In this document: positions 1-64,000 of the stretch, piece by piece
Numbering within the stretch: the first letter of the stretch is position 1
How the letters are laid out: every line of letters begins with the position of its first letter
NCBI GenBank assembly: GCA_009377435.1
Contig: WHUC01000001.1
Coordinates: forward strand, 200 to 64,199
Origin: Acidimicrobiia bacterium
GTDB taxonomy: Bacteria; Actinomycetota; Acidimicrobiia; Spongiisociales; ZC4RG35
Reading direction: 5' to 3'
Length of the DNA: 64,000 nucleotides
The notes under the pieces: generated by a model
The model's input: the letters and a program-made list of their open reading frames with translations, nothing else
Told to the model about the DNA's origin: nothing
Databases searched by the model: none
Translations under genes and position numbers: made by a program

Positions 1-154
1 CGATCGGTCCTGGAAGGGCTCAAGCGCAGCGGGGTCGTAGTCGAACTCGTTGATGAGGAGCACCTCGGGTCGGGTGCGTTGGATGATCTCGGCCACCGCC
101 TGGGCCTGGGGGTCGTCGAGATGTGCGACATGTGTTTGACACCAGCCTCCTAGC
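1..154 (-). CDS. hypothetical protein, 5' part only (runs off the left window edge)
   Basis: Minus-strand ATG at 154..152, open to position 1: MLGGWCQTHVAHLDDPQAQAVAEIIQRTRPEVLLINEFDYDP... No recognisable family. Divergent from the cupin gene. Confidence 0.3.
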
Positions 155-187
155 ATCGACGTCCGAGAGACCCCGACTGGAGACACC

Positions 188-553
188 ATGGCCGCACCCG
201 ATACCGTCGTCAACGTCGCCGAGAAATTGGAAAGCTTCGAAGAGCTGTTCGCGCCACGGATCGTCGCCGAGTTCAACGGCTATCAGCTCAAGGTGGTTCG
301 AGCCAAGGGTGATCTCGATTGGCACCATCACGACGAGACCGACGAGCTGTTCCTGGTGGTCGCGGGCACCCTGCGGATAGAGTTGGCCGATCGGGCCCCG
401 GTGCTCCTCGGTGAGGGCGAACTGTTCGTGGTACCCCGTGGGCTCGAGCACCGTCCCGTCGCCACGGAAGAGTGTCACGTCCTCCTCGTCGAGCCCGCGG
501 GGACACCCAACACCGGCGACGTCGCCACCGCGGCTACAGAGGAGTGGGTGTGA
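188..553 (+). CDS. cupin-domain protein
   Basis: 121 aa ORF with a cupin-like core (ELFLVVAGTLRIELADRAPVLLGEGELFVVPRGLEH). Its stop overlaps the next start (GTGA). Confidence 0.65.
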   Translation: MAAPDTVVNVAEKLESFEELFAPRIVAEFNGYQLKVVRAKGDLDWHHHDETDELFLVVAGTLRIELADRAPVLLGEGELFVVPRGLEHRPVATEECHVLLVEPAGTPNTGDVATAATEEWV

Positions 554-1212
554 GGGATAACGACGCCCGGTTCATCGATCTCTCCCATGTCGTTGAGGAC
601 GGCATGATCACCTACCCCGGTCTCCCCGCACCCACCATTACCGATCACATGACGTTCGCCCAATCCTCGGACCGCTATGGCAAAGGCACGGAGTTCCGGA
701 TTGGCAGGATCGAGATGGTGGCCAACACCGGAACCTATCTCGACACCCCGGCCCATCGCTACCGTGACGGGATCGATCTCGCCATGGTGGGGTTGGGAGC
801 CTTCGCCGACCTACCCGGGCTGGTGGTGTCGGTGGACGGGTTCGCCATCGACCATGTCCCCACCGGCGACCTGGAAGGGAAGGCGGTGTTGTTCTCCACG
901 GGCTGGAGTCGTCACTGGGGCACCGAAACCTATGGCGCCGTCGAGCATCCCCATCTCACCCAAGGAGCGGCCTTGGCTTTGGCCAACGCCGGGGTGGGAC
1001 TCGTCGGTATCGACTCGGTCAACATCGATTCCACCACGAACGGCGAGCGCCCGGCACACAGCACCCTCCTCGGAGCCGATATCCCCATCGTGGAGCATCT
1101 CACCAATCTCGAGGCCATAGCGGAGCGCCAGTTCCGCTTCTTCGCCGTCCCCCCGCCGGTACGCGACATGGCGTCCTTCCCGGTGCGGGCGTTTGGCATC
1201 GTTGACGGCTGA
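550..1212 (+). CDS. cyclase-family protein (kynurenine formamidase-like)
   Basis: FIDLSHVVEDGMITYPGLP...GTEFRIGRIEMVANTGTYLDTPAH is typical of the cyclase/arylformamidase family. Likely GTG start at 550 overlapping the cupin stop. The ATG-defined ORF starts at 472. Confidence 0.7.
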   Translation: MRDNDARFIDLSHVVEDGMITYPGLPAPTITDHMTFAQSSDRYGKGTEFRIGRIEMVANTGTYLDTPAHRYRDGIDLAMVGLGAFADLPGLVVSVDGFAIDHVPTGDLEGKAVLFSTGWSRHWGTETYGAVEHPHLTQGAALALANAGVGLVGIDSVNIDSTTNGERPAHSTLLGADIPIVEHLTNLEAIAERQFRFFAVPPPVRDMASFPVRAFGIVDG

Positions 1213-1356
1213 AACCGGCGTTACCGTGCTACGGGCTCACCCCTTCTCGAAACCGCGCCGTGCCCGCACCAGCGCCCACAACCCGAGCACCGCCACCGCG
1301 GCCGCCCGGCGTGGTCACCCAGGCGAGTGGCCATGGAGAGGAGATAAAGACGAACG

Positions 1357-1737
1357 TCATGGCGAGGGCAACGGTGACTTTGGGCGCCCAACCCTGTATC
1401 CGACGGCGTAGGAGAGGATGGGACGGAGGACGGCAGCCGGTTCGATCAACCCGGTTCCCTCGAGGGCGTCTAGGTAGGCCCTGAACAGCTCCAGCTCGGA
1501 GAGGGGCAGTGTCTTGCAACGGAGGATGAGCGGCGCCGCCTCGGGGTGGCGGTGGAAGAGATCCCGCAGCGAGTGGGCAAGCGTCCGCAGCAGATCGGCC
1601 GCGTCGTCCCACCCCTCGGGGAGGGTTATCTCTTCCCAGAGCAGCTCGGCAACGCCGTCCAAGAGACGGCCCTTGCCGGCGACATGGTGATGGACGGTCA
1701 TGGGATCGACACCGAGATCGGTGGCGAGGCGACGCAT
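1357..1737 (-). pseudogene. TetR-family regulator, N-terminally truncated fragment
   Basis: FTMRRLATDLGVDPMTVHHHVAGKGRLLDGV is the TetR HTH helix 2-3. Helix 1 and any canonical start are missing. The frame upstream is Pro-rich junk. Confidence 0.5.
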
Positions 1738-1742
1738 GGTGA

Positions 1743-2246
1743 ATGCGTGGACGCTGTTCGGGTTTGGAGTCGGTGGCTGCGGTGGCGGGCAGACACCATG
1801 AGCGTCTCGACGGCACCGGGTACCCATCCGGAATCGTGGGAGACGTCGGGCTTGTCTCGGGATTGCTGGCGTGTGCTGAGCTGTACGACGAGCGAATCTC
1901 GCCCAGGCCAGGGAGGGCCGCCGCTGACCCGCCACTGGTCGCCGAGGAGATGGTTCGCCTGGCCGGCGATGGCACCCTGGGCCAGACCGATGTCGAGGCG
2001 GTACTCGATGCGGTAGGTGTTCCGACGCCACGGGTCATGGTGGAGCGGCCGGCCGGGTTGACCGAGCGGGAGATCGACGTTCTCGGTCTGTTGGCCCGGG
2101 GCAGCACCAATCGCCAGATCGCCGAGAGGCTCGGGATCACGGCTAGAACCGTCGGGTCACATGTGGAACATATCTACGTCAAGGCCGGGGTGAGAAGCCG
2201 GGCGGCGGCGACCCTCTTTGCCATGCAAAACGACCTGCTCGCCTGA
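1743..2246 (+). pseudogene. HD-GYP C-terminal remnant fused to a LuxR-type HTH (N-terminus missing)
   Basis: The HHERLDGTGYP motif begins 17 codons after an in-frame TGA at 1740-1742. No HD motif is present upstream in any frame. The C-terminus is a canonical LuxR HTH (EREIDVLGLLARGSTNRQIAERLGITARTVGSHVEHIYVKAGV). Confidence 0.5.
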
Positions 2247-2390
2247 GGAGGCCGATTCTCGCCCCGTCGGCCGACGGCCGCTGGGTCGGGAACACGATCG
2301 GTCGGGCGTGTGGAGATCGGGTAAACACCCGATGCGCAACCCGCGGTCATCCGGCATGCTGGAGGCACCCATCCAATAGGAGGAACGATC

Positions 2391-3233
2391 ATGGCAAGGG
2401 TGACCGTGAACGGCGTAGAACTGTTTTACGAGACCACCGGTTTAGGTGACCGCGTCGTGCTTACCCACGGCTCCTGGGGCGACGCAACCAACTGGGACGC
2501 CGTCGTCGGCCCGCTCGCCGAGCGGTTCGAGGTGGTGATCTGGGACCGGCGTGGCCACAGTCGAAGCCAGGATGGCGACGGACCCGGCAGCTGGCGGGAG
2601 GACGCAGCCGATCTCGCCGCACTCATCGAGCATCTCGGTGACCCGCCGGTCCATGTATTCGGCAACTCCGCCGGCGGTTGCATCGTGCTCACCCTGGTGA
2701 CGGAGCGTCCCGACCTGGTCGCCAGTGCCGCCGTCCACGAGCCGCCTCTGTTCGGTCTCCTCGCAGAAACCGAGGACGAGCGAATCGCCGAAGCGCTTGC
2801 GGCCAGCGGCCGTGAGACCGAGTCGGTGGTCGAGCTGATCGAGGCGGGTGACCACCGCGCTGCTGCCCGACACTTCATCGAGGACGTGGCCCTCGGTCCC
2901 GGAGCCTGGGACCAGTTACCCGAACGGGTCACGACGATCCTCGAGACCAACGCGCCTACCTTCCTCGACGAGAGCCCCGAGCCCTTCGAAATGACCTCGA
3001 TCGACCGGGCGGCGCTCGCGGCCACCACCGTGCCACTCATGATCTCCTACGGGACGGAGAGCCCCGAGCTGCTGCCGGCCGCAGCCAAGGAGCTCGCCCG
3101 TCTCGTACCCGTCGCCCGACTCGAGGTCATCGCCGGCGCCGGACATGTCCCACACATGACCCACCCCGAAGCGTGGGTCACCACCCTCATGGACTTCTAC
3201 ACGGGGGTCCCGCCGGTCGAAGCAACGAGATGA
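2391..3233 (+). CDS. alpha/beta-fold hydrolase
   Basis: 280 aa. GNSAGG nucleophile elbow, HG oxyanion motif (LTHGSWGD), and an AGAGH motif near the C-terminus. RBS aggagg upstream. Confidence 0.8.
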   Translation: MARVTVNGVELFYETTGLGDRVVLTHGSWGDATNWDAVVGPLAERFEVVIWDRRGHSRSQDGDGPGSWREDAADLAALIEHLGDPPVHVFGNSAGGCIVLTLVTERPDLVASAAVHEPPLFGLLAETEDERIAEALAASGRETESVVELIEAGDHRAAARHFIEDVALGPGAWDQLPERVTTILETNAPTFLDESPEPFEMTSIDRAALAATTVPLMISYGTESPELLPAAAKELARLVPVARLEVIAGAGHVPHMTHPEAWVTTLMDFYTGVPPVEATR

Positions 3234-3619
3234 AGCCGCACCGCGCGGAGTTCCTCGGATACGCCCCTGGCGGCTTCCCCAATTGTCTGAACCCAGTGGA
3301 TGATGGCGGGGAGGCCGGTGGCCCACGGTTCGGGTCGAGTTGGTCCACGAGCCGAACCCAGGGGTCAGCCTCACGCGGACACTCACGCCCGGCGTCACTT
3401 TCGGCCCACGGTTCGGGGTTTCTGGCTGCCATCGCGGTCCACCAGAAAGAGAAGTAACGGTCGCCTCGTTTGAATCCAATCATCCCGAGCCAGGGAGTGG
3501 TGGAGTGGGGATGCGGCAAAGGATGATGGCGAGGCGACCGTTACTCGATGATCATATTAGCGTTCATTCGCACGGTTGTCACACCGGTGATGTGCGCACC
3601 GCTCCCACCTGTTTATCCC

Positions 3620-3705
3620 GGTGCCGGAGGTGGGATTCGAACCCACACGCCCTGAGGGGCACGAGATTTTGAGTCTCGCGAGTCTGCCAGTTCCTCCACT
3701 CCGGC
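3620..3705 (-). tRNA. tRNA-Leu (anticodon CAA)
   Basis: The reverse complement gives acceptor stem GCCGGAG/CUCCGGC, anticodon arm CGAGA-CUCAAAA-UCUCG (anticodon CAA), a long class-II variable arm, and T-arm GUGGG-UUCGAAU-CCCAC. Discriminator A plus CC are encoded. Confidence 0.85.
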
Positions 3706-3727
3706 GGAGGTAGTTATGAAAGTGTAG

Positions 3728-4051
3728 GTGGGCCCCGTAGGGCTCATCGACGGGCGCCTCCTAATGTCTGGTGTCATGAGGCGGATCGAACGGAGGCTGT
3801 TCAGACTTAACGACCAGATGGCGCGTCTGCGTGAGGAGGCGGCACTCGTTCGGGCCGAGTTGGACCGCCACCGCCTCATCGACGAGGACGCCCAGCGTGA
3901 CGCCGCCGTCGGCAACTACATCGATCGAGAAGAAGCGGCTCTCACCGCGGCGGACGTGCGGCGCTTCGATCGGTCACTCCGTAGCATCAACGACCGGATC
4001 GCCGGGCTCGAGGAGAAACAGGCCCGATTTCTGGAGAAGCTCGATTCCTGA
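3728..4051 (+). CDS. hypothetical coiled-coil protein
   Basis: 107 aa ORF rich in R/E/L heptad-like sequence. No family recognised. Sits between the tRNA and polA. Confidence 0.4.
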   Translation: MGPVGLIDGRLLMSGVMRRIERRLFRLNDQMARLREEAALVRAELDRHRLIDEDAQRDAAVGNYIDREEAALTAADVRRFDRSLRSINDRIAGLEEKQARFLEKLDS

Positions 4052-4068
4052 ACCCCACCGAGGTTCCC

Positions 4069-6672
4069 TTGAACCAAGAAGACAAACCCACTCTCGCCCT
4101 CATTGACGGCAATTCGATCGCCTACCGCGCCTTCTTCGCACTGCCCGAGGAGCTTGCCACCACCAGCGGGCAGCAGACCAACGCCGTCTTTGGGTTCACC
4201 CGGATGCTGATACGACTGCTCACCGATCACGACCCCGATGGACTCGCCGTCGCCTGGGATGTCTCCCGCCGGTCGTTCCGGACCGATGAGTATCCCGAGT
4301 ACAAGGCGCAACGGGCATCGGCGCCCGATGCCTTCCGGTCGCAACTCCCCCTCATCGACGAGGTCCTCGATGCGCTCGGGATCACCCAGCTCCGCGTCGA
4401 GGGATTCGAGGCCGACGACATCATCGCCACGGTGGCGCGCAAGGCCGCCGCCGACGGCTGGCAGGTGTTGGTGGTCACCGGCGATCGTGACGCCTTCCAA
4501 CTCATCGACGATGGCATCACGGTCGTCTACACCCGGCGGGGGATCAGCGACGTCGTCATGGCGACGGGGGAGTGGGTCGAGGAGAAGTACTCCATCAAAC
4601 CGACCGACTACGTCCCCTACGCCGCCCTGCGGGGTGACAACTCCGACAATCTTCCCGGTGTCACCGGTGTCGGTGAGAAACGGGCGGCCGAGCTGATCAC
4701 CAAGTACGGGTCACTCGATGAGATCTTCGCCCATCTCGACGAGCAGACACCGAAGTTGGGGGAGAACCTCGCACTCGCCCGCGAGCAGGTGCTCCTCAAC
4801 GAACGGCTCATGACCCTCGTCGACGACATGGAACTCGGCACCGAGACCGATTCGCTCCGTCTGGCACCGTGGGACCGCACGGTGGTCGAGCCCCTGTTCG
4901 ACAGTCTCGAGTTCCACAGTTTGTGGGAGGATCTCCTCGCGGTGACCGACGCCGCCGCCACCGAGATGACCATCCTCGACGTGGAGACGGTCATCGACAC
5001 CTCGGGCCAGAAGCTGGCCGATATGGTGGCGAGCTCCTCCGTGGTCGCGATCGAGCCGGTTGAGGCGGGAGGTGAGATCTGGGGATTCGCCGTGTCCGCC
5101 GGGGGAGACCGCGCCATCGCGGTGCCCCTCGATGTTGCCCTCGAGGGGCTGGATGACGCCGACGTCGTCGGTCATGACATCAAGGAGACCCTACGTCGCC
5201 TCGGCACCATCCCATTCCAGCGGCTGGCCATGGACACTGCCCTGGCGTCCTACGTGATCAACCCGACGGCCCGCCAATACGACCTGGATGGGCTCGCCGA
5301 GAAGTACCTGTCGGTCGAGCTGGTGTCCCCGGACCGAACCGACGAGCAGACAACCCTGTTCGACATGGGCCCTGACACCAAAGCGGCCGGGAATCGGGCC
5401 GTTGTGGTGGCCCGACTCGCCGATCTGCTCCGCGAGGAGCTCGACAACCGCCACGAGTTGGATTTGTTCGTGGGGCTCGAGTTGCCGCTGATCCCGGTCC
5501 TCGCCCAGATGGAGTACTGGGGCATCGGGATCGATGTCGACTACCTGCGTGGCCTCGGCGACGATCTCCGGGTCCGACTCGCGGAGCTTCAGACGGAGAT
5601 ATACGAGACGGCCGGCGTCGAGTTCAATCTCAACTCACCCGATCAGCTCCGCGAGATCCTCTTCGATCGTCTCGAGCTTCCCGTGATCAAGAAGACCTCG
5701 ACCGGCCGGCCCTCGACGGATGCGTCCGTTCTCGAGAAGCTGGACCACCCCATCACCGACGGCCTCCTCAGATACCGTGAGTTGGAGAAGCTCCGCTCCA
5801 CGTACGTCGACGGATATCTTCCGCTCGTCGGGAACGACGGTCGCATCCACACCCGTTTCAATCAGATGACGGCGGCAACCGGTCGTCTCTCCTCGGATCG
5901 CCCCAATCTGCAGAACATCCCCATCCGCAGCGAGGAGGGCCGCACCATCCGTCGGGCGTTCGTGTCCGAGCCGGGTCATGTGTTCCTCGTTGCCGACTAC
6001 TCCCAGATCGAGTTGCGAATCCTCGCCCACCTCAGTGGCGACCCGGGGCTGGTGGAGACCTTCCGCTCCGGTGGGGACGTCCACACCACCACGGCCTCAC
6101 GGGTGTGGCGGGTTTCCGAGAGCGAAGTCACGACCGAGATGCGACGTCGCTCGAAGATGATCAACTTCGGTCTCCTCTATGGGATGGAGGCTTACGGTCT
6201 GGCGAGTCGTCTCGGGATTTCCAGGGACGAGGCCAAACACCACATGGACACCTACTTCGAGCAGTTCCCCCGGGTGAGGGAGTTCCTCTCCGGGGTTGTC
6301 GACGAGGCGCGACGTCTCGGGTACACCACGACCATGTTCGGTCGGCGTCGCTATCTCCCCGAGTTGAAGAGCGACAACTTCAGGATCCGCCAGATGGGGG
6401 AGAGGATGGCCCTCAATGCCCCGGTTCAGGGAACCGCCGCCGACGTCATCAAGAAGGCGATGATCGAGCTCGACCACAGTCTTCGCTCGGCCGGGTCAGG
6501 GGCGCGGCAGTTGCTGCAGATCCACGACGAGTTGATCCTCGAGGTTCCCGACGACGAGATCGAGGAGACGACCCGGGTGACGGTGGCGACGATGGAGGGG
6601 ATCGCCGAGCTCGACGTGCCCCTCAAGGTCGAGCCGTTGACCGCCACCAATCTGGCCGACGCCAAGGACTAG
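4069..6672 (+). CDS. polA: DNA polymerase I
   Basis: 867 aa. 5'-3' exonuclease N-terminus (LIDGNSIAYRAFFAL), polymerase motifs (DYSQIELRILAHLS, QGTAADVIKKAM). TTG start. Confidence 0.95.
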   Translation: MNQEDKPTLALIDGNSIAYRAFFALPEELATTSGQQTNAVFGFTRMLIRLLTDHDPDGLAVAWDVSRRSFRTDEYPEYKAQRASAPDAFRSQLPLIDEVLDALGITQLRVEGFEADDIIATVARKAAADGWQVLVVTGDRDAFQLIDDGITVVYTRRGISDVVMATGEWVEEKYSIKPTDYVPYAALRGDNSDNLPGVTGVGEKRAAELITKYGSLDEIFAHLDEQTPKLGENLALAREQVLLNERLMTLVDDMELGTETDSLRLAPWDRTVVEPLFDSLEFHSLWEDLLAVTDAAATEMTILDVETVIDTSGQKLADMVASSSVVAIEPVEAGGEIWGFAVSAGGDRAIAVPLDVALEGLDDADVVGHDIKETLRRLGTIPFQRLAMDTALASYVINPTARQYDLDGLAEKYLSVELVSPDRTDEQTTLFDMGPDTKAAGNRAVVVARLADLLREELDNRHELDLFVGLELPLIPVLAQMEYWGIGIDVDYLRGLGDDLRVRLAELQTEIYETAGVEFNLNSPDQLREILFDRLELPVIKKTSTGRPSTDASVLEKLDHPITDGLLRYRELEKLRSTYVDGYLPLVGNDGRIHTRFNQMTAATGRLSSDRPNLQNIPIRSEEGRTIRRAFVSEPGHVFLVADYSQIELRILAHLSGDPGLVETFRSGGDVHTTTASRVWRVSESEVTTEMRRRSKMINFGLLYGMEAYGLASRLGISRDEAKHHMDTYFEQFPRVREFLSGVVDEARRLGYTTTMFGRRRYLPELKSDNFRIRQMGERMALNAPVQGTAADVIKKAMIELDHSLRSAGSGARQLLQIHDELILEVPDDEIEETTRVTVATMEGIAELDVPLKVEPLTATNLADAKD

Positions 6673-6786
6673 CTGGTGTGGAATGCACCGCGCCCTTTGG
6701 CGCCAGAAGGCCATGTGGTACGCTCGCGGTAACCTCGCCGGTTCCGGCGTCAGGTTGTCCCTTTCGAAGAGGTAAAACACCCACTC

Positions 6787-8364
6787 ATGTCCACAGAGCA
6801 CAGGCCCGCGTTCCCGGAAACGGAGACGCCCGAGATCGAAGCGACCCCCGAGGCGGTAGAGGAAACCCCCGCCGAGGAGACCAGCGACGAGACGACCTCC
6901 CTGGAAACACCCACGGAGGAAGCAACAACAGACGAAGCCCCCGCCGATGACGTCCCCTCCGATGACGCCCCCGTTGGGGCCTCCGCCGACACCGACGCGT
7001 CCCCGGAGGTGGGGAAGGGCGCGCCCAGTGACACCGATGGGGGCGGGCGTGGCGGTATCGACAAAGTGGATTACGGCACCGGACCCGCGGTGATCGTCGC
7101 CCCCGATCTCTCCGATCTTCCCGACGACATCGCCGACGATTTCGAGGCGGCCATCGAGGCCACCGTTCTCGAGTTCAGCGAGGGTGACATCGTCGGCGGC
7201 ACCGTGGTCAGTGTCGACCAGGATGGCGCCATGGTGGACATCGGTTACAAGTCCGAGGGTCTCATCCCCGTCTCCGAGCTTTCCATCCGCAACAGCATCA
7301 GCCCCGACGCGGTGGTCAATGTCGGCGACCACGTCGAGGCACTCGTCCTCGACAAGGAGGACGACGAGGGCCGGCTCATCCTCTCCAAGAAGCGTGCGCA
7401 GTACGAGCGGGCGTGGGGCCGGGTGCAGCAGGTCGCCAAGGAAGAGGGCACCGTCCACGGAACCGTCATCGAGGTGGTCAAGGGTGGTCTCATCGTCGAC
7501 ATCGGTCTCCGCGGATTCCTCCCGGCCTCACTCGTCGATCTCCGACGGGTCCGTGATCTCCAGCCGTATATCGGTGAGGAGATCGATGCCAAGGTCATCG
7601 AGTTGGATCGGTCCCGCAACAACGTCGTCCTTTCCCGTCGCGCCCACCTTGAGGACGAGCAGGCCGAGCAGCGGCAGGCGTTTCTCGACGATCTCGCCGT
7701 CGGCGAGGTCCGTGAGGGTGTCGTCTCGTCGGTGGTCAACTTCGGCGCATTTGTCGATCTCGGTGGCATGGACGGGCTCGTCCACGTCTCGGAGTTGTCA
7801 TGGCAACACGTCAACCACCCCGGTGAGATGGTTTCGGTCGGCGACGATGTCACCATCAAGGTGCTCGAGGTGGACCAGGACCGAGAGCGAATCTCCCTGT
7901 CCATCCGCCAGACCCAGGACGACCCGTGGGATGTCTTCTCCCGGGATCACGAGGTCGGTGAGATCGTGGACGGTCAGGTCACCAAGACCGTCCCCTTCGG
8001 TGCCTTTGTCTCCGTCGCCGACGGTGTCGAGGGTCTCGTCCACGTCTCCGAGATCGCCGTCCACAGGGTGGAGTCGCCCGAGCTGGAGCTGTCCATCGGA
8101 CAGCCGGTCCGGGTCAAGATCACCGAGAAGGAAGACGAGCGCCGCCGTATCTCGCTCTCGATCAAGCAGGCCCTCCCCGATTACAAGGAGCGTCAGGCCG
8201 CAGCCGCCCAGGAACAGCAGCAGCAGGGCCGGCGTCGTCCTCCCCGTCGCGAGTTCGAGCGTGAGTTCGGGCCCAAGGAAGAGGAGCGCCCCCCGATGCC
8301 GGTGGACGCCTCGCTCGAGGCCATCCTCCAGGAGCTCAAGGAACGGGGCATCGGCCGCCGCTAG
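6787..8364 (+). CDS. rpsA: 30S ribosomal protein S1, with an unusual ~100-aa acidic N-terminal extension if the first ATG is used
   Basis: Four S1 repeats (GDIVGGTVVSVD..., GTVHGTVIEVVKGGLIVDIG..., GEVREGVVSSVVNFGAFVDLG..., GEIVDGQVTKTVPFGAFVSV). The conserved S1 core begins near 7090. An alternative GTG lies near 7063. Confidence 0.9.
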   Translation: MSTEHRPAFPETETPEIEATPEAVEETPAEETSDETTSLETPTEEATTDEAPADDVPSDDAPVGASADTDASPEVGKGAPSDTDGGGRGGIDKVDYGTGPAVIVAPDLSDLPDDIADDFEAAIEATVLEFSEGDIVGGTVVSVDQDGAMVDIGYKSEGLIPVSELSIRNSISPDAVVNVGDHVEALVLDKEDDEGRLILSKKRAQYERAWGRVQQVAKEEGTVHGTVIEVVKGGLIVDIGLRGFLPASLVDLRRVRDLQPYIGEEIDAKVIELDRSRNNVVLSRRAHLEDEQAEQRQAFLDDLAVGEVREGVVSSVVNFGAFVDLGGMDGLVHVSELSWQHVNHPGEMVSVGDDVTIKVLEVDQDRERISLSIRQTQDDPWDVFSRDHEVGEIVDGQVTKTVPFGAFVSVADGVEGLVHVSEIAVHRVESPELELSIGQPVRVKITEKEDERRRISLSIKQALPDYKERQAAAAQEQQQQGRRRPPRREFEREFGPKEEERPPMPVDASLEAILQELKERGIGRR

Positions 8365-8385
8365 AGGGCCGGTTGGCTACCGCTC

Positions 8386-8946
8386 ATGACCCTTCATCTC
8401 GTGACCGGGGGCATCGGCACCGGAAAGAGCCTCGTCACCACCGGATTGGCGGCTCTGGGCTGGGACACCGCCGACGCCGACAAGATCGGTCACCTCGTGC
8501 TCACCGACGAGGCGCGGGAAGACGTCGCCGACCGGTTTCCCACCGTTGTCACCGACGAGGGTTCGATCGATCGCGGCCGTCTGGGTGCGATCGTGTTCGC
8601 CGACGAAAGGGCCCTCACCGACCTCGAGGCGCTAACCCATCCCCATATCCGCCGTCGCATCGAGGAGCTGGCCGGGGGCGAAGTCGTGCTCGAAGCCTCC
8701 GACCCCTCGGTCGACCTACTCGACGTCGCCACCACCGTCATCGTCGTCGACGCACCGGAATCGGTAAGACGGGGGCGGCTCATCGCCCGAGGGATGACCC
8801 CCGACGACATCGACCGGCGCATGGCCAACCAACCAGACCGGGCCGAATGGCTCGCCCTCGCCGACATGGTCATCCCCAACGAAGGCTCCCTCACCCAACT
8901 CGACACCCGCATCGCGACGCTCCACACCTGGCTCACCACCCGCTGA
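8386..8946 (+). CDS. coaE: dephospho-CoA kinase
   Basis: P-loop GGIGTGKS. Conserved rpsA-coaE adjacency of Actinobacteria. Confidence 0.9.
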   Translation: MTLHLVTGGIGTGKSLVTTGLAALGWDTADADKIGHLVLTDEAREDVADRFPTVVTDEGSIDRGRLGAIVFADERALTDLEALTHPHIRRRIEELAGGEVVLEASDPSVDLLDVATTVIVVDAPESVRRGRLIARGMTPDDIDRRMANQPDRAEWLALADMVIPNEGSLTQLDTRIATLHTWLTTR

Positions 8947-9044
8947 CACCCCCGTTTTCGCGCGGCTGGGCAGGCACATATGACCGGCTAGCCGCGCGAA
9001 AACGGTAATTCGGACCACCGGTATCATGTGATTCGGAGGTCCTC

Positions 9045-11054
9045 ATTCCCGAGTTTCGTGTTCATTCCGAGTTTCGCCCGTCCGGTGACCAACCCGCTGC
9101 CATCGAGGCGTTGTCCCGTGGGATAAACGGCGGCGACCGGTTCCAGACCCTCCTCGGCATCACCGGATCGGGGAAGTCGGCGACGGTGGCGTGGACCATC
9201 GAGCAGGTGCAGAAGCCAACCCTGGTCCTGGCACCGAACAAGGCCCTCGCCGCCCAGCTGGCCAATGAGTATCGGCAGTTCTTCCCCGAGAACCGGACCG
9301 AGTACTTCGTCAGCTACTACGACTACTACCAGCCCGAGGCGTACATCCCGCAGACGGACACCTTCATCGAGAAGGACGCCACCATCAACGACGAGATCGA
9401 CCGGCTCCGTCACGCCGCCACCTCGGCCCTGTTGGTCCGTAACGACGTGATCATCGTCGCCTCGGTATCGGCGATCTACGGTCTGGGTTCGCCGGAGCAG
9501 TATAAGGGTCAGCTCCTCCGCCTGGTCCGTGGTGTCGAGTACCCCATGGGCGACGCCCTGCGTCGTCTCGTCGACATCCAGTACGAGCGCAACGAGGTCA
9601 ATCTGATCCGGGGGAAGTTCCGGGTAAAGGGGGACACCCTCGAGATCTTCCCCTCCTACACCGAGACCATCCTCCGCATCGAGTTCTGGGGCGACGAGGT
9701 GGAGCGGATCCTCCAGATGGACCCGATCACCGGCGAGGTGATGGAAGAGCTGTCGGAGGCGTTCATCTTCCCGGCGACCCACTACGTTACCGAGAAGGAG
9801 CGCATGCTCATCGCCGTGGGGAAGATCGAAGACGAGCTCACCGACCAGTTGGCGCTGATGGAGCGCAAGGGGAAGCTCCTCGAGGCGCAACGGCTCCGGA
9901 TGCGCACCAACTACGACCTGGAGATGATGCGGGAGATCGGGTTCTGCTCCGGTATCGAGAACTACTCACGTCATCTCGATGGCCGCCGGCCGGGGGAGGC
10001 CCCCTACACACTCCTCGACTACTTCCCCGACGACTATCTCACCATCATCGACGAGTCCCATGTCACCATTCCCCAGATCGGGGGTCAGTACCAAGGCGAC
10101 CGTTCTCGCAAGGACGTCCTCGTCGAACACGGCTTCCGTCTTCCCTCGGCGATGGACAACCGCCCCCTCCGCTTCGACGAGTGGCTGGATCGGTCCAACC
10201 AGGTCGTCTTCCTCTCCGCCACTCCCGGTCCCTTCGAGCTGGAGCACTCCACCGCCGTGGTGGAACAGATCGCCCGACCCACGGGATTGGTCGATCCCGA
10301 GGTGGTCGTCCGACCCACCAAGGGTCAGATCGACGACCTCCTCGCCGAGATCCGCAGCCGAGCCGAGGCGGAGACCCGGGTGCTCGTCACCACCCTCACC
10401 AAGAAGATGGCGGAGGATCTCACCGACTATCTCCTTGAGATGGGGGTACGGGCGCGATACCTCCACTCCGAGATCGACACGCTGGAACGAGTCCAGATCC
10501 TGCGCGAGCTGCGACTGGGTGACTTCGATGTCCTGGTGGGGATCAACCTCCTCCGTGAGGGGCTCGATCTCCCCGAGGTCTCCCTGGTGGCCATCCTCGA
10601 TGCCGACAAGGAGGGATTTCTCCGCTCGGACACATCGCTCATCCAGATCATCGGACGGGCGGCGAGACACGTCGACGGACAGGTCATCATGTACGCCGAC
10701 AGCGTGACCCGGTCCATGCAGCACGCCCTCAACGAGACCAACCGACGGCGTCGGCTCCAACTCGAGTTCAACGAGGAGCACGGGATCGATCCCCAGTCGG
10801 TCCGCAAGGGGGTCTCCGACATCCTCGAGCTCATCCAGTCGCCGACCACCCCCGGTGACCGGCGTCGTCGTGACACCGAGCGACGGGCCCCGATCGAGCT
10901 CGAGGGTGAGGATCTCTCCCGTCTGGTGCTGTCATTGGAGGAGGAGATGCACGAGGCGGCGAAGGAGCTCCGCTTCGAGTACGCCGCCCGTCTCCGCGAC
11001 GAGATCAACGAACTGAAACGGGACCTCAAGGAAGCCGGTCAAGCCGCCGGCTAA
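9045..11054 (+). CDS. uvrB: excinuclease ABC subunit B
   Basis: Conserved N-terminus [20 protein letters not shown], Walker [17 protein letters not shown], helicase motifs, and the C-terminal UvrB/UvrC interaction region. No ATG/GTG/TTG lies upstream of the conserved motif. An in-frame ATT at 9045 is preceded by GGAGG with a 5-nt spacer. The first canonical start is TTG at 9111. Confidence 0.85.
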
Positions 11055-11140
11055 CCCGGTGAGTCCGGGGTGCTGAGCTCGAGCGTGTTCTGGCTTTCAC
11101 TGGGTGTAACCATGTGCACACTCGACGGTGGTGAAGTTGC

Positions 11141-11169
11141 TTGACGAGGTATCGGGTGGTTCGTATAGT
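11141..11169 (+). promoter_or_regulatory. sigma-70-like promoter (TTGACG, 17 nt spacer, TATAGT)
   Basis: -35 TTGACG at 11141-11146 and -10 TATAGT at 11164-11169, with an exact 17-nt spacer. Lies 170 nt upstream of the ABC substrate-binding gene. Confidence 0.5.
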
Positions 11170-11173
11170 CGCC

Positions 11174-11189
11174 ATTGGAACGTTCCAAT
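11174..11189. promoter_or_regulatory. perfect 16-bp palindrome ATTGGAACGTTCCAAT overlapping the predicted transcription start (putative repressor operator)
   Basis: Exact inverted repeat immediately downstream of the -10 element. CG-centred, LacI/ROK-operator-like. Confidence 0.45.
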
Positions 11190-11336
11190 TCGTGGCACAG
11201 CCGGGGAGAGGGTCCGTGGGATCCACCGTCCGACCGTGGCGGAATGGAGCGACAGACACCGAACAACCAGCGTAGGGTTCGGAGGTAGATGGGACGCACC
11301 GCCACCGGGCGTGCCACCGAGGACCCATAGGAGGAG

Positions 11337-12413
11337 ATGAAGATGAGTCGTATCCGGCTGCTGATCGCCCTGATTGCCGCTCTTGCGATGACACTCGCCG
11401 CTTGCACGTCCGTCGATGAGCCCACGGCGGAGGGCCCGGCCGATACCGCCGTCGAGACGACCGCTGCCGAGGCCACCGGCGATACCGCCGACACGGAGGG
11501 CGCCACGACCGTCGCCGCGGGTGAGGGTGACGCCGTGGCGGAGCGCGACTTCCGCTTCGTGGTGGTCAGCCACGGCCAGTCCGGCGATCCCTTCTGGTCG
11601 GTGGCCGCCAACGGTGTCAACGCCGCCGCCCAGGACATGGGGGTCGAGGTCGAGTACCAGGCCCCGGGCACCTTCGACATGGTGGCCATGGGCCAGATCA
11701 TCGACGCCGCGGTGGCCTCCCAGCCCGACGGCCTGGTGGTGACGATCCCTGACGCCGAGGCGTTGAGTGGTCCCATCACCGCCGCGGTCGAGGCCGGTAT
11801 TCCCGTCGTGTCGATGAACTCGGGGTCGGATTCGTTCGCGGAGCTGGGTGTCCTCGCCCATGTCGGCCAGACCGAGTTCGAGGCGGGCCTGCTCGCTGGG
11901 CAGGAGATGGCCGAGTCCGGTGTCACCAATGCCCTCTGTATCAACCAGGAGGTGGGGAACGCCGCCCTCGATTCCCGTTGTGAGGGCTTCACCGAGGGTC
12001 TCGGCGGCACCGTCGAGGTGCTCCCCGTCGAGCTCGCCGATCCTGCCGGCACCCAGTCGTCGGTCTCGGGAGCACTGACCGACGAGGTCAACGGCGTCCT
12101 CGCCCTCGGACCCACCGGCGCCCTCCCCGCGCTCGAGGCGGTCCGGGATAGTGGACGTGACGATGTCAACCTCGCCACCTTCGACCTCGCACCCGAGGTG
12201 CTCGAGGCCATCGTCGACGGCGAGATGTCGTTCGCAATCGACCAGGCCCAGTATCTCCAGGGGTACCTCCCCATCGTCTATCTCACCCAGTATCTGGAGA
12301 CGGGTGCCATCCCCCTCGGCTCTGTTACCGGCGTGACCATGACGGGACCCCAGATCGTGACCGCCGACACCGCCGCCGACGTGATCGAGGCCGCGGAACG
12401 GGGAGTTCGCTAG
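11337..12413 (+). CDS. sugar ABC transporter substrate-binding lipoprotein (periplasmic binding protein type I)
   Basis: Signal peptide with lipobox LAAC. Type I PBP fold signatures ([21 protein letters not shown]). RBS ggaggag. Confidence 0.85.
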
Positions 12414-12429
12414 CCCAACGGAGTCGCCC

Positions 12430-13518
12430 TTGACGGAGACAGACCGCAAAGAGGTCGAAGAGACCCGCCAGGAAGCCGCACCCGCCGACGAGCGGGTGCG
12501 GCAGGTCGGTCTCGGGGCGCGGCTCGCCGGCAAGCCCGCCATCGGGGCCGTCCTCGCCGTCATCATCGTGTGGGTTCTCTTCGCCGTGGTGGCGTTCGAC
12601 AACAACTTCGTCAGCATGGCCACGACGGCTGCAATCCTCAACCGGGCCGCACCACTGGGAATCCTCGCCGTTGCCGTGGCGCTCCTCATGATCGGCGGAG
12701 AGTTCGATCTCTCGGTGGGATCGGTCCTCGGGTTCAGCGGGATGGCGATCATGGTGCTGGTCTCGCCGTCGGCGGCGGGTGGTTTGGCCCTGCCCCTGGG
12801 ATTGGCGCTCTTAATCGCACTGGGTCTCGCTGTCCTCGCCGGCTTTCTCAACGGGGTCCTCGTCCAGACCACGAAGCTGCCCTCGTTTATCATCACCCTC
12901 GGTGGTCTGTTCGTGTTCCGTGGCCTGGCGATCGCGATCCCCAGGACCATGACCAACCGCACCCAGCTGGGTGGGTTCGACGACATACCCGGCTCCGGGG
13001 CGGTCACGGACGTATTCGGGGCTTCGATAGGTCTCGGTGGCGCCAACTTCGATATCTCCATCCTGTGGTGGGTGGCGTTCGCGGTGTCTGCCGCCCTCGT
13101 CCTCGGCCGCACCAGGTTCGGAAACTGGATCTTCGGTGTCGGAGGCGACCAGGACGCCTCTCGCAACGTTGGCGTGCCCGTGAGCGGACTCAAGGTGGCC
13201 CTTTTCATCTTCACCGCCTTCGCCGCCTTCTCCGTGGCGTTGATTCAGGTGTCAGGCACGGGGACCGCCGATTCACTCCGGGGCACCCTCATCGAATTGC
13301 AGGCCATCATTGCCGCCGTGGTCGGGGGCGTCCTCCTCACCGGTGGATACGGCTCGGTGGTCGGCGCCGCCCTGGGGGCCCTCGTGTTCTCCATGGTGCA
13401 GCAGGGCATCATCGTCACCGGGATCGACGGTGACTGGTTCCAGGTGTTCGTGGGGGGGATCCTGGTGCTCGCCGTGATCTTCAACAATGCCATCCGCAAG
13501 CGGGCGCAGAGGCGATGA
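12430..13518 (+). CDS. sugar ABC transporter permease (RbsC/XylH-like)
   Basis: 362 aa polytopic membrane protein, CUT2-type permease. Confidence 0.85.
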   Translation: MTETDRKEVEETRQEAAPADERVRQVGLGARLAGKPAIGAVLAVIIVWVLFAVVAFDNNFVSMATTAAILNRAAPLGILAVAVALLMIGGEFDLSVGSVLGFSGMAIMVLVSPSAAGGLALPLGLALLIALGLAVLAGFLNGVLVQTTKLPSFIITLGGLFVFRGLAIAIPRTMTNRTQLGGFDDIPGSGAVTDVFGASIGLGGANFDISILWWVAFAVSAALVLGRTRFGNWIFGVGGDQDASRNVGVPVSGLKVALFIFTAFAAFSVALIQVSGTGTADSLRGTLIELQAIIAAVVGGVLLTGGYGSVVGAALGALVFSMVQQGIIVTGIDGDWFQVFVGGILVLAVIFNNAIRKRAQRR

Positions 13519-13521
13519 GTC

Positions 13522-14394
13522 ATGAGTGACACGGCAACCTTGACCGATGGCAGGCTCCTCGAGGTGCGCGACCTCAGCAAGTACTTCGGTAACGTCATCG
13601 CCCTCCAGGACGTTTCCATGTTCGTCCGCCCCGGTGAGGTGACCTGCCTCCTCGGAGACAACGGTGCCGGTAAGTCCACCCTCATCAAGACCCTCTCCGG
13701 CGTCCACAAGCCCAGCGCCGGCGAGTACTTGTTCGAAGGTGAATTGGTTGAGTTCAACTCACCCCGGGAAGCACTTGCCATGGGTATCGCCACCGTCTAC
13801 CAGGACCTGGCGATGATCCCCCTCATGTCGATCTGGAGGAACTTCTTCCTCGGATCGGAGCCCACCAAGGGAGTGCCGCCGATCCGACGCTTCGACATCG
13901 ACCACGCCAAGGATGTCACCCGGGAGGAGATGGCCAAGATGGGGATCGACATCCGCGACCCCGACCAGCCGGTGGGAACCCTGTCGGGTGGCGAGCGCCA
14001 GTCGGTGGCCATCGCCCGTGCCGTCTACTTCGGGGCGAGGGTGCTCATTCTCGACGAGCCGACCGCGTCCCTCGGCGTCAAACAGGCCGGTGTCGTCCTC
14101 AAGTACATCCTCCAGGCGAAGAAGCGGGGGATCGGGGTGATCTTCATCACCCACAACCCCCACCATGCCTACCCGGTGGGGGACCACTTCGTCATCCTGA
14201 GACGGGGTCAGGTGTCCGGGGATTACACCAAGGAGGAGATCCCCCTCGAGCAGTTGGTCTCGATGATGGCCGGGGGCGCCGATTTGGAGGCACTCAGCCA
14301 TGAGTTGCAGTCGGCCGCGGTGGAGGAGCACGACGAGGCCCTGGCCGCGCTCGCCCACGACGTCGAAGAGGTGGGGGGAGACCACCGCGAGTAG
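13522..14394 (+). CDS. ABC transporter ATP-binding protein
   Basis: Walker [10 protein letters not shown], signature LSGGERQ, Walker [11 protein letters not shown] single nucleotide-binding domain. Confidence 0.85.
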
Positions 14395-14416
14395 TCGGGC
14401 GGGTACCGTCTCCTCG

Positions 14417-16156
14417 GTGTTCCGCTTCGACGATCTCCGCCCGGGACGACGCAACTCGTTCTCGCTTCCCCAACCGATACGGGTCCACCAGACCCATCGT
14501 CGCGAGGGCGTCGTCGACATCCTCGACACCATCGAGGACGAGGTGCGATCGGGTCATTGGGTGGCGGGCTTCGTCACCTACGAGGCCGCACCCGGCTTCG
14601 ACGCCGCCCTCACGGTGAGACCGACCCCGGGCACTTCCATCGCCGATCTCCCGTTGGCCTGGTTCGGGTCGTTCCCGGGTCGAGGCCCGGCGCCGCCCCT
14701 GCGTCACGTCAGCGATGTGAGACCCCGCTGGGAGTCGACGACCGACCCGGTCGAGCACGCCGCCGCCGTCGAGACGATACATGGGGCGATCCGGGCGGGT
14801 GAGACCTACCAGGTAAATCTGACCCATCGTCTCCACACGGTGATGGACGACGACGTCGAGTCCTTCTACGGCACCCTGGTCCGCTCCCAGTCGGGCGGCT
14901 ACGGCGCCCTCATCGACACCGGGCGGTGGGTGGTGGCATCGGCGTCCCCCGAGCTGTTCTTCGAGTGGGAGCACGGTCGGATAACCACGAGACCCATGAA
15001 GGGGACGATCGTCCGTGGTGTCAGCACAGAGACCGACATCGCCAACCGCGACACCCTCCTGGCCTCGGAGAAGGACCGGGCCGAGAATCTGATGATCGTC
15101 GACATGGTCCGCAACGACCTGGGCCGGATCGCCCGGACGGGAACCGTCGACGTGCCGGCGTTGTTCACCGCGGAGAAGTACGACACCGTCTGGCAGATGA
15201 CCTCCACCGTCCAAGCCCAGCCCCGCCACGACGTCATTCTTTCCGACGTGTTCGGCGCCCTGTTCCCGTCGGCTTCGATCACCGGCGCCCCCAAGATCGC
15301 CACGACTCGCATAATCGCCGATCTCGAGACCACCCCACGCGGTGTCTACTGCGGGGCGATCGGCTTCGGTGGGCCGAGCGCCGGTGGGCCGGTGTGGGCC
15401 TTCAACGTGGCCATCAGGACGGTGCTCTACGACCGTGACAGCGGCATCGCCCTCTACGGCACCGGTGGTGGGATCACCATCGACTCCGACGCCTCCGCCG
15501 AGTACGCCGAGTCGGGGTGGAAGATGGCCGTCCTCACCCACACCGCCGACTTCTCCCTACTGGAGACGATGAGGTCGGAGCCGGGTGGGATTCGTCTTCT
15601 CGATCGTCATCTCGCTCGGCTCGTCCGGTCGGCCGACTATTTCGACATACCGCTCGACCCGGGGGCGGTGAGGGAGGCCCTCGACACGATCGGGGAGCCG
15701 GGTCGGGTCCGGCTCACGGTGGATCGCACCGGTGCCGTCGGGTTCACCATCTCGGCGGTACCGCCACCATTGTCGAAGCCGCGGGTCGTCGTCGATGATA
15801 TGCCTGTAAGCAGGTCGGACCCGTTTCTCCATCACAAGACCACCAACCGGACGGTCTACGAGCGGGCGATCGCCCGTCACCCCGACGCCGACGACGTGAT
15901 CCTCATTAACGAGGAGGGTCGTCTCACCGAGACGACCATCGCCAATCTGGTGGTCGAGATCGACGGTGTTTGGTACACCCCGCCCCTCGATGACGGTTGT
16001 CTGGCCGGGGTGATGCGGGCCGAGCTGATCGACACCGGTGAGGTCGAGGAACGTTCCCTCACCGAGGGGGACCTGGCACGAGCCACCGGTATCGCCCGGG
16101 TCAATTCCCTCAGGGGTTGGGAGACAATGGTCCTCACCTCTGACCCCAGTCCCTGA
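14417..16156 (+). CDS. pabB: aminodeoxychorismate synthase component I fused to aminodeoxychorismate lyase (class IV aminotransferase fold)
   Basis: Chorismate-binding domain ([28 protein letters not shown]). C-terminal ~200 aa show a class IV aminotransferase/ADC-lyase fold. A GTG at 14417 is preferred over the ATG at 14300, which would overlap the upstream ATPase by 95 nt. Confidence 0.8.
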
Positions 16157-16256
16157 TCATCTCCAGCGTCTCTGGGGCGGGACGGTCGGTCGGGCCGAGC
16201 CAGGGCTCAAACTCACGGAAATCGTCACCCTCAGCCCAGGGTTGGGGGATGCAGAT

Positions 16257-19121
16257 ATGTCGGGGGGTGAAACTACAGTGGTGTTGTCCGCTGCCACGGG
16301 TTGGTTCGTGTCCGAAATCGTGATCCGCGGGGCCAGGGAGCACAACCTCAAGGATCTCACGCTCACCCTGCCCCGAGACAAGCTCATCGTCTTCACCGGC
16401 ATCTCCGGCTCCGGCAAGTCGTCGCTCGCCTTCGACACCATCTATGCCGAGGGCCAGCGGCGCTATGTCGAGTCCCTCTCGGCGTATGCCCGCCAGTTCC
16501 TCGGCCAGATGGAGAAGCCCGACGTCGAGCATATCGACGGTCTCTCACCGGCCATCTCCATCGACCAGAAGACGGCGAGCCGCAACCCCCGCTCCACGGT
16601 GGGCACCGTCACCGAGATCTGGGACTATCTCCGGCTCCTCTACGCCCGCATCGGCATTCCCCACTGTCCTAATGACGGTCTCGAGGTGAAGCGCCAGACC
16701 GCCCAGCAGATCGTCGACCAGATCCTCGAACTCGAAGAGGGCACCCGTTTCCAGGTGCTCGCCCCCGTGGTCCGAGGACGCAAGGGGGAGTACGAGCAGC
16801 TCCTCAAGGACCTCGCCAAGGACGGTTTCGCCCGGGCCCGCATCGACGGCGAGGTGCGCGACCTCACCGAGGAGATCCGTCTCGACCGCTACTACCAGCA
16901 CACCATCGAGGTGGTGGTCGACCGTCTCGTCAGCAAGGAGGGCATCGACCAGCGTCTCACCCAGTCGTTGGAGACCGCCCTCGAGCTCGCCGATGGCACC
17001 GTCGAGATCGACATCATCGATGGGGACGTCCTCAGCTTCTCCCAGCATCTCGCCTGTCCCAACGGCGACTTCTCCTTCGAGGAGCTCCAGCCCCGCAACT
17101 TCTCGTTCAACAGCCCCTACGGCGCATGCCCGGCGTGTAATGGGCTGGGGACCCGCCACCAGGTCGATCCCGGTCTGGTCATCCCCGACCCCGAACGCTC
17201 CCTCTCCGAGGGTGCCGTCGCCATGTGGGGTGGCAACCGGAGCCGGTATCACCAGCGGGTGGTGGCCGCCGTCGCCGAGAGCCACGCCTTCGACATGGAG
17301 ACACCGTGGGAGGATCTCGGCGAGGACATCCAGAAGATGATCCTCGAGGGGAGTGGCGACGAGACCTACCACGTCACCTACACCAACCGTTTCGGTCGCC
17401 GGCGCCGCTATGACACCACCTTCGAGGGGGCGATGCCGTTCCTGTTGCGTCGTCACGAGAACGCCGACTCCGATTCCGCCCGTCGCTACTACGAGGAGTA
17501 CATGGCGGAGGTGCCCTGCGATGTATGTGGGGGTGGCCGGCTCAACGATGTAGCCCTGGCCGTCACCGTGGCCGGACACAACATCGCCGCCATCGCCGAC
17601 CGGTCACTGGCTGACGCCATGGAGACCCTGGGCGCCCTTGAGCTCTCCGACCGGGACGCCACCATCGCCCTCCAGATCCTCAAAGAGATCACGGCCCGTA
17701 TCGGCTTCCTTCTCGATGTCGGCCTCGACTACCTCACCCTGAGCCGGTCGGCTGCGACCCTCGCCGGGGGAGAGGCGCAACGCATTCGCCTCGCCACCCA
17801 GATCGGCTCCGGTCTCGTCGGGGTCCTCTACATCCTCGACGAGCCCTCCATCGGTCTCCACCAGAGGGACAACCAGCGTCTCATCGAGACCCTTATCCGG
17901 TTGCGTGACCTGGGCAACACCCTCATCGTCGTCGAGCACGACGAGGACACGATGCGCACCGCCGATCACATCGTCGACATCGGGCCGGGTGCCGGTGAGC
18001 ACGGCGGTGAGATCGTGGCCGAGGGTGACCTCGAGGCGATCTGCGCCGCCGAGAACTCACTGACCGGCGACTACATGAGTGGTCGCCGCCGTATTGAGAT
18101 CCCCGAGGTCCGCCGCAAGGGCAGCGGGGAGACCCTGTCCGTGATCGGGGCCACCGAGAACAACCTCACCGACATCGACGTCCATTTTCCCCTGGGCACC
18201 TTCACCGCGGTGACCGGGGTGTCAGGGTCGGGGAAGTCAACCCTGGTGGAGGAGGTCCTCTCCAAGGCACTACGTCAGCAGCTCAACCGCGCCCGCTCCG
18301 TCCCCGGACGACATCGGCGTGTCGAGGGCGCGGAGCACATCGACAAGCTCATCGACATCGACCAGTCGCCCATCGGCCGCACCCCGCGGAGCAACCCCGC
18401 CACGTACTCGGGTGTGTTCGACCACATCCGGGCCCTGTTCGCCTCGACACCGGAATCCCGGGCCCGTGGCTACAAACCAGGACGGTTCTCCTTCAATGTC
18501 AAGGGTGGGCGATGCGAGGCCTGCTCCGGTGACGGGACCATCAAGATCGAGATGCACTTCCTCCCCGACGTCTACGTCCTATGCGAGGTGTGTGGTGGTA
18601 AGCGGTACAACCGTGACACCCTCGACATCACCTGGAAGGGCCACACCATCTCCGATGTCCTCCGCATGTCGGTCGACGAGGCCCTCGATGTGTTCTCCAA
18701 CCAGCCCAAGATCGTCCGCATCCTCCAGACCCTCCATGACGTCGGTCTCACCTACGTCCGCCTCGGCCAACCGGCCACCACCCTCTCCGGTGGCGAGGCG
18801 CAACGCATCAAGCTGGCGTCGGAGTTGGGGCGCCGATCCACGGGGCGCACCTTCTACATCCTCGACGAGCCCACCACCGGTCTCCACTTCGACGACATCC
18901 GCAAACTCCTCAATGTCCTCCACCGTCTCGTCGACTCCGGCAACACCGTCATAGTGATCGAACACAACCTCGACGTCATCAAGTCGGTCGACCACATCAT
19001 CGATCTCGGCCCCGAGGGAGGCTTCGCCGGGGGCGCCGTCGTCGTCACCGGCACACCCGAGGAGGTCGCCGAGATGTCCGAGAGCTACACCGGCAAGTTT
19101 CTCCGTGAGGTCGTCGGGTGA
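16257..19121 (+). CDS. uvrA: excinuclease ABC subunit A
   Basis: [44 protein letters not shown], two ABC modules, and zinc-finger cysteines. 955 aa from the ATG at 16257. Confidence 0.95.
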
Positions 19122-19222
19122 TCAGCGGGTTAACACAACGCGAAAACAAATCAGCGTTTCGACTTTACAGACCCGTCTGATCCGTTATTGTTCTTCATGG
19201 AAGCGATTCGTCGCTTCTCGAA

Positions 19223-19257
19223 CCGCCCAGCGGCCCTAGCGGTCACTGGGCGGTTTT
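19223..19257 (+). terminator. rho-independent terminator after uvrA
   Basis: CCGCCCAG-(15 nt loop)-CTGGGCGG followed by TTTT. Confidence 0.5.
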
Positions 19258-19363
19258 CGTGGTTGTCCCCCCACGTAGTGGGGGGAAGGTACCTGCGAAG
19301 CAGGTAGGGGGGCAAAACAGAGGCTCCCGCTCCGGCCGCTACTCCGGGGCTACTCGATCGGTT

Positions 19364-19735
19364 CTAGCCCAAGGCCTGGGTGGCGGCCGCGGTGTCGTCG
19401 ACACCGAGGACGAGCCGGCCGTCACAACTCACGTAGACCAACTCGATGTTGGTGCCGGCATCGGCCACCCGCCCTGCCATCTCGCCCAGCTCGCCAGGCC
19501 GGTCGTCGAAACCGGCCGTCACCACCTCGGTCTCGGCCGACACCTCGATCCCGGCCCCTTCCAGGGCGGAACGGGCCGCGGGCGCATCATCCACCAGGAC
19601 GTGGATGACGCCCTGCCCGCCGCTGGATACCCCGCAGATCCCATCGATATTCACCCCGGCTCCGCCCAGGGCGCGCCCCATGGCGGCCAGTGTGCCCGGT
19701 TGGTGCCCCAACAGGACGGTCAAATCAGTAGCCAT
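19364..19735 (-). CDS. ACT-domain protein (tandem ACT-like repeats)
   Basis: 123 aa with two internally similar halves (GVNIDGICGVS.../GTNIELVYVSCDG...) typical of small ligand-binding ACT proteins. Confidence 0.65.
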   Translation of the reverse strand: MATDLTVLLGHQPGTLAAMGRALGGAGVNIDGICGVSSGGQGVIHVLVDDAPAARSALEGAGIEVSAETEVVTAGFDDRPGELGEMAGRVADAGTNIELVYVSCDGRLVLGVDDTAAATQALG

Positions 19736-19838
19736 TACGACTCCTTTCTACGCTGATTGCAGCACTTCGGAACCTACACCGATGCCGCGCCCGATGCACG
19801 GGGAACTTCGTCGCAGTGGGCGATGATACGGTTCCTCC

Positions 19839-20560
19839 ATGACCGATGAACCCGACTGGATCGCCCTCGCCGCCTGGTGGCGGGACGAGCTGGCGGGTGA
19901 CGACGCCTACGAGGGTGAGATCACACCCCTGATCCTCGATCTGCTCGGTGACCAGACCGGCAGCACCGTTCTCGATCTTGGGTGTGGTGAAGGGCGGATC
20001 ATGGCTGCTCTCTCGGCAACTGGCGCCCGACCCATCGGGCTCGAGGTGTCCGTGTCGCTCACTGTCGACGCCAGGGTGTATGGTCCCACCCTCGTGGCAC
20101 GGCTGCCCCGAATCCCGCTCGCCGACGACTCGGTGGACGCCGCCTTCACCGCGCTCGTCGTCGAGCACATAGCCGACCACGACACCTTCTTCGCCGAGAC
20201 GGCGCGAGTGGTGCGACCCGGGGGCGTCCTGGCCACCGTGATCAACCACCCGGTGTGGACCGCGCCCGGTTCGACCCCGATCCAGGAGCGGGACGGCGAG
20301 GTAACCTGGCGACCCGGGGAATACTTCTCGCGGGGCTGGTCGGACGAACCGGCGGGGGAAGGGGCGGTGCGCTTCTACCATCGGTCCATGGCCGATCTGC
20401 TCGGTTCGGCGGCGAGTGCCGCCTGGTGTCTCACCCGCATCGAGGAACGGGGCGCCACGGAATCCCAGATCCGGAACCATCCCGGCTTGGCCGGTCAGGA
20501 GCACTTCCCCCGTCTGCTCGCGGTGAGATGGGAGAACACCCAGACGGCTGGCACCCATGG
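19839..20560 (+). CDS. class I SAM-dependent methyltransferase
   Basis: Motif I VLDLGCGEG. The ORF formally runs to 20669, but the tail is non-homologous read-through into a junction with an SDR remnant. Confidence 0.7.
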
Positions 20561-20590
20561 ACGCCAGATCCAGTCTGGCTCTTACAACCC

Positions 20591-20848
20591 TATGTCCTCG
20601 CCTTGGAATGGGCCGAGGTGGGCATCCGTGTTAACGCGGTCGGCCCCACCATCGTGCCCAGCGACATGACCGAGGATGTCCGATCGGATGAGGTCTACAT
20701 GCGCCAGAAGATGGCCAGCATCCCGTTGGGTCGCATGGCTACCACAGGTGACGTCGCCGAAACGGTGGCATTCTTGGCGTCACCGGCGGCGGGAATGATC
20801 ACCGGGCAGACCATCTTCGTCGATGGTGGGGCCACTATCCATTAAGGA
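20591..20848 (+). pseudogene. short-chain dehydrogenase/reductase (SDR) C-terminal remnant
   Basis: GIRVNAVGPTIV...IPLGRMATTGDVAETVAFLASPAAGMITGQTIFVDGGATIH is a canonical SDR tail. No Rossmann TGxxxGxG or YxxxK region is present upstream. Confidence 0.5.
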
Positions 20849-20937
20849 GACTGTCTCCTTCATTTTCCAGAGGATCGTTCGCCAATCGAGGGTCAGATCC
20901 CTGCCGCGGGGAGGGATGATCATCAGCCGCCTACCTT

Positions 20938-21489
20938 CTAGGTAGCGATGTCGGCTCGGAGCTGTTGGAGGGCCCGGCCGATCCGACTCTTCACCGTCCC
21001 CAAAGGAACATCGATCACCGCGGCTATCTCGGGTTGGGTCCAATTGAGGTAATAACGAAGGACAATCACCTCGCGGTGCTCATCAGACAGCTTCGCCACC
21101 GCAGCCGCCATCACCGGATCTGGAGGATCCGGATCCTCAACCGGGGTCTCTGGGAGATACTCGGTGGTGTGCTCACGCCGTCGCTTTCGCCACGAGCTAA
21201 TCGCCTGATTATGGGCCACCCGATACACCCACGCCGCCGGCTTGTCATAACCCTTCACCTTGACCCAGGACATGTACGCCTTGGTCATCGCCTCATCCAC
21301 CGCGTCTGCAGCATGGTCAACATCACCAGTGACCAGGGTTATGGCGCGCACCAACGACGGTCTCTCATCCGTGTAGAAATGCTCGAATTGTCTCTCATCA
21401 CGTCGGCTCAGTACCGTCCCCCGACTGGAACCACTGCCCCTCAGCCCGGTAGACGAAGCAGATACCGACTCGTCTCTTGTCATTCTCAT
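20938..21489 (-). CDS. ECF-subfamily RNA polymerase sigma factor
   Basis: Sigma-2 (FEHFYTDERPSLVRAITLVTGDVDHAADAVDEAMTKAY) and sigma-4 (REVIVLRYYLNWTQPEIAAVIDVPLGTVKSRIGRA) regions. Paralog of the gene at 33859. Confidence 0.85.
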   Translation of the reverse strand: MRMTRDESVSASSTGLRGSGSSRGTVLSRRDERQFEHFYTDERPSLVRAITLVTGDVDHAADAVDEAMTKAYMSWVKVKGYDKPAAWVYRVAHNQAISSWRKRRREHTTEYLPETPVEDPDPPDPVMAAAVAKLSDEHREVIVLRYYLNWTQPEIAAVIDVPLGTVKSRIGRALQQLRADIAT

Positions 21490-21987
21490 CCAACCACGTG
21501 ACCCCACCTTCACCCTGTCCCGCAACGACTCGGGGGTGTTCCCGATAATTGGCAAGGCTCCGGAGGGTGGGTAAACATATCGGCACCGACGTCGGCGAGC
21601 ACCGCAGCCGCCAGTAGCGGCAGGATTCACGCCGTGGTCGGTGCCCTTGGTTGCGGTCGCTCGATGACGAGCCTGTAGCGGCCCAGTCGAACGGTGCGGG
21701 TCCGTCTGGGTACGGAGCCGGCGAGACGCTCTGCGGCAGCTCGGTGTATCCGCTCCCGATGGGTGGTTCGGATGATTTCGTAAGCGATATCAGGGTTCAT
21801 CGTGATTCCTTCCGTCTTGTTTGTTCACTGTCTTGGTTCGTGTCCTGGGGGCGACCCTTATTGGGGTCCGTGGGGGCCATGTCACAACTTGGGGAAGCTC
21901 CCATGAAGGCACGGTGAAAGATGGTGAAATCGTCTTCATGTTTGATCAGCCCTCTAGCCGAGTGACACTGAGGCGAACCTCGTGCTG

Positions 21988-22545
21988 TCAGTGCCTCCGA
22001 CCCGCCTCCCACTCATCGAGTTTGTGGAGACCGGCGATGCACCACACCTCCGCATCATCGGACTCGTCACTGCCACGGAAACGGCGGATCAGCTCTCCTA
22101 GCGCTCCGATCTCGCATCCGCGGGTGCCCAGAAACAGAGACACGACAAAAGATATGGAGACGAGGATCGCGAAGACGACGATCAAGCCATAAAGAAATGA
22201 GGTCAACGGCGACGCCCACAGCCGGCCTTCCAGGGCAAAGGTGACCGCCATGGTCACAACCAGGACTCCACCAAAGATCGTCAAGATCCGCATGCCCCAT
22301 CGCCGTCCGAGAGCACTTGTCGGGAGCTGATAGAGCCCGTAGTAGACAGTCAGACCCGTCCAGATCCACACCCAGGGATTGGTGGTAGTGGTGGGCTCCG
22401 AGAACCAGGTCAGACCGGCTTCGATCCATTCGTAGGCGGTCCAAGCCATGAACACTCCCATTACGAGACGGACCAGTCTGCCCACCGGTCCGCTGCGTTG
22501 CAGTCCCCCGGTTGCGCCAGGTTCCTCATTGACTCGAGTGATCAT
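21988..22545 (-). CDS. hypothetical integral membrane protein
   Basis: 185 aa with four or five hydrophobic segments. Divergent from the two-component system. Confidence 0.5.
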   Translation of the reverse strand: MITRVNEEPGATGGLQRSGPVGRLVRLVMGVFMAWTAYEWIEAGLTWFSEPTTTTNPWVWIWTGLTVYYGLYQLPTSALGRRWGMRILTIFGGVLVVTMAVTFALEGRLWASPLTSFLYGLIVVFAILVSISFVVSLFLGTRGCEIGALGELIRRFRGSDESDDAEVWCIAGLHKLDEWEAGRRH

Positions 22546-22724
22546 TCACATCTCCTTCTGTCGTTCGTGACCAGTATTCGCAACGGAGCCCTTGTTGTCA
22601 TCGCCCCTGTTGCCGATTCCTCACCACCGATCGGTGGAGCCCCATATCCACCGGTTGGTGGATGTCAGACGAGGTGGGTTGGGTAGGGTGGAACGGGTAA
22701 GACCTGCTCGTAGGTGCACTCGAT

Positions 22725-23936
22725 ATGGTTGGACGAACACGGCGCGACACCGCTGCTAAGGCTGGGCCGTTTGATCGCTGGGCAGGTCTCTGGAGCGTGT
22801 TGTTCTACGGGGTGCTGCTCGGAGCCACCTTCTCTGCGCTTTCCTACGGCTCACATTCGGGTGCAGAGATCGCACTCATTGTGGGACTGGTGTCGATATT
22901 TGGTGTGTGGCATGCGTTATGGAGACGATCGCTTCTACCCCACGATCAGACCTATCTCGTCGGTGCGGTACTGCTCTGGGTGGGATTGGTTCTACTCGAT
23001 CCCGATTTTCTGCTCTTATCACTCGTCGTTTTTGTTCCCGTCTGTTATCAACATCTCGTGTGGGGATCCGTAGCCATTCTGGGCACCGGTGCCATCTGGG
23101 TGTGGTTGCAGGCACAGGAGCAGGGAACAATCCCCTGGGATGCGGTGGTCACGGCAACGCCCTTCGTAGTGGCGGGACTCCTTCTCGTCGGCTATGTCAG
23201 AGCGGTCGTTCGTCAGAGTGGAGAACGTCAACGCTTCATAGAGGACCTTCGTTCGGCCCAAGCCGATCTGGCCAGGGCGGAACGCCAGGCCGGCATCCTT
23301 GAGGAGCGGCACCGACTCGCCCGGGACATCCACGACACCCTTACTCAGGGTTTCACCAGCATCGTGATGCTTCTCGAGGCGACCCGGGCTTCCTTGGATT
23401 CGGATCATCCGGGTCGCCGTCACGTGGAGCGGGCCCTTCAGACGGCGCGGGACAACCTCGCCGAGAGTCGGCGCCTGGTATGGGCGATGCGCCCTGCATC
23501 TCTGACCGACGCTTCGGTGCCGGACGCCCTGCAACGCCTCGCTAACCAACTTGGCGACGAAACCGACATGCGTGTGGATACGGTGCTCACCGGTAGACCG
23601 CAGCCTTTGGCACAGGAGCAGGAGACTGCCTTGCTGCGGATTGCTCAAGAAGCCCTGACCAACATCCGCAAGCATGCCAAAGCGACCGAGGTGACGCTGA
23701 CCATCTCCTACATGGATGATGTCGTTGTCCTCGACATCCACGACAACGGTGTCGGCTTTGCCCCTTCGACGCAGACCTCCGGAGAGGGTGTGGGGCTGAG
23801 TGCAATGCGAGAGCGAGTACAGCTCTTGGGAGGGACGGTATCCGTCGAAAGCGATCCCGGCGAAGGCACGACCATCGTTGCCCACATCCCCACGACAACC
23901 GACCCGCACCGGGCCGCAGTCAGCGAGGCACCATGA
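22725..23936 (+). CDS. sensor histidine kinase (HisKA_3/NarL-type)
   Basis: Five TM helices, then RHRLARDIHDTLTQ (HisKA_3 H-box) and an HATPase (NGVGF, GVGLSAMRERV). Confidence 0.85.
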   Translation: MVGRTRRDTAAKAGPFDRWAGLWSVLFYGVLLGATFSALSYGSHSGAEIALIVGLVSIFGVWHALWRRSLLPHDQTYLVGAVLLWVGLVLLDPDFLLLSLVVFVPVCYQHLVWGSVAILGTGAIWVWLQAQEQGTIPWDAVVTATPFVVAGLLLVGYVRAVVRQSGERQRFIEDLRSAQADLARAERQAGILEERHRLARDIHDTLTQGFTSIVMLLEATRASLDSDHPGRRHVERALQTARDNLAESRRLVWAMRPASLTDASVPDALQRLANQLGDETDMRVDTVLTGRPQPLAQEQETALLRIAQEALTNIRKHAKATEVTLTISYMDDVVVLDIHDNGVGFAPSTQTSGEGVGLSAMRERVQLLGGTVSVESDPGEGTTIVAHIPTTTDPHRAAVSEAP

Positions 23937-24598
23937 CCACACCAACCCGGGTGATCATCGTCGATGATCACCCCGTAGTGCGAGACGGGCTCCGCGCGTT
24001 GCTCGACACCGAAAGCGACGTGGAGGTGGTGGGAGAGGCCACGAATGGGAACGAGGCATTGGCCATGGTCGGAGCTCTCCACCCCGACCTGGTGCTGATG
24101 GATTTGCAGATGCCGGAGCTTGATGGGGTTGCCGCCACCCGGGGGATCCGCCGTGAGTACGACACCGTCGAGATTCTCATCCTGACCACTTATGACACGG
24201 ACGCCGACATAGGCCGGGCCATCGACGCTGGGGCGACCGGATATCTCCTCAAGGATGCGTCCCGGGAGGAACTGATAAGAGCGATACGTACCGCGGCGCA
24301 AGGGGAGTCGGTCCTCTCCCCTCAGGTGGCGTCGCGTGTCCTGGGGAAGATGCGAGCCCCTGCCGAGGAGGCCCTGAGCGCACGTGAGATCGAGGTGTTG
24401 CTCGAGGTGTCCCACGGTCTCTCCAACCGCGAGGTGGGCAGATCGCTGCATATCAGTGAGGCCACCGTCAGGACCCACTTGCTTCACATATTCGCAAAGC
24501 TGGGAGTGCACGACCGCACCGCCGCGGTGACCGTGGCTTTGGAGCGTGGCATCATCCGGCTGGATCCGCCCCTGGATACGAGCCGGGATGGCGGCTAA
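23933..24598 (+). CDS. response regulator, NarL/LuxR family
   Basis: REC domain (IIVDDHPVVRDG, DLVLMDLQMP) plus a LuxR HTH. ATGA overlap with the kinase. Confidence 0.9.
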   Translation: MTTPTRVIIVDDHPVVRDGLRALLDTESDVEVVGEATNGNEALAMVGALHPDLVLMDLQMPELDGVAATRGIRREYDTVEILILTTYDTDADIGRAIDAGATGYLLKDASREELIRAIRTAAQGESVLSPQVASRVLGKMRAPAEEALSAREIEVLLEVSHGLSNREVGRSLHISEATVRTHLLHIFAKLGVHDRTAAVTVALERGIIRLDPPLDTSRDGG

Positions 24599-25587
24599 CC
24601 GTATAGCAAGGTCGTGATCTGTTTCTCGAGTCGGTCGAGTTCAACATCAAGCTTCTCCAAGAGTCCCGACTGGCTGTGCGCCAATGCGAGGAGCAGATGT
24701 TCAGTGCCCATGTAATTGTGGTTGAGCTTCTGAGCCTCCGACCGGGCTCGCTCCAGTATCTGTTTCGTCTCGGGAGCCATCGCCACCGGTGCAGGCTCGG
24801 TGCCTTCGGGCCTACCGCTCCGCAATTCCCGGCGCACCGCTTCGACGTCGACGCCGAGGACCTTCAATGTCTTCGCTCCCAGCGAGTCTGGAACCCCGAC
24901 AATGCCAAGTAGGAGGTGCTCGGGGAGGACGTCGGAATAACGGAGCTCTTGCGCCGCCTTGGTGGCACCTTCCAGGGCTTCATGGACCCGGTCGGTGGGT
25001 TCTGGAGTTTCAAGCATGCGCCGGTGGCGTCGTTTGCGGCGACGACCCACAGGTTGCGGTTGCCGTTGTTCATCCAGGGTGGCGGTGGCGAGGGTGAGGC
25101 AGTGACCGCAGATCCGCATGCCGCCACGCACCACCAGGGAACCGCTCTTTCGCTCAGGTTTCCGACAGAAACAACAGGTGAGATTCGACTCACTCGAGAC
25201 TTCAAGGACAAGTTCGCCGTCACGGGCACCTCAACCCTGGGCAAGGGCATGCAGCCCCAGCGACACACAGCCGCTGCAGACAAACACCCCAGGACCGGCT
25301 ACCAGCCTTTCGACATCGGCCTTTCGTCGTCCACAGAAGCCGCAGGCTGTATCCGAGACAATTTGGTGTACCCGCTGGTGGCTGATCTCCAATCGACGGG
25401 CAATATCCCGTAACGACACCCCGGAGGTGTGAAGACGGCGAATCGCCTCGTGATAGGCCGACCTGGCCCGATCGGTCGCGGCCTCCTCATCCATCAGTCG
25501 GGTTCGGGCTGTAGTTGCCTCCGACCAGATTTCGTTGATCGCTTCCGCCATGTCTAGTAGACTAGACACCTCCCGAGACTTGATCAA
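24595..25587 (-). pseudogene. HTH + tandem ClpX-type zinc-finger + Clp N-domain protein, split by an in-frame TGA
   Basis: The upstream part carries an HTH and ZnF1 (CGFCGRRKADVERLVAGPGVFVCSGCV), then TGA at 25233..25231. In the same frame follow ZnF2 (LTCCFCRKPERKSGSWVRGGMRICGHCL) and two Clp_N repeats (LPEHLLLGIV, MGTEHLLLAL). No canonical start can rescue ZnF2. Confidence 0.55.
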
Positions 25588-25900
25588 CGAGAACTAGCCG
25601 GGTCCTCTATCGGCTCAATCCGAAATACCGGGCAGTGGTCGACCAGCGTGGCGAAGGCGTCAGGGTCGGCGGTCACCCCGTAGAGGCGGGTGAAGAAGGG
25701 CACTCCGTGGGGGACCTCGCTGGGGAAGGCCCTCAGGATGGGCTCACGGTCTCCTCGTTCCAGTTCGGTCAGCCGCACCTTGTGACGGTCATTGCCGTAG
25801 GCGAGATAGCCCGAACCGGCAGCCCGGACGTTTCGAACCCAGTCGGAGGCGGCATGGCCGGCGACAATGTACTCCTGGCCGTCACCGGTCTCGCATCGAC
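25584..25900 (-). pseudogene. deazaflavin-dependent nitroreductase (DUF385) C-terminal fragment
   Basis: DGQEYIVAGHAASDWVRNVRAAGSG...RLTELERGDREPILRAF...CPVFRIEP aligns with the Ddn-family C-terminus. The N-terminal TTTGRKSG-like segment lies in a different frame. Confidence 0.4.
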
Positions 25901-25920
25901 CACCACCGTGCCCGAGTCCA

Positions 25921-26697
25921 TCAATCGACGAACGTCGACCGGTTCCAACGACTCCAGAAGGGGCGGCCGGTCACCGTACACCACCGGACCGAGTCGGTTG
26001 CGTTCCCGGAGGTGGTGGTAGTAACCGGGATAGGACCCGAGGCTCCCGAGCAGAAGTGCAACGAAGGCTTCCTCGTCGGAGACCTGGAGATTAGGGGTTG
26101 GTGGCCGTCTCCGCACCCAGAGTTGTGACCCCGGTCACCGGTGACCCCGGCGGTGCAGAACGACCCGGCACCGTGGGTTGGGTACACATTCAGATCATCG
26201 GGTAGTGGATGTAGCACTTCACGGAGCGACCGGAAGAGACGTCGTGCCAGGTCCTCGGTTTGATCGGGTGCGATCAGGTCGGTGCGGGCCACCGCCCCCA
26301 CGAGGAGACTCCCACCCGAGAACAGGGCCAACGGGGTGGAGTCATCGCTGAGCAGATAGGCCAGATGTTCGGGGGTGTGTCCAGGTGTGGCCAGGGCCGA
26401 GAGGGTGAGCCCGCCCAGATCGACATCCTCACCTGAGTCGACGAGGCGATGGTCGAAGACGAGATCGGCACCTCTTGGGGCGTACAAGATCGATCCCACC
26501 GCCTGGAGCTCGCGTCCACCCGAGATGAAATCGGCATGGAGATGGGTCTCCACCGTGGCAGAGATGGTCCACCCCAGGCTCTCCGCCGTGGCCAGATAGG
26601 CCGAGCGGTCGCGACGAGGGTCCACTGCAAGGGGTCTCCCGAGCCTCCCGCGGCCCCCACCCGGGGCTCTCTCAAGGGCGGACCGGTGAGCGGTCAC
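25921..26697 (-). CDS. MBL-fold metallo-hydrolase (glyoxalase II-like)
   Basis: ETHLHADFISGG (HxHxDH), ATPGHTPEH and YPTHGAGSFC motifs. The C-terminal ~40 codons look like read-through into the DUF385 remnant. Confidence 0.6.
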   Translation of the reverse strand: MTAHRSALERAPGGGRGRLGRPLAVDPRRDRSAYLATAESLGWTISATVETHLHADFISGGRELQAVGSILYAPRGADLVFDHRLVDSGEDVDLGGLTLSALATPGHTPEHLAYLLSDDSTPLALFSGGSLLVGAVARTDLIAPDQTEDLARRLFRSLREVLHPLPDDLNVYPTHGAGSFCTAGVTGDRGHNSGCGDGHQPLISRSPTRKPSLHFCSGASGPIPVTTTTSGNATDSVRWCTVTGRPFWSRWNRSTFVD

Positions 26698-26731
26698 CAG
26701 GGCCGAAAGTCAACTGCTACCTTCCCTGAGT

Positions 26732-27469
26732 ATGGAGAATCCTGACGGCTACTTCGGTGCCGATGTTGCCGCGACGTACGACGAGCCGTCCGACGCAATG
26801 AACCAGTCTCCGGCGATCGAGCCGGTGGTGGACATGCTGGCGCAACTAGCCGGTGGCGGCCAGGCGTTGGAGTTCGCCATCGGGACCGGGAGGATCGCCC
26901 TACCGTTGGCGCGCCGGGGGGTGGATGTGCAGGGTATCGAGCTCTCCGGGGCGATGGTGCAGCAGCTGCGCGGCAAACCCGAGGGCGAAGCGATCCTGGT
27001 GACGATGGGCGATATGGCCAGCACACGGGTAGAGGGGACGTTCAGGGTGGTTTATCTGGTTTTCAACACCATCTACAACCTGACCAGTCAGGACGCCCAG
27101 GTGGACTGTTTTCGCAACGCGGCAGCGCACCTGGGGCCCGGCGGCACGTTCGTGATCGAAGTCGGTGTGCCCGATCTGCGCCGACTGCCGCCCGGGCAGG
27201 ACGCAGTGCCCTTCACCGTGAGCGCGGAACGGCTCGGATTTGACACCTACGACGTCGCCACCCAGGCGATGTCCTCTCATCACGTCACCTTCGACGGTGA
27301 GACGCCGACGTACCATTCACTGCCATTCCGGTACGTGTGGCCGTCGGAGCTGGATCTGATGGCGCGGCTGGCCGGGATGCGGCTCAAACACCGCTGGGAG
27401 TCCTGGGACCGTGCCCCGTTCACCAGTGACAGCCGACAACACGTCTCCATCTGGGAGAAGGTGGCCTAA
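26732..27469 (+). CDS. class I SAM-dependent methyltransferase
   Basis: 245 aa with a Rossmann methyltransferase fold (LEFAIGTGRIALPLA, LVFNTIYNL). Confidence 0.75.
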   Translation: MENPDGYFGADVAATYDEPSDAMNQSPAIEPVVDMLAQLAGGGQALEFAIGTGRIALPLARRGVDVQGIELSGAMVQQLRGKPEGEAILVTMGDMASTRVEGTFRVVYLVFNTIYNLTSQDAQVDCFRNAAAHLGPGGTFVIEVGVPDLRRLPPGQDAVPFTVSAERLGFDTYDVATQAMSSHHVTFDGETPTYHSLPFRYVWPSELDLMARLAGMRLKHRWESWDRAPFTSDSRQHVSIWEKVA

Positions 27470-27840
27470 CGAGCCCCGCAATCTACGTGAATACTCCCCG
27501 GGGAGGACACAAGACCCTTCCTCCGTGTGACGACGGACGGACTCGCCACCCGCATAGTGGTGGGGAAAGCACCCCGAGGTCAGAGCCCGATGACGACAAC
27601 CGTCCCCGAACAAACCAAGCGACGCACTCTCCGCCCGAGAACCCGGATACTGGTGCTCACCACCCACATCATTGTCTCCGTAGCTCTCCTGGGTGATGCG
27701 GCCGGGTTCCTCGCCGTAGCTATTCGAAAACTCTCGTCGATACTCATCCTGGTGGTTGCCCTCGGCTTGCCTAGCGGTGGCAATGCGACCCATTCGGGAC
27801 CCGAGTCCACAAGTACAACCTAGGGCTGGTCCGTGGGAGT

Positions 27841-29301
27841 TTAGGGGTGGGTGAGGGGGAGTCTCATGGTGAACCGGGCCCCACCCGAGGGTGAGTCGGC
27901 GCACCTGATGTCACCGTCATGAAGCTCCACGATGCGGCGGACGATGGCGAGACCGAGCCCGGTTCCGCCCTCGTCACGTCCCCGAGCGTCGTCGAGACGA
28001 GTGAAGCGGTCAAAGATGACCTCTCTCTGTTCCTCCGGCACCCCAGGGCCGTCATCGTCGACGTGGATGACACAGGTGTCGCCGTCGGTCCGGGCTTCTA
28101 TCGACACTCGCTCTTCGGCGTGTCTGGTGGCGTTGTCGATGAGATTGCGAAGGGCCCGTCGCAACCGCAACCTGTTGCCCTCGATCTTCACCTCACCTTC
28201 AATCTCGGTCGTGATCTTGGTTCCTTCGGGGTTGATGGTCTCGCCCATGATGAGGTCCTCGACGTCGACCTCGGTGACAGTGCCGAGTCCGATCTCATCC
28301 ATCCGGCTCAAGGCGAGGAGATCGTCGATGAATTGGCTCAGGTGTTCGTGCTCACCGAGCATTCTGCGGGCGGCTGCCGGCCAGTCCGTGTTCTCGGGAT
28401 GGGCGAGAGCCACCTCTAGCTGCGCCTTGCTCGCCGCCACGGGGCTGCGCAACTCATGGGAGGCATCGGCGATGAAACGGCGTTGCCTCTGCTGGGACCC
28501 GTCGAGACGGTCGAGCATTTCATTCATCGTGGTGGCGAGCTCGGAAATGTCGTCGCCGCTGTCGGGGACGGGCACCCGTTCCGAGAGGTTGGCGTCGGTG
28601 ATCGATCTGGTGCGACGGGTTATCGAATGGACGGGTCGGAGGGCCCGATTGGCGGTCATGTATGTGAGGAGGGCGACGATTGCGATCAGCACCGGAACCG
28701 CGACCCACAAGACCCACCGAATCGCGCTGAGACCGTCTTCGATGGGTGCCAAAGGAGTGACCACGCCGATCTGGAACACAGTCTCCGGCGAGGCCACATC
28801 ATCGAAGCTGACAGGTTGGGCTACCGCGATCACATCCTCGCCACGCTCTATCACGCGGATAGGAGCGACTCGTTGGCTCTCAATGTTGCCCGAGAAGAAG
28901 ATCTGTCGCTCCTCGGGATCGGCCGACGGGGGCGGGGCATCAGCTGGGATGCTCTCCCCCTCGACGCTAAGGGACGACCCTTCTTCCTCAACGAGGGCAT
29001 CCGACGGCACGATGGTCATGAGAGCCTCGAAGTACTCCTCCGGGGTCAGCTCGTTTCCCGCGGCGTCCATGTAGAAGAAGGACCCCGGGTCGCCGGGGGA
29101 GACCGAGGCGATAACGGGACCCCCACCCGTGGCTCCAGTCAGGTAGTTGTCCAGCAGAGCCATGCTGTTGATCCGGGCGTTGTCGTAGAGCTGATCGGCC
29201 ACCCGGTGATAGATCACCCAAGCCCCCAAGATGGCGGCGACGGCGAACACACCTGTCACCGCCACGGTGAGGCGGGTCCGGATCGACTTCACACCCGTCA
29301 T
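27841..29301 (-). CDS. sensor histidine kinase (MtrB/PhoR-like)
   Basis: Two TM helices and a HAMP region, H-box ASHELRSPVAA, HATPase GGTGLGLAIVRRIVELHDG. Confidence 0.9.
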   Translation of the reverse strand: MTGVKSIRTRLTVAVTGVFAVAAILGAWVIYHRVADQLYDNARINSMALLDNYLTGATGGGPVIASVSPGDPGSFFYMDAAGNELTPEEYFEALMTIVPSDALVEEEGSSLSVEGESIPADAPPPSADPEERQIFFSGNIESQRVAPIRVIERGEDVIAVAQPVSFDDVASPETVFQIGVVTPLAPIEDGLSAIRWVLWVAVPVLIAIVALLTYMTANRALRPVHSITRRTRSITDANLSERVPVPDSGDDISELATTMNEMLDRLDGSQQRQRRFIADASHELRSPVAASKAQLEVALAHPENTDWPAAARRMLGEHEHLSQFIDDLLALSRMDEIGLGTVTEVDVEDLIMGETINPEGTKITTEIEGEVKIEGNRLRLRRALRNLIDNATRHAEERVSIEARTDGDTCVIHVDDDGPGVPEEQREVIFDRFTRLDDARGRDEGGTGLGLAIVRRIVELHDGDIRCADSPSGGARFTMRLPLTHP

Positions 29302-29975
29302 CGGTCCGCCAACCGATAACCGATGCCACGGACCGTCTCAACAACGGTCGGTTCCTGTCCCGCTTCTTCCAGTTTGCGACGGAGAAGACCGACGTAGACG
29401 TCGACGACGTTCGAGGTTGTCTCGTACTCCGATCCCCAGACGATGTCGAGCAGCTCAATACGGGTCAGAGGCTGACCAACCCGACGGGCCAGGGTCTCCA
29501 GCACCGCATACTCCCGCGCCGACAAGTCCACGGGGCTCCCCGCCACAGTGCATTCCTTTCTCATGGTGTCGAGAACGAGCTGGTCAACTGAGATCGTTGA
29601 CAAGGCCGGGGTCGGGTTGGCCCGTCGTATCAGGGCGTTGATCCGTGACAGGAGAACCGAGAAGTTGAACGGTTTCGTCAGATAGTCGTCGGCGCCCAGA
29701 TCCAAGCCTTCGGTCTGGTCCTCGTCTCCGTCCTTTGCGGTCAGCATCAGGATGGGCACCGTGTTTTTCTCCTCGCGCAGGGTTCGACACAACTCGTACC
29801 CGTTCATCCGGGGGAGCAGGATGTCCAAAACGATGAGGTCGTAGGGAAACTCACGGGCCCGCCACAGCCCGTCGGGCCCGTCGGTGCTGACATCCACGTC
29901 GTAGCCCTCAGCCACAAGACCACGTTCCAGGGCATCCACCATGGTCGGGTTGTCCTCGATGACCAACAATCTCAT
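29298..29975 (-). CDS. response regulator, OmpR/PhoB family
   Basis: REC domain plus winged-helix domain (GIGYRL). ATGA overlap with the kinase. Confidence 0.9.
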   Translation of the reverse strand: MRLLVIEDNPTMVDALERGLVAEGYDVDVSTDGPDGLWRAREFPYDLIVLDILLPRMNGYELCRTLREEKNTVPILMLTAKDGDEDQTEGLDLGADDYLTKPFNFSVLLSRINALIRRANPTPALSTISVDQLVLDTMRKECTVAGSPVDLSAREYAVLETLARRVGQPLTRIELLDIVWGSEYETTSNVVDVYVGLLRRKLEEAGQEPTVVETVRGIGYRLADR

Positions 29976-30106
29976 ACCTCAAGTATGCCCCCACTCGGAT
30001 GAAACGAACATGAAAACAGTTTCATCGTCTTTCACCGTTGGTTCATGGGAGCTTCTACATAGTCGTGCGGGTGACGGTCAAGGAGGCCGTCGGAAAGGAA
30101 GTAATC

Positions 30107-30814
30107 ATGATGAATGGTACGAATCTGGCGAGACGCTGGGGTGTGGTTCTCGGCGTCTCCGCCCTGATGCTGGCGGCCTGCGGCTCCGACCCTGGAGGCG
30201 CCGAGGCCGGCTCCGATGGGGTGGCCTCGTTGGGTAGCGGAGCGACCGCCGAGACGACGGGTGGCAACGACTCGGGTGGGCTCGAAGCACCGACCGACCA
30301 GAATGAGGCTTTCCTCCTCTATGACAAGTGCATGGCAGAGGAGGGTTTCCCCACCGATACCGCCGGGTCGACCGACGAGGGGATGGTTAGCTCATCTTCC
30401 GAAGACGAGAGTGATGGGAATGAAGGGCCGACCGAGAAGTTATTGGGTCCCGGCGGAATAGAGATCGAAGGCGAGGACATCGAACGCTATGAGAAGGCCG
30501 ACGAGGTCTGCCGCGGTCATCTCGCCAACGTTCAAACCGGACTACCAGAGTTCACTCCGGAACAGGAGGCCGCCTTGGCGGACGCCGAGGTCAAGGTAAA
30601 CGAGTGCCTGCAGGAGAAGGGGGTCGATATGAAGGTGGACCTGACGGACGACGAGGGACTCTCGACCAACGAAGAACAGGACGAGGGGGACGATGGGTCG
30701 GGCGCGCCCCCACCGGATATCGAGGAGATGGAACAGGCGTTGGAGGAGTGCTCCAAGGTGTTCGACGAGTATCCCGAGTTGGATGACGCCCCTCTCCCCG
30801 GGAGGGAGCAGTGA
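30107..30814 (+). CDS. acidic secreted lipoprotein, hypothetical
   Basis: Signal peptide with lipobox LAAC, D/E-rich, four cysteines. Immediately upstream of the efflux genes. Confidence 0.5.
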   Translation: MMNGTNLARRWGVVLGVSALMLAACGSDPGGAEAGSDGVASLGSGATAETTGGNDSGGLEAPTDQNEAFLLYDKCMAEEGFPTDTAGSTDEGMVSSSSEDESDGNEGPTEKLLGPGGIEIEGEDIERYEKADEVCRGHLANVQTGLPEFTPEQEAALADAEVKVNECLQEKGVDMKVDLTDDEGLSTNEEQDEGDDGSGAPPPDIEEMEQALEECSKVFDEYPELDDAPLPGREQ

Positions 30815-31881
30815 TGGGTCGGCTTAGAGATCGAATCATGGTGGTGGTCTTGACCATAGGTGTGATTGTGGCGGCACTGGTGGCTTCGCCCCTCTCCGGG
30901 GCGTCGCCCACCACCACCCCGACCACCACCACCCCGACCACCACCCAACCCGAAGGGGCCGAGAGCACCGAGCCGACCTCCGCCGAGGTGTCCCGTGGTG
31001 ATCTCACCACCGATTACGAGTTGTCGGGGAACGTGAATTATGGGGACACCTGGGCGCTTCCCCTCCAGCTTGAGGGTGTGGTCACCTCGAACCGGGGCTC
31101 GGGTGACGTCGTCGACTTTGGTGACGTGTTGATCCGGGTGGGTAACGACCCGGTGTTCCTGATCGAGGGGGACACCCCGATGTATCGGGAGCTCTCATAT
31201 CAAAGCGACCGCCTCGAGGGTGCCGATGTGAAACAATTCCAGGAGTTCCTCATCGACGCCGGTTACGACTATTACGGCAGCCTCACCGCCGATGGGACCT
31301 TTGGTTGGATCACCAGGGAGGCGGTCGAGGATTGGCAGGAGGACTTAGGTGTTTCCGAGACGGGCAAGGTCGCGGTCACGGATATCGTGTTTAGCCCCAC
31401 CCCTCTTCGTATCGATAAGGTGCCCCGGAAGGGAACCACCTTCGATGGTTTGGAGGTGAGCAAGGCCGACCCGGTGGTGACGGTGGAGGTCGACGAGGAC
31501 GAACGTGACAAGCTTCCCGAGGATGGGAAGGTGAAGGTTGAGTTGTCAGACGGCACCGTCAAGCCGGGCAGGATCATCGCCCAGGAGCGGAAGATCAAAG
31601 AAGACGGCTCGGTTGTGTGGAAGACGACCATCGATGTGAAGGGGAAGATGGGCTCCGACGAAAGCTCGGTCTTGGTGACCGTCACGGTTGTCGAGGCGAG
31701 CGATGTCCTGATCGTGCCTATCCCGGCCCTGTTGGCGGTGGCGGAAGGCGGTTTCGCGGTTGAGGTGGTCGATGGTTCCGACACTCGTCTTGTCCCGGTC
31801 GAGGTGACCGAGGTCTTGGACACTCAGGCGGCGATTACCGGTGAGATCCAACCCGGTGATGAGGTGGTGGTGCCGTCATGA
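30811..31881 (+). CDS. efflux membrane-fusion (HlyD/MacA-like) protein with a peptidoglycan-binding domain
   Basis: N-terminal TM helix, Thr/Pro linker, PG_binding_1-like segment (VKQFQEFLIDAGYDYYGSLTADGTFGWITREAVEDWQ), beta-barrel C-terminus. Confidence 0.75.
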   Translation: MMGRLRDRIMVVVLTIGVIVAALVASPLSGASPTTTPTTTTPTTTQPEGAESTEPTSAEVSRGDLTTDYELSGNVNYGDTWALPLQLEGVVTSNRGSGDVVDFGDVLIRVGNDPVFLIEGDTPMYRELSYQSDRLEGADVKQFQEFLIDAGYDYYGSLTADGTFGWITREAVEDWQEDLGVSETGKVAVTDIVFSPTPLRIDKVPRKGTTFDGLEVSKADPVVTVEVDEDERDKLPEDGKVKVELSDGTVKPGRIIAQERKIKEDGSVVWKTTIDVKGKMGSDESSVLVTVTVVEASDVLIVPIPALLAVAEGGFAVEVVDGSDTRLVPVEVTEVLDTQAAITGEIQPGDEVVVPS

Positions 31882-32603
31882 CCGCCGACAGTGTGGTTCT
31901 CAGACTTGACAATGTGGTGAAGGAGTTCCCTGGTAGCCCTCCGGTGCGGGCCCTTGACGGTGTTGATCTGTCCATCGGCGCCGGTGAGATGACGGCTCTG
32001 ATCGGGCCGTCGGGTTCGGGCAAGTCCACCCTGATGAATGTGATCGGCACTCTGGACCGTCCCACGTCGGGTGAGGTCCGGATCGACGGGGTACCCACCG
32101 TCACGCTGAGCGACGCTCAGCTTGCGGGTTTGCGAGCGGCCCGGATCGGGTTCGTGTTTCAGCAGTTCCACCTGCTCGAGGGGGCGACCGTCCTCGACAA
32201 CGTGGCCTCGGGTCTTCTCTATCGGGGTCAGGGGCGGGCGAAGCGTCGTGCCGCCGCCACCCGAGCCCTGGATAGCGTGGGTTTGAGTCATCGGCTCCAT
32301 TACCGACCACCGCAGCTTTCGGGTGGGGAGCGGCAACGGGTGGCGATCGCCCGAGCCATCGTCGGGGAGCCGGCGATCGTGCTCGCCGATGAGCCAACCG
32401 GCAACCTCGACACGGGAACGTCGGAGTCGATCATCGGACTCATGGAGGAGCTCAACGTCGCGGGGACCACCCTTTTGGTGATCACCCACGACCAGGATGT
32501 AGCTGGAGGCTGTCGGAGGCAGGTGACGATCCGCGATGGTCGTCTTGTCTCCGACACGGCTTCTGAGCCGCGTCGGCTGACCGAAGTGGGGGCGGCGTTA
32601 TGA
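31878..32603 (+). CDS. ABC transporter ATP-binding protein (MacB/LolD type)
   Basis: [33 protein letters not shown]. Confidence 0.9.
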
Positions 32604-33808
32604 CTGGTAGTGGATACAAGTCGGCGTGGAGATCACGACTGACGGCACCCGACGTTGTTGGCGTCGGTCTTTATGGGATTCGGGGCAGGCGTGGTCGAGC
32701 CATCCTCACCGCGATCGGTATCAGCATCGGGATCGCCGCCATCGTTGCGGTGTTTGGTATCTCGTCGTCGTCGAAAGCTGACCTCCTCGCCCAGATCGAC
32801 GCCCTCGGTACCAACCTGCTGGTGGTGACGGCCGGTGATACCCTCGGAGGTGACGATTCGAAGATACCCGTGGCGGCGCCGGACATGGCGCGACGGATCA
32901 GCCCGGTCCGTTCCGCCTCGGCGGTCGCGATGCTCGACACCGAAGTGCAACGCAACAAATATGACGAGTCACCTAACGGTCTCGATGTGTACGCCTCGGA
33001 GTCGAACCTGTTGGAGACGCTCGAGGGCACGATGACCACGGGAAGGTTCCTCGACGAGGAAACCTCCACGCTACCCACCGTCGTCCTCGGCTCGGTAGCC
33101 GCGCAACGTCTCGGAATCACAGGCCTCGCCGACCTACCCACCGTCTATATCGGCGATCAGGAGTTCGCAGTTGTAGGGATTCTTGATCCCCTGACTCTCC
33201 ATCCTGACCTCGATCGTTCCGTCCTCATCGGCGAGGCGGCGACCACCACCTATCTCGGTGCCGACCTCTACCCCACGCGGGTTTATGTTCGGACCACACC
33301 CGAACACGTTGACGCGGTGCGTAGTGTTCTGGGGCGGACCGTAAACCCGGGGGCACCCAACGAGGTGGAAGTGACCCGCCCTTCCGATGCCCTGGCGGCC
33401 CGCGCCCAGGTGGACGAGGGTTTGCAGAACCTACTCCTAGGTCTCGGTGGCGTTGCTCTCCTTGTCGGTGGGGTAGGAGTGGCCAACGTGATGGTCATCT
33501 CTGTCATCGAGCGACGTCAAGAGATCGGTCTGAGAAGAGCCATTGGAGCGACCCGACGTCACATCGGTGTTCAGTTCCTCATCGAGTCGGTGACCCTCAC
33601 CACCCTAGGTGGTCTCATCGGAGCGGGTCTGGGGAGCCTCATCACATATGTCTATGCGCAACAGCAGGGATGGACCATCGTGGTCCCCGTGACGATCCTG
33701 GGAGCCGCGATAGCGGCGGCCCTCACCATGGGCGCCGTCGCCGGTCTCTACCCGGCGGTTCGTGCGTCCCGGATGGATCCCGCTGAAGCGGTCCGGCCCT
33801 CTACATGA
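32600..33808 (+). CDS. ABC transporter permease (FtsX/MacB-type)
   Basis: 402 aa. N-terminal TM helix, large periplasmic domain, C-terminal FtsX-type four-helix bundle. Confidence 0.85.
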
Positions 33809-33858
33809 GATTACGACGGCCTGGCGCAAGAACTAATAATCGGTGGGACCGGAGCGAG

Positions 33859-34374
33859 GTGACGTGTTTTGACTGCTTCTACCAGCGGGAGCGCTCCGCG
33901 ATGATTCGAGCCATCACCCTGGTCACCGGTGATGTCGACCGAGCCGCCGATGCGGTGGACGAGGCTCTGACCAAGGCATATGCCCGCTGGGCGGAGGTGG
34001 GTACTCATGAGAACCCGGCCGGCTGGGTGTATCGGGTGGCCCGGAACGAGGCGATAAGCAGGTGGCGGAAGCTCCGCAGGGAGAGCACCACACGATATCT
34101 GCCGGAGCGGGTCTCGGAGGACCCCGACATCGCCGACGAGGAGATGACCGACGCGGTCGAGTCGTTACCCCAGAGGTATCGCGAGGTGGTCGTGCTCCGT
34201 TACTACCTCGATTGGACCCAGCCTCAGATCGCCGAGACGATCGGGGTTCCCCTGGGGACGGTGAAGAGTCGGATCGGCCGTGCCCTCGGCCAACTCCGGG
34301 ACGAGGTAGCCCCCCTCTCACCCGAGCCAGGTGATACCCGTTCTCGTCCAACGAAATATGTAAAAGGGATTTGA
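33859..34374 (+). CDS. ECF-subfamily RNA polymerase sigma factor (paralog of 20938..21489)
   Basis: IRAITLVTGDVDRAADAVDEALTKAY and EVVVLRYYLDWTQPQIAETIGVPLGTVKSRIGRA. GTG start preferred. Confidence 0.8.
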   Translation: MTCFDCFYQRERSAMIRAITLVTGDVDRAADAVDEALTKAYARWAEVGTHENPAGWVYRVARNEAISRWRKLRRESTTRYLPERVSEDPDIADEEMTDAVESLPQRYREVVVLRYYLDWTQPQIAETIGVPLGTVKSRIGRALGQLRDEVAPLSPEPGDTRSRPTKYVKGI

Positions 34375-34528
34375 CACGGCTCGGGCCATGGTCAGCTGGT
34401 GGTTGGATACCGTTTGGTGAATCGCTCGATGAAGATATTCTCGGACTCCACGTCGAGAAGGGCGCACCGGCTCCGATGTCTCAGGCGAGAAGGCACCCAA
34501 GAGGGGTGCCCCGAGCAAGGAGAGTGCA

Positions 34529-34933
34529 ATGAGGTACATGATCATGGTTTACGGTCCCCGTGAGGACCTGGATGCGTTCAGCAGTGGCGACTTCGGCGAG
34601 TGGAGCCAGGAAGACGTCGCGGCGATGATGTCACACATGGATGCCATCAACGATGAGCTCGCCGATCGCGGTGAACTTGTCGACGCTGCCGGTCTCGCGG
34701 GTCCCAGTCAGGCCAAGGCCATCCACGTCAGCAAAGGCCAAGCCACGGTCACCGATGGGCCCTATCTGGAGAGCAAAGAGGTCATGGCGGGTTACTGGAT
34801 CGTGAACACCGAGACCGCGGAGCGGGCGGTGGAGATCGCCGAGCGGGCGGCGCTGTCACCGGTGCCCGACAACGTGGATCCGGGCGGGATCGATGTCTGG
34901 CCACTCATGGAAGAGGCGCCGGTCGAGCTTTGA
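34529..34933 (+). CDS. YciI-like / DGPF domain protein
   Basis: MRYMIMVYG...VTDGPYLESKEVMAGYWIV is a YCII-related fold. Overlaps the next sigma gene (ATGA). Confidence 0.75.
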   Translation: MRYMIMVYGPREDLDAFSSGDFGEWSQEDVAAMMSHMDAINDELADRGELVDAAGLAGPSQAKAIHVSKGQATVTDGPYLESKEVMAGYWIVNTETAERAVEIAERAALSPVPDNVDPGGIDVWPLMEEAPVEL

Positions 34934-36186
34934 ACCCCTCGATCGAGGACCTGTTGCGCACCCTGGCGCCGCAGGTCCTCGGGGCCCTCATCCGACGCTA
35001 CGGCAACTTCGATCTTGCCGAAGACGCCGTCCAGGAAGGCCTTTTGGCGGCGGCCCTCCAGTGGCCCGAGAAGGGTATCCCCGAAAACCCCCGGGGCTGG
35101 CTCATCCGGGTCGCGTCCCGGCGTCTCATCGACGCGCTGCGTAGTGAGACGGCGCGGAAACGCCGCGAGGACAAGACGGCGGCGATGGGGTCACGCGACC
35201 TAACCATGACTACGGCACCGGACTACATCGGCCCACCCCGGGAGGACGACACCCTCGCCTTGTTGTTTCTGTGTTGTCACCCCGCCCTCACAGAGGCATC
35301 GCAGATCGCCCTCACCCTTCGCGCCGTCGGGGGTCTCAACACGACCGAGATCGCCAGTGCCTTCCTCGTCCCCGAGACCACCATGGCCCAGCGCATCAGC
35401 CGGGCCAAGCAAAAGGTCATCACCTCTGCGATTGGCTTCGAGATGCCCCCTCCCGAGGAGCGCCGGGAGCGCCTTGGAACCGTGCTACACGTGCTCTACC
35501 TGATCTTCAACGAGGGTTACGCTGCCAGCTCCGGCCCCCATCTGCAACGTGCCGAGCTAGCCGCTGAGGCCATCCGCCTCGCCCGTGTGGTTCATGGCCT
35601 CCTCCCCGAGGACGCCGAGGTGACGGGTCTTCTCGCCCTGATGCTCCTCAACGATGCTCGTCGCCCGGCCCGCACCGGACCCAATGGCGACTTGATCCCC
35701 CTTGAGGAGCAGGACCGTGGGCTCTGGGACCCGGCGCTGATCTCCGAGGGTGTCAAGCTGCTGGAGAGTGCCCTCGGTGGTGGGGTGATCGGTCCCTTTC
35801 AGATCCAGGCGGCAATCGCCGCGGTCCACATCGAAGCCGAGACGGCGGATGCCACCGACTGGGTGCAGATCGGCGGATTGTATGCCCTGCTGGAACGGAT
35901 CACCGACAACCCCATTGTCACGCTGAATCGCGCCGTTGCCGTGGCCAAGGCCCAGGATCCCCGTCTCGGTCTGGCGATGCTCGACAGGTTGGAGTCCGAC
36001 GGCCGCATGGCGGACCATCACCGTTTCCACGCCGTGCGGGCCCATCTGCTCGAAATGGAGGGCGACACCGCCGGGGCGGTAGCTACCTATCGCCGGGCGG
36101 CCAGCCGCACCCGAAGTGTGCCCGAGCAGCGGTATCTGCAGAGCAGGGCCGCCGCCCTGGAGGGGAACCCAGACCCGCCAACCTGA
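34930..36186 (+). CDS. sigma-70 family sigma factor with a C-terminal extension (SigJ-like, DUF6596)
   Basis: Sigma-2 (FDLAEDAVQEGLLAA) and sigma-4 (GGLNTTEIASAFLVPETTMAQRISRAKQKV) regions plus a ~200-aa C-terminal extension. Confidence 0.8.
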   Translation: MNPSIEDLLRTLAPQVLGALIRRYGNFDLAEDAVQEGLLAAALQWPEKGIPENPRGWLIRVASRRLIDALRSETARKRREDKTAAMGSRDLTMTTAPDYIGPPREDDTLALLFLCCHPALTEASQIALTLRAVGGLNTTEIASAFLVPETTMAQRISRAKQKVITSAIGFEMPPPEERRERLGTVLHVLYLIFNEGYAASSGPHLQRAELAAEAIRLARVVHGLLPEDAEVTGLLALMLLNDARRPARTGPNGDLIPLEEQDRGLWDPALISEGVKLLESALGGGVIGPFQIQAAIAAVHIEAETADATDWVQIGGLYALLERITDNPIVTLNRAVAVAKAQDPRLGLAMLDRLESDGRMADHHRFHAVRAHLLEMEGDTAGAVATYRRAASRTRSVPEQRYLQSRAAALEGNPDPPT

Positions 36187-36228
36187 GGTTCGGCTGTACC
36201 TGGAGGTACAAAATCAGCTGATGTTGGG
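36175..36228 (+). repeat. copy 1 of a ~55-nt intergenic repeat (CCGCCAACCTGAG..TGTACCTGGAGGTACAAAATCAGCTGATGTTGGG)
   Basis: Shares 85-90% identity with the copies at 37383 and 41433. Overlaps the sigma-gene stop codon. Contains GTACC-N4-GGTAC and ATCAGCTGAT palindromes. Confidence 0.6.
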
Positions 36229-36327
36229 AGGCGGCCTCACCGTGGGCGGGCTGACCATCATCCCCGTGGACACCATTGCCGATAGATGTGACACAAACAA
36301 GTCGACGCCAGCCTTGCCCGCGCCCGA

Positions 36328-36576
36328 TCACGGGTGGGTCACGGTCACCCACCCTCCTCCGGGCACCTCTTCGAGACGCTCCTCGGCCCCGTCGGGCCAG
36401 CGGACCTCTACCGCGGCAACGGTGGCGACGCTCTCGCCCAATCCGAAATGGGCTCTGGGGTCCTCGGAGGCGAGATAGCTGCCCCCGGTGCGCAGCTCGC
36501 GAACCAAAGACGCTCGTCGGCTGAACCGGGCACCACCCATGACCGATCTGGGTCGACCCGTCTCTTCCTCGCCCAT
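36328..36576 (-). pseudogene. ASPIC/UnbV (CRTAC1-family) C-terminal remnant
   Basis: VRELRTGGSYLASEDPRAHFGLGESVATVAAVEVRWPDGAEERLEEV matches the UnbV_ASPIC domain tail. The 400 or more upstream residues are absent, replaced by the YciI gene on the other strand. Confidence 0.45.
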
Positions 36577-36635
36577 CTACGCCGGTGTCTCCAATAAGGT
36601 GACTGTCACCGGCACCGGATCCCCGAGGAGCGAAC

Positions 36636-37028
36636 GTGATGTATCTGATGATGATCTACGCCGACCAATCGGACTGGGACGCCCTGGGCACCGGTGCCAC
36701 GGGAGAACCGGTCTGGTCCGAGGACGATGTCCAGGCGATGTACGGGTTCATGGAGGCCTTGAACAACGACCTCGCCACTTCCGGAGAGCTGATCGCCGCC
36801 GCCGGGTTGGCCGACCCGACCCACACCAAGATCGTTCAGATGAAGGACGGAGTCCCCATGGTGACGGACGGGCCCTACATGGAAGCCAAGGAGGTTGTGG
36901 GTGGCTACTGGGTGCTCGAATGTGAGAGCCTCCAGCGCGTGATCGAGATCGCCCAACGTGTGGTGAGTGCGCCGCAACCCGAGGGAGTCGAGCCCGGCGC
37001 GGTGGAAATTCGGCCGATCGCGGGCTGA
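36636..37028 (+). CDS. YciI-like / DGPF domain protein (paralog of 34529)
   Basis: MMYLMMIYAD...VTDGPYMEAKEVVGGYWVLE. Confidence 0.75.
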   Translation: MMYLMMIYADQSDWDALGTGATGEPVWSEDDVQAMYGFMEALNNDLATSGELIAAAGLADPTHTKIVQMKDGVPMVTDGPYMEAKEVVGGYWVLECESLQRVIEIAQRVVSAPQPEGVEPGAVEIRPIAG

Positions 37029-37151
37029 ATCCAAGATTTCTTGGATACGGATGTCGAGTGAGTTCCCTGGAACGACCTTGCGGGTCTGACGTTTGGCCGG
37101 CCCCTGATGGGGAATAGAACCTGTTGAACCCCGCCGAGGCAAGGAGAAGTC

Positions 37152-37355
37152 ATGGATAGTCCCTCAGGAACCAAGTGGGAAGGTCGATGGGACCAGCTCA
37201 AGGGCAAGGCCAGACAGGCCTGGGGAAACCTAACCGACGACGACCTCGATGTCGCCCAAGGCAACTACGAGGAGCTGGTCGGGCGCATCAAGGAGAAGAC
37301 GGGCGAGTCCGAAGAGGCGATCCGAGGGCGTCTCGATCGTGACGACGAAATCTGA
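37152..37355 (+). CDS. CsbD-family stress protein
   Basis: GKWDQLKGKARQAWGNLTDDDLDVAQGNYEELVGRIKEKTG is the canonical CsbD motif. RBS aaggagaag. Confidence 0.8.
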   Translation: MDSPSGTKWEGRWDQLKGKARQAWGNLTDDDLDVAQGNYEELVGRIKEKTGESEEAIRGRLDRDDEI

Positions 37356-37382
37356 CCATCCAAGCTGGTTCGCCGGTTGAGA

Positions 37383-37437
37383 GCGCCAACCTGAGTGCAC
37401 GGCTGTGCCTGGAGGTACAAAATCAGCTGATGGTCGG
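37383..37437 (+). repeat. copy 2 of the ~55-nt repeat
   Basis: GCGCCAACCTGAGTGCACGGCTGTGCCTGGAGGTACAAAATCAGCTGATGGTCGGG. Lies between convergent genes. Confidence 0.6.
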
Positions 37438-38630
37438 GCTGTTCACCGATCCGACTAGCTCCCACAGGTCGTCGGGCTCCTCTGCGGGAGGGGAATCGAG
37501 CTCCCAGGCGCCCGACCGCTTCGCAAACCGCCACCACCTCCCGTCGCTGCCGAGGCGGATCTGGAGGTCGCCGACCGTCAACATGTTGAGACGGACTTTC
37601 ACCTGGGAGGGGGGAGCGCCGGCGGTGACCAGCGCTCCACGGGCAACCGCCATCGCCCGTGGGTCGGGGCGCCACGGCGGTTCCTCCAACACCCGCACCC
37701 CGGCCGCGCCGCCGTGACGCCAGGCGATCGCCCGCCGGGCCAGTCGACGCCGGTTCGCTCCCGAGGCCTCCACCAGACGATCCCAACCGGGGGTTCCCAG
37801 AGTCGAAGCCGCTCGGCGGGCCATGTCGGTGTCATGGTCGTCGGCCAGCCCCGAGGTGCCCTCGCCGCGGTAGGCGCTCCAGGCCCGTTCGACCGCGTCG
37901 ACTGCCAGCGCCCTGAGACCCGCGGCGGTGAACGGGGCGTCGGCCGGGGGGTCAACCGGCAATGCGGCGGGGGTTCCGGGCCGGGATCGGGTCGGCGGAG
38001 GCACGGGCAGCTCGCCGAGGGGCCGAGCCCACGCCTCGACGGCTCGGATCGCCTCGTCCTCGGAGGGTGACGGGGCGGCAGATGTGTCCCGCGGGGCCGG
38101 GTCGGAGCGTCTGCGCCGCAGCGCCGCCAGCACCTGGTCGCGATAGAGGCCCCGCAGCGTGAGGAGGGCGAACGGGTCGGCGTCGAGCTCGCGGGCCACC
38201 AGATAGCAGACGGCGGCGGAGTGCTTGCACGGGTCGGCCCAGTCGGGGCAGGAGCACCGGGGCTGGAGATCGCCGACGTCGGGAAGCAGCTCCACGCCGA
38301 CGGCACGGGCGTCCTCGACGACGGCCGGCTCGAGCTCGCCGTCGAGGAGGGCAGCGGCATGTCCCGCCTTGGAGGCGATGGCGTCGAGGACACGGTCCCA
38401 CTCGGACTGGTCGAATCGGCGCACCCGGACCCGCACCTGGTACGGCGTCCGTCGGCGACCCTGCACCGAGGCCCGGATCTCTCCGGGTGACAGCTCCAGA
38501 TGGGTGGCCCGGTCCTGGCGGGCGTAGGTGCGCCCCCGGGGGAGACGATTGGGGTCGAGGCGGGCCCGCTGCTCGAGCGCCTCCAGCCAGGCTCTTGCCC
38601 ACCACGACGATCCAAAGTCGCGCCGGGCCA

Positions 38631-38631
<1 letters not shown>
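37423..38631 (-). CDS. SWIM zinc-finger protein (SNF2-helicase-associated)
   Basis: MARRDFGSSWWARAWLEALE and SWIM motif CSCPDW...CKHSAAVCYLV. Pro/Ala-rich C-terminus. Its ATG overlaps the SNF2 stop (TGATG). Confidence 0.75.
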
Positions 38632-41393
<2,762 letters not shown>

Positions 41394-41432
41394 CGTCCGA
41401 TCCTAGATCGCTGGTGAGGGGTCCAATCCCCC

Positions 41433-41483
41433 GCAAACCCGCCAACCTTGTACCTGGAGGTACAAAACCAGGCTGATGTTCGG
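41433..41483 (+). repeat. copy 3 of the ~55-nt repeat (no 10-nt internal insert)
   Basis: CCGCCAACCTTGTACCTGGAGGTACAAAACCAGGCTGATGTTCGGG. Lies in the divergent promoter region between the SNF2 gene and the MazE-like antitoxin. Confidence 0.6.
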
Positions 41484-41522
41484 GCCCATGGCATTTGGTT
41501 ACCGACGTGGTAGGCTTGATGC

Positions 41523-41774
41523 ATGTCACAGCAGATTGCAGTACGCATACCGGATGATCTCGCAGGTCGACTCGATAGCCTCGTTGATGAGGGTCACTAT
41601 GCGACGCTTGCTGACGCAGTTAGGGCGGGAATTCGCGAGCTCATAGAACGGCGTGAGGAACGGGAGATCGACGAACGGATCATTGAGGGTTATCGAAGAA
41701 CGCCGCCCACCGCCGCCGACGAGGCTTGGGCAGAGAGATCCGGTAGAGAGCTCATCGCCGAGGAACCGTGGTAA
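41523..41774 (+). CDS. ribbon-helix-helix (CopG/MazE-like) antitoxin
   Basis: N-terminal RHH fold (IAVRIPDDLAGRLDSLV). Overlaps the toxin start. Confidence 0.7.
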   Translation: MSQQIAVRIPDDLAGRLDSLVDEGHYATLADAVRAGIRELIERREEREIDERIIEGYRRTPPTAADEAWAERSGRELIAEEPW

Positions 41775-42103
41775 CCCGCCCTTCGCGAGGAGAAATTTGG
41801 TGGGCAGAGGAACCGGAGATCGGAAGACGACCCGTCCTCGTCATCAGCCGTGACAGGGCGATCGACGTCTTGACCTGGGTCCTGGTGGCTCCTGTCACCC
41901 GTACCGTCCGAGACATCCCTACCGAGGTGAAGGTCGATGAAGAAGAGGGCATGCCCCAGACCTGCGCCGTCACACTCGACAACATTCGACCAATGCGAAA
42001 AGCTCTCCTGACCGAGTGGATCACAACGCTGGGACACAACAGGATGAACGAGGTCTGTGCGGCGCTTCTCACCGCTGTCGACTGCCGAGCTACGGCTCAT
42101 TGA
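41768..42103 (+). CDS. MazF/PemK-family endoribonuclease toxin
   Basis: RGEIWWAEE...RPVLVISRD...VAPVT is the MazF signature. GTG start. Confidence 0.8.
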   Translation: MVTRPSRGEIWWAEEPEIGRRPVLVISRDRAIDVLTWVLVAPVTRTVRDIPTEVKVDEEEGMPQTCAVTLDNIRPMRKALLTEWITTLGHNRMNEVCAALLTAVDCRATAH

Positions 42104-42124
42104 GGCAATTGCACCGATCTGCAC

Positions 42125-42925
42125 TCACAGCGAGCTGCCGATGGCCAAGCGACGAACGTCGGCGGCGGCTCTCAAGGAGACGAGTTCGTGCGAGGCCGGC
42201 TCGCCAACACCTGCCCGATGTTGTTCCCACGCCCCGACAACGTCGCCGATCACCCACACCGCAGGGCTGCGCACCTCGACCTCACCAGCCGCTACGGACG
42301 CCAGGTCCGACACCACCACCCGCTCCTCGGGGGTGCTTCCCGACTCGATGAAGGCGACCGGTTGAGTGGCCTGGCGACCCGCCTCGATGAGACCCCGGGC
42401 CAACCGCACTCGGTGGCGGATCCCCATCAACACCACCAGGGTGTCGACGGCCACATAGGGGCCGAGGTCGGCAACCCCGGTGCGACGATGACCCGTGATG
42501 ACGGCGAAACCCGAGGCGACATCCCGCAGGGTCAGGGGCAGCCCCAGGGTGGCGGGGAGACCGATCGCCGACGATATCCCCGGTACCACGGTGGCGTCGA
42601 TCCCGTCCTCGGCCAGTGCCACCAGCTCCTCACCGGCACGACCGAAGACCATGGGGTCGCCCCCTTTGAGCCGGACCACATTCGCCCCGGCCCGGGCGTA
42701 GGACACCATCAGCCGGTGGATGCGCTGCTGGATCTCCTCGGCCCGCCCGGGAAGCTTGCCGACGTCGATCAACTCGGGCCGGACACCGGCCACCGACAGC
42801 ACATCTCGGGAGACGAGACGGTCGTGGAGAATGACATCCGCCTCCTCCATGAGCCGCACCGCCCGCAGGGTCAACAGGTCGGCCGCTCCCGGACCGGCAC
42901 CGACCAACGCCACTGAACCTGTCAT
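42125..42925 (-). CDS. cobA: uroporphyrinogen-III C-methyltransferase
   Basis: VALVGAGPGAADLLTLRA, GGDPMVFGR and other SUMT motifs. ATGA overlap with the upstream gene. Confidence 0.85.
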   Translation of the reverse strand: MTGSVALVGAGPGAADLLTLRAVRLMEEADVILHDRLVSRDVLSVAGVRPELIDVGKLPGRAEEIQQRIHRLMVSYARAGANVVRLKGGDPMVFGRAGEELVALAEDGIDATVVPGISSAIGLPATLGLPLTLRDVASGFAVITGHRRTGVADLGPYVAVDTLVVLMGIRHRVRLARGLIEAGRQATQPVAFIESGSTPEERVVVSDLASVAAGEVEVRSPAVWVIGDVVGAWEQHRAGVGEPASHELVSLRAAADVRRLAIGSSL

Positions 42926-44238
42926 GTCGCAACTCCGATGTTGATCCCGCATTCGAGACGGTCCCCATCCCAACGACCCGACCGGTCGTCACCCGCCCCG
43001 AAGGTGGGCATGGTGCAGGGGGCACACCCGATGCTGGTGTAGCCCTGGTCGTAGAGGGGGTGTCGCGGAATCCCGTGGGTGTCGGCGTACCGCTCCACCG
43101 CCTCCCACGGCCAGTCGAGGAGGGGACTGGCCCGCCGGATCATGCCTCCCGTCTCCAGACTGAAGTCGTGCGCCGCGGTGAATCCATTGCGGTTCTCCGT
43201 CTGGGTGCGCCGCACCGACGACAACCACAGGTCGTGGTCCTCGAGGACCCGGTGGGCGGGAAGAACCTTGCGGAGGGCACAGCACGCCGTGGTGTTGGTG
43301 AGGTGGAGGAGACCCCGCTGGGCCTCATGCTCCTCCAGAGTCTCCGACGCCGCCGCGATCCTGAGGTCGAGGCCCCAGTCCCGGGCCACCTCGTCGAGGA
43401 AGCGGAGGGTCTCGGGGAAGTGATAACCCGTGTCGACGAAGATCACCGGGATGTCGGGCTCGATGCTTCTCACCAGGTGGAGGAGCACCATTCCCCCCAG
43501 TTGCATCGAGATCGTCATCGCCGGTCGATCGGCCCGGGAAAGCTCCCCACGGATGAATTCGAGTGCGGCCTCCACCCGGGCCTCGTCCTCGGCCTGGGTG
43601 ATGAGGGCATCGATGTGATCGTGGGCGGCGTCCTCACCCTCGACCCGGAAGACCTTCTCGATCCCGGAGTCGACGATCCGGTACCACAGGTCCCTCCGGG
43701 CCGTGAAGGTGGGGATCGTTGTCTTGATCCGCTCCCGGTACCGGTTGAGGAAGTAGAGGTGCTCCCCATACACGTCGTCGAACTGGTCGGCGATGGCCTG
43801 ACGGGCCCGCACCGCCGCCGTGGGGGCGGCGCCACCCGAGGAGATGGCGATCGTCATCGGCCCGGTGCGGTGGATCGACGGCACGATGAACGAGCAGTGG
43901 GGAATGTCGTCGACCGAGTTCACCGGTATCGACCGCATCTCCGCCTCCTCGTACACCGCGGTATTGGTCGCCGGCTCGTCGGTGGCGGCAATCACCAGAT
44001 AGGCGCCGTAGAGATCCCCCGACCTGTAGCGCCGTGGCACCCACTGGACCGCCCCCGACTTGTGCAGGTCGGCAATCTCGGGGGAGGTCTCGGGGGAGAT
44101 CACGAAGACGGCGGCGCCGGTGGGAACCAACTGCTCCACCTTGGCGGTCGCCACCTCACCCCCACCCACCACGACAACCCGCCGCTCCTCCAGGTTGAAA
44201 AGAACGGGGTAGTAATAAGGAATCGTCATCCCAGTCAC
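42922..44238 (-). CDS. cysH: fusion of precorrin-2 dehydrogenase/sirohydrochlorin ferrochelatase (CysG N-domain) with phosphoadenosine-phosphosulfate/adenylylsulfate reductase
   Basis: N-terminus VVVVGGGEVATAKVEQL is a siroheme-synthase NAD domain. C-terminus carries the PAPS-reductase PP-loop (PVIFVDTGYHFPETL), the CC pair and the CAPC cluster motif of Fe-S APS reductases. Confidence 0.8.
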   Translation of the reverse strand: MTGMTIPYYYPVLFNLEERRVVVVGGGEVATAKVEQLVPTGAAVFVISPETSPEIADLHKSGAVQWVPRRYRSGDLYGAYLVIAATDEPATNTAVYEEAEMRSIPVNSVDDIPHCSFIVPSIHRTGPMTIAISSGGAAPTAAVRARQAIADQFDDVYGEHLYFLNRYRERIKTTIPTFTARRDLWYRIVDSGIEKVFRVEGEDAAHDHIDALITQAEDEARVEAALEFIRGELSRADRPAMTISMQLGGMVLLHLVRSIEPDIPVIFVDTGYHFPETLRFLDEVARDWGLDLRIAAASETLEEHEAQRGLLHLTNTTACCALRKVLPAHRVLEDHDLWLSSVRRTQTENRNGFTAAHDFSLETGGMIRRASPLLDWPWEAVERYADTHGIPRHPLYDQGYTSIGCAPCTMPTFGAGDDRSGRWDGDRLECGINIGVAT

Positions 44239-45842
44239 GACACCGCTCCCACCATGGCCTCGACCCGGTGATAGAAGTCACCGAACGACTCGCCACTATC
44301 CCGCTCCGCGGCGTACCGGGCCAGGATGGGTCGCAGGGTGGAGGCGATCTCGGCGGTCTTCACCGGGCCGGCGATCCGGCGGTTGAGTCGGGTCCCGTCG
44401 TGGGCCCCACCGAGATGGATGTCGTAGGCGCCCTTGCGTCGCCCCACCAGCCCGATCTCGGAGTTGTAGGGGCGGGCGCACCCGTTGGGGCATCCCGTCA
44501 TCCGCAGTCCCAGCTCGTCGTCCTCCAGACCCAAATCGAACAGGACCGCCTCGATGTCGTCGACGACCGAGGGGAGGGCCCGCTCGGCGTCGGTGAGGGC
44601 CAACCCGCAGGTGGGGAGGGCGACACACGCCATGGCGTCGAGACGGAACGGGGTCCGCCCCGGGCTGATGGTGGCGAGCCGGACGGCGATGTCGGCCTTG
44701 TCCTCGTCGGAGATCCCGGTGAGGATGAGGTTCTGCTGGGGGGTGAGGGTGATCCCGGGCCGGTAGAAATCCATCAACTGGCGCAGGGTGGAGCGGGTCC
44801 GGGCCCGCTCGGTGTCGGAGATGCGACCCGAGGGGATGGGGACCCCCACCGACCAGGCCCCCTCGCGGCGGAACCACCCGAGGTGGTCACGATGTGACGG
44901 CCACTCCAGGTCGCGGGGCGGGTCGAGCCTCCAACCGAGGTGGTCCTCAACCGCGGCCCGGAAACTGTCGAGACCCCAGGCGTCGATCAGGTACTTGAGC
45001 CGGGCCAGTTTGCGGTCCTCCCGGTTGCCGTGGTCACGCTGGACCACCACCACCGCCTCGATCACATCGAGGAGACGGTTGGCGGGGACATCACCGAACG
45101 GGCTGGCCAGCCGGGGATAGGTGTCTTCGCGGTTGTGGCTGCGACCCTGCCCGCCCCCCACCAGCACCGTGTAGGAGGTGATCTCCCCGTCCTCGTAGTG
45201 GGGGACCACCCCGACATCGTGGGTGTAGACGTCGACGCAGTTGTCCCCCGGGGCGGCGATCCCGATCTTGAACTTGCGGGGGAGGTAGGTGTCCCCGTAG
45301 ACGGGCTCCGACTCGTCGGAGATGGCCGATACCAGCGGCTTGCCGTCCACCCACACCTCCCAGTAGGCGGAGGAGCGGGACCGGAAGTGGGTGGCGATCT
45401 CGGTGGCCAGCCCACCCAGCTCCGGTGAGGCCGGGCAGGCCACCACGTTGCGGACCACGTCGCCGCAGGCCCCCAGGGTGGTGATCACCGACTGATTGAG
45501 GGTCCACACCAGGGGGCGGAGGCCGCCCTTGCGGATGTGGTGCCACTGGAAACCCTGCCGGGTGGTGACCCGCAGACTCCCGTCACCGACCCAGTCGGCG
45601 AGGTCATCACACACCAGGTACTGCTCGGCCGAGAGGGCGCCACCTGGGGTGGAGGTGCGGACCATGCATATGTAGTCGCGATCCTTTCCCCGCCGGTTGT
45701 CCCGGTCGTCCTGTTGGTAGATGCCGTGGAACTTGAGCAGTTGCGACGCCCCCTCGGAGAACAACGCAGTGTCCTCCGCGAGCTCGGCGACAAGGGTGCC
45801 CCGCAGATGGTCACTCTCGGCTTTCAGGGTTTCCAGATCCAT
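44235..45842 (-). CDS. ferredoxin-dependent sulfite reductase (nitrite/sulfite reductase hemoprotein)
   Basis: ATG at 45842 behind gaggggagg. Siroheme/4Fe-4S cysteine cluster motifs (TGCPNGCARP, ACVALPTCGLA). Confidence 0.9.
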   Translation of the reverse strand: MDLETLKAESDHLRGTLVAELAEDTALFSEGASQLLKFHGIYQQDDRDNRRGKDRDYICMVRTSTPGGALSAEQYLVCDDLADWVGDGSLRVTTRQGFQWHHIRKGGLRPLVWTLNQSVITTLGACGDVVRNVVACPASPELGGLATEIATHFRSRSSAYWEVWVDGKPLVSAISDESEPVYGDTYLPRKFKIGIAAPGDNCVDVYTHDVGVVPHYEDGEITSYTVLVGGGQGRSHNREDTYPRLASPFGDVPANRLLDVIEAVVVVQRDHGNREDRKLARLKYLIDAWGLDSFRAAVEDHLGWRLDPPRDLEWPSHRDHLGWFRREGAWSVGVPIPSGRISDTERARTRSTLRQLMDFYRPGITLTPQQNLILTGISDEDKADIAVRLATISPGRTPFRLDAMACVALPTCGLALTDAERALPSVVDDIEAVLFDLGLEDDELGLRMTGCPNGCARPYNSEIGLVGRRKGAYDIHLGGAHDGTRLNRRIAGPVKTAEIASTLRPILARYAAERDSGESFGDFYHRVEAMVGAVS

Positions 45843-45867
45843 TGACTGCCTCCCCTCTGAGTCAGGC

Positions 45868-46692
45868 TCAGCGCTCGACGGGAGCGCCCACCAGCGAGCC
45901 GTACTCGGTCCACGACCCGTCGTAGTTGCGGGCCGCCTCGTGACCGAGGATCTCGTGGAGGGCGAACCAGGTGTGCGAGGACCGCTCCCCGATGCGGCAG
46001 TAGGCGACGGTGTCGCCGGAGAAGTCGATCCCGGCGTCCTCGTAGAGCTTGCGCAACTCGTCGGGGGGGAGGAAGCTCCCGTCCTCGGCGACGGCCTTGG
46101 CCCAGGGAATGTTGGCGGCCCCGGGGACGTGGCCACCGACGTAGGGCTGTTCCTGGGGGAGATGGTCGGGGGCGAGCTTCTCGCCGCTGAACTCCTCGGG
46201 GGAGCGCACATCGACGAACTGGGAGGAAGCGACGGCGTCGAGGACGTCGTCACGGAAGGCCCTCAGCTCGGGGCGCTCGTCGCCGGTGATCTCGAAGTCG
46301 GTAGCGGTGGGGGAGGGGACATCGGCGGTGAGGGGACGATCCTCGACCTTCCACTTGAGACGCCCCCCGTCGACCAGGGAGACGTTGTCGAAGCCCCGAT
46401 AGCGGAGGAGCCAGTAGGCGTAGGCGGCGAACCAGTTGTTGTTGCCGCCGTAGAGGGCGACCTGGGTGTCCTCGGTGGCGCCGGCGGAGGCCAGCAGCTC
46501 CGAGAACCCGTCCTGGTCGAGGTAGTCACGCTGGACGGGATGGTGGAGGTCGGTCGACCAGTTCCAGGCGATGGCGCCGGGGACGTGGTCACGGTTGTAG
46601 GCCTCGACGTCCTCATCGACCTCGATGATCAGGACGTCGGGATTGTCGAGGTTGTCCTCGAGCCATTGGGTGGATACGAGTGAATCGGCCAT
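45868..46692 (-). CDS. thiosulfate/3-mercaptopyruvate sulfurtransferase (tandem rhodanese)
   Basis: Two rhodanese domains with active-site loop CRIGERSSH. Confidence 0.85.
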   Translation of the reverse strand: MADSLVSTQWLEDNLDNPDVLIIEVDEDVEAYNRDHVPGAIAWNWSTDLHHPVQRDYLDQDGFSELLASAGATEDTQVALYGGNNNWFAAYAYWLLRYRGFDNVSLVDGGRLKWKVEDRPLTADVPSPTATDFEITGDERPELRAFRDDVLDAVASSQFVDVRSPEEFSGEKLAPDHLPQEQPYVGGHVPGAANIPWAKAVAEDGSFLPPDELRKLYEDAGIDFSGDTVAYCRIGERSSHTWFALHEILGHEAARNYDGSWTEYGSLVGAPVER

Positions 46693-47019
46693 TTCGGGTA
46701 CTCCTTGACAGGGTCGGTGCTCACCGACCGGGGTGTGAGGAAGACATCGACACCGGGACCCTTCCCTCTCGGGTGGTGGTGTCGTTCCTCAGGAGTACCG
46801 CGTGCAGAGTTCCGCAGACCCCCGGGCTACCACCCGAGAGCACACACACATGCACGCACACATGACGGAGGCCGTCATGGCATTGGTGTCGTGGTGGGAA
46901 ATCTTCTGCATTGCGGAGGGACGGTAGCGGCGGATCGGCGCGAGTCAAAAGGGGGCTTGCACACGGCCCTGTGGACACGGGCCCTTGAGAACGGCCTTGA
47001 GGCGAGCGAGACCAGCTAT

Positions 47020-47820
47020 GTGGCCCGAACCCGTGGCCGGCCCGTCCTCCAGTTCAGCAAGAGTGCCGACCCTGCAGTCGAACGGATCTACCGCACCCAC
47101 TGGGTGTCGTCGGCGTTGTCGGAGAAGGACCGCCAGAAGGTGGAAGAGGCGGCCAACAAGCCCGCCGATCTGGTAGTGATCTCCCCTCTCAACGAGTTCG
47201 TCTGCGAGGAATGTGGAGGCACGGGCGCCTTTCTGTTCATGGAGGGACCCGGACCCCTGTGCCTCGACTGCGCCGACATGAGTCACCTGGTGTTCCTCCG
47301 GGCGGGAAACGCCGCCCTGACCCGCCGAGCCAAGAAGGCGAGCCGGCTGTGGGCGGTGGTGGTGAGGTTCAGCCGCTCCCGCAAGCGGTACGAGCGCCAG
47401 GGACTCCTCGTCGAGGAGGGGGCGCTGGAGGAGGCCGAGGCCCAGTGTCTCGCCGACGAGGAGGTGCGGGCCCGCCGCCGGGAGCGGGATGCGGCCCGCC
47501 GCGACACCGAGGACGAGGAGCTCCAACAGGCGATGGCCGGCGAGATCTCACGGCTCTTCCCGGGATGCCCGGAGGAGAGGGCCGAGTCGATCGCCCGCCA
47601 CACCGCCACCAGGGGCAGTGGCCGGGTGGGGCGGACCGCCGACGCCCGTGGGCTGGAGGCGCGACCGATCGAGCTGGCCGTCGCCGCTTCGATCCGCCAC
47701 CGCGACACCGCCTACGACACCCTCCTGATGTCGGGGATGGATCGCGAACAGGCACGGACCCAGGTCAGGTCAGACGTGACCCGCATTCTGGAGGAGTGGC
47801 GTCGAGCCCCCGTCTCGTGA
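47020..47820 (+). CDS. zinc-ribbon plus DUF2293-domain protein
   Basis: CEECGG...CLDC zinc ribbon followed by a DUF2293-like tail (RAESIARHTATRGSGRVGRTA, IRHRDTAYDTLL). The start is uncertain: GTG at 47020 is chosen, while the ORF is open from 46705. Confidence 0.55.
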   Translation: MARTRGRPVLQFSKSADPAVERIYRTHWVSSALSEKDRQKVEEAANKPADLVVISPLNEFVCEECGGTGAFLFMEGPGPLCLDCADMSHLVFLRAGNAALTRRAKKASRLWAVVVRFSRSRKRYERQGLLVEEGALEEAEAQCLADEEVRARRRERDAARRDTEDEELQQAMAGEISRLFPGCPEERAESIARHTATRGSGRVGRTADARGLEARPIELAVAASIRHRDTAYDTLLMSGMDREQARTQVRSDVTRILEEWRRAPVS

Positions 47821-47867
47821 GTCGGAGTCGATCCGTCGAGGATTGTCAGGGCACCGGGTAATGGCGC

Positions 47868-48620
47868 TCAGCCGTACATCAGCGATCCCGGCGTGGTGAG
47901 CAGTTCCCCGCTCTCGAGCCAGGTCTTGAGACCGGACAGGATCATCGGCCAGCCTCCGTAGATCTCGTCGTTGGCGTCCTCGCGCAGCTGGTCGTGTGTG
48001 ACGGTGAGACGGCACGAGTCCTCGACGGGCGCGATGTCCCAGGTGACCCTCGAGGTGCCCTCGCTCTTGACATCGTCGCTCCACAAGGCATTGAAGCTTT
48101 GGACGAGCCGGCGCGGGGGATCCACCTCGAGATTCTCTCCCTCGCTGAGGAGTTCGTCTGCCTTGGGGTGGCTGCTCTCGTAACGAGACCCGGGCGTCCA
48201 GTCCGAGTTGACCACGACACCGAAGTTGTACTTGCTCCTGATCTCGCTGTCGGTGATCGCCTCCCAGAGGCGCTCCGGGGTGGTGCGGATGTAGATCTCA
48301 AAGACCTTCTCCATGGGATTCTCCAATCTGTTCTTGAGACCGCTGAGCGCAGCGGCCCAGGGCTCGGCATACTTGCTCACCCACCGGTCGTGGACAAGCC
48401 GAATCGGGACCGGGTTCAGGAAGTGAAGCTTCTCGCGCCCGCGACGCTTGGTGACCACCAGACCGGCCTCCTCGAGTTGCTTGAGGTGTTTCATCACACC
48501 GAAGCGGGTCATCGAGAAACACCCCTCGAGTTGGCTCAGCGTTTGGCCGTCCTCCTCGAAGAGCTCGTCGAGCAGGCTGCGCCGTGTCGGGTCGGCAAGG
48601 GCTCTGAACACGGTGTCCAT
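47868..48620 (-). CDS. ArsR-family regulator fused to an SRPBCC (AHSA1-like) domain
   Basis: ArsR HTH (LADPTRRSLLDELFEEDGQTLSQLEGCFSMTRFGVMKHLKQLEEAGLV) then a polyketide-cyclase/SRPBCC fold. Confidence 0.8.
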   Translation of the reverse strand: MDTVFRALADPTRRSLLDELFEEDGQTLSQLEGCFSMTRFGVMKHLKQLEEAGLVVTKRRGREKLHFLNPVPIRLVHDRWVSKYAEPWAAALSGLKNRLENPMEKVFEIYIRTTPERLWEAITDSEIRSKYNFGVVVNSDWTPGSRYESSHPKADELLSEGENLEVDPPRRLVQSFNALWSDDVKSEGTSRVTWDIAPVEDSCRLTVTHDQLREDANDEIYGGWPMILSGLKTWLESGELLTTPGSLMYG

Positions 48621-48744
48621 GCAAGAGACAATAGGTGACTATATGGTCACATGTCAAGAATGGGGATCGAGAGAAGCCAAGCGGAGCCCGGACAGGCGCG
48701 TCGTGCGCTATGCCTCATCGGGGACGGAGTTGGTGAGGTGAGTG

Positions 48745-49890
48745 CTACTCCGTGTCGGGTGGGGGTCGGTTTCTCGGGGGTCGGAAGCGACGTCTCAGAG
48801 GTGGGCTGTTGCGGTCGATGCCCATGCCGCGTCCGTGGATGACGACATGGTGGTGGAACCAGCACAGTGTGGTGAGGTTGTCGGGGTCGGTGTGTCCCCC
48901 TTCGGCATAGGGGGTCATGTGATGGGGTTGAAGTCGGTATCGGCTGGTGCAGCCGTCGGAGGTGCACACCTGGCCGTCGCGGTGGAGGACGGCTCGCCGA
49001 AGCGCCGCGGGAACCACTCGGCTGCGGCGACCATATGTCATGGCGGTCCCGTCCTCGGTGTGGGCAATCACTTCTGCGATTCCGGTGCAGAGGATCTCTT
49101 CGAGGGTCTGGACGCCGACCCTCGGTCCGGCCTCGACCCACACCCCCGCCTCGCCCCTGCTGGGACCTGCCTGGGAGGCGTCGACATGCACTGTGACCAG
49201 CGTCCCGGGACCGTCGCCGCCCTCGGTGTCGTTGTTGTCTGCGCATATGGCGGTGAGAGCGTCGGCCATGCGTTGGCGACGGGTATCACGATGGCCGTCG
49301 GGGTGGGCGCCAAAGGTATCGGCCCAATCGGTGAGGACCTTCTCCACGAGTTTGCCGTCGCATCCCGCCAAGCGTCCGTGGATGCGCCACGTGCCGTCGT
49401 CCAAGGTCGGTTGGAAGACCAGGTATCGACCGTCGTGGGCGGCCTGCTCATCGGTGGGGGACACCCGTTCCCGGTGTCGACGCAGTCTCCCTACGCCTGC
49501 AATATCACAGGATCGGGAGAACTCGATGTCGGCATTCGGGGCCCCGGATGCGGCGAGACGGGTGGTGGCCTCCACGCGGTCGATGGAGTCGCCATCGTCG
49601 GCCACAACCTCGGATCGGGTCAACAGCGCCAAGGTGCGGGCCGTGTTGATGGAGACGTCGAGACGGCCCGCCGTCCACTCCGCCAACGTCTTGCAGCCAT
49701 CCGCCGCGGGAATCTGCCGATCTTCGGCGCTGCGTAGGGCCACCGTCTGCAGGAGCCGGAGCCGCGCAATCGCCGCCTCCGCGGTCACCAGCACCATCTC
49801 CAACTCATCGGAAGTCAACCCGGAGAAATCGACTCCGAAGAGAGCATCGACGTCTCTGAGATGAGCGACGGTTTCCTCTAAAGTCTTCAT
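48745..49890 (-). CDS. DUF222 / HNH-endonuclease family protein (13E12-type)
   Basis: N-terminal DUF222-like region. C-terminal HNH (LRRAVLHRDGQVCTSDGC...CWFHHHVVIHGRGMG). Start ATG at 49890. Confidence 0.8.
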   Translation of the reverse strand: MKTLEETVAHLRDVDALFGVDFSGLTSDELEMVLVTAEAAIARLRLLQTVALRSAEDRQIPAADGCKTLAEWTAGRLDVSINTARTLALLTRSEVVADDGDSIDRVEATTRLAASGAPNADIEFSRSCDIAGVGRLRRHRERVSPTDEQAAHDGRYLVFQPTLDDGTWRIHGRLAGCDGKLVEKVLTDWADTFGAHPDGHRDTRRQRMADALTAICADNNDTEGGDGPGTLVTVHVDASQAGPSRGEAGVWVEAGPRVGVQTLEEILCTGIAEVIAHTEDGTAMTYGRRSRVVPAALRRAVLHRDGQVCTSDGCTSRYRLQPHHMTPYAEGGHTDPDNLTTLCWFHHHVVIHGRGMGIDRNSPPLRRRFRPPRNRPPPDTE

Positions 49891-49989
49891 GTCACAGAAG
49901 ATAAAGGGAGGGTGTGACAGAAAAGCGTAGTTAGCGAAAGAACGCGGTCTGTAGAGAGCCCGGGTGGTCGGTCCCACCCCGGACCAGAG

Positions 49990-50277
49990 TCAGAGCGTCC
50001 GTGACGACACGGTCTCGTGCTCCGCCACCCGCACCTCGCGGATCTGTGCCGTCTGCTCATCGGACGGACCTTCCCCGCGGAAGATGTCGAGGGCCTCCCG
50101 AGACTCCCAATTCTCGAAGATGTTGACGCGGTCGGGTTCGATCGTGTCGGCGGTGATGGCGAAGTCGAGGAATCCGGCGGTTTGGCGGGCGGCCTCGACG
50201 ACCTCCCGACAGGATGCGACGTACTCGTCACGGTCGGCCGGGTCCACCCGGATCCGTCCCGCTACCAGGATCGTCAT
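49990..50277 (-). CDS. antibiotic-biosynthesis-monooxygenase (ABM) family protein
   Basis: 95 aa from MTILVAGRIRVD. Ferredoxin-like ABM fold (FLDFAITADTIEPDRVNIFENWESREAL). Confidence 0.65.
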   Translation of the reverse strand: MTILVAGRIRVDPADRDEYVASCREVVEAARQTAGFLDFAITADTIEPDRVNIFENWESREALDIFRGEGPSDEQTAQIREVRVAEHETVSSRTL

Positions 50278-50455
50278 CTCGTGCTCTCCTTTGTGGATCT
50301 TGTGAAACGCTAGAAGATCCCAGCGCAAGGAACGAAACCAGCGGCCCCCAGATATCGTTCCGGTCACCGATTAGTTTTGGGGCGTGGTCGGGTCAATCTC
50401 ACTGACAGACAGGCCAGTCACCACGATGACGGCCTAAGACCGAAGGAGGCTGACT

Positions 50456-51067
50456 GTGAGAAAGCTGGTAGTGAGCACGTTCCTGACGCTGGATGGCGTC
50501 ATGCAGGCGCCCGGGGATCCCGACGAGGACCGCAGCGGCGGCTTCGAGCATGGCGGCTGGCAGATGCCGCTGTTCGACGAGGGGTCGGGCGAGGCCGTTT
50601 CGGCGGGCATGGCCAGGTCGGATGCATTCCTTATGGGGCGAACGACCTACGACATCATGGCCGCCTTCTGGCCCAACCAGCCCGACGACGATCCCATTGC
50701 CGCCGTGATGAACGGCTACACCAAGTACGTGGTGTCGGATTCCCTGGACGAGGTGGAATGGGAGAACTCGACACTGATCGAGGGAGACGTTGCCAACGGG
50801 ATCAGGAATGTCAAGGAGCAGCCTGGCAAGGACATAGTGGTAGTGGGCAGTGGCAATCTCGCCCAGACCCTGATGGAACACGACCTCGTCGACGAGTATG
50901 GGCTCCTGGTGTATCCGCTGGTCCTGGGCACCGGAAAGCGGCTCTTCCGCGACGGTGGGCCCCACACCCCCTTGAAGCTGGTCGATTCCTCGACGACCGA
51001 GAACGGGGCGCTGGTCCTCAGGTATGTGCCGGTGTCCCGGACTGGCGGAGGCGATACCGAGGAGTAA
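50456..51067 (+). CDS. dihydrofolate-reductase-family protein (RibD C-terminal-like)
   Basis: VSTFLTLDGVMQAPG...GRTTYDIMAAFWP...IVVVGSGNL. RBS ggagg, GTG start. Confidence 0.8.
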   Translation: MRKLVVSTFLTLDGVMQAPGDPDEDRSGGFEHGGWQMPLFDEGSGEAVSAGMARSDAFLMGRTTYDIMAAFWPNQPDDDPIAAVMNGYTKYVVSDSLDEVEWENSTLIEGDVANGIRNVKEQPGKDIVVVGSGNLAQTLMEHDLVDEYGLLVYPLVLGTGKRLFRDGGPHTPLKLVDSSTTENGALVLRYVPVSRTGGGDTEE

Positions 51068-51129
51068 GCGGCAGGGTCGTGCACAGCGATCCCGTTTGAG
51101 ATGTCGAGAATGGGTGTGCGCGCCGTGAC

Positions 51130-51348
51130 CCTCCGGAAATCGAGGGCTGGGACGAGATCGTGGCGAGCCTGGAGGAGCCCACGATGCTGGGACGCACGGC
51201 GACGCTGGAAGATGTGGGCAAGGTGGCAGCGTTCATCGCTTCCGATGGTGCCGCCACCATGACCGCTGCCACGGTCAACATCAGCTGCGGAGCCCTGGTC
51301 GACAGACCAACACGTTCTGTCCCAACCAGCCAGTACCTTGCCGAATGA
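51130..51348 (+). pseudogene. second SDR/enoyl-reductase C-terminal remnant
   Basis: GRTATLEDVGKVAAFIASDGAATMTAATVNISCGALVD is an SDR tail with no N-terminal domain. Confidence 0.4.
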
Positions 51349-51734
51349 CGGATGGAGAACGGGCCGAAAGGCACACCATGACCACAGCCCGCGACTCTCT
51401 CTATACTCGATTGCGAGAAGTGCTCGGAGACCCCGGAGCGCAAACCCTGATGGACTTGCTACCACCCTCGAGTGACATTGCCACCAGGTCCGACATCGAC
51501 CGTCTCGATAGCCGGATGGGTGCGTTCGAGCGTCGACTCGATCGCGTGGAAGTTCGGTTCGATGGGCTAGAACAGCGCATCGGTCGGATAGAACACCATA
51601 TGGAGCGCTTCGACGACCGACTCCACGGTTTCCATGTCGAGTTGCGTAAGCAGACCCGCACCTTCGTGTTGGCCTCGACCACGTCTTCGGCCGTACTGGC
51701 CACCGTCGCCTTCGCCGCGGCCTCGCTGATTTGA
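51345..51734 (+). CDS. hypothetical protein with a C-terminal TM anchor
   Basis: 129 aa. Coiled-coil-like middle region, hydrophobic tail (FVLASTTSSAVLATVAFAAASLI). Confidence 0.4.
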   Translation: MTDGERAERHTMTTARDSLYTRLREVLGDPGAQTLMDLLPPSSDIATRSDIDRLDSRMGAFERRLDRVEVRFDGLEQRIGRIEHHMERFDDRLHGFHVELRKQTRTFVLASTTSSAVLATVAFAAASLI

Positions 51735-51932
51735 TCTGAACGCATCATGGAGGCAACACCCGGCATGACGGGCTCGACCCGGCCCGGGTACCTACCCAGC
51801 GGTCTTTCTCGAGACCGGTGTACTGCTCGATCGGATCGCGTTGGGTTGACCACCGCCGGGTTCGGGGTCAATACGACCGTGTGCGGCGCTCGTCAGGGAA
51901 TCTCCCTGCGGGGCATCGCTCGCGGTCGGGGC

Positions 51933-52451
51933 TCAGTAGGAGCCCTTCTCGCCGTCGAGAAGCTCCCGGATGGCATCCACGTGACCGGCGTGCCGGGCGG
52001 TCTCCTCCACCATGTGGATCAACATCCATCGCAGGGACGCGGCAGCAGAACCGAAGTCGGGGTGCCGGCCCACGTCATCCAGCGAATGGGCGGCAACGAT
52101 CTCGTTCGACACCGCGCACTGCCGCTCGTACTCCTCGAGAAGTTGTGCCAGTGGGATGCCCTCGACCATCATGTCGGCATCCTCGGGTTCCTCCTCGAAA
52201 TGAGGCCCCTCGGCCGGCCCGCCCAAGAAGAGGACCTCGAACCAGCTGTGCTCGACCCAACGCAGGTGGGAGACGACACCAGCCATCGTCATGAGGGGCG
52301 AAGTCGCAAGGACAGATCGGTGCGCATCCCCCTCGGACAAACCTTCGCACTTCCAGTGAATGATCGCCCGCTGCATGTCAAGCCAGCCGACAAGCTGGGT
52401 TCGCTCGTCGGCCACGTAGGGAGGGCGATTGCGGGGAGGGGTCATGAGCAC
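51933..52451 (-). CDS. DinB/DUF664-family protein
   Basis: DERTQLVGWLDMQRAIIHWKCEGLSEGDAHR is the DUF664/DinB_2 N-terminus. Has the His-rich metal-binding spacing. Confidence 0.7.
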   Translation of the reverse strand: MLMTPPRNRPPYVADERTQLVGWLDMQRAIIHWKCEGLSEGDAHRSVLATSPLMTMAGVVSHLRWVEHSWFEVLFLGGPAEGPHFEEEPEDADMMVEGIPLAQLLEEYERQCAVSNEIVAAHSLDDVGRHPDFGSAAASLRWMLIHMVEETARHAGHVDAIRELLDGEKGSY

Positions 52452-52622
52452 CGACGGTACACAGCCGACGTCACATCACGGAAACCTCGAACGCCTCGAT
52501 TAGCCAGCCCAAGCCCACGCCCCCAAACACATCAGGAGAAGGGGGGCCTTCGTCTATAAATGCGATACAGACGGTAAGCTTATATATGCATTAGCATCCA
52601 TGTCCTCCCTTATGAATATGAC

Positions 52623-53792
52623 GTGATGATGGAACCAACCGAGTCGACCGACAGGGCCGGCAGATACGTCCGCCACCCCAGTGGCTACGACTACTTTGTC
52701 CCTGAGCCGCTGCCACCACCCGACCTCGATCTGACTGCGGGATTTCTGACGCGGCTCTCCTTAGCCGATAGAGCTCTGGCGCGTCTCGACGGAGCAGCGT
52801 CGGTGTTACCCAATCCAGACCTATTCGTGTTCATGTACGTCCGTCGTGAAGCGGTGCTGTCGAGCCAGATCGAAGGGACGCAGGCCTCGCTCGACGACCT
52901 TTTGGAAGCCGAGGCCGAGCTTGCGAGTGGTGAACGACGGGTGGAGATCGACGAAGTGGTGAACTATGTGGGGGCACTGCGCTACGGGATCCTCCGACTC
53001 GACGCGCTCCCGGTGTCATTGCGTCTGGTTCGTGAGCTACATGAACGCCTGATGCAGGGGGTCAGGGGCGGTGAACCCTCCCGGACCCCAGGTCAATTTC
53101 GACGTTCCCAGGATTGGATCGGGGGGACCTCACCATCGACCGCCCGCTTCGTCCCACCGTTGGCAGAGGACATCGCCACCATGCTGTCCAGTTGGGAGCG
53201 GTTCATCCACGACACCGCTCAAATGCCCGACCTGGTGCGTATAGCCCTGATCCACGCACAGTTCGAGACCATCCATCCATTCCTGGATGGAAACGGAAGG
53301 ATCGGACGACTGCTGATATCGATTCTGCTCCACCAGTGGGAGATCATCCAGCGGCCACTGCTCTATCTGTCGATCTTCTTCAAGGAGCACCGAGATCTCT
53401 ACTACGAGAGACTCCAGGCTGTGCGTGACAACGGCGAGTGGGAGGAATGGATCGACTTCTTCATCGAAGGGGTGGCCACCGTCGCCACCGAGGCCTACGA
53501 AACCGCTACTGAGATCCTTGCCCTACGCGAGAGAGATCGTGAGCGCTTGGTCGACCTAGGACGCCGATCGGGCACGGCCCACAAACTGCTCGACTACCTC
53601 TTCGAGCGTCCTGTCATCTCGGTGGCCTTGGCAACCGATGTCCTTGGGGTATCCCAACCCACGGCTAACGCTCTTGTCAACGCCTTCGAAGAGGCCGGGC
53701 TACTGCGCGAAACCACCGGCTACCGGCGAAACCGGAAGTTCGAGTACGTCGAGTACCTGGACCTGTTCGGCGAGCGCGGGAGTCGCCAGTGA
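52623..53792 (+). CDS. Fic-family protein
   Basis: Canonical Fic motif HPFLDGNGRIGRLL with a C-terminal winged HTH. An AT-rich stretch lies immediately upstream. Confidence 0.9.
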   Translation: MMMEPTESTDRAGRYVRHPSGYDYFVPEPLPPPDLDLTAGFLTRLSLADRALARLDGAASVLPNPDLFVFMYVRREAVLSSQIEGTQASLDDLLEAEAELASGERRVEIDEVVNYVGALRYGILRLDALPVSLRLVRELHERLMQGVRGGEPSRTPGQFRRSQDWIGGTSPSTARFVPPLAEDIATMLSSWERFIHDTAQMPDLVRIALIHAQFETIHPFLDGNGRIGRLLISILLHQWEIIQRPLLYLSIFFKEHRDLYYERLQAVRDNGEWEEWIDFFIEGVATVATEAYETATEILALRERDRERLVDLGRRSGTAHKLLDYLFERPVISVALATDVLGVSQPTANALVNAFEEAGLLRETTGYRRNRKFEYVEYLDLFGERGSRQ

Positions 53793-53974
53793 CGCCAAGA
53801 GCCGTTCTCCCTGGTCACAAATGGATATCACCATTCCACCTCGAGGGAGCGCAGGCTCCGATCCAGAGGCGCCGTTACGGGAGGTACATGCTGACCAAGT
53901 CGGGGCGTCAGCGGTCTTGCACGCACCTCGAATAGGTCTTGTTCCTGTGGTGACTACCAGCCGACCTGCTCGGG

Positions 53975-54502
53975 TTAGATATCCCCTTTCGACTCCCATT
54001 GCTCAGTCCGATCCCAGGTGAGCGTTCCACTGCCTAGAAGCTGGGGAAAGAGGGCGAGGACCACACCGACACCCGTTGCAGATGGTGCGAGGATGGCTTG
54101 ATATTCGGTTGCGTGGGCGGCCTCACCGATCTGTCTAGGAACTTCGCGGTCAACTCCTACGATCTGTCTAGCATCGACTCCGATGTGCCGCAGAGTTGCC
54201 TCCGATGTGAGGTCGAGAACCCTGTCGATGGAAACGTGATACCGGTACAGCACTCTGGGGAGGAGGCCGTCGACCCCGATCACTTCCCGTTGGCCCAGAC
54301 GTTCCAACTCCGCGACAACGCATGGACGCGTCGTGCATAGGTAGAGCACTGGGAAGCTCCCCGGTGGGTTGAACCGTCCGCCGTGCATCCTTGCACCCTC
54401 ACTACTTAGAGGCTCATCCCTCTTTGCTGGCATATGACGGAAAGCATCGCCGTGATAACGAATGAAACCGGCCGTGGCAACCGCTTCGGCGTTGACCTCC
54501 AC
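53975..54502 (-). CDS. RES-domain toxin (MbcT/ParT-like NAD-targeting)
   Basis: GGRFNPPGSFPVLYLCTTRPCVVAE and RES-domain spacing. One nt separates it from the upstream antitoxin. Confidence 0.85.
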   Translation of the reverse strand: MEVNAEAVATAGFIRYHGDAFRHMPAKRDEPLSSEGARMHGGRFNPPGSFPVLYLCTTRPCVVAELERLGQREVIGVDGLLPRVLYRYHVSIDRVLDLTSEATLRHIGVDARQIVGVDREVPRQIGEAAHATEYQAILAPSATGVGVVLALFPQLLGSGTLTWDRTEQWESKGDI

Positions 54503-54503
54503 G

Positions 54504-54827
54504 CTACGAGGTGACGCCTTCGGACATCGCCAGGATTGCCCCGATCACCCGTCTGTACTCTCCGCGTTTGATCAAGTCGAGGGGCTTCTCATACCCGAGG
54601 CTCGGGTTAGGGCTCCTGATCCACAGGCGCGCTGGTTCCTCTCGCAAGACGGTCCGGAGAACATCCAGGACGGCCTTGAGTTCGAGGAGGCGGTCCTCAG
54701 CTAGCCGACGCGGTGACGCACCATCCAGCCATCTCGAAACGCTCCGAGGCGTGGTTTCGGTGACGCTTGCCACATCAGGTTGGTCGACAACATCATCGGC
54801 TAGGAGATCGTCAACCAGGCTCGCCAT
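54504..54827 (-). CDS. Xre-like/MbcA/ParS antitoxin (DUF2384)
   Basis: RLWIRSPNPSLGYEKPLDLIKRGEYRRVIGAILAMSEG is the DUF2384 toxin-binding tail. Start ATG chosen at MASLVDD. Confidence 0.75.
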   Translation of the reverse strand: MASLVDDLLADDVVDQPDVASVTETTPRSVSRWLDGASPRRLAEDRLLELKAVLDVLRTVLREEPARLWIRSPNPSLGYEKPLDLIKRGEYRRVIGAILAMSEGVTS

Positions 54828-55387
54828 GTTCGACACGGGTCTCCTCTCGTTTGATGTCACCGATGTAATGCGACAAGCTAATGTATATCCTAACGTCAAG
54901 ACAACGCATGTCGAACGTCTCGGAGAGAAAATTGTCGGAACCATCTCGCTAGGGGAGGAGTTCGCTGTGCCTGATCACCACTCCACGTCAAGCGCCCGAA
55001 GGCTGCTATCCAGACCGACACTCCAGCGCAGGTCGGCACCTTCTCGTAGGTGGAATTCGGGCGCGACGGCGTGCCATTCCTCGACGGCGATACGCACCTG
55101 AAGCCGGGCGAGACTGTCCGTCACCACTCCACGCGCCGGACCCGACCAAACAACGCCGGAGGTGGGGCCAAATCGGGCCACCACAGTGGGGCCAATCGAG
55201 TTGACATTCCATTCCGCCGTACTTCCTCCCAATCCGTTTCCTCCAGTATGTTCAAAGCTGCCAGATGGAGGGTCGGTCCAGCCATCAACAAGGCGCGCGA
55301 CCAACTGTCGATGGGCGTCGTTGTGAAGGGGTGTTGGGACGTGCGAACAGAATTTCGGTATCTCCTCCGCACTATGGTCACTCTTGC

Positions 55388-55621
55388 ATGGATACGGCCA
55401 CGTTGATCGTCAATCTCATGGTGGGTCTTGGCACTCTCGCCCTTGCCCTTATGGCCTATCTTCAGATCCGCGTGTCGCGAGACGCAGCGCGTTCGGCAAA
55501 TGCAGCCTCGCAAGCCGCACACGAATCCGTGGCTGAAGCACGGCGGGCGAGGATGGCCGCCTCGACCACTGTGGCGTTGCGCCCGCTGTGGCTCACCACC
55601 ACCAGACAATCGCCCTCTTGA
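55388..55621 (+). CDS. possible small membrane protein
   Basis: 77 aa: MDTATLIVNLMVGLGTLALALMAYLQIRV, then an Ala/Arg-rich tail. Moderate third-position GC. Only weak support. Confidence 0.2.
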   Translation: MDTATLIVNLMVGLGTLALALMAYLQIRVSRDAARSANAASQAAHESVAEARRARMAASTTVALRPLWLTTTRQSPS

Positions 55622-56287
55622 GTGGCTTATGGAGAGGAACTTGTTGATGTAGCCCTCGGTGCGCTCCAACCAGAGCAGTTCCCTGGTTCCACCGGTGCCG
55701 AGGATGTCGTGCCACATGAGGCGAGGATCGAGGAGTGGATTGAACCCGATGTAGCTCCTACCGGGGGAAGGCCTCCTGGCAGGGAAGCACCGAGTGACCC
55801 GCCGCGAATAGGTGGAGAAAGCCAACGCCCGAATCTCCTGAACATCGGGAGAGGACTTTCGGAATTGACAAGTCCGAATAGCGGAGGCTCGGCCACGTTC
55901 TTCCCTGTACCCGAAGATGCCTTCCTCCTCATCGACCACATCCTGGTGGACATTAGAGTTGGCGTGGATGTGCCGATGATGGTTTCGTGACAGTCCCGCT
56001 TCATGGCGGGTTCCGAGATCCGTTCTTGCGGTCCACCCCTCCGACCGAAGGCGAGGATGTTCAGCGCGTTCCATTCCCTTTCTACGCCTACCGTCGTGAA
56101 CCCAGGGTCGCCACTCGTGATCCGCGTGTTCCCCAATGGCTTCGTCGACCTTGACCTGTCACGTTCAGCCGGTCTGGGCTACCAGGGTTGGCGAATCCCG
56201 ATCGAGAGTGCGCCACCCAGAAATCTGCACGGACGGCTACGACCATTCGAGGGATCCGGATTCCGGTCATCCCCTGACGACGATCGG

Positions 56288-57220
56288 TCACCAATAGAGG
56301 ACGATCAGGTAGGCGAGGTACCCCACCACCAACACACCACCGGCGAACCTGCCGATGCGGCCGCTTCGCCCCCCGAGGACGAGAACGAGGAGGGGGAGGG
56401 CGGCGGCCAGCCAGGCCCAGGGGACGACGCCCGCGGTGTCGATGGGCCGCACCAGCGCCGCCCCTCCGAGCGTCACGGTTGCGTTGTAGCCCGCCGAGCC
56501 GACCAGTCCGGCGACGGCGAGCTCCTCGACATCCCGGCGGATGGCCGAGAAGGCCAGGGCGAAGAGCTCGGCGGTTGTCGCTAGCGATACAAAGCTGAGT
56601 CCGACCACGGACTCCGTCACACCCAAGGCCACCACCACGTCCTCGGCTCCCAGTACCGCCACCCAGCCACCAAGGGCCATGATTGCCACCCCGGCCAGCA
56701 CCAGCAACAGACCCTTCAGCCCATCGTCGGGATCGTCCCCGACGTCGTCCCCGAACTTGGCCAGATCCCCGATCGGAGGAACCCGGCGTTCCACCCGCCA
56801 CACCACCGCCACCGCCACCGCGTAGAGCAGAACCAGGATGACTCCCTCGACTCGACTCACCCCGTTCGGGACGGACAGCGCAGCCGCCACCCCGAGGGCG
56901 CCCGCTCCCACCAGATAGGGGCGGACTCGCCCCCCAACCGGTAGTGGTCTCGTCAGGGCCATCAGTCCGAGGACGACGGTGACCATGGTCACGTTGGCCC
57001 CAATGGCGTCACCGGCGGCGATCCCACCCTGACCGCGCCAGGCGGCGATCGCCGCCGTGATCAACTCCTCGGGTTCGGCTCCGGCCAACAGGAGACCGAC
57101 CGCCAGCCGGGTGGTTCCGAGATGCCGCCCCGCCGAGCTCGCATGCTCGACGAACAACTCCGCCCCAAACCAGAGCAGGGCGGCAGCAGCCACCAACAAC
57201 ACGAACCCGAGCATCACCAC
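56288..57220 (-). CDS. Ca2+/Na+ antiporter (CaCA/YrbG family)
   Basis: Two alpha-repeats (GTTRLAVGLLLAGAEPEELITAAIAA and VGLSFVSLATTAELFALAF). Ten TM helices. Confidence 0.85.
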   Translation of the reverse strand: MVMLGFVLLVAAAALLWFGAELFVEHASSAGRHLGTTRLAVGLLLAGAEPEELITAAIAAWRGQGGIAAGDAIGANVTMVTVVLGLMALTRPLPVGGRVRPYLVGAGALGVAAALSVPNGVSRVEGVILVLLYAVAVAVVWRVERRVPPIGDLAKFGDDVGDDPDDGLKGLLLVLAGVAIMALGGWVAVLGAEDVVVALGVTESVVGLSFVSLATTAELFALAFSAIRRDVEELAVAGLVGSAGYNATVTLGGAALVRPIDTAGVVPWAWLAAALPLLVLVLGGRSGRIGRFAGGVLVVGYLAYLIVLYW

Positions 57221-57375
57221 ATGCTACGAGCCACCCGGGGACCCCTTCGCCGCGGCGGGCATGAGCCTCGGGCACCCTCATCCTACTTTTTTGATGTGTC
57301 AACATTGATAGGGACACGAGTGACAGAAACTGTCCACCTCGGCCGCCCGCACCCGATCGGCACTATTGGTGGGAG

Positions 57376-57803
57376 TCAGGAGTCGAGCGGCTCCCATGTG
57401 ATCGATGGGAACCGGTCGAAGTCCCGGTCATTGGACAAGACGGTGTCAACGCCGTGCTCGCGACAGAGCGCAACCATGACGGCGTCGCTGACCATGCCGC
57501 CTCGGACACGAGCGGTCTCGATCGTCTCCGACAGGAGTTCCCAATGTCGCGGCCCCGGCGAGAGCACCCGGATAGAGGGCTGGCAACCAACCCATCGACC
57601 AGGTCGAGGGCCTGGCGCACTGGGGTCGGTGGGTCGAAGATATGTTGGGTGACGATGCGGACGAAACCCTAGGGCACCACCACCGGCAGCGCCCACGCCT
57701 CGGCGCCCTCGGCCAAGCCGACCAGGCGAGCCCGGGCCCGGTCGTGAAGGGCCAGCTCACTGCGATTGGCGTGGATCAGGACATTGGTGTCGACCGCGAT
57801 CAT
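57376..57803 (-). pseudogene. PIN-domain VapC toxin with an amber stop and a frameshift
   Basis: MIAVDTNVLIHANRSELALHDRARARLVGLAEGAEAWALPVVVP-TAG-GFVRIVTQHIFDPPTPVRQALDLVDGLVASPL, then a frame change to RVLSPGPRHWELL...DAVMVALCREHGVDTVLSNDRDFDRF. Confidence 0.6.
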
Positions 57804-58049
57804 CGGCTCGACGGATCGAGTTCGGCGCGATCGAGGTACTCGGCCAATTGGGCGTTGCTGTCGATATCGACCAGGGGGGACGCCGTCCCCGGGTTATCGG
57901 GAGGTCGAGCTTGTATCCGGAATCACCGGTGCAGTCAGTGCCAGGTGGAGTGCTTCCTCCACCAGACTCGTCAGGGTCATGCCTCGCGCTGCAGCCCCAG
58001 CCTTGGCGGCTCGGAGCAGGTCGTCGTCGATGTTGATGGTCGTCTTCAT
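57804..58049 (-). pseudogene. VapB-type RHH antitoxin with a frameshift in a C7 run
   Basis: MKTTINIDDDLLRAAKAGAAARGMTLTSLVEEALHLALTAP, then the conserved tail LVDIDSNAQLAEYLDRAELDPSSR in another frame. That tail would end with ATGA onto the vapC start. The shift maps to ccccccc at ~57930. Confidence 0.5.
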
Positions 58050-58150
58050 ATGGCTCAACCATATCAGAGCAGCCAGATCTACCATACCGCGACCGGGCGG
58101 GGGGAAGGCGGGAGTGCAACCACGAGAAGCACGGCGGCACCGCGAAGGCC

Positions 58151-58864
58151 TCAACCTCCCAGGTAGAGGCGACCCATCTCCTTGTCGGCTAGCAAGTCGC
58201 TCCCCGAACCTTCGAATCGGTTCGCCCCGGCGGCGAGTACGTAGGCCCGGTCTGCGATCTGGAGTGCCCGCTCGACATTCTGCTCGACTACGAGGAGGGC
58301 CACACCCAGCTCCTTGAGTTCCCGCACCTTCTCGAAGAGATCATCGGCCAGGGCCGGGGACAACCCGGCGCTGGGCTCATCGAGAAGGAGCAACACGGGC
58401 TCCAACATGACGGCGCGGGCCAGGGCCAGCATCTGGCGCTGGCCACCGGAGAGATCCTGCGCCGGTGCCCGGGCAAACCGCTCCAGGTCGGGGAAGAGCC
58501 TGTACATCTCCTCAATTCGCTCATCCCGGCGATCACGTCGGAGGTGCCCGGCCAGCTCCAGGTTCTCCCGGACAGACATCGTCTGGAACACATTGTCGAG
58601 CTGGGGGAGATAGGCGATGCCCATGCGCACCAGTTCTTCGGGTGCTACGCCAACAATGGATTGGCCCCCAAAACGGAGCGAACCACTCCATGGTCGGAGC
58701 AGACCCACCACCGCCTTGGCCAGGGTCGACTTACCGGCGCCGTTGGGCCCCACCACCGCCACCAGTTCTTGACGGGCGATGCGCAGGGATACCCCGTGGA
58801 GGATTTCGGTCTCGCCGTAGCCGACGACCAGGCCCTCCACATCGAGGAGGACCCGGTCGTTCAT
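58151..58864 (-). CDS. livF: branched-chain amino-acid ABC transporter ATP-binding protein
   Basis: [34 protein letters not shown]. LivF-type, 237 aa. Confidence 0.9.
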   Translation of the reverse strand: MNDRVLLDVEGLVVGYGETEILHGVSLRIARQELVAVVGPNGAGKSTLAKAVVGLLRPWSGSLRFGGQSIVGVAPEELVRMGIAYLPQLDNVFQTMSVRENLELAGHLRRDRRDERIEEMYRLFPDLERFARAPAQDLSGGQRQMLALARAVMLEPVLLLLDEPSAGLSPALADDLFEKVRELKELGVALLVVEQNVERALQIADRAYVLAAGANRFEGSGSDLLADKEMGRLYLGG

Positions 58865-58872
58865 CCCCGGCG

Positions 58873-60327
58873 TTATGCGCCGCCCAGCTCGGAGAGCAGG
58901 TCTACCAGACTCTCCTCTGTTATCTCGCCGGTTTGCACCACCTCCGTACCCGCGACCTCGAACACTCCGAACCCCGAGACCGAGTTACCGGTGTCGTCGA
59001 TATTCACCGATCCCGACGCCCCCTCGTAATCCGGATCGCCTCCGGTGTCGAGGATCTCCTTACAGGCGGCGAATGTGGTGCAGGCCTCACCATCGCGGGA
59101 GACAGCCGGAATCTGGGCGGCGACGGCGGTCTGATCGATGGATCCGGCGGCGTGGACGGCAAGGGCGATGATATTCATGGCGTCGTATCCCAGATCGGCC
59201 AGGATCACCGGCTCATCATCGTCGGGGAAGATCTCCTGATATGCGGCCAGGTAGTCCTCCCGACCCGGTCCAATCGAAGCCGGCGAGATGGCGATCAGTT
59301 CCAGTTGTTCGATGACTGGCTGGATGGCTGCGATCGAGTCCTCGTTGAGGACCACGTCATTGCCGATCCAGAGCATTTCAGCGATCTCGGGAAACTCGCT
59401 GGCGTTCTGCCAGAATTGGCTGGCCGTCGTCGGTGAGACCTCGAAGAAGACGCACTCCGGGGCGGGGTCCCCAACCAACTGCAGAATCTCCGACCGGTAG
59501 GAGCCTTGGCCTGCAGCGATGTCGACCACCTTGAGAATCTCGCCCTCCAGAGTCTCGAAAGCGGGCTGGATGGTTTCCTTCACCGATTGAGCGCCTTCCA
59601 GTGACTCGACCACGATGGCACACGAGGTGTTTCCCGCGTCCACGGCGGCTTGGGCCATGGCCGGTCCGACAACGGAATCGGAGGCCGTGGACCGGAAGGT
59701 GGTCTCTCCCTTGATCGTGGTGTCCAGCGCCGCAGTCCCTGCAATGATCATATCGGGCACCCCTGAGGCCTGAATCCGTTCCAGCACACCCATGATGGTC
59801 ACCGACGTCGGCCCGACCATGGCGTGGACGCCGTCACTCTCGATGAGCTTCTGGACGGCGGCGATGGCACCCTGGGCGGTCCCCTCGGTGTCGGCGGTGG
59901 TGAGTTGGACATCGGCCCCGGCGGCGCCCTCGGCCTCGTTGATCCGGGTCAGGGCCACCTCCACACCCTTATTGAGGTTGGGTCCCAGGAAGCCTTTCTC
60001 GCCGGTAAACGGCGCTGCCAGCCCGACGAGGATCGGGCCCTCGATGCCTTCGGGGGATGGAGTGGTCTCGGTGGGCTCCGAGGTTGACATGGTGGTGGGA
60101 GTGGTTGCCTCAGTAGTCCCGGGGATGGTTGTCGGGGCGGTCCCTGGGGTGGTGGTCGGAGTTGGCTCGGGTGAGGTCTCCGCGGTGTCCCCGGCTGATC
60201 CCCCCCCGCAGGCGGAGACCACCAGGATCATGGCGATCAGTGTGACGAGCATCTGTGGACGTGAGCGGTCGAATTGCATGGCGGCCTCCTGGACCTTCTT
60301 CTGGCGAATCCTAATGTTTTCGGTCAT
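58873..60327 (-). CDS. branched-chain amino-acid ABC transporter substrate-binding lipoprotein
   Basis: Lipobox VVSACGG, Thr/Pro-rich linker, type I PBP domain (LivK-like). ATG at 60327 overlaps the livG stop. An alternative start lies at 60279. Confidence 0.8.
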   Translation of the reverse strand: MTENIRIRQKKVQEAAMQFDRSRPQMLVTLIAMILVVSACGGGSAGDTAETSPEPTPTTTPGTAPTTIPGTTEATTPTTMSTSEPTETTPSPEGIEGPILVGLAAPFTGEKGFLGPNLNKGVEVALTRINEAEGAAGADVQLTTADTEGTAQGAIAAVQKLIESDGVHAMVGPTSVTIMGVLERIQASGVPDMIIAGTAALDTTIKGETTFRSTASDSVVGPAMAQAAVDAGNTSCAIVVESLEGAQSVKETIQPAFETLEGEILKVVDIAAGQGSYRSEILQLVGDPAPECVFFEVSPTTASQFWQNASEFPEIAEMLWIGNDVVLNEDSIAAIQPVIEQLELIAISPASIGPGREDYLAAYQEIFPDDDEPVILADLGYDAMNIIALAVHAAGSIDQTAVAAQIPAVSRDGEACTTFAACKEILDTGGDPDYEGASGSVNIDDTGNSVSGFGVFEVAGTEVVQTGEITEESLVDLLSELGGA

Positions 60328-61085
60328 CCTACCGCCGGGTGGCCCAGATAGGCGTCGAGGACATCCTGGTGCTGGCGGATCTCCTCCATGGTTCCTGACG
60401 TGAGGATTGTTCCTTGAGCCATGACCATCACCCGCTCGGCGATTCGCTCCAGGAATCGCAGGTTATGTTCGATAATCAACAGCGTGATACCGCGCTCTCT
60501 CATATCGAGCAGTCTGTCGACGATCTCGCCGATCAGTGTCGGGTTGACCCCGGCGGCGGGCTCGTCAAGCAACAGGATGGAGGGGTGCATCATCAACGCC
60601 TGCGCCAACCCCAACAGTTTGTGCTGTCCTCCTGAGAGGACCGAGGCGAACTCCTGGGCCAGGTGGTCGAGTCCAAACTCCTCGAGCAGCCCCATCGCCT
60701 CGCCTGCCATCCTCCGCTCCCTGCGACGGGCACCGCGGGAGTCGACGAGGAAGCGGGTCAGGCTGGTATCCCGGCGATCCTCCGCCCCCAACAGCATGTT
60801 CTCCAGAACGGTCATTCTCTGGATGGTCCGGGGGATCTGAAAGGATCTGGCCAGACCCCGCCGGGAGATCTGATGGGGGCGGAGACCGGCCAATTCCTCC
60901 TCGCGGAGCCGGATGGAGCCCGCATCGGGCCGTAGCCCCCCGGTTACGCAGTTGAAGAGTGTCGTCTTTCCCGCTCCATTGGGCCCGATCAGTCCGACGA
61001 TTTCCCCCTCCAACACCCTGAGGTCGACTCCGTCTACTGCCACGAGGCCACCGAAGGACTTCCTCAAACCCTCGAGAACCAACAT
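60324..61085 (-). CDS. livG: branched-chain amino-acid ABC transporter ATP-binding protein
   Basis: GPNGAGKTTLFN, LSGGQHKLLGLAQA, LLLDEPAAGV. Confidence 0.9.
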   Translation of the reverse strand: MLVLEGLRKSFGGLVAVDGVDLRVLEGEIVGLIGPNGAGKTTLFNCVTGGLRPDAGSIRLREEELAGLRPHQISRRGLARSFQIPRTIQRMTVLENMLLGAEDRRDTSLTRFLVDSRGARRRERRMAGEAMGLLEEFGLDHLAQEFASVLSGGQHKLLGLAQALMMHPSILLLDEPAAGVNPTLIGEIVDRLLDMRERGITLLIIEHNLRFLERIAERVMVMAQGTILTSGTMEEIRQHQDVLDAYLGHPAVG

Positions 61086-62041
61086 CAGGGGTCCTCCGGC
61101 AGGATCCGTCGTGCCCGCTCGGGCACCAGTCCCTTGGGACGGAAGCGGAGGAAGAGTATGAACAACAGTCCGATCACCACACCCCGCAACCGGACGGTCA
61201 GCTCGGCAATCTCACCGGTGGCGGGAAGGAAGCGGGTTCCCTGTTGGATGAGTCCGATGATCACCAGACCGCCCACCAGCGGCCCCCAGGCGTTCCCCGC
61301 CCCGCCGATGATCAGCACCGCCCAGACGAGGAATGTCTGTTCGGTCCCAAAGGCCGAGGGCTCCACCACAGTAACGAAGGGGGTCCACAGTGCCCCCGCC
61401 AGAGCGAGCACGAGGCAGCCCAGCACGAACGCAGAGATGCGGAAGCGGCGCACGTCGTGTCCCAGCGCTGCCACAGCCGCAGGATCTTCGCGAATACCCT
61501 TGAGAACCCGGCCGTAGGGGCTGGCCTCCACATGACGTACAAACCAGAACACCAGGGCCGCCGCCACCACCATCACGACGAGAAAGAAGCGCTCGTAGGT
61601 CCCGAACTCCACTAGGTTCCCCAGGGGACGGTCGATACCACGGATGCCGTTGAATCCGTTGGCGAGCCACTTCTGTGTGATGATGAGTAGGAAGAAGATC
61701 TCGGCGAAAGCCAATGTGATTACGGCCACGAAGAGTGGTGCGGTATCGGTACGCAGCAGCATCCACCCGATCACGGTGGCCACCACACCGGTGACGATCA
61801 GAGCGGCCACAAGGCCAACGGGCCAGGGCAGGCCGAGGCTAATCACAAACGTGTCGGTCACGAACCCGGTCACCTCGGGTGGCGGGATCATCACCAGCCC
61901 CGACACGTAGGAACCCAGGGCGAAGAATCCGACCGGTCCCAAATTGGCCAACCCGGTCAGCCCCCACTGCAGATTGAGACCGGAGGCTAGGATCACGAAG
62001 AACGCCACCAGGATGCCGGCCGTCACCAGGAAGTCGATCAT
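61085..62041 (-). CDS. livM: branched-chain amino-acid ABC transporter permease
   Basis: 318 aa polytopic LivM-type permease. Confidence 0.85.
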   Translation of the reverse strand: MIDFLVTAGILVAFFVILASGLNLQWGLTGLANLGPVGFFALGSYVSGLVMIPPPEVTGFVTDTFVISLGLPWPVGLVAALIVTGVVATVIGWMLLRTDTAPLFVAVITLAFAEIFFLLIITQKWLANGFNGIRGIDRPLGNLVEFGTYERFFLVVMVVAAALVFWFVRHVEASPYGRVLKGIREDPAAVAALGHDVRRFRISAFVLGCLVLALAGALWTPFVTVVEPSAFGTEQTFLVWAVLIIGGAGNAWGPLVGGLVIIGLIQQGTRFLPATGEIAELTVRLRGVVIGLLFILFLRFRPKGLVPERARRILPEDP

Positions 62042-62901
62042 CGTCGGGGGCTCCCAAACAGGCCCGATGGCTTGACCAGGAGGACCACTACCAGGGCGGC
62101 GAACGCCATCGCCGGTTTCAAGGCGGGGGTGAGCCAGAATGTCGATACCTCCATGGCCACCCCGATCACTAACGCCCCCACGACAGCTCCCGCCGGGTTG
62201 CCCAGCCCGCCCAGGATCATGGCCGAGGCGACGATAAGGATTAGAGCGAACCCCAGGCTGGGGGTGAAGGCCGAGGTGAGCGCCACCATCACCCCGCCGA
62301 TAGCAGCCAAGGTCGAGGCGATCGCCCAGGTGACGGCGGAGACCCGCTCCACCCGGATACCCGTCACCCGAGCCAGCTCACGGTTCTCCGCCGAGGCCCG
62401 GATCTTCATGCCCAGATCGGTGCGAACCAGCAGATACGCCATCGCCGCCATGGTCACCCCCGAGACCGCCAGGATCACGAGCTGCAGCGGTGTGAAGCGG
62501 AACGGCCCGAGGATTATGACCTCACCGAGACCAGGCGGAGCCTCGAGTCGTTGCACGCCCACCCCCCAACCCGCCTGGATGGCGTTCTGCATCACGAAAG
62601 AGAGACCGAGAGAGGCCACCAACAGGACGAGGCCGTGCCGATCGGCCAGCGGGCGGAAGACCAGCCGGTTGGCGACGGGCCCGTAGGCGGTTACCACCAG
62701 CACCCCAAGGACGATCGCGGGAAGGAGAGGGATAAAGAAACCGGCGGTGAGTGTGACGTAGGCCGCAAGTGTCATCCACTCCCCGTAGGCGAAGTTGATG
62801 AACCGAGACGACCCGTACATCAGAGTAAGTCCCAGGGCGGGAACGGCCGCCATGGCCCCGGTCACGATCCCGAATCCGGTCAGCGTGAGCAGTGTCTCCA
62901 C
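62038..62901 (-). CDS. livH: branched-chain amino-acid ABC transporter permease
   Basis: 287 aa LivH-type permease. First gene of the operon. Confidence 0.85.
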   Translation of the reverse strand: METLLTLTGFGIVTGAMAAVPALGLTLMYGSSRFINFAYGEWMTLAAYVTLTAGFFIPLLPAIVLGVLVVTAYGPVANRLVFRPLADRHGLVLLVASLGLSFVMQNAIQAGWGVGVQRLEAPPGLGEVIILGPFRFTPLQLVILAVSGVTMAAMAYLLVRTDLGMKIRASAENRELARVTGIRVERVSAVTWAIASTLAAIGGVMVALTSAFTPSLGFALILIVASAMILGGLGNPAGAVVGALVIGVAMEVSTFWLTPALKPAMAFAALVVVLLVKPSGLFGSPRR

Positions 62902-62959
62902 AATTGCGAACCTATCCGAATCGGTGTCGGCCCCTTGAGGAGCGTTATCCTAACGAGAT

Positions 62960-64000
62960 ATGACGTCTGGCGCATTGGAGGGAGTTCGCGTCCTCGATAT
63001 CGCCACGATGGGGGCGGGGCCGTGGGTCGGTTCTCGGCTCGGCGACTTCGGAGCCGGGATCATCAAGGTGGAGCATCCGCGTCAGCCCGACGGGTTTCGC
63101 CATCTCAGCCCCAAAAAGGACGGTGTGGCCCTGTGGTGGAAAAGCGACTGGCGCAACCACCGGGCCATGACCCTCGACCTCAAGACCAGCGAAGGACGAG
63201 AGATCGCCCTGGAGTTGGGTCGTCGTTCGGACGTTGTCATAGAGAACTTTCGACCTGGCACCCTGGAGGCATGGGGACTCGGGTGGGAGGAGTTCCGGGC
63301 CGTCAATTCCAAGACCGTGATGGTCAGGGTCACGGGCTGGGGTCAAACGGGCCCCTACGCCGAAAGACCGGGGTTTGGCACCCTGGCGGAGGCGGCCAGC
63401 GGGCTCGCCAACCTCAACGGGTGGCCCGACGGACCTCCGACCCTTCCCCCCCTGGCAATGGGGGATCAGATCACCGCCCTGCTCGGGGCCTACGCCACCA
63501 TGGTGGCGCTCTATGAGAGGGACCGACCTGGGGGATCGGGGCAAGGCCAGTTCATCGACCTCACCATCTGGGAGTCGGTGTATTCGGTGATCGGGACCCA
63601 GACCATCGTCCACGATCAGATTGGGGAGGTGCTCCGTCGCCAGGGCAACACCTGGGAGCGGGCCTCCCCCCGCAACCTCTACCCCTGCGGCGATGGAGAA
63701 TGGATCGCCATCGCCGCCAGCACCCAGGGCATCTTCGAGAATATCGTCCGAGCCATCGGAAGGCCCGAACTGGCCGTGGACCCCCGTTTCACCACCCCGG
63801 AGGGTCGGGCCGAACATCATGAGGAGCTGGACCGCATCATGGCGGAGTGGCTCGCCGGACGCACCAGGGCAGAGGCACTTGACGTGCTTATGGCCGAGGG
63901 TGGGGTAGCCCCGGTCCACGACGCCGCCTCGCTTGCCGAGGACCCCCAGGCCAGGGCACGCCACCTGATCGCCACCGTCGAGGACCCCGAGTTGGGCGAA
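62960..64000 (+). CDS. family III CoA-transferase (CaiB/BaiF), 3' end beyond the window
   Basis: GVRVLDIATMGAGPWVGSRLGDFGAGIIKVEHP...DVVIENFRPGTLEAWGLG. Still open at 64000. Confidence 0.8.
   Translation, partial: MTSGALEGVRVLDIATMGAGPWVGSRLGDFGAGIIKVEHPRQPDGFRHLSPKKDGVALWWKSDWRNHRAMTLDLKTSEGREIALELGRRSDVVIENFRPGTLEAWGLGWEEFRAVNSKTVMVRVTGWGQTGPYAERPGFGTLAEAASGLANLNGWPDGPPTLPPLAMGDQITALLGAYATMVALYERDRPGGSGQGQFIDLTIWESVYSVIGTQTIVHDQIGEVLRRQGNTWERASPRNLYPCGDGEWIAIAASTQGIFENIVRAIGRPELAVDPRFTTPEGRAEHHEELDRIMAEWLAGRTRAEALDVLMAEGGVAPVHDAASLAEDPQARARHLIATVEDPELGE

Follow-up and report, generated by a model that had tools for sequence, protein, structure and literature searches.

Organization of the uvrB locus

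The window, that is, the whole 64-kb stretch of DNA that was analysed, belongs to an uncultured member of the Acidimicrobiia and carries a uvrB gene with a coaE-like gene (dephospho-CoA kinase) as its upstream neighbour (Table 1). The coaE-like product has 45% identity (tblastn) to the gene found upstream of uvrB in the outgroup L132, which carries the Pfam domain CoaE. As for uvrB itself, the database copy of its product (P0001) contains the UvrB Pfam set, composed of ResIII, UvrB_inter, UvrB_3rd, Helicase_C, UvrB and UVR. UvrB entries of the PDB match the ATT-started product from residue 2-4 (E about 1e-65), and the window UvrB is 89% identical to the annotated UvrB MPZ54007.1. In the protein database P0001 has 1 member, from 1 contig. 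The encoding-contig index had no record for the uvrB product, nor for coaE or the downstream gene.

Table 1. Features at the start of uvrB, in window coordinates.
Feature	Position	Strand	Basis or remark
coaE-like gene (dephospho-CoA kinase), upstream neighbour	8386-8946	+	ORF; stop TGA 8944-8946
Strong stem-loop	8952-9005	+	perfect 16-bp stem, 8952-8967 / 8990-9005
TATCAT, -10-like hexamer (TAnnnT)	9022-9027	+	direct reading; inside CGGTAnCAT block shared with L081
ATG-TGA mini-ORF and overlapping GTG	9026-9031	+	out of frame; GTG 9028-9030, +1 frame, 32 codons
Shine-Dalgarno (SD) GGAGGT	9035-9040	+	GGAGG 5 nt upstream of ATT; GGAGGT also in L081
Near-exact direct repeat	9044-9076	+	CATTCCCGAGTTTCG (9044-9058) / CATTCCGAGTTTCG (9063-9076); encodes (I)PEFR and HSEFR
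ATT, proposed uvrB initiation codon	9045-9047	+	orthologue start position; kept as ATT in L081:730-732
uvrB coding sequence	9045-11054	+	669 codons plus stop; translation, Pfam, PDB matches, L081 alignment
First in-frame canonical start, TTG	9111-9113	+	used by public gene call P0001 (647 aa)

In the frame of uvrB, whose codons begin at positions divisible by 3, a TAA at 9006-9008 precedes an open stretch that runs from 9009 to the stop at 11052-11054. Reading this frame directly, we found no ATG, GTG or TTG between 9009 and the TTG of Table 1, as the preliminary description of this DNA had stated. The conserved N-terminal motif is encoded from 9048, directly after the ATT. Upstream of this codon, GGAGG (9035-9039) is followed by the spacer TCCTC. 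On each strand of this GC-rich window GGAGG is found 2.5 times per kb, and the probability of a chance GGAGG 4-9 nt before any given codon is ~1.5%. We regard the copy before the ATT as meaningful because it is kept in the closest relative (see below). Folding from the predicted transcript start shows no unusual structure in the 5' region (z of +0.3 and +0.9).

Position of the ATT codon against UvrB orthologues

The preliminary description had proposed an alignment of orthologous uvrB 5' regions, and in this alignment the ATT falls on the codon where the orthologues have their canonical start. It is the codon of their ATG or GTG, 13 codons ahead of the G of GDQP. Among the genome relatives, 78 could be anchored, and every one of them (78/78) has a canonical start upstream of the conserved Phe/N-terminus. 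In a large group the start, MP[PE]F, is placed exactly 13 codons ahead of the G of GDQ. Examples with the start at the codon of the window ATT are L053 (MPEFR), L072 (MPEFQ), L057 (MPDFR), L006, L002 and L016, and in L001 the homologous codon is a GTG. Furthermore, the closest relatives of the window UvrB in the protein database begin with MPPF, MPAF or VPRF.

The public gene call instead starts the protein at the TTG, a codon that is also kept in L081, the closest relative. A start at this position would give a UvrB without its 22 N-terminal residues, including GDQP. The segment that would be lost, F-x-V-x-S-x-F/Y-x-P-x-GDQP-x-AI, is conserved in every relative examined, and this contradicts the idea, considered earlier, that the orthologues might all start at the TTG with a divergent N-terminus. 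The same segment aligns with solved UvrB sequences from chain residue 3-5. In a comparison of the window with L081, its 22 codons, from ATT to TTG, stay open in frame and are conserved, and synonymous changes are seen (CCC/CCT, TCC/TCT, CCG/CCT). The TTG has no SD, the preceding bases being GCCATCGAGGCG. We consider initiation at the TTG very unlikely.

In terms of protein length, residue 4 of the ATT-started UvrB aligns to residues 3-5 of the short UvrBs of 658-661 aa, and to residue 29 of the M. tuberculosis UvrB (9ga3_E). In mycobacterial uvrB loci the start is 37 codons ahead of the G of GDQ. The N-terminal length had been likened to that of mycobacterial UvrB; given the offset in 9ga3_E this was wrong, and the length is that of the short form.

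Comparison with the closest relative

The closest known relative is L081 (P0002), with 89.4% amino acid identity, 81% nucleotide identity and a dS of about 1.06. L081 is an independently assembled genome of a different species. The two uvrB genes align without gaps over 669 codons, with a dN/dS of 0.065. In L081, no in-frame ATG, GTG or TTG was found before the TTG equivalent to 9111. Its sequence reads GGAGGT-TCCTC-ATT-CCT-GAG-TTT, with a spacer of 6 nt from GGAGG to ATT, so that the frame register of GGAGG is shifted with respect to the window, where the spacer is 5 nt. For the six codons upstream of the ATT, the window gives CDSEVL and L081 gives GGWRFL. The shared CGGTAnCAT block is 17 nt from the ATT in the window and 19 nt in L081. 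Because peptides, SD register and block distance all differ, the upstream region is kept as a nucleotide motif and not as protein. The ATT clade consists of these two genomes, which makes its conservation a matter of one comparison; inheritance of the ATT from their common ancestor is the best explanation.

This arrangement bears on most of the other readings of the locus. L081 has the same ATT arrangement and the dN/dS is 0.065, and for these reasons assembly error, frameshift, a TTG start and a pseudogene are all disfavoured. A sequencing or assembly error could hide a true ATG, or a 1-nt indel could have moved the GTG at 9028 out of frame. The window uvrB is known from one contig that was seen only once, errors do occur in MAG assemblies, and the GTG does exist in the +1 frame. 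However, the independent L081 assembly, at 81% nucleotide identity, has the same ATT and likewise lacks a canonical start, and this contradicts the assembly indel that had been listed among the alternatives. L081 also has no equivalent of the upstream GTG or ATG, and a start at GTG 9028 would place GGAGG inside the coding sequence, with no SD ahead of the GTG. An error of this kind is very improbable.

The lack of a canonical start would also be expected if uvrB had lost its start codon and were decaying as a pseudogene. Against this, the 669 codons are intact and gap-free at the dS and dN/dS given above, all UvrB domains are present, and an intact uvrA lies nearby in the window (16308-19115). 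Decay of uvrB is extremely unlikely.

A third alternative is a programmed -1/+1 frameshift, or reinitiation from an upstream reading frame. The GTG noted previously in the +1 frame is indeed present and runs for 32 codons to its stop, overlapping the uvrB start, and the ATG-TGA at 9026-9031 resembles a start-stop element. Neither of these upstream starts has an SD and neither is present in L081, where the frame relation between the upstream sequence and the ATT also differs from that of the window. No slippery heptamer (X XXY YYZ) was found at UCA UUC CCG. The programmed frameshift suggested earlier is thus contradicted both by L081 and by the absent slippery site, and any reading of this type is exceedingly improbable.

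Finally, translation could begin at another non-canonical codon upstream of the ATT, such as GTC 9039, CTC 9042 or the ATA of L081. NCBI starts the L081 protein at this ATA (L081:709, MGGWRFLIPEF...), and GTC works as a start in Streptomyces sigR (PMC5472188). But no such codon is conserved in both genomes, as the two upstream peptides already indicate. GTC 9039 overlaps the SD, and the L081 ATA lies inside a -10-like TAGCAT(A), without an SD. The ATT alone is conserved and correctly spaced from GGAGG, and a start further upstream seems improbable to us. AUU at 9045 behind GGAGG, named in the preliminary description as the best candidate, is upheld by the start position of the orthologues and by the same layout in L081.

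A near-exact direct repeat covers the first codons. Its copies are 15 and 14 nt long, differ by one C and are both in-frame coding. L081 keeps the first copy, while its second reads CATTCTGACTATCAG (HSDYQ). Since the second copy has diverged in L081, the repeat is not conserved as such, and we rejected it as a functional element; with the first copy kept and both copies coding, we also rejected it as a slippage or assembly artefact. The 14-nt repeat pointed out earlier is therefore present but of no special meaning, its second copy having diverged. A role of the repeat in the origin of the ATT, through duplication of CAT TCC GAG TTT, is possible.

Upstream hairpin and promoter candidates

A strong stem-loop begins 5 nt after the coaE stop. 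The hairpin noticed in the first reading of the sequence is real and its 16-bp stem is perfect, but its coordinates had been given as 8951-9003, about 2 nt off. The stem extends to 25-nt arms with 84% complementarity. Its folding energy is -40.3 kcal/mol (z = -7.5; 0 of 200 shuffles as good), and it is the strongest short-range hairpin within the window. No second copy of the hairpin arm, as a dispersed repeat, was found within the window. Rfam returned for 8850-9200 only sub-threshold matches to generic hairpins (miRNA). The equivalent place in L081 has an unrelated but significant hairpin (z -3.0).

With regard to intrinsic termination, the stem-loop stands right after a gene and the U-tract is missing, the stem being followed by UAAUUCGG (the terminator scan found no U-tail). 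Terminators without a U-tract have been described in Actinobacteria, so that a terminator function is plausible, but the hairpin does not qualify as a canonical intrinsic terminator. Its probable role is to terminate or insulate the rpsA-coaE transcript. A smaller hairpin at 9012-9042, considered as a regulator sequestering the SD, was rejected (z -1.2, not conserved in L081).

The -10-like TATCAT would set a transcription start near 9034-9035, with a leader of about 10 nt. If this hexamer is used as a -10, then the GTG at 9028 and the ATG at 9026 are upstream of the transcript start. A consensus promoter scan found no sigma-70 promoter with a -35 element.

The leaderless DNA-damage promoters of the PafBC type (RecA-NDp) in Actinobacteria follow the consensus tGTCgg-N10-tA(N3)T, in which the GTC does not vary (PMC8635444). 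In the outgroup Acidimicrobiia L132, L001 and L006, uvrB is preceded by xGTCxx-N10-TAnnnT ending 6-8 nt before the ATG or GTG, without an SD, and a leaderless pattern fits the outgroups L132, L001, L006, L131 and L133. L081 keeps the PafBC-type GTC motif at uvrB. At the window uvrB the GTC element is absent, with TAATTC in its place, and TATCAT is present; a search for TTGWC-N12-TAnnnT near uvrB or uvrA of the window found none. The window uvrB does not appear to be leaderless, because it has a short SD-containing leader and an AUU.

Wider scans

We found no match in metagenomes to the coding motif of the clade, PEFRVHS[DE][FY]..GDQP. A broader scan for an Ile-Pro-x-Phe..GDQP N-terminus gave 49 loci. 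Nearly all of these offer an ATG or TTG as canonical start, placed either two codons downstream (IPMF, or IPLF when the codon is TTG) or slightly upstream, by a few codons. Only L110 and L116 are clearly without a canonical start; L101 is ambiguous, and L107 was discarded as not being uvrB. L110 and L116 belong to an unrelated Desulforudis-like lineage. At the same codon L110 has ATT and L116 has ATC, in both cases behind AGGAGGTGA, and a stop lies 3 codons upstream. In the literature searched, no paper combined an AUU start codon with uvrB.

Comparison with known near-cognate starts

AUU, AUC and AUA starts are functional and limit expression, as in E. coli infC and pcnB, with near-cognate starts giving about 0.02-3% of AUG (bioRxiv 10.1101/063800). 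In E. coli pcnB, the AUU start limits the expression of poly(A) polymerase (bioRxiv 10.1101/063800), and in E. faecalis ebpA an ATT start attenuates pilus expression (PMC4447247). Like the window uvrB, these are housekeeping or structural genes for which an AUU behind an SD is the only plausible start; the rare codon lowers their translation. The uvrB case differs in gene and in phylum (Acidimicrobiia), and its effect on protein level is inferred.

The infC gene shares the near-cognate AUU start, a type of start against which IF3 discriminates (PMC2830850). The IF3 product feeds back on infC (AUU/AUA), whereas UvrB would at most be a passive IF3-sensitive target. Because UvrB is not IF3, the autoregulatory loop of infC is absent here, and the analogy to infC autoregulation first drawn for this locus is not borne out. 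The infC gene does not lie in the 64-kb window, where it could have served as an internal AUU control.

In Deinococcus, the starts of dnaA (ATC) and rpsL (CTG) were shown by N-terminal proteomics (PMC2830850). Both dnaA and the window uvrB are conserved genes of DNA metabolism with an ATH start kept among close relatives. The dnaA start was recognised because canonical-start annotations gave heterogeneous or truncated N-termini, as at uvrB (PMC2830850). The Deinococcus cases were verified by mass spectrometry, whereas the uvrB case is built on comparative sequence only. Closer in taxonomy, Streptomyces sigR has a GTC start and is repressed by IF3 (PMC5472188). It is, like the window uvrB, an actinobacterial stress-response gene with a non-canonical start; the codon is GTC and not ATT, the product is a regulator and not a repair enzyme, and the dependence on IF3 has been demonstrated for sigR.

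Proposed reading of the locus

Taken as a whole, the observations are best explained by translation of uvrB from the AUU at 9045-9047 behind GGAGG(U), and we hold this to be highly probable. The AUU would be decoded by initiator tRNA as a near-cognate start, placed by the GGAGG(U) 5 nt upstream, and the product would be a full-length UvrB of the short form. Judging from measured near-cognate starts, the expected output is a few percent of that of an AUG or less. By the same analogy, translation of uvrB is probably sensitive to IF3 discrimination, which would set a low level of UvrB. Upstream, the large hairpin would end or insulate the rpsA-coaE transcript, and transcription of uvrB would then begin at a weak promoter, with TATCAT 17 nt before the ATT and a very short leader. 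The AUU may have been selected for low or IF3-tuned expression, or else it may be a tolerated, compensated substitution. The proposed AUU start of uvrB adds a further case to a known oddity and no new mechanism.

A more far-reaching reading joins these elements. The ancestral damage-inducible, leaderless (PafBC-type) start of uvrB would have been replaced in this clade by a short SD leader and an AUU, and control over the capacity for nucleotide excision repair would have shifted from transcription to IF3-dependent discrimination of the start codon. The ATT or ATC behind a very strong SD in the L110/L116 lineage would then be a convergent instance. We think this joint reading rather unlikely. 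If it were true, a loss of IF3 fidelity, as might come with stress or slow growth, would increase UvrB synthesis.

As for annotation, three public gene calls mis-annotate such uvrB genes in three different ways. In the window record the gene is shortened to the TTG, in L081 it is extended to the ATA, and in the Desulforudis-like cluster it is shortened to an internal GTG. Checks on conserved N-termini could rescue genes mis-called in this way.

With the window uvrB, a core DNA-repair gene joins the few bacterial genes in which an AUU or AUC start is conserved. It also suggests that UvrB dosage may be set translationally, possibly via IF3, where a lineage no longer has the leaderless damage-inducible arrangement of its relatives.

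Initiation region of uvrB

The AUU start on uvrB preferred in the preliminary description is supported, as the ATT, the GGAGG and the absence of a canonical start are also found in the closest relative. The comparison of the two sequences thus argues for a genuine, inherited AUU start in the window. When the region was read and translated, the frame proved open as described, with TTG 9111 as its first in-frame ATG, GTG or TTG, and the ATT (Ile in translation from 9009) lying 5 nt 3' of GGAGG. From this codon the N-terminus reads I-P-E-F-R. The GC content of 9000-9099 is lower, at 55%, which fits an intergenic or initiation region.

Over 4069-19121, the gene order is polA-sized ORF, rpsA, coaE, uvrB and then uvrA, recalling the mycobacterial polA-rpsA-coaE-uvrB...uvrA neighbourhood. 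The infC-rpmI-rplT cluster is absent from the 64-kb window.

Features of the uvrB neighbourhood and of two further non-canonical starts
Feature	Position	Strand	Remark
polA-sized ORF	4069-6672		identity from size
rpsA	about 6787-8364		window
coaE-like ORF	ends TGA 8944-8946	+	sequence 8700-9400 read, translated
post-coaE hairpin	8952-8967 / 8990-9005		16-bp perfect arms
uvrB frame	open from 9009		TAA 9006-9008; stop 11052-11054
TATCAT	9022-9027		-10-like
ATG-TGA	9026-9031		start-stop
GGAGG	9035-9039		SD (Shine-Dalgarno)
ATT	9045-9047		uvrB start, supported
direct repeat	9044-9058 / 9063-9076		in-frame
uvrA	16308-19115/19121		window
imperfect hairpin	19221-19255		15 bp
L110 uvrB start	1161 nt into reverse complement	-	ATT
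L116 uvrB start	L116:661		ATC

Comparison with the closest relative

The nearest relative of the window UvrB, at 89%, is P0002 (MPZ54007.1), encoded at locus L081 (MAG GCA_009377735.1, WHTL01000242.1). The start annotated by NCBI is itself non-canonical, an ATA at L081:709 (MGGWRFLIPEF) located inside a -10-like TAGCAT(A) and without SD. This frame is open from L081:685, and the first ATG, GTG or TTG in it is the TTG that corresponds to window 9111. The conserved ATT at 730, in the context TTGGAGGTTCCTC-ATT-CCT-GAG-TTT-CGT-GTT-CAT-TCT (GGAGG, a 6-nt spacer, ATT, then PEFRVHS), is a better start than the annotated ATA.

From ATT to stop, 669 codons align without gaps, with 89.4% amino acid and 81% nucleotide identity (third positions 56%), dS of ~1.06 and dN/dS of 0.065. 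The two lineages are well separated, with uvrB under strong purifying selection.

Four alternatives were judged from this one comparison. An assembly error behind the missing canonical start is disposed of, as it would need to happen twice, in the window and in L081. The GTG at 9028 does open a 32-codon ORF in the +1 frame, and a frameshift from it had been put forward; this is excluded by L081, which has no such GTG and a different frame relation. Translation from TTG 9111 is excluded because the 22 codons preceding it are conserved between the two, with synonymous changes, and pseudogenisation because dN/dS is low.

Upstream of the ATT the picture changes. In-frame peptides are unlike (CDSEVL in the window, GGWRFL in L081), the GGAGG register differs (spacer of 5 nt vs 6 nt), and the shared CGGTAnCAT block lies 17 nt from ATT in the window vs 19 nt in L081. 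Farther 5' the two are unalignable, with a different neighbour gene and no coaE in L081. Upstream conservation is therefore that of a nucleotide motif, not of a protein. The part kept is the SD and possibly a -10, and ATT is where coding conservation begins. In L081, the place of coaE upstream of uvrB is taken by a direct repeat with a period of 378 nt, its two copies (L081:32-201 and L081:410-579) being ~80% identical.

Start position in orthologues

Scanning of one-genome-per-species contigs gave 80 uvrB loci, 78 of them anchored on GDQ, a conserved N-terminal motif. The best locus has only 76% identity to the window uvrB and the next, from Ilumatobacteraceae/Acidimicrobiaceae, 68%, which indicates an Acidimicrobiia-type genome. 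A canonical start upstream of the conserved Phe is present in 78/78 anchored loci; in L068, alone in having no such start near this Phe, it is a GTG with an SD of its own. A large group has M-P-[P/E/A/D]-F as its N-terminus, with the start exactly 13 codons ahead of the GDQ glycine (L053 MPEFR, L072 MPEFQ, L057 MPDFR, L006 MPPFK; GTG in L001), and the window ATT is precisely this codon.

In the protein database, relatives at 82-85% identity are 668-669 aa long, with MPPF, MPAF or VPRF at the N-terminus, and the window's own entry is only a TTG-started 647-aa call (P0001; one contig). The mycobacterial N-terminal length earlier ascribed to the AUU start is wrong: aligned from its residue 2-4 onwards, the ATT-started UvrB meets residue 29 of the M. 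tuberculosis protein but residues 3-5 of the short-form UvrBs that have been solved, and is thus of short-form length.

Recurrence of ATT and ATC starts

The ATT clade of uvrB has two known members at present, and its own coding motif had no match in the metagenome scan. A broader metagenome pattern (ATH-CCN-x-TTY...GGN-GAY-CAR-CC) returned 49 loci, most with a canonical ATG/TTG either two codons 3' or a few codons 5' of the ATH. Clearly without a canonical start before GDQP were L110 and L116, which have a common leader, TATAAT-N(8-9)-AGGAGGTGA-GGCGCG, and an in-frame TGA three codons 5' of the ATT or ATC that follows. Their UvrBs are closest to Candidatus Desulforudis / Peptococcaceae (Bacillota) proteins beginning MPPFKLVS. 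The L116-type gene corresponds to database cluster P0124 (13 members), cut by gene callers to an internal GTG. ATT/ATC at the start codon of uvrB has arisen at least two times, each behind a good SD. As the uvrB genes scanned are enormously numerous, two origins represent recurrence, not enrichment.

At L101:3866-3894, uvrB reads ACGGAGGTGAATAAT-ATC-CCT-GAA-TTC, with ATC 8 nt after GGAGG. The sole nearby in-frame GTG overlaps the SD. This is possibly another ATC start, a TTG 7 codons upstream being the alternative.

Putative promoter and leader

In outgroup Acidimicrobiia, uvrB has a PafBC/RecA-NDp-like (actinobacterial DNA-damage promoter type) xGTCxx-N10-TAnnnT (L132:2470-2500, L001:1224-1253, L006:1470-1500; PafBC-type consensus from PMC8635444). 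Only 6-8 nt separate the end of its -10 from the ATG or GTG, and there is no SD, an apparently leaderless arrangement; L131 and L133 are organised likewise, except for TGAC where TGTC is expected. These promoter sequences suggest that uvrB transcripts are leaderless and damage-inducible in this class. L081 retains AGTCCC-N10-TAGCAT, 19 nt before ATT with the SD in between, and the window TATCAT only, 17 nt before ATT, without the GTC element. A pattern search for TTGWC-N12-TAnnnT found none near the window uvrB or uvrA.

One plausible course of events has a leaderless start, which needs AUG or GUG, gaining a short SD leader; the ATG would then have been free to become ATT, whether by drift or by selection. 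Were TATCAT the -10, the transcript would start near 9034-9035, leaving ATG 9026 and GTG 9028 outside the mRNA, and a small hairpin over the SD (9012-9042) could not form. This hairpin is not significant (z -1.2 against shuffled sequence) and not conserved. The minimal ATG-TGA, 14 nt 5' of ATT, lacks an SD, has no counterpart in L081 and is probably upstream of the transcript start.

Hairpins and direct repeat

The perfect 16-bp inverted repeat after coaE is present, with arms slightly displaced from the coordinates first proposed. Starting 5 nt past the coaE stop, it extends to 25-nt arms and folds at -40.3 kcal/mol (z = -7.5), the strongest local hairpin within 64 kb, and its arm sequence is found nowhere else in the window. 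It has no U-tract and matches no Rfam family. L081 has an unrelated, significant hairpin (z -3.0) at an equivalent distance upstream of the start region, with a different upstream neighbour; L132, which keeps coaE-uvrB synteny, has no such hairpin. The most economical reading is a terminator/insulator or a 3'-stabilising stem-loop of the upstream transcript, and no observation connects it mechanistically with the AUU. About 100 nt past the end of uvrA, an imperfect hairpin (AACCGCCCAGCGGCC / GGTCACTGGGCGGTT) is a candidate for another terminator without U-tract.

The direct repeat noticed earlier is also present, encoding (I)PEFR and HSEFR. Its second copy has diverged in L081 (HSDYQ). The repeat mirrors a pseudo-repeat at the N-terminus of UvrB, F-x...F/Y-x-P, and is no functional element.

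Likely effect of the AUU start

In E. coli, AUU, AUC and AUA do serve as start codons, though weak ones (~1-2% of AUG, range 0.02-3%), and the confirmed natural cases are infC and pcnB (bioRxiv 10.1101/063800). Deinococcus dnaA has an ATC start, shown by N-terminal proteomics, and an ATA start was proposed for its infC from nucleotide alignment (PMC2830850). In Streptomyces, the non-canonical start of sigR is repressed by IF3, a repression of physiological importance (PMC5472188). Our literature search found no paper linking an AUU start to uvrB.

By analogy, the AUU should keep UvrB translation low and sensitive to IF3 fidelity; the data fit a tolerated ATT substitution, with the SD compensating for it, equally well. 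The main value of the AUU start in the window uvrB is the correction of its annotation, and it also offers a candidate case of excision repair under IF3-linked control.

Follow-up and report, generated by a model that had tools for sequence, protein, structure and literature searches.

Probable remnants of a SIS_2 gene and a cytochrome P450 gene in a lower-GC interval of an Acidimicrobiia-like genome

The closest characterised and structurally solved relative of the larger sequence described here is NagS (SCO4393) of Streptomyces coelicolor (PDB 9EOL; PMC12680351), a GlcNAc-6-phosphate dehydratase of the SIS_2 family. According to that paper, orthologues of NagS occur in Streptomycetaceae only, where they are linked to dmdR1, and more distant homologues from other families, at about 30% identity, are reported to be without NagS activity (PMC12680351).

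Intact relatives of the SIS_2 sequence at our locus are distant homologues of NagS, one of which (P0004) matches it at E 1.6e-29. They stand at the end of clusters of Amidohydro_1, SBP, two permeases, ROK, GntR-UTRA and SIS_2, which is an amino-sugar uptake and catabolism operon setting; with its ROK kinase, GntR/UTRA protein, sugar ABC transporter and NagA-like amidohydrolase, this setting resembles that of NagS. One of the homologues is from a source named Ilumatobacteraceae bacterium. In contrast to NagS, the copy described here is not a gene: it is spread over three frames, its C-terminal ~115 residues are gone and it has no operon partners.

The locus as a whole compares with bacterial pseudogenes and gene remnants in variable regions rich in toxin-antitoxin genes: like them it is frameshifted and truncated, has lost codon bias and drifted to lower GC, and gives rise to spurious ORF calls, and an inactivated toxin gene (VapC) is its neighbour; no feature sets it apart from that class. 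From what we observe (homologies, frame changes, truncations, missing partners and composition), the interval is very probably non-functional debris of two unrelated minus-strand genes together with ~730 nt of DNA that matches nothing. It is ordinary pseudogene debris within a lower-GC block rich in toxin-antitoxin genes, and both families involved are well known.

Composition and open frames of the interval

In a window of 64,000 nucleotides, the whole stretch of DNA that was analysed, positions 54945-56287 (1343 nt) hold no intact gene. With a GC content of 0.607, this interval lies below the remaining window (0.649, both to its left and to its right) and the antiporter gene (0.69), which confirms the sequence-only reading that about 1.3 kb of lower-GC DNA lies here without a convincing gene. 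The extent given there was too narrow, as the lower-GC block runs over 52400-56287 (GC 0.598) and takes in the Fic, RES and Xre genes. Its placement of the interval between the RES-Xre pair and the antiporter was borne out by Pfam, from which the identities of the four flanking genes are taken. These genes, and the ORFs that have been called or pointed out in the interval, are as follows.

52623-53792, plus strand: Fic gene
53975-54502, minus strand: RES gene
54504-54944, minus strand: Xre gene; the gene caller's start is at 54827
54887-54914, minus strand: promoter-like site upstream of the Xre-RES pair, TCGACA-16-TAGGAT (9/12 matches)
54975-55181, minus strand: 68-aa ORF retaining the P450 tail, called protein P0121 (Logan)
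55121-56074, minus strand: 317-aa ORF, spurious; called protein P0001 (NCBI and Logan sources)
55388-55621, plus strand: 77-codon 'membrane-like' ORF, antisense to SIS_2 piece 3 (55471-55620, minus strand)
55622-55990, plus strand: 122-aa ORF, named in the earlier reading
56288-57220, minus strand: Na_Ca_ex antiporter gene

The promoter-like site belongs to the neighbours and not to the remnants. The RES toxin, too, is in the public protein collection, with 137 aa from the NCBI source and 175 aa in the Logan call.

Stop-free runs of 74-345 codons occur across the six frames of the interval, and the ORFs that had been noticed at 55121-56074 and 55622-55990 do exist. Run length equals the dinucleotide-shuffle expectation in five of the six frames; the remaining run, of 345 codons on the minus strand (55124-56158, the 317 aa being counted from its ATG), was equalled by no more than 0.4% of the shuffled sequences. 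Real genes in other parts of the window are, however, often overlain by shadow ORFs of 320-330 aa. Long but meaningless ORFs in six frames would be accounted for by formerly coding high-GC DNA being poor in stop codons.

The weak third-position bias noted earlier holds as well, with GC3 of 0.57-0.65 for the long ORFs of the interval and of 0.78-0.83 for the antiporter, ABC and DinB genes. Two qualifications apply: the genes to the left share the weak bias (RES 0.60, Xre 0.69, Fic 0.72), and in the correct local frame GC3 is partly kept, at 0.83 in the SIS core piece and 0.72 in the P450 tail. Frame plots showed short coding-like patches on the minus strand of the interval, and we therefore treated it as broken coding DNA. 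That no motif could be assigned in the sequence-only reading was a limit of reading by eye; with search tools, ~45% of the interval is assignable, to a SIS_2 remnant and a P450 remnant.

Two remnants on the minus strand

Judged by similarity, a SIS_2 / UPF0309 ('sugar isomerase domain-containing protein') gene has left its 5' ~55% in the stretch from about 55903 down to 55471. The remnants and the stretches around them are listed below.

About 55904-56287, no strand: stretch between the SIS remnant and the antiporter 3' end, no family match
55878-55945, minus strand: probable SIS_2 N-terminus, poorly conserved; weak similarity to homologue residues ~1-18
55761-55877, minus strand: SIS_2 piece 1, homologue residues ~19-59, in its own frame (tblastn 55877-55761 and 55832-55761)
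55631-55756, minus strand: SIS_2 piece 2, homologue residues 62-103 (tblastn), in the frame of the 317-aa ORF
55471-55620, minus strand: SIS_2 piece 3, homologue residues ~108-150, in a third frame
55119-55470, no strand: stretch between the remnants, no homologue found with HMMs, phmmer or family profiles
54975-55118, minus strand: P450 3'-terminal remnant, the last 47 codons (55118 down to 54978) and the stop (54975-54977)

The SIS_2 remnant corresponds to the first ~145-150 codons of a ~262-codon gene, and the C-terminal ~115 residues are absent. A family HMM that we made from 112 SIS homologues and ran on six frames matched at positions 37-60 (E 2e-11), 62-103 (E 4.7e-26) and 108-145 (E 3e-9), in three frames; positions 146-262 had no match in any of the six. 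There are at least two frame changes, one at about 55760 and one at about 55620-55636 (frameshifts ~55636 and ~55619), and in-frame stops follow after about 55470, where the homology of piece 3 ends. Upstream of piece 1, 55878-55945 was reached by frameshift-aware alignment only; the N-terminus of the family is itself poorly conserved, and no start codon of the remnant is identifiable within this segment.

Each piece keeps recognisable parts of the family. The GxGHS phosphosugar-binding motif region is present in piece 1 as 'AAGHSV', piece 2 is 86-88% identical to intact homologues with a GC3 of 0.83, and piece 3 on its own reaches 29 bits against Pfam SIS_2 (E 1.3e-6; cut-off 27); the strand-helix 'GDCLVVVSHSGRNA' is also retained in the remnant. 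NCBIfam NF002805 (247 positions) matched at positions 64-101 in the 345-residue frame and at 106-135 in a second (E 1.8e-7); as is normal for a fragment, its 30.6 bits fall short of the 135 bits required at full length.

By tblastn and frameshift-aware alignment, 80 of 122 aligned residues are identical to homologues, and stitching the three frames together gives a translation that matches PF13580 with 67.6 bits (cut-off 27) over profile positions 36-129 of 138. This translation retrieved 205 database homologues, the best intact ones being PF13580 proteins of 261-262 aa (E 1e-38), 60-69% identical in the best BLASTP alignment, which takes in 30-36% of the stitched query. At the DNA level the remnant is 75% identical to intact genes and 69% identical to a Martelella plasmid gene annotated 'sugar isomerase domain-containing protein'. 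An apparent trace of the SIS C-terminus, 'VDGWTDPPSGS' (55289-55257; 8/11 identical to residues 181-191), was rejected because it lies ~110 nt out of register and is not significant, the HMM having reported no match there.

No single uninterrupted frame of ~245-265 codons spans the SIS_2 domain, which is divided over three frames with its C-terminal half gone. The three frames, the missing positions 146-262 and the stops together indicate a pseudogene derived from the SIS_2 family and not a functional member. The ancestral role of the gene, as far as it can be read from the sequence, would be no more specific than 'phosphosugar-binding', and the remnant cannot have activity in any case. In the 64-kb window, tblastn searches (E<=1) with the ROK, GntR, SBP, permease and amidohydrolase proteins of two intact clusters (L002 and L005) gave no match beyond chance and generic ABC ATPase matches, and neither a GntR regulator remnant nor a DasR-type operator was found upstream of the SIS_2 remnant.

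The second remnant emerged from an exhaustive phmmer search of the minus frame 54978-55409 against 1.8 billion representative proteins, in which only the last ~46-52 residues match, at the extreme C-termini of cytochromes P450. The tail is 65% identical to P0122 (E 8.5e-8) and 54% identical to P0123 (409 aa; E 8.4e-7), both of which are PF00067 cytochromes P450. Apart from the ORF's own record (P0121), three weaker matches were left, to two short proteins that share the C-terminal motif and to a repeat protein (E 7e-4), the last apparently spurious. A pattern scan over contigs from metagenomes added four relatives of the tail, three of them full-length. An HMM of the P450 subfamily matched 55118 down to 54978 at positions 373-419 (E 3.9e-19) and nothing else, and by blastn 54975-55113/55116 shares 70-75% DNA identity with the 3' ends of six P450 genes, stop included. 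Exhaustive search and pattern scan were needed, as a word-indexed search with the stitched remnant found only itself, and the fragment alone falls below every Pfam threshold. P0122 is a 157-aa call from a 604-nt ENA contig (L027) whose N-terminus looks off-frame, and it may itself be a frameshifted or mis-called P450 fragment.

The subfamily is actinobacterial (P0123 and metagenome loci L029-L031), and the tail matches proteins of ~410 aa with 54-71% amino-acid identity. Compared with an intact P450, ~88% of the gene is gone, including the haem-ligand Cys loop (FxxGxHxCxG), downstream of whose expected place the remnant sits (HMM positions 373-419 only). The fragment descends from a P450 gene without being a P450 itself. 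The homology starts abruptly at ~55117, as would be expected of a breakpoint left by deletion or rearrangement and not of slow erosion.

Two further P450 candidates were set aside. One was an upstream extension in frame A ('LMAGPTLHL...FGRVRRV') that appeared, at ~27% identity, only under permissive frameshift penalties; neither the subfamily HMM nor Pfam supports it, and the stitched 'FGRVRRV' is without the Cys. The other was an inverted N-terminal piece at ~56160-56270 on the plus strand ('LGYQGWRIPIESAPP..H'), which we treat as chance since blastp gives E 0.1 against four sequences. Frameshift-aware scores there are 2-3 sd above shuffles, with alignment paths that differ between queries. 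The plus-strand sequence 'LGYQGWRIPIESAPPRNLHGRLRPFEGSGF' resembles the P450 N-terminal 'LGNDxPxIPIETDPPxH..YRR' at 13 of 30 positions, which is not significant (blastp E 0.1). It lies about 1 kb from the minus-strand C-terminal tail of the same subfamily; if the resemblance were real, an inversion would have split the P450 gene.

The two remaining stretches, 55119-55470 and 55904-56287, had no match in Pfam, NCBIfam, PADLOC or PHROGs, none to the SIS and P450 HMMs run on six frames, and none in a distant blastn of the plasmid collection; for 55119-55470, exhaustive phmmer of the open minus frame was also without a match. Since ~730 of the 1343 nt thus have no detectable homologue, 'debris' is for that portion a presumption.

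Alternative explanations for the interval

No database homologue spans the region in one frame, in keeping with the sequence-only reading; homologues match in several frames, which is a pseudogene signature. The alternative that comes nearest to surviving, although we hold it to be very unlikely, is a real novel protein gene, represented by the 317-aa ORF (possibly arisen de novo from debris), the 77-aa ORF or the 68-aa ORF. The 345-codon frame exceeds 99.6% of shuffles, perhaps a sign that selection keeps it open; gene callers called both the 317-aa and the 68-aa ORF; and the 77-aa ORF starts with a hydrophobic helix. However, codon-position GC shows no coding signature in any of the three, the window has many shadow ORFs of similar length, and formerly coding high-GC DNA is unlike shuffled DNA.

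Arg makes up 14.8% and His 6% of the 317-aa product, as in off-frame translations of GC-rich DNA. Only its residues 107-148 (42 residues) lie in the true SIS frame, and it has no other protein similarity beyond them; it has no precomputed Pfam domain, and the search with the stitched translation showed only its own copy. It is an artefact, a read-through of the three frames of the SIS remnant and of unmatched DNA, and the novel low-GC gene that had been among the earlier candidates finds no support. The 77-codon ORF, which had seemed faintly genuine, is antisense to the best-conserved SIS strand-helix, 'EGDCLVVVSHSGRNATVVEAAILAR', the frame enclosing it lacks a coding signature (GC123 0.62/0.56/0.61), and its matches are at noise level (NCBIfam MtfM, E 0.11; one PHROG, E 0.05). 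The 68-aa called protein is likewise an artefact of pseudogene debris. We give slightly less credence still to the related idea that the 345-codon frame is a young de novo gene made from SIS/P450 debris, or that an RNA from the debris, as leader or antisense, modulates the downstream Xre-RES pair.

Could the SIS gene be intact, and only appear broken through sequencing or assembly indel errors? The contig appears to be metagenome-assembled and two of the lesions are small indels. Repairing them would not restore the gene, however, because HMM positions 146-262 are missing in all frames and stops follow piece 3. Moreover, the independent Logan assembly is identical base for base (100% over 50479-57235), though it may rest on the same reads, and the long neighbouring genes, of 310-484 aa, are without frame breaks. 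We regard indel error as highly improbable.

The ~730 nt without protein homology, and the position of the interval upstream of Xre-RES on the same strand, might suggest a structured long non-coding RNA or a leader acting in cis, on Xre-RES or the antiporter for instance. Against this, Rfam gave no match at E<=1 over 52000-59000, and folding z in 150-nt sliding windows averages 0.0 on the plus strand and 0.3 on the minus strand (minimum -2.1), with stronger values in the flanking coding DNA. Convincing terminators were not found, and the promoter-like site of Xre, at 54914-54887, lies downstream of the remnants. The long non-coding RNA proposed earlier thus has hardly any claim on the interval.

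The mobile-element remnant (insertion sequence or prophage scar) that had also been suggested fits the lower GC of the 52400-56287 block and its mobile-type cargo (Fic and RES-Xre within it, VapBC close by), but is scarcely credible given that a search for terminal inverted repeats around 54950 and 56280 and for flanking direct repeats returned only chance-sized matches of 15-22 nt, that no transposase, integrase or phage family matches in any frame, that the only tRNA gene of the window is about 50 kb off, and that the recognisable content is two metabolic genes.

Pseudogene debris, as the reading we prefer, agrees in part with the 'decayed foreign gene' that headed the earlier candidates. 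The decay is real, but it concerns two unrelated remnants and not one gene; and nothing marks the remnants as foreign, as their nearest relatives are high-GC actinobacterial or Acidimicrobiia-type genes.

Neighbourhood and probable history of the locus

The VapC (PIN) toxin gene adjoining the antiporter is also a pseudogene (57376-57803, minus strand; start 57803, stop 57376), having an in-frame TAG at 57671-57669 ('VVVP*GFVRIV') and requiring a frameshift at about 57575-57590. PIN positions 1-117 of 120 are covered by the stitched translation (E 5e-14), but only 64-117 by the ORF on its own (E 7e-6). With VapC, SIS_2 and P450, three inactivated genes lie within 3 kb, beside apparently intact Fic and RES-Xre genes, which marks this part of the Acidimicrobiia-like genome as variable and undergoing decay. 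The VapB-like antitoxin gene at 57894-58154 (minus strand) looks intact. The 52400-56287 block, with its Fic gene and its RES-Xre (MbcT/MbcA-type) toxin-antitoxin pair, may be an islet that was acquired or is evolving fast; neither an integrase nor a tRNA gene nor repeats at its flanks were found for it.

The sequence of events, and the mutational origin of the drop in GC, are our inference. Toxin-antitoxin cassettes (Fic, RES-Xre, VapBC) would have accumulated in a variable region, where deletions or rearrangements would have truncated the SIS and P450 genes, removing most of the P450 gene and most of an amino-sugar operon. With selection lost, indels and probably AT-biased point mutation would have worn down the frame and the GC3 bias. 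AT-biased mutation pressure is general in bacteria, and we propose that AT-biased drift of such leftovers gives the lower GC and the faded third-position signal.

The interval is best annotated as two pseudogene fragments, of the SIS_2 family and of cytochrome P450, and the called proteins of 317 aa and 68 aa in the public collection need correction; the value of this lies in annotation and implies no new biology. The interval also illustrates how decayed high-GC coding DNA looks when read by eye, with lower GC, no codon signal and ORFs everywhere.

The best relatives of the antiporter, 66-70% identical, are in Acidimicrobiia MAGs, and together with the SIS homologue from a named Ilumatobacteraceae source they make an actinobacterium of the class Acidimicrobiia the probable host of this DNA. 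The 21 loci of antiporter relatives from GTDB species representatives, at most 70% identical, have no neighbouring gene in common with this locus. Elsewhere in the window, a crude GC3 filter pointed to three other stretches without a strongly biased frame, which could be further lower-GC3 or decayed genes: 20667-21990, holding an ECF-type sigma-70 ORF (20938-21630, minus strand); 25411-26689, holding a 258-aa ORF (25921-26697, minus strand) with no Pfam match; and 37026-38070, overlapping a 481-aa ORF (37423-38868, minus strand) with a match to the SWIM zinc-finger family. The most stable folds in a scan of 53-58 kb (z -3.0 to -3.3) are at 57000-57249 on the plus strand; this is where the antiporter gene has its 5' end and upstream edge, and the folds coincide with a 19-nt inverted repeat (57013-57031 / 57039-57057, 84% complementary).
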